NCBI GenBank assembly: GCA_030167865.1
Contig: JALAGF010000347.1
Location: forward strand, 59,612-79,611
DNA: 20,000 nt
Direction of reading: 5' to 3'
From: Craspedostauros australis
Lineage: Eukaryota
Shown here in pieces: positions 1 to 20,000 of this stretch. The notes under the pieces are model-generated. The model worked only from the letters and a program-made list of their open reading frames with translations. It ran no database searches and had not been told where the DNA came from. The stretch's first letter is position 1; each line of letters starts with the position of its first letter. The translations under genes were made by a program, and so were the position numbers.

Positions 1-521
1 TCATCGTCATTGTCATCGTCATCTTCAAATTCGCCGTCGTTGTTGGTGTCGTCAATGTCATCGCTGTTGATGGACTGCAGATAGGATTGGAACAAGCGTC
101 GGCAATGATTGCCTGTTCGGTTATTCTTCGTCGCCACGAGCTTGATGTAATTGATCATCGCCTCCTCTGCGAGTTGCGTGCTGCAAGATAGCCATTCCTT
201 GTACTTTGCTCTGGCCACGACGTTGAACACAGAGGGCATGCTGTCATTGGGACACGGGCCGTCCTTGACGAGCTTGTAGAGAGCGTACAACCGAAGCTTT
301 TCATCCGTTGTAACATCGTCGCCTTCGATGGAGGACGGTGGAGCGTTGCGCACCTGCGACACCACCTCATCGAATAAGGCTTGCAGCCGGTTGATCGTCG
401 CTTTGCTCCTCCTGTTCATCAAGCCATCATCGTGCTGACCAATACGGGTGCCAGCATCGTTGCCCGTGTCATTTACTGGTGATTTGCCATCGTCGAGATC
501 TGCGGATTCATTGAACGACAT
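1..521 (-). CDS. Acyl-CoA-binding (ACB) domain protein, 3'-partial (continues beyond the left edge)
   Basis: Manual translation from the ATG at 521 (in-frame TGA upstream at 546-548) stays open to base 1: MSFNESADLDDGKSPVNDTG...RLQALFDEVVSQVRNAPPSSIEGDDVTTDEKLRLYALYKLVKDGPCPNDSMPSVFNVVARAKYKEWLSCSTQLAEEAMINYIKLV...DDIDDTNNDGEFEDDDDNDD. It matches the ACBP pattern F..AV..V...KL.LY.LYKQ..G.C...P......RAKW.AW......AM..YI.LV at about 135-389. An upstream exon cannot be excluded. Confidence 0.85.
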   Translation of the reverse strand, partial: MSFNESADLDDGKSPVNDTGNDAGTRIGQHDDGLMNRRSKATINRLQALFDEVVSQVRNAPPSSIEGDDVTTDEKLRLYALYKLVKDGPCPNDSMPSVFNVVARAKYKEWLSCSTQLAEEAMINYIKLVATKNNRTGNHCRRLFQSYLQSINSDDIDDTNNDGEFEDDDDNDD

Positions 522-795
522 TGCGAGAGCTGCGCCCAATCGTCGTCACGCAAGGCAAGAGCAGAGAAGAGCACGAGCGATCTCCTGATGTATGGTAAAC
601 AGTCGCACGTAAATGAGGGTTGATGGACGTCGTCGTACAGGTTTCACGTCGAGTAGTTGTATGTGTGGTATGGTATTGTATTAGTATCGTATGGAATGTA
701 TGCTTGTTGGTTGGCACCACGCCTGCGGATGAGGCCGGTGTTGTTGTCAGCGTACTCGTATAGTAGGTAGCAAGAAGAAGTCTCTCTTTCTGCTG

Positions 796-826
796 TTCTT
801 GCTCTTGCTCTTGCTCTTACTCTTGC
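796..826. repeat. Hexanucleotide microsatellite (TTGCTC)n, imperfect, about 5 units
   Basis: ttcttgctcttgctcttgctcttactcttgc read directly. Confidence 0.75.
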
Positions 827-2688
827 CCGCGACCATGATCGCAGTCGAGAGGGGAACCAACCACGATGACGACGATGACGAAGACGGTGATGGCGGCAAC
901 GTTGTCTTGTTGGTGTCACTTTCCGCGATGGTTGGTGCCCACGAAGGAAAATCCAAAATCGTGGACTGACACCGGATGAAAAATGTGCACCCATCACAAA
1001 GCGTGTGTCAAACACATGCCCACGACTCGCTTGCCACCACCAATCAATTCCTTCGCCATCTCCTCTCAGTCGTGCTTGCTCGATAGAAAAAACCATCTAA
1101 TCGGCTGAATCGAAGAACTTGCCCATCGCAAGTTCAACGCTTCCGGCTCTTTCGGAGAAATTTGTATCGATTATTCAAGCGTTAATATTGAATACGGTAT
1201 TGCATGTGTATCACATGGTTGCTGTTTCCCGAAAAGTGAAGTGTTGTTCTGACGTCAATCGTTTTGGCACCACGTATGCATGAGCATCCAATCAGAATTC
1301 AGTATTTGTCCATCGCACAATCTGCGATGCTGGCGATGTGTGCGCGGCGTACGTGTCGGCAAGAGCTCCACTTTTTGGCCTCGACACTCCTTCGCCAGTT
1401 CGCCGCCACGGCCAGATCGTCATCGTGTTTTTGCGTCGCTGATGCGATCAGACGCTGCGACACGCACGCACAAGCACATGCGTGATTTTGCTGGGTGGGT
1501 GGCAATCTTCCGAGACACTGAGAGAGATGATGACCTCGTCAACTGCTTCCGCAGGCACCCTTGCTTTCCCAGTCGTCAATTTCAACCAACCCAACCAAGG
1601 CCAAACACACAGACGCAGACGCAGAACAACCAGGCAGAACAAGTACCAACAAACACGCCTTTCTCACTGCGTGACATCCACGCATACACGTCCATGGTAT
1701 GGAAGAGTGCACACATCACGATTAATCCACGTATTGCCAGCATTAACGGCGCTATTAGTACGTCCCACCACCGCGAGACAGCGTTGCAATTGCTCTGCTC
1801 CACTTTCCTTTCCTCCGTAAAGCAATACCAATACTCCGCCCTCAAGTGCGACACCAACTCAACCAGAGGCGACGATTCACCACAACCACCAAACCAAACC
1901 AAACCTCTCAGACAAAGACAAAGACAAAGGACAAACAGCACTACCACAACCTCAAGGCAACACCAACAAAACGACTGCGTCGCCTTCTTTCCATCACACG
2001 CATCCTCCGATCGGATAGATTCTCACAGCGCTCACAAAATCAAAACAACCGCACAATTGCACACCAACACGCCAACACGAGTTCCTCACAACATTCTCAC
2101 AACTCCATTCTCCCATCCATCATCTCAGAAGGCACACAAAAAACGAAAGAAGAAGACACAACAACGGCTCGAACTCGCGCTCCATCACATCAGTTTTCCG
2201 ATCAGGTGAGTTCTGACAACGTCGGCGTTCCTTGCGTGAAAGAAAAACATCAACTTCATTTTCCTTGCGAAGCCATCGAGAAGTGCCGTCATTGTGACGA
2301 TTCCGTCTTGTGTTCCTACGTCATTCCGTCTCCGCACACGCAATCATCCATCAGACATGCCCCAGAAAACTCACACGAACATCAACCATTCACTGCCCTG
2401 CTTGCACGCCCACTTCCATCTCTGCTCGCATGGCGCGTTGCCGACCGCCACCGCGATTCATTGCGTGATTGCATTGGCCCGCCATCGCCTCGCATCATCG
2501 CAAAAAAACATGCGACGTCTTTCCATGCCTCCACACCATCACAAACACACAACAACGCACCCTGACACGGATGAACAACGACCAACGACCAACCCTTTAC
2601 GCCACATCACACGGATACTCCAAACGAAACAAAGATACCAACCATACACACCAAACCCTCAGCCAAATTCAATCCAATCTAATTCGCA

Positions 2689-3153
2689 ATGATCTCCAGA
2701 CAGAACATCCTCGCTTTGCTCTTCCTCTGCCTCTCCGTCTTCGCCTCTACAACAACGGCGCTCGTGGCACCATCTCCAATCCGCAGAACGGCAGCAGCAA
2801 CCTCGACCACCCTCGCCGCCACAGCACTCCAACGTCCTGCCGCAAGCACCGTCCTGGAACGATCGCAGCAGAAGCAGCGCCGCAATGATTCCAACGAACA
2901 GCGCGTCGGCGGTGATGCCTGGGAGGTCCGAATTTACAACGATGGATTGAACACGAGGGAATACGTGGCGCGATCCCTGGTCAAGGTCGTCGGCATTTCC
3001 GAGCTCACCGCCTACCAGACCATGATGCAGGCGCACAAGAATGGTATCGCCGCCGTCGGACGATGGGCCTTCGAGGTTGCCGAACTGTATCACGATGGTC
3101 TGCAAAAGAATGGCATCGTTTCCGATCTCGTTCCAGTCGACGAAAGCTCGTGA
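2689..3153 (+). CDS. clpS: ClpS-family N-degron adaptor of the Clp protease, predicted plastid-targeted
   Basis: C-terminal core WEVRIYNDGLNTREYVARSLVKVVGISELTAYQTMMQAHKNGIAAVGRWAFEVAELYHDGLQKNGIVSDLVP fits ClpS (V.L.ND..N..EYV...L......A...M..AH..G.A.V.....E.AE). N-terminus has a hydrophobic signal peptide (NILALLFLCLSVFASTTTA-LVAP) and an S/T/A/R-rich transit-like segment. Confidence 0.9.
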   Translation: MISRQNILALLFLCLSVFASTTTALVAPSPIRRTAAATSTTLAATALQRPAASTVLERSQQKQRRNDSNEQRVGGDAWEVRIYNDGLNTREYVARSLVKVVGISELTAYQTMMQAHKNGIAAVGRWAFEVAELYHDGLQKNGIVSDLVPVDESS

Positions 3154-3898
3154 AGTATTTCATTCCCATCATTATCATCATCATGATGAGACAGGCAGAC
3201 TCGCCAGAGAGACGGAGAAAGAGACGAGACGAGGCGAGTGATTGCGAGACGCTAAGGACTCAAGAGGACAGCGCTCTACCCCCAACATTCTCCCAAGAAG
3301 AGCAGCCAACCACATCAAACAACAATCCATCCACCCCACGTTCATGTACTCCTACAACGCACTGTTACTCTACACAAGACAACCACAACACCACATCTAT
3401 CGCAGCCGCGATGAACATGTATATATAACCACACAATGCACAAGCAAAGCATAGCAAACCATCAAAGCACTAGGATTCCAATAAAATACTATTATATTCT
3501 AGAATATAATGCAAGCAGACGATCCCTTGGAAAATCCAAGTCTGATACATTAGATTACCAACATAGGACTGGTACACTCAAGAACACCTTGTGGCGTCGT
3601 ACTCGAGAACCATGTTCGTGTCGGAGTGGGTTGGCCATTCCGCAAAGCGCGGTTGGAGGACATGCAGAGTATTGGTAGTTCAAAGAAGCGAACCGTGCTC
3701 ACTCGTATGGAGGAACGCCAAGAGGAAGGTGCAACATTCACTTTGCTTCTACCTTACACGTACCGTACTGCGCTGCATCGTGCATTGCCTGCGCTAGATA
3801 CGCTGTGTCCTCAAATTATTCTTCGACTCTCTCCACAACTCTCGATCAGGACTTTCTCTCTGGAAAGTACTCCACTCTTCAGTTCAGTTCAGCTCAGC

Positions 3899-6800
3899 TT
3901 AGATTGCATTGTACGACGTCGACATAGATGCCGCGGAAGGCGACACGCCGTCGACGCCAAGCAGGGGTTGTTGCGAGGCGTACCCAACTCTGTTGGCAGG
4001 GGCTGCTGATGCCGCTGGTGCCATCGGCGTCATCATCGCAAAGGACCAATAACTTGAAGGTGCTGCCGCCGGCTGTTGCTGGTGGCGATGGTAAAGAGCC
4101 TGCGATGCTCGTGCTTGCTGTGGTTGCTGGGTCGTCGCCAGTCCGGCAGGGCCACCAGCGGACGACACCATCACAGACTTCCGGTTCTTGTACATCCCAC
4201 CGATGATCGAGCCGCTGTTCAGGATGCCGGTGCCGTACACGTCCAGCTTTTGGAATGCCGAGAACGTGGAGAGGATGTCATCCTCCGTCACCTTGCCAAG
4301 TCTCACCAGCATCGCCAGCGCGAACATCTCCCTGGTGCATTCGTCCAGCCCGCTAGGACGCTGGGCACACAGATTCAACCGTCGGATCAACGGTCCTGTC
4401 GCAAGCTCGCGCAGGGCGGCATCGTCTAGCTGATCTCCGAACTGTGTCAGGACCGCCTTCTCGATGCGACGTTTACGCAATTCCAGCGGAATCATGCTGA
4501 TCAGCGACATGTTGTGCAGCAGTAAAGTGCCCGCCACGAGAATGTATACCGTGGCAAACAGCTTCCCACCTTTCGTTACTGGTGTGATATCTCCGTAGCC
4601 AACCGTCGTCAGAAGCACGGTGGTGAAGTACCAGCTGTCGACGACGGAGAAGTCTTCGATGAAGTAAAATCCCAAGCACCCGAATGCAATGATGAACATT
4701 GAATTCATCAACGCCTCTCGGAGCGTCAGGAATACGTACTGGCCATTCTTCACCATGCTGTACTTATCCTCCAGGTCGACTACACCATCAACGCTGCTCG
4801 TGGTGGATGATCCATCGGAGGTAGGAGCGTCCAAGTCTTGATTCAAGATACGAGGTGCTGGTATCCCGCCGAATGGATTTTGCTGCTGCTGCTGCTGCTG
4901 CAGCTGAGAGTATTGCAATGGGTGCTGTTGCTGCCCCTGTCGATGCAACTGGTATTTGTGCTCCTGCCGCATCCCTTGGTGTTGCTGCTGATTGAATCTG
5001 AGGAAATTCGCATTTGGCATGGGTGTTTGCAGGAGAGATTGCATGCCATCCATCATACTGGTGTTGCCTCCGATCACATCTTCAAATGTGGGCGGTAATT
5101 CGGCGCTGAACTTGCGCTGCTGCCACGTCGACCCCAAAGCCAACGCTGACCCACGGCCGTTCAAATCAAGCGATTCGTGCCTCGTGTGACTTTGACGCCC
5201 GAGGATCTGCGCCGTGAGAGGCGAGCCCAAATGGCTGTTGTTTTGCACTTTGGTTGCCGCGGTTGACTTCTTGCCATTATTCATTTGCACAGGTGACATG
5301 TCGATCGTTGACTTCGTCGCTGCTGCTGATGTTTGTGGCGGCGTCTGGACAGCTGCTTGCTCTTTCGCCTGCGCCACGACAGGTGTTGCTGTTGTCGATG
5401 ATATTGCTCCTGCTATCGCCACAGGTTCTCCAGTTCCAGGATTGGGTGCCGATGATTCGGTTATCGTGCCACTAGGTGATTTAGTGACCGCATTCCATGC
5501 TGGGCTTGTTTGTGCGATGTCCTTGCTGTCTGCAGACTCTTTTGGCGACAACATTGGGCCGCTGTTGAAGGAGTTGCTTGACGCGGATTGGGGGCTACCA
5601 AAGATATGCGACTCGCGGACACTGACACTACTGGGGCTCTTGATATCCTTGATGTGAATGAAGGCTCGGCTGTTGCTTCGGGCGCTCGAAGTGCTTGTTG
5701 GACGTTCGGAGAAGCACGCGACTGTCTTCATCTCCCTCACTGTCGATGGTATGTGCTTGCGTTGCCGCTTGGTATCGCGCTCCACGCTCTGGTCACCATT
5801 CGTGGTGTCGAATGATGGCCTGGGGGCGTACACTGAACGATCAGCGTGCAGTGGGCTCGCGTGTTGGGTCTGGAACAGCTGCTGATGCAGCCCACCATTG
5901 ATCGCTGCATCTTGGATGTTCTGCAACCTCGTGCAATTTGGACACGAATTGATGCGGTTCTCCTTGGCCTCGCGACGAGAGCTCTCGTCCAACATTTTGG
6001 CAATGTACGAACCGAGCAACAGACCGATGCATGCAACGCCGAAGTAGATGAACACAGAGCACATAATCTTCGCACCGTCGGATGTTGGCGCCAAATCACC
6101 AAGGCCAGCCGTTGTGAGTGTGATTACGGCAAAATAGATGCAATCCAGTGCAGGCCAGCCTTCCTGCATGCCGAATATGTACAGCGCTGCCATGACGTAC
6201 ACGCTGAAGTAAAATGCGATGTACCCAGCAGCGCTTTCAAACTGTCCCGATGCGCTGGACACCGTGAAGAACTCTCGTTGACGAGTTTTGCAGTTCGGGC
6301 AGATGTATGTTGGATACTCCGCATCGTCATCTTGGAGGGTTGATGTCATGGGACGGAAGCGTCTTCTGTCAGATAGTCGGAACCTTCGGTTCATGTTGGC
6401 GAATGGGGATCTGTCAGGTGAGGCGCCACCTTTCTGGCCAAACACGCCTGATTTAGTGCTCTGTCGTCTGGGGGACGCATCTGCCCGGTTCGATGGCAGG
6501 TCGTTGGCTCTCGATTCATCGCCATCCACATCGCGGACAATCTTCGGACTTAGCGTCGGTGTGGGCGTTGGCTTTGTCCGAGCCTTCCGATCTTTGGTGT
6601 CCACCGTGTCGCAGATGTTCAAACTCTGTGGCTCACGCAATGGTGTCATATCATCAGTCCCAGCAGATTGCACTAAATCAATCCCACCTGACGGTCGAGA
6701 GTTTGAGACACCATATTGATTCTGCGATGCCCATGATGTTGTGCCCAGGACGCTGGAATCGAAGCTGTTGTTGCCCCAAGGTGACGTGGCTGCGGGATTG

Positions 6801-9691
6801 TAGACATTTGGCTGCGCCTGCGCCTGTGCGTGTGTTGATCCGAAAGATGGAGTGAATGGTGACGCCTGCTGCTGTCTCTGCTGCTGTGGCTGCTGCCATC
6901 GATTGGCAGGAGTGGCCAAGACTGGGGCCGAGCCATCGGAAAAGGCGCTTCGTGGGCTGTCATTGTAAGTGGGAAGTCCTGATGGCAGCTTGCGCATACT
7001 CGCCTTCGCGCTTTCACTCCATTGGTTCTGAACTTGCGCCATGAACGACGATCTCGGACTGATTGCTGATCGAAGCGTTGCCGCTGGTACCGGTCCAGGC
7101 GGCGGCGGCGGAGGTGGAGGGGGCTGATGGAGATAGCGCTGCGCTTGCTGCTGAGATTGAGTATTCTGCTGCAATTGATTTGGATTCGAGAGATGGTTTG
7201 GTAGGTGATGATTGTGCTGATGCGGTTCTGCATGCATGCGTTCGTTGCTGTGTTGGTATTGTGGCTGCTCATGGCTTGCATATGGAAGTTGATGCTGATG
7301 CTGATGGTGGTTGTGCTGTTGGAAGAAATACTGTCTCTGCTGAACCATGGGACTGGGCAACGACGAAACTGCTGACGAGGCCGTCGAGATCGGTCTAGAT
7401 TTTGAGGATGCCGGGCGGTTGCCATCTGCTGCGTGATCGGCTGAATACAAGTTGCTGGTGTCAATAACGAGTCCGGTCCTCCCTCCCTGCGTTTGCAAAT
7501 CGGTCGTAGACCGTGGAGTTAGATTTCCCCTTGGCGATTGCAACCGTTCGAAGGATGTGGGATGGATCGTTGTTCGCATGTCGACAACCGGAGCGACCGA
7601 TTTGTAAGCTACGCTGAATGAACTACCTGTCCTCGAAGCTGAGAGGGCTCTCCTGTGCCGAACATGACGCCTTGCTGATCTCGACGTGGAAGATGCCCCC
7701 TTCCGACCACCGCTGCGTTGTTTCGGGTCACGTCGTCCACGCCAAGGGTGGGGTTTTGGAGATGTGGCCGAACCTGAAGTGTGACTGGGGATCTGAATGG
7801 TGCCAAGGCTGGGGCTGATCAGTCCTGACCCGTTGCTGGGAGAAAACGCTTGATTTGAACGACCAAAATCTGCACTGAATGAGTGCCTGGCGCGGGTCAG
7901 CGGAACGTTTTGGCCCAATTTGCTGTCGTCGTCATCAGTGTCGCCGTACGTAGATGGCAGCGGGATCTGATCCTGTTCCATTCCTTTCCATCCTTGGCCT
8001 CCATTGACGAGAGCGGCTGCGGCTGCATCACCACTGCGTTGTCTGTGATGGTGGCGGTTGTTGTCCACGTTGCGTCGACGGCTCCTGCGCGACCCAGCTG
8101 CCTTTTTTTCGTCATCAGGACACGGACGAGATTTTTGGTTTGGCGGTGCGCATCCTTCGTCGACTTTGTTTCTCCCATCTACGTTGGCACCGACATCACG
8201 TTGATCTTCGCGAGACAGTGATATTATTTGGGTTTCACCAAGATCGCTCTCGTCGGCGGATGCTGACAAGGTCATGTCGACGATGTCGTCGCCAAGCAGG
8301 AACAAGGAACTTTGGGTCAGTGTGGGGATCACCTGGCTCAATTGGCTTGGCGAATCCTGTGCATTGGAAATAACGCTCGCCTTCGCGTCCTTGCTCATGT
8401 CCTTGTTTACGTTGCTACGACCACCACCGATTGTACCAGCAACAACCGCAGTGCTTGCACCATCTGCAGCGGACGAAGTTGCCAGTGTTGACAATTCTTT
8501 CGGTGCCGATCTGTAGATGCTGTTGACGTGCGGTCGATTCTGATCCTGTTGATTTGGTGGATGGTACGATGATGCGAAGGAAGAGGTGGAGTCAAACTCA
8601 GCCTGCTTCAGTTTCCCTTCGCTGGAAACGCGCAAATCCGTGAGAAAAGTGTGTAACTGCCTCTTCTGGCTTTCCGAGAAGGCACTGGATGCCGACGCTG
8701 TTGACTTGTAGTTGTCGTGTTCCGAATTTTTCGCGGAGCGTGGCATCGTTGGCCGATACGGTGGCTGTCGTCGTTCTGGGAATGGTGAACCTTGCAGATC
8801 ATTCAGATCGGGTAAGCTAGACGGCGGCATGACGTGTTCGGAACCATAATCTGCATGGTGGTTTGGATGCTGTTCTTGATGCTGTTTGGGTACGTTGGGG
8901 GCATTGTCATTATCGTTGCTGTGGCGGGAAGTAGCATCAGCACGGTGGCTGTCCCAAGTAGGCTTGAGAGGACCAGTGTTGATGGACTGGTCGTTTTTGT
9001 GGGCATGCTCACTATCGGCATCGCCGTACGTGTCGGAACCTGGCCTCCTTGGGGCCCCTCCAGGTGAAAAGTAAAATTTCGTCCCGTTAATGTGCTGACT
9101 TTCAAAGGAGCTCAGGCTCGTGTTGCCAGGCGAAATGGTCGCATTTGCGTAGCTGTGGTTCCTTGCTGGAATCGGCGGATGTGCATGCTGCTGTTGATGC
9201 TGCTGTTGATGCTGCTGATTCTGATGTGCGTTTTGAGCAGCACCACTGAAGCTTCCGGAGGAGTAGAAGATCTGATTGTTTGCATTCGAATTAGCCTGCC
9301 TCTGTGTCGAATCCAACTCGCTCGTGGAAGGCTTGTTGAGGAAGATGTGACTGCTTTCCCCATCATTTGTATCCTGCTTCGTGTTCGGTCGTTTGGACTG
9401 GGTGTCCGCTCTCGCCTCTGTTTCCACTTCGACTTGGGCTTCCACTTTCGCTTTCACTTCCATGTGCTCGTCTACATTAACTCCCGCGCTTGCTTCCGGT
9501 TCTGTGCCAGCTCCTCCAATCATGGCTGATGCTGAAGCAGGAGCTCGCGATGATGTCAGCGGCAGATTCTGCGTCTCTGTTCTGTCGCCATGTTCTTCCT
9601 GAAGCGAGTCGCCAGATGCATCACCAACGCTGCCGTTTCCGTGGCTACTTCCCTTGTCGGCGTTTTTGGTGGTTCCGTTCTGTGCCATCAT
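3899..9691 (-). CDS. Two-pore-domain (TPK/KCO/K2P-like) potassium channel, ~1930 aa, with long low-complexity N-terminus and EF-hand-like C-terminus
   Basis: Pore 1 is DCIYFAVITLTTAGLGDLAP (GLG at 6098-6106) and pore 2 is DSWYFTTVLLTTVGYGDITP (GYG at 4592-4600), each flanked by two hydrophobic helices. The tail EMFALAMLVRLGKVTEDDILSTFSAFQKLDVYGTGIL resembles the plant TPK EF-hand region. The track start at 9781 is GTG; the first in-frame ATG is at 9691. Confidence 0.88.
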   Translation of the reverse strand: MMAQNGTTKNADKGSSHGNGSVGDASGDSLQEEHGDRTETQNLPLTSSRAPASASAMIGGAGTEPEASAGVNVDEHMEVKAKVEAQVEVETEARADTQSKRPNTKQDTNDGESSHIFLNKPSTSELDSTQRQANSNANNQIFYSSGSFSGAAQNAHQNQQHQQQHQQQHAHPPIPARNHSYANATISPGNTSLSSFESQHINGTKFYFSPGGAPRRPGSDTYGDADSEHAHKNDQSINTGPLKPTWDSHRADATSRHSNDNDNAPNVPKQHQEQHPNHHADYGSEHVMPPSSLPDLNDLQGSPFPERRQPPYRPTMPRSAKNSEHDNYKSTASASSAFSESQKRQLHTFLTDLRVSSEGKLKQAEFDSTSSFASSYHPPNQQDQNRPHVNSIYRSAPKELSTLATSSAADGASTAVVAGTIGGGRSNVNKDMSKDAKASVISNAQDSPSQLSQVIPTLTQSSLFLLGDDIVDMTLSASADESDLGETQIISLSREDQRDVGANVDGRNKVDEGCAPPNQKSRPCPDDEKKAAGSRRSRRRNVDNNRHHHRQRSGDAAAAALVNGGQGWKGMEQDQIPLPSTYGDTDDDDSKLGQNVPLTRARHSFSADFGRSNQAFSPSNGSGLISPSLGTIQIPSHTSGSATSPKPHPWRGRRDPKQRSGGRKGASSTSRSARRHVRHRRALSASRTGSSFSVAYKSVAPVVDMRTTIHPTSFERLQSPRGNLTPRSTTDLQTQGGRTGLVIDTSNLYSADHAADGNRPASSKSRPISTASSAVSSLPSPMVQQRQYFFQQHNHHQHQHQLPYASHEQPQYQHSNERMHAEPHQHNHHLPNHLSNPNQLQQNTQSQQQAQRYLHQPPPPPPPPPGPVPAATLRSAISPRSSFMAQVQNQWSESAKASMRKLPSGLPTYNDSPRSAFSDGSAPVLATPANRWQQPQQQRQQQASPFTPSFGSTHAQAQAQPNVYNPAATSPWGNNSFDSSVLGTTSWASQNQYGVSNSRPSGGIDLVQSAGTDDMTPLREPQSLNICDTVDTKDRKARTKPTPTPTLSPKIVRDVDGDESRANDLPSNRADASPRRQSTKSGVFGQKGGASPDRSPFANMNRRFRLSDRRRFRPMTSTLQDDDAEYPTYICPNCKTRQREFFTVSSASGQFESAAGYIAFYFSVYVMAALYIFGMQEGWPALDCIYFAVITLTTAGLGDLAPTSDGAKIMCSVFIYFGVACIGLLLGSYIAKMLDESSRREAKENRINSCPNCTRLQNIQDAAINGGLHQQLFQTQHASPLHADRSVYAPRPSFDTTNGDQSVERDTKRQRKHIPSTVREMKTVACFSERPTSTSSARSNSRAFIHIKDIKSPSSVSVRESHIFGSPQSASSNSFNSGPMLSPKESADSKDIAQTSPAWNAVTKSPSGTITESSAPNPGTGEPVAIAGAISSTTATPVVAQAKEQAAVQTPPQTSAAATKSTIDMSPVQMNNGKKSTAATKVQNNSHLGSPLTAQILGRQSHTRHESLDLNGRGSALALGSTWQQRKFSAELPPTFEDVIGGNTSMMDGMQSLLQTPMPNANFLRFNQQQHQGMRQEHKYQLHRQGQQQHPLQYSQLQQQQQQQNPFGGIPAPRILNQDLDAPTSDGSSTTSSVDGVVDLEDKYSMVKNGQYVFLTLREALMNSMFIIAFGCLGFYFIEDFSVVDSWYFTTVLLTTVGYGDITPVTKGGKLFATVYILVAGTLLLHNMSLISMIPLELRKRRIEKAVLTQFGDQLDDAALRELATGPLIRRLNLCAQRPSGLDECTREMFALAMLVRLGKVTEDDILSTFSAFQKLDVYGTGILNSGSIIGGMYKNRKSVMVSSAGGPAGLATTQQPQQARASQALYHRHQQQPAAAPSSYWSFAMMTPMAPAASAAPANRVGYASQQPLLGVDGVSPSAASMSTSYNAI

Positions 9692-10939
9692 CAAGAGAAT
9701 GGTCGCTCGGAGTGTTGTCGTTTCTGTTGCTTTTGTCGTTTCTGTTGCTGCGTTCCAGAGACTGCCGTGCTTCCGAGCCACAACAGAGGTGACAGGAGGA
9801 ACGAAGAACTACGAGTAGGAATGGGGACTCAACTTGGATGCAGCACTGTTTGCTCCAGCTCCGTCCTTTCACGCTGCTGCGTTCGATGTACCCGGAGGCT
9901 CGATCGCTGCCCTCTGAGTGTCCTCTCGACGCTTCCTCAGCACGCTGGTGAAATTGCGGCCAAGGACGACCAATCTTTCGGAGGTTGTGGTCAGGCAATC
10001 AGAGGTCCGAGAAGCTCGGTGCTCGCTCGGCAGTCCTCTCTTGCTTCCTCGCGGCAGATGCAGGTCCGTCCTGTCGCCAACGCCTCCGATTGCTTCTTCG
10101 CTTGGTTGCAACGTCTACAGTGTGCTCCCATGTATTGATTGTGCGTTGATGGCGCCGAAGTCGGTGCCTTCTCCCCTCTCGTTGTGTCTGACGCAAGCCA
10201 TCGAAGTGGACGCTCCTTCTTTGATCGCAGAAGGAGTACTTTGTCTCGGCAGAATTGGTTTGCTTAGTCGCTGTCGTAGCCGTAGTCGCAAGTGGGACGA
10301 GATGCGCTGCCAAACCAACAACGCCGACAGCGGCGGCAGTCCTCGCAGGTCCACCCAAAAATGGCGAAGTCGCGAAACTTTTGGATGGGCGTGAAACTAA
10401 CCCACGATTCGTTCGACCAAACGCAACACTGTCACACCTCACCAATTCAAATTTTGAAACAACCCATTCATCACACCGAACAGCTTTTTGTTCGTGAACA
10501 GATGAGGGACCAGCCGCTCACGAAAAGCGCGCCTTTTTTGCGATGGTTCGACTGCAGTCAAACAGGTATGAGTACGAACATGTCCATACCCGCATTATGT
10601 GTGATTGCCTTACTCGCACAAACAAACAGCAACGCGGTTCACGAGGTGCGAGATCATTCATCCGCGCATCATTGCGTTGGCAGGCCCTGCTCTTCAATGC
10701 AGCATACTCGGGCGCTTGCAGAGTGAAGGGACTGATCCCGTTGCCGAAACTTGGCGCTGCCGGCATTGCGATCGTAAATAGGAGGGGAATGATGAGCAAC
10801 CAAGCTGCTACGACAATCCATTTCCTTCTCCACGACTACGTCCGAGTGGAAAGAGGGGGAGAGTGGCCGTAGAGCGTGCACAACGTCTTCGACTCGAATC
10901 ATCTCATCGCTTCGTTTGTGACAACGAGCACGAGTTGCC

Positions 10940-11896
10940 ATGACTTCCATGGTCTTCGACCCCAAGAGCCAAGACGGACCAACCACAGCCTTCCTTCCGG
11001 ACCCGTTTGTCAGCGATGATACCTGCGAGGCAACAAGCTACCATGGCATCGTCATCAACACCATGTGGCCGCCGCCGGACGACTTGGTACGACGTTATCA
11101 CGAGTCTCTCCTGCCACAAATCCGCGCGTGCTTTGATGACATCGACGTACCAGAATGCGATGCGCTCAGCGAGGGCACTACCAACGAAAGTGACACCTTT
11201 CCAGGGAATGAAACAAATCATGATGCCGGTGACGGAGACGATGGTAAACGCAAAGCAATCGCACCGTTTTACCTTTATCCTGGCGCCAACCTCCACGTTT
11301 CAGTCGCCACATTGCACCCGCTCGTCAAACGAGATGCATCGACGGCAGATTTCGATGCAGTTGATGACGGCGACGGCGAACTCCATGCCATTGCAAACCA
11401 AGAGAGCAAATGGAACGCCATGTTGCAACTGGCGGCGTCGCAACATCACGATTGGCCAACTCAGGAGCTGCAATTCGAGATCGACTCGGCGCAGATTGGC
11501 AGAAAGGCGGGCATTCTGTTGTGGAGGGAAACTACAGGAGGTGTGCAACGAATCAGACGGTGCCTCGCGGACACAGTTGCCGCCAATAGCGAGGGTCTCC
11601 GCATCCACTCCATGCCTGATATCATCCACTCGACGTTCCTGCGATTCCGAAGCGTGCCGAAGACGGACGCTGCCATTGTGCAACGGCGATTCAAAACCAA
11701 CGTGTTGCCCAAGTTGAAAGAGACGTTTCCATTTCCCATCACCGCGAAATGGATCAAGGTGGTGTGCAAGTGGACGCGGTACCTGAACATTTCGGATGAT
11801 GAACGCCACGCTCACTTGACGATGCGTCTGGAACAGGGAGTAAGTTGCACAGAAGCGAGCGCTCGCACCACGTACGCAAGCGCGGGCGCACCCTGA
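10940..11896 (+). CDS. Putative 2H-phosphoesterase superfamily protein (318 aa)
   Basis: Two phi-H-x-[ST]-phi motifs: LHVSV (His119, 11294, preceded by FYLYP) and IHSTF (His230, 11627, followed by LRF). They are about 110 aa apart, as expected for the 2H fold. Confidence 0.7.
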   Translation: MTSMVFDPKSQDGPTTAFLPDPFVSDDTCEATSYHGIVINTMWPPPDDLVRRYHESLLPQIRACFDDIDVPECDALSEGTTNESDTFPGNETNHDAGDGDDGKRKAIAPFYLYPGANLHVSVATLHPLVKRDASTADFDAVDDGDGELHAIANQESKWNAMLQLAASQHHDWPTQELQFEIDSAQIGRKAGILLWRETTGGVQRIRRCLADTVAANSEGLRIHSMPDIIHSTFLRFRSVPKTDAAIVQRRFKTNVLPKLKETFPFPITAKWIKVVCKWTRYLNISDDERHAHLTMRLEQGVSCTEASARTTYASAGAP

Positions 11897-12369
11897 TTTC
11901 CAATGGAAGTGAGGTTGGAGTGGATGTACTCGTTTCAGCGACAAGTCCGATGCTCCAGATCCAACTCGGTCTCAACCTCATTCTCGGCCACGGTTCCGAC
12001 TATCATAAGAACGCAATGCTCTAGATTATTCCGGAGAGAGACGTTGCTCTCCTAAAGTGTCGAACTGAGTATCCAACAAACAGCGAACGCAGTATTTGGG
12101 GGAAACTACCCAAGCCAGACTTTGCAGTACGAGGTAGTCTATTCTATTCCATCATTCTACAGCGCATGGTGCCACGAGTCTGAGTCACGAATGAAACGGG
12201 AATCAGTGACGTCGATCGTCACGGCAGAGTCAAATCGCCTCAAACTGCTGCCTCCATCCGGTCTTGTTGTGCGGTGACGCAGCGGCGTCGGCTGCGATGG
12301 CGTTGGGACAATGACCAAGGCAACGACTCCGCGCAAGGCAAGGAGGCGACGATCCTCATTCCGAACACG

Positions 12370-14028
12370 ATGATCCGCAACACACGTCCTTCCACAGCGG
12401 CAACATCTTGTCTGCTGCTCTGTCTCGGTTCGTTCCGAACTTTACCATCGATTCTTCCAAAGAGCGCTGCGTTTGCGTTGACTCCATTTGTCGCTGATCA
12501 AAGATCCCGCTGTTGCTCGCTCACTCCGTCTCGCTCCAACGAATACCAACTGCGGTTCGACGTGATGTCATCAGCGCCACGGACGCGACGCCAACGAGCG
12601 GCATTCACATTGTCACAAGCACCGAATGGCATTGCATCGCTGTCATCGTTGTCAATGGCAGGGACGACATCAGACGTTTCGACGAATTACCTCACAGCCC
12701 AGACGAACGGAAGAGTGACACGACGAAGCTTGCGATTATCCTTGGCAGCAGCGGCGTCATCGTCGTCGCCGTCGCCGTCGCCGGCTCATTCTGATATGCT
12801 ACTCGACAAAGATGAAATCTCGAAACCGCCTCCAAGAAAACGAAAGAGATCGGCCGAGCAAACGGATCCGAAGCAAGAGGCCTTCGAACCATCATCAGTG
12901 ACAACCGAGACGGCGAGATCGCGAAGAAGCAAAGTCAGAGGATCCGCAGCTTTGCCCTCACAAGTTCAGTCGGTTCCATCTCTCCAGGAACCAATGGTGG
13001 AGCCAATAGAAGTTCAATCTCCCATGGAAAATGGCGGCCATCATCGTCAGCATCGTCAGCATCGTCATCAGCAGCAGGGCCAGCCTGAGGAAGAGAAGGA
13101 CAATGAGGAGCAACGAGTCGCAGCTAATAATGTTGACCCTGAAGAGGTTCCATCTGCACGTGTAAAGAAGAAGTCGGCCACAACGAAAGCGAAGACGAAG
13201 GCCAAGACGACAAAGAAAAGAGCATCGTCCAAAAAGCCACGCAAGATCGCGGGCGTGCCACGCAAGGAACCACCCGGCTGGGAAGAGGTGTACTCCATTG
13301 TGGAAGAATTGCGCAGCGACCGCACTGCACCTGTCGATACGGATGGAAGCGAAGCGTTGCCTCAGAAACACGAAGTCACGCCACAGACTTACCGTTTCCA
13401 AGTTTTGATTGCGTTGATGCTGAGCAGTCAAACGAAGGATGCGATTGTTGGTGAAGCCATGAGGAAACTGCAGGCTCACGGGCTGACGGTGGACAACATC
13501 TCACAGACGCCGCCGGAGAAACTGAATGAGCTCATTCGCAGGGTGGGATTCCATAACAACAAGACCAAGTACATTAAGAAGGTCGTGGAGATCCTCAAGG
13601 ACGACTACAATGGCGACATCCCGCCCACGGTGCAAGGCATGATGGAGCTTCCTGGCGTCGGTCCCAAGATGGCGTACATCGTCGAGAACGTGGCGTGGGA
13701 TCGCGTTACGGGGATTGGTGTGGATACGCACATGCACCGGCTGTTCAATGTCCTGGGCTGGGTGGATTCCAAGACTCCCGAACAAACGCGGCTGCAACTG
13801 GAATCGTGGTTCCCACGCGAACGGTGGGGAACGGTGAACTTGCTGTGGGTTGGATTTGGGCAGGAGATCCAGCAATTCAAACCCAAGCTGCTGCGCAAGG
13901 CGTTGGACAGCAGCAAACCGGCGGATGCGCTGAAGCTATTGAAGAAGCTGGGAATGGATTACAAGAAGGAAGGCGCCAAAGCTGACATGACGGAGGACAT
14001 TGAGAAGGTGCTGGGAACATCAAAATAA
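12370..14028 (+). CDS. NTH1: Endonuclease III homolog (NTH1/NTHL1-like HhH-GPD DNA glycosylase/AP lyase) with long N-terminal extension
   Basis: Motifs APVDTDGSE, RFQVLIALMLSSQTKD, LIRRVGFHNNKTKYIK, HhH ELPGVGPKMA (catalytic Lys), IGVDTHMHR (catalytic Asp), TPEQTRLQLESWFPRERW..VN.LWVGFGQ. The track start at 12274 is GTG; the first ATG is at 12370 and is followed by a signal-like segment and SAA-FAL. Confidence 0.93.
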   Translation: MIRNTRPSTAATSCLLLCLGSFRTLPSILPKSAAFALTPFVADQRSRCCSLTPSRSNEYQLRFDVMSSAPRTRRQRAAFTLSQAPNGIASLSSLSMAGTTSDVSTNYLTAQTNGRVTRRSLRLSLAAAASSSSPSPSPAHSDMLLDKDEISKPPPRKRKRSAEQTDPKQEAFEPSSVTTETARSRRSKVRGSAALPSQVQSVPSLQEPMVEPIEVQSPMENGGHHRQHRQHRHQQQGQPEEEKDNEEQRVAANNVDPEEVPSARVKKKSATTKAKTKAKTTKKRASSKKPRKIAGVPRKEPPGWEEVYSIVEELRSDRTAPVDTDGSEALPQKHEVTPQTYRFQVLIALMLSSQTKDAIVGEAMRKLQAHGLTVDNISQTPPEKLNELIRRVGFHNNKTKYIKKVVEILKDDYNGDIPPTVQGMMELPGVGPKMAYIVENVAWDRVTGIGVDTHMHRLFNVLGWVDSKTPEQTRLQLESWFPRERWGTVNLLWVGFGQEIQQFKPKLLRKALDSSKPADALKLLKKLGMDYKKEGAKADMTEDIEKVLGTSK

Positions 14029-14439
14029 GCGTTTAGCATTGAACATATCCCCGGCATTTTCTCGGAGACGATGGCGATGCATCGTGGTGGTGGAACCATC
14101 AATCTCGCCATGGGATATAGACTCATCTACGAGCTACAAGTAAGCAGAGTCTGTGTGGTGTTATATGTCGGAACTGCTCGTACCTTGCCAACCGCACTCT
14201 TGGAGTGAGGTGGTTTCTCCCCCTCTGGAGTACAGTCACATCATTGCGCAACTCTGCGCAAAACCGCATCGCGTGAGCACGAGTATGTACCCATGAGCGC
14301 GCCGACTGCGGAGAAGCAGGAGGGGACGGCTTCACAGCAGCAGCATCGTGCGAATGAGAGGACGGATGCTAAGGCGAATCCCATATCCATCCATATCCGC
14401 ATCGGCATCTGGGTGCGTTCACGATGGCTGTTGGGTTCA

Positions 14440-14991
14440 TCATATGCCCGGCAAGAAGTTCTCTGGGTCGGCCTGGTAGACTGTGCGGAAGTAGAAGAAG
14501 GATCCAATCGCAACCGCAAGGACACTGTACGCCTTGACCTTGCTGGTTGTGCGGAACTTTTGAATGCGCTCCTTGACCTCGTCGCCGCGTCCTTCCTTCT
14601 CAGCCTCGCCGATCATGCCCTCGAACATGTCCTTGTAGCCTAGCTCGGCATAGCGCTTCTTCCTTTGATCCAACGCATAGTAGAATGGCGGATTCTCGAG
14701 GAATTGATTGTACTCGTCTTCGGCCTGCTGCCGCGTCAGCTTGTCCTGCTGCATCTTCTGCTTCACGACGCGCTCGTAGTCGGCAGGATCCGCCATCTTC
14801 TTGGCCCTGGCGACTGGTCCCATGGGCATGCGCGCGAAGAGAGCTGACGACGACAGCGCCGACGATGCCGCGGTGGCAGGACATGCGATGAAGGCTGCGC
14901 TCTTGTGAACGATCATCATCGTTGACATCAACACCAGCACCAGGGATGCTGGCAGAGAGGATCCGCCGTTCGCGGCTCCCATTGGTCTCAT
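14440..14991 (-). CDS. Hypothetical protein, predicted plastid-targeted, with one C-terminal transmembrane helix
   Basis: ATG at 14991 (or 14982). Hydrophobic SLVLVLMSTMMIV is followed by SAA-FIA (ASAFAP-like), a Ser/Ala-rich transit ending SALFA, a charged helical mature part, and TM AYSVLAVAIGSFFYF. Strong GC3 codon bias. Confidence 0.75.
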   Translation of the reverse strand: MRPMGAANGGSSLPASLVLVLMSTMMIVHKSAAFIACPATAASSALSSSALFARMPMGPVARAKKMADPADYERVVKQKMQQDKLTRQQAEDEYNQFLENPPFYYALDQRKKRYAELGYKDMFEGMIGEAEKEGRGDEVKERIQKFRTTSKVKAYSVLAVAIGSFFYFRTVYQADPENFLPGI

Positions 14992-15153
14992 TCGTAGAAT
15001 ACGTGCACGTAGTTGCGCAGAGGGAATGACAGGTGTTGCGCGAGTACGACTTTGGGGAGGGCCACGAGCGTATCTTTGGGAACAGGGCGACACTTGCTGA
15101 TCCGTGTCATGGAATCAAGTCAGGGAGAGTATGGGGTGGTCCAGAGAGCTCGT

Positions 15154-15226
15154 GTGTCCTTGTGTCTTGTGTCCTTGTGTCTTGTGTCCTTGTGTCTTGT
15201 GTCTTGTGTCCTTGTGTCTTGCGTCT
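15154..15226. repeat. Minisatellite of alternating GTGTCCTT / GTGTCTT units (about 15-bp period)
   Basis: gtgtccttgtgtcttgtgtccttgtgtcttgtgtccttgtgtcttgtgtcttgtgtccttgtgtcttgcgtct read directly, upstream of the 14991 start. Confidence 0.9.
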
Positions 15227-15663
15227 CTCTGTGTTCTCTCTCGATGTCAATGAACAGGGAGGCGCGGTAATCCACTTGAGTGGTGCATTACAAAGGGGCT
15301 TTTTCGTCACAAAACGGTGTCCTTCACCTTTTTTCTAAAAATTTTAAATCGCAATTCCGGATGCTTTCGGACACGCCAAGTTTTGCGATGCGATCGTCGC
15401 TGATGTGCCGACGCTTCGGTGATTGTCTCGCTCACAATTTTTTGTGTTTTGCCCATGACATCACAGGGTGCGCTTCTTCCTGCGTCGTTCCTTGTCTCTC
15501 CGCCATTGGCGTTGGAATGGTCGTCTGCGGCATCTGCTGCCTTTGGCCTCTCCGGTCTGTACTAACACTGACACATCACCATTGTTGTTTGGTGATAAAA
15601 CAACACACCACCACTCCTCCACAGTACAGTTGTTGTCGCTGTTGGACTTCGCCTCGTTGTCGC

Positions 15664-15735
15664 CTGCGCGGAGGCACAAGACGTGCCTTGGTGTGCTGGA
15701 CTGCGCGGAAGCACAAGACGGGCGCTGGTGCGCTG
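15664..15735. repeat. Imperfect 35-bp direct repeat, two copies, 37-bp period
   Basis: ctgcgcggaggcacaagacgtgccttggtgtgctg (15664) versus ctgcgcggaagcacaagacgggcgctggtgcgctg (15701). Confidence 0.75.
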
Positions 15736-16278
15736 TGGTTTTTCGTCTTGATTCCTGCAGCTGTTTCGTCTGTGCTCCCGTTCATCGACCTTGGCCTTTT
15801 CACTCTGCGCGATCGCACAGCGATTCGTCCGGGTTTCTGTTGTTGCCGTCCTCCCATTGACGGAGTCTGCGTGGCCGATCTTCCTTCGCGCTCCATCGCT
15901 TCCATTACACAAAAGCACAACAGAGACACAGTCAACGCAACAGTCCAACAATGTTCGTGCCTTCTCGGCACATGTTGTTTCCTCCGTTGATCGCGCCTCC
16001 AGGCAATTGTTGTTACGCCCCAAATTTGATGCCAACACGCGCAAACAATCCACTTACATGTACTGGTTGTGTGTTCCATGAAGTTTTGCCTGTTACCATC
16101 ACACAACACTGGTGGTCGAGATGCAACTTCATCGATCAGGCTAATAGTAGTACACTCCTAAGTCACATTCGTTTGGCCCTGCGGCGTATCAATCGCGGAC
16201 ACGGTGGCAGAGACGTTTAATTGTTAGAGCAACCTCTTCAATACGAAACGTGTGTCTACTTTAAATGAAATATGCAGT

Positions 16279-17288
16279 CTAGTCGTGACCCATTCGCTGT
16301 CGGGCTGTGGCCAGCGCCTTGTCGGCGTCGAACGCTGGATAGCCATTACCGAGTTCGATCTGGGTGATGACCACCACTGCATGGAACACTGTGTGATGCT
16401 TGTCCACATGGTGACGCCACTTTTGTCCCAGACAGCCCCATTGCTTCAATCTGCCGTTAATCGTTTCGTGGCGAGCACGAAGAATGCCATCCGCTTTGTA
16501 CGTGGGAGGAAACACTTTGTCATCTCCTCTGTAGCCGTTGTCAGCAATCACAACCTCGTCTGCCCGTATTGCTTGTTTAAGCTCAGAGCGGAAGATGGCC
16601 AGGTCGTTCATGTATCCACACGGAAAGGGGCCGTTCACCCAAACAATGTCTCCTCTACTGATGGAAACAGCAACTTCATACCTCACACCAGCAGCTTTGA
16701 ACTTGTGCGAGTACCACACTCTGTTGAATGGTTTTGGGTCGTTAGTGCGAAAGTCCGTGCCATCTACAGTTAAGAAAGCACTTCCATCTCTGTCTGCATC
16801 AATGAAGCGATTGTCTAGGTCGATCTGTAGGCAAGCAAGATGGATACGAGCAGTCACGAATGGAAATTGTGAGTGAGTCGTGGTAGGCGAAAAAAAGAGA
16901 GCTCGCATTTTTTGGGGTTCTCATGTGCTGTACTTACAATGTCGTGGCGCAACTCTGCCACAGCTCGGGCCATGGCCCACGCCCACTTGCGGAAAGTTTT
17001 CGCGTCGGTGTCCATCATCCGCGCCACCACTGTCTCCGCCAAATACATTCGGAGGAACGCGCACATCCAAAGGAGGTGCTTCGGCTTCGCATCGAAAGGG
17101 AGAAGACCTGTGCCAATCAGGTCTTCCCAGAGGAGGTGAGTGATGTATGGGTCAGTGCCAAACATCCCGCGAAACTCTCGCAACTGTGTATCGTTGAGCA
17201 CGTTGGCATCATGACAATCCAGTTCGCGTCGCATGAGCGCAAAGCCTTCCACGGCGAATTCACCTGCGTGCCTGTCCTCCAGTTCCAT
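16279..17288 (-). CDS. Harbinger/PIF-like DDE transposase, two exons (17288-16938 and 16824-16279), 298 aa
   Basis: Exon 1 contains FRGMFG...KPKHLLWMCAFLRMY..E.V.A....D.KTFRKWAW (HTH region). The 113-bp intron 16937-16825 runs GTAAGT...CCTACAG, phase 0, joining RHDI|IDLDNRF. Exon 2 contains VDGTDF, WYSHKF, YEVAVSI..GDIVWVNGPFPCG..NDL, ADNGYRG and RARHETINGRLKQW, giving an intact D-D-E triad. Confidence 0.9.
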
Positions 17289-18074
17289 GCTTGTGGGTTT
17301 GTGCGAGCGCTGATTCGACTACGTGGAGTCAAAGTTCGTGCGGATTTCCACGAAGACAACATTTTGTGAAGTGACAGCAACATTGGCAAGTTGAGTGGTC
17401 AAGGAGGAAGTGGCTGCTTGTATCGTAGGCTGCCGATGCCCATGTAGTCTACAAATTAGCTCCTCCAGTTGCCAACTCCAAGCCTGTATGGCATGCGATG
17501 TATAGCCATGCTCGACCCTCCCATGACTTCGTTTGCCACCGATGATGTTGGATGTCCCACTTGATGTTATCCGTCTCTTGCTGTGTGGCTTACAAGAAGG
17601 AGAGATGCTGGCAGTAGAAAAGCAGGACATCTAGGCATTCACGATCATCGGGGGCATTGGACTGTTTGACCCTCCATGACTACAGCAATGAGCGCCTAGA
17701 CAAGCGTGCTTATATAGTTGACCGGAATGCAATGTTGATGACCCACGTGCTCATACGCAATGAAAGACTTCTAGTATGGGAAATGGTGGACTCCTCAACC
17801 AAAGTCCGCTGTCGGCTTGCTCGTCTTGTTCCATCGACACATGGCGAACAAGCACCGTCAGTCCTTGGGACTCTTGCAGCTTGGCGCGCCACCTACAAAC
17901 GACACAACACGAACAGAGACGGTGGCAACGAATCTGTACGGCGGCACATTGGCGCCACTCAATGCCAGCACATCGGCGCCTCTCCCCCGATACGCAACGC
18001 AATTCGCGGCCTTCGCCAACTTGGAAAGTTCCATGTGGGATGTGGAAATCTGCCCCGTGAGTTCCAAATAATTG

Positions 18075-18476
18075 TGGGCCCCTCGGTATTGCCAATTTAA
18101 TTTAAATTATAATTCCGGCCCTTGCTCCCTAGCATTCCGGCCCAAAAAGCGAAATATCTCACACTTCCGTCGTCTTGAGATGAAGAATACGCTGAGAATT
18201 CAAAATTAATTTAAATTATAATTCCACCCGGAATTGTAATGAGAATTGTTTGTTTTGGGTCGAAAAATTTCATCGTCATGTTCACCACGAGAATGCACGG
18301 AGAATACGCTGAGAGTTAAAAAATTATGGAAAGTACACTTGTAATATTTTGGAATGGACGAAACATTTCATCCGTCGTGTTCATATGAATCATACGTTAA
18401 CAGTTAAAAATGTATGAATAGTACAATTTCACCCGGTATTGCAATTGTAATAATTCGGGATGGACGAAACATTTCG
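18075..18476. repeat. AT-rich degenerate tandem repeat, about 100-110-bp period, roughly 4 copies
   Basis: CGAAA[T/A/C]AT[C/T]TC anchors at 18150, 18261, 18359 and 18465. Shared blocks: agaatacgctgaga (x2), taatttaaattataattcc (x2), tggacgaaacatttc (x2), cggtattgc (x2). Confidence 0.75.
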
Positions 18477-18773
18477 GGAACAATACAGCGTGATTTGCTG
18501 TGACTTTCGGAGGCGCTCTCGTAGAGACGCGCCTAAATGCTGTCGTGTAACGCGCTATCATGTATGCGGGACAGCGCCGAAACAGGAAGTTCCCGCCACG
18601 AAGTCTGTTACATAGAGGCAGGACTTTAATAGCTCTGCTGTTCGTATGGACTACTACTACTACAAGGCTGGCCGTTTCAATGGTTTGCAACAAGACATCA
18701 GGATGCACTGCAAGAGTGTGGTTGGGAGGATGTTACCACCTGTCGTTTCACAGACCAACACACAAAAAGCAAC

Positions 18774-20000
18774 ATGGCCAAACCCAAACGTTGGGTGTAT
18801 AGCAGCGCCCAAGTGCAAGAGCTCAAAAACCAAATCCGGAGTGAAACCATCAAACCCGAGTGGAGTGCAAAAGAGGTGTGGGAGAGGTCCGAAACAGCAC
18901 GGCTGTTCATCTGGAGCGAATTCCCTCGGAATCTGTCGAATCTTCGTGCCAAGGTCCGCCAGGAACAGAGTAAGTACCTTGAATCGATGCAGACAAACAT
19001 GACTTGCTTGACTACTGTATGCGTGACTCATAATTTGTGACTCATAATTTGTGACTCGTGATTGGATTGTTTCAGTCAGGAAAGATCCCAACGAATCTCC
19101 GACCGTTTCTGAGCTTGCTGCGAACGCAAAAACGATTCGAGAAGCTTCTCGAATGATCCGAACTGACATCGACCTAACCGAGGTAGACAACAACAACGCA
19201 ACAAAGCCATCACCACCACCGCCAAAACAAACAACCACCACCATCACCCTTCCACACCACCCACCACCAGCCACGACCAAGATGACTCCTTCACCACCAG
19301 TCGCCACAACTGACGCCGATGTCATGAATTGGCTCGACGCCAACAACAAACACGAACTTCCAGTCACTCGCACTTTCTACCGCAACAACAATGGTGAACG
19401 CGTCATTGATCTTGCGTTTGAACTCACCGGTGGCACTTGCCACAAAGACCTTCGTGTTCATGTCGCGCCTGGCGGCATGTCTGTTGTGCTTGAAGTGACC
19501 CAAAACGCTGCTCTTGCGAACATGGAACTTCTGCATGACCATTTGCGCGATGACTTCACACTTGCCAACGGACAGTGGGTGTCGCCTTTCATCGACGAGA
19601 AGGCACGTGCGGATGCTACCATGAAGTCATTGTCTCGCATGAAACAGCGCGACGGAGCACCGGTGCGAACTCAGGTCGTTAATTTGCCGTTTGCTGTGAC
19701 AAATCGATGGGAACGCGCGACAGATGGTGTTCTCAACGGCATCAACTACTTGGAACTTGAGGTTCAGACAAACGACAAACAAGGGGTGGTAAGGGCGCCT
19801 GTTCTAATCGTGCGCGTTGTGGAACAGAACAGTTCTCATCCCATCGTTTCTTTTGTTCCACAAGCTCGTTCTACACATAAGCGCACTGTCATCGCTGGCT
19901 TGTCGCTGGTTGGGGCGACTACGCCCCAATCCCGGCTTGACCTCAACACGCGCAAAACATGTGTGCCCTCCCGTTGCGATGACTCCAGCATTGGAACCGC
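18774..20000 (+). CDS. Transposon ORF2, 3'-partial, exons 18774-18969 and 19076 onward: Myb/SANT-like N-terminal domain, Pro/Thr linker, possible HSP20/alpha-crystallin-like domain
   Basis: Exon 1 reads MAKPKRWVYSSAQVQELKNQIRSETIKPEWSAKEVWERSETARLFIWSEFPRNLSNLRAKVRQEQ. A phase-1 intron 18970-19075 (GTAAGT...TTTCAG, 106 bp) gives A|TC AGG AAA. The frame from 19081 is stop-free to base 20000 (over 300 codons), which is why the track misses it. Confidence 0.72.
19023..19057. repeat. 14-bp tandem repeat GTGACTCATAATTT x2.5 inside the ORF2 intron
   Basis: gtgactcataattt gtgactcataattt gtgactc read directly. Confidence 0.9.

Follow-up and report, generated by a model that had tools for sequence, protein, structure and literature searches.

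The window analysed here is a stretch of 20,000 nucleotides from Craspedostauros australis (contig JALAGF010000347.1 of assembly GCA_030167865.1, positions 59,612 to 79,611 of the forward strand), and all coordinates below are those of the window. Between 16279 and 20000 it carries two genes that lie head to head on opposite strands, 1485 nt apart: a DDE transposase gene on the minus strand and, on the plus strand, an open frame, hereafter ORF2, that continues to the edge of the window. Upstream of this unit lie host genes for an acyl-CoA-binding protein, for an ion channel of 1960 aa and for an HhH-GPD glycosylase. An acyl-CoA-binding domain is encoded at 3-539 on the minus strand. Positions 3899-9781, also on the minus strand, form a single open frame of 1960 codons which, since it contains two Ion_trans_2 stretches (Pfam E 1.3e-25), we read as a very large potassium-channel-like protein. 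The two strands differ strongly in composition at 1500-3000, with a GC skew of about -0.3 and an AT skew of up to +0.3, and several plus-strand open frames overlap there; Pfam returned no match for the plus-strand frames 1280-2209 and 1846-2565. The glycosylase, of the HhH-GPD / endonuclease III type (12274-14028, plus strand, Pfam E 5e-21), has a low-complexity N-terminal extension of about 375 aa. A TGTGTCC/TGTGTCT microsatellite at 15153-15234, with a period of 7 or 15 and about 10 or 5 copies, separates a host gene from the unit on its transposase side.

The transposase is encoded by two exons on the minus strand, 16938-17288 and 16279-16824, separated by a phase 0 intron of 113 nt (16825-16937, GTAAGT...CTACAG). 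The 117 aa of exon 1 can be aligned, beginning at M1, with 10 relatives that are 274-317 aa long, and 14 columns of this alignment are invariant. Exon 2 encodes 181 aa followed by a stop codon and contains the DDE_Tnp_4 catalytic core (Pfam PF13359, E 2e-10; 41 bits, the cut-off being 24.8). The product is complete at 298 aa, a length that agrees with that of its relatives, and Pfam detected no domain in it besides DDE. The columns of D21, D95 and E120 of exon 2 are invariant over 17 sequences, and we take these candidate catalytic residues to be the DDE triad. As judged from its sequence, the transposase appears intact and complete. Its family is abundant and diverse in metagenomes: among 801 candidates, 747 matched at E ≤ 0.001, the best of them 57% identical, and one of the 747 is named as coming from the diatom Fragilaria crotonensis.

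ORF2 begins with an ATG at 18774. Its first exon (18774-18969) comprises 65 codons and one base and is predicted to encode a three-helix N-terminal domain; a putative phase 1 intron of 106 nt follows (18970-19075, GTAAGT...TTTCAG), and exon 2 (19076-20000) is open to the window edge. In agreement with the initial annotation, excision of 18970-19075 at this putative junction leaves a single frame open to 20000, and the peptides quoted there, the helical start, the P/T-rich linker and the aromatic residues W7, W30, W36, F45, W47 and F50 are all present. Within the window the exon 2 frame stays open over at least 307 codons, ORF2 as a whole spanning at least 373 codons in two or more exons. Exon 2 encodes, in order, a short helical stretch, the P/T-rich linker (19204-19299), a C-terminal domain of about 156 aa (19357-19824), which is the segment that had been called alpha-crystallin-like, and a tail (19825-20000). 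Eleven GT...AG pairs would keep the frame open, so the chosen junction is not the sole option; it is the one with the best consensus among them. The first eight bases of the putative ORF2 intron, GTAAGTAC, are also those of the transposase intron. Inside the ORF2 intron, at 19023-19057, lies a perfect 14-nt tandem repeat, GTGACTCATAATTT, in 2.5 copies.

Codon usage was scored against two host genes of the same window. The log-odds of 19333-19824 are 0.132 in the proposed frame versus -0.066 and -0.422 in the other forward frames, and are comparable to those of the transposase exons (0.094 and 0.125). The signal is weak in exon 1 (0.049) and in the tail, measured over 19825-19998 (0.024). The stretch 19333-19824 is probably coding in the proposed frame, as is the partner gene overall.

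The same arrangement was found on a contig of 2810 nt (L004), which carries a transposase 44% identical to that of the window (E 2e-42). On the opposite strand, about 520 nt upstream of this transposase and head to head with it, lies a frame of 308 codons whose residues 17-52 correspond to residues 1-36 of ORF2 exon 1, with a Met-Ala start in both. The similarity of exon 1 to this frame reaches a BLASTP E of 0.004 and a Smith-Waterman z of 5.0, a score attained by one of 2000 shuffles, and 16 of 65 columns are invariant between exon 1 and the N-terminus of the related protein. The related gene continues in the same order: first a GT...AG stretch rich in AT, then a short linker, then a C-terminal part of about 150 aa in colinear alignment with 19357-19824 (about 21% identity). 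This C-terminal similarity is weak (BLASTP E 10): with BLOSUM45 it gives a z of 2.3-2.4, the score being reached by 23-24 of 1000 shuffles, and with BLOSUM62 it is at chance level (z 0.6, 261 of 1000 shuffles). Overall, the partner proteins of the two loci are some 20-25% identical where the transposases are 44% identical. The donor of the transposase intron falls at the same aligned codon in both loci, and all 10 frame-keeping GT...AG pairs of the related partner gene are in phase 1, as is the junction in the window; the strongest-looking donor of the related gene is not among these 10. The best candidate ends in L004, 97-113 and 2719-2735, lie outside both genes and match in 15 of 17 bases, a value equalled by 6 of 300 shuffles; their flanking triplets, TGG and AGA, do not match each other.

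L004 has been placed in a bacterial (Bacteroidota) bin, but this AT-rich contig, with a Harbinger transposase gene split by an intron and a partner gene beside it, is probably eukaryotic and binned in error. The protein of its partner gene, deposited as hypothetical and bacterial, forms a singleton cluster, and no second copy of the element turned up elsewhere in the bin. When genome_contigs was scanned twice more by motif, the same locus was the only real relative returned (one of 13 stretches in one scan and the single stretch in the other), and a scan of viral_contigs for the flanks of transposase relatives returned nothing. Three metagenome contigs with transposase relatives, of 1.1-1.5 kb, end short of any partner gene. 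The comparison of partner genes is one between the window and the one relative with flanking DNA.

Between the two genes of the window lies an AT-rich block (18075-18480, 39% GC against about 52% around it) made up of about four degenerate direct repeats of about 105 bp. The block contains a motif with AATTCCGG in both orientations, and its repeats are possible candidates for protein-binding or promoter sites. A motif ending in AATTCCGG recurs once more outside the block, at 15343-15360. No convincing pair of terminal inverted repeats or target-site duplication was found inside the window, the right end of the element lying beyond its edge. Among the pairs considered as ends and rejected, being at chance level by our own estimate and having unmatched flanks, are the inverted pairs 15337-15363 / 18225-18251 (70%) and 16137-16152 / 18655-18670 (81%), and a 20-nt direct repeat at 16026 and 19937 (17 of 20).

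That no inverted repeats or target-site duplication could be shown within the window would agree with the transposase and its neighbour being a co-domesticated pair of host genes, such as HARBI1/NAIF1 or HDP1/HDP2, that is no longer mobile. Both genes look intact, and the closest relative of the transposase is only 57% identical, which would also suit domestication; against this, each of the candidate DDE residues sits in an invariant column, metagenomes contain many and diverse members of the transposase family (747 matches), and adjacent divergent genes in two very different genomes, one of about 52% GC and the other AT-rich, correspond to the layout of an element. To our knowledge, the known domesticated Harbinger pairs have not been reported as adjacent. 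We consider domestication unlikely, and instead prefer to read the two genes as parts of one transposon.

ORF2 had been described as a Harbinger ORF2 with a Myb/SANT-like head. The first part of this description is borne out by the complete DDE_Tnp_4 neighbour and by the recurrence of the head-to-head pair at the related locus. The Myb/SANT label finds no support from Pfam, VIA-align or a PDB profile, and the aromatic residues on which it drew are mostly not kept. AlphaFold2 predicts three helices in exon 1 (residues 11-23, 32-46 and 51-64), with a pLDDT of 78.1 in the best model and of 54-64 in the other four. The combined AlphaFold and Foldseek check that had been proposed for this domain thus yields three helices, but the model has no match in the PDB at E ≤ 0.001 and only four matches in all, each at E ≥ 5.6. 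Pfam gave no match of Myb/SANT/MADF type for exon 1; at E ≤ 1 the search returned nothing but a scorpion peptide family and QLQ, the latter with an E of 0.034 that falls below its cut-off, and the N-terminus of the related protein matched no Pfam family up to E ≤ 10. None of the 50 VIA-align matches listed for exon 1 is titled Myb or SANT, and a two-sequence profile of exon 1 and its relative found no Myb/SANT chain among PDB sequences at E ≤ 10. Among the spaced aromatics, W36 and F50 alone are shared with the related protein, and W7 and W30 are not kept. It is plausible that exon 1 encodes a small helical domain and candidate DNA-binding head; because no Myb/SANT signature was detected, DNA binding by the partner is here an assumption.

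For the C-terminal domain, the initial annotation had proposed a pattern of the alpha-crystallin domain (ACD) or CS type at 19357-19824. By eye, the proteins of both loci share a hydrophobic strand, an L-(P/T)-x-G motif, an x-V-x-V strand and a later L-P-x-x-V motif, and these by-eye motifs occupy the places of the LPG and LP..V motifs of ACDs. The G-V-L motif of the window domain is absent from the related protein. In mid-domain there is an insert of 45-55 aa, at a place where ACDs carry a short loop. Pfam searches to E 10 with both proteins and with the isolated domains returned no HSP20, CS or ArsA_HSP20, and searches of PDB sequences with each sequence and with a two-sequence profile returned no small heat shock protein; the best matches in these PDB sequence searches were phenylalanine ammonia-lyase (E 0.14) and a chaperedoxin (E 0.57). 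We also built an ACD HMM from 26 domains of 30 bacterial loci (4 near-duplicates dropped; 38 of 41 genomes had a match) and ran it with filters off. With this profile, which comes from one bacterial phylum and so is not the most sensitive possible, the window domain scored -0.6 bits, a value equalled or exceeded by 104 of 500 shuffles; for the related domain the score was -1.2 bits, and 270 of 500 shuffles equalled or exceeded it. In hhalign, the two-sequence alignment was matched to the ACD alignment with a probability of 0.2% and a score of 12.3, compared with 11.8 ± 2.4 for 100 column shuffles; the register chosen was the same as that of the initial annotation. Structure prediction on the single sequence of the window domain gave a mean AlphaFold2 pLDDT of 32.4, too low for a usable model, and the ESM Atlas model of the related protein (pLDDT 0.40, nearest models at TM ≤ 0.27) was likewise unusable. 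The supposed ACD/CS pattern is thus at chance level in the Pfam, PDB sequence, HMM and hhalign tests.

The reading to which that pattern belonged takes the C-terminal segment for a diverged beta-sandwich of HSP20/alpha-crystallin or CS type, joined to a Myb/SANT domain and serving oligomerisation or anti-silencing. What speaks for it are the LPG-like and LP..V-like motifs seen by eye in both proteins and the shared hhalign register, set against Pfam and PDB sequence searches without HSP20, CS or small heat shock protein, profile and hhalign values that all lie within the shuffled range, the long insert and the G-V-L motif missing from the related protein. The functional analogy drawn with Arabidopsis is indirect as well: the background on HDP1/HDP2 and IDM2/IDM3 was given correctly, but according to PMC5339849 neither HDP1 nor HDP2 bound IDM2, IDM3 or MBD7 directly. 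We regard this reading as quite improbable, and a transposon that carries its own alpha-crystallin module is, at the level of these comparisons, so far not supported.

Searches for homologues of the partner protein gave the following. With phmmer, it had 0 matches among 1.84 billion representative proteins; a 5.8-billion word-index search with exon 2 yielded 3742 candidates, none at E ≤ 0.01; exon 1 compared with longer proteins gave five candidates and no homologue; and 112 pattern matches in metagenome_contigs included no relative. The C-terminal domain of the window matched no Pfam family up to E 10 and no PDB sequence, and ESM Atlas returned no usable match for it. It appears from these searches to be an orphan, lineage-specific domain without an assignable family or fold. 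One might suppose, from the failure of both large searches and from the weak codon scores of exon 1 and the tail, that ORF2 merely neighbours a Harbinger transposase, either as a host gene of other origin or as a frame open by chance. This is very improbable in view of L004, where a gene with a recognisably similar N-terminus stands in matching order and orientation next to a related transposase, and in view of the at least 307 open codons and a codon pattern at 19333-19824 like that of the transposase exons.

Most likely, the ORF2 frame is the transposon's own fast-evolving partner gene. Because orientation, gene order, N-terminus, intron phase and layout are common to the two loci, beside homologous transposases and in two very different genomes, a shared two-gene unit is the best reading of the data, and we think it probable, with appreciable room for doubt, that 16279-20000 is a two-gene unit of the PIF/Harbinger superfamily with a divergent partner gene as described. 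Membership of the superfamily is indicated by a DDE_Tnp_4 domain with an intact triad (PF13359 and the invariant D, D and E) and by the linked second gene, the latter resting on one relative.

We hypothesize that the partner protein consists of an N-terminal three-helix domain of about 60 aa, a P/T-rich disordered linker and the C-terminal domain of about 156 aa. If it acts as the partners of characterised Harbinger elements do, the helical domain would bind repeats in the element DNA, and the protein would bind the transposase and bring it to the nucleus; the C-terminal domain would be a candidate protein-protein or self-association module. This domain seems to evolve much faster than the transposase, and for that reason would look like an orphan. 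A complex prediction with the two transposase exons and partner exon 2, made without alignments, gave a score of 0.00 and a partner pLDDT below 50, and counts neither way. A more far-reaching proposal is that a diatom-type Harbinger lineage replaced or extended its Myb-like partner with a non-canonical helical DNA-binding head and a conserved C-terminal domain, either a divergent ACD/CS-like beta-sandwich or an undescribed fold, that acts as an oligomerisation or chromatin-facing module; we judge this distinctly unlikely.

Taken as the transposon's partner gene, ORF2 is ordinary but previously unannotated; it would belong to a Harbinger element of diatom type and encode a C-terminal domain that is an orphan. 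What appears to be new here, from sequence comparison, is the gene pair of L004, in which a 44%-identical transposase has the same head-to-head neighbour. With it, a second, conserved gene is added to a transposase family frequent in marine and diatom-type sequence data, a gene that would otherwise be annotated as an orphan or left unannotated, and the two loci together illustrate the speed at which Harbinger partners diverge. The idea of a transposon-borne alpha-crystallin module should not be propagated without a structure.

Among the papers listed in a literature search on Harbinger and alpha-crystallin/HSP20, none describes a Harbinger partner with an ACD; the supplementary tables of PMC4482050 may already list stramenopile families of the kind seen in the window. 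The likeness of the ORF2 C-terminal domain to HSP20 and CS/p23 domains is confined to two short motifs and alternating hydrophobic stretches recognised by eye, whereas its profile scores are at chance level and it has a long mid-domain insert. Among described elements, a second ORF is carried by Harbinger-type groups according to PMC4482050. The NuwaI elements, described there as a PHIS group with a DDE-only transposase, resemble the unit of the window, in which a short transposase (298 aa) likewise contains DDE only and is accompanied by a second ORF. According to PMC9392472, Harbinger partner proteins are far more divergent than the transposases, import the transposase and bind the ends of the element. 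The partners with which ORF2 is best compared are the Myb-like protein of Harbinger3_DR, ORF1 of Ping/Pong, NAIF1, HDP2 and ALP2, which it resembles in being a second gene beside a DDE_Tnp_4 transposase. Unlike these Myb-like/ORF1 partners, ORF2 has no Myb/SANT/trihelix signature by Pfam, Foldseek, VIA-align or PDB profile, and it adds a C-terminal domain of about 156 aa without a known family. Like them, it opens with a small, predicted helical domain and has diverged much further than its transposase, and by analogy with the partners described in PMC9392472 and PMC4482050, its role would be expected to be the same: DNA binding together with recruitment and nuclear import of the transposase.
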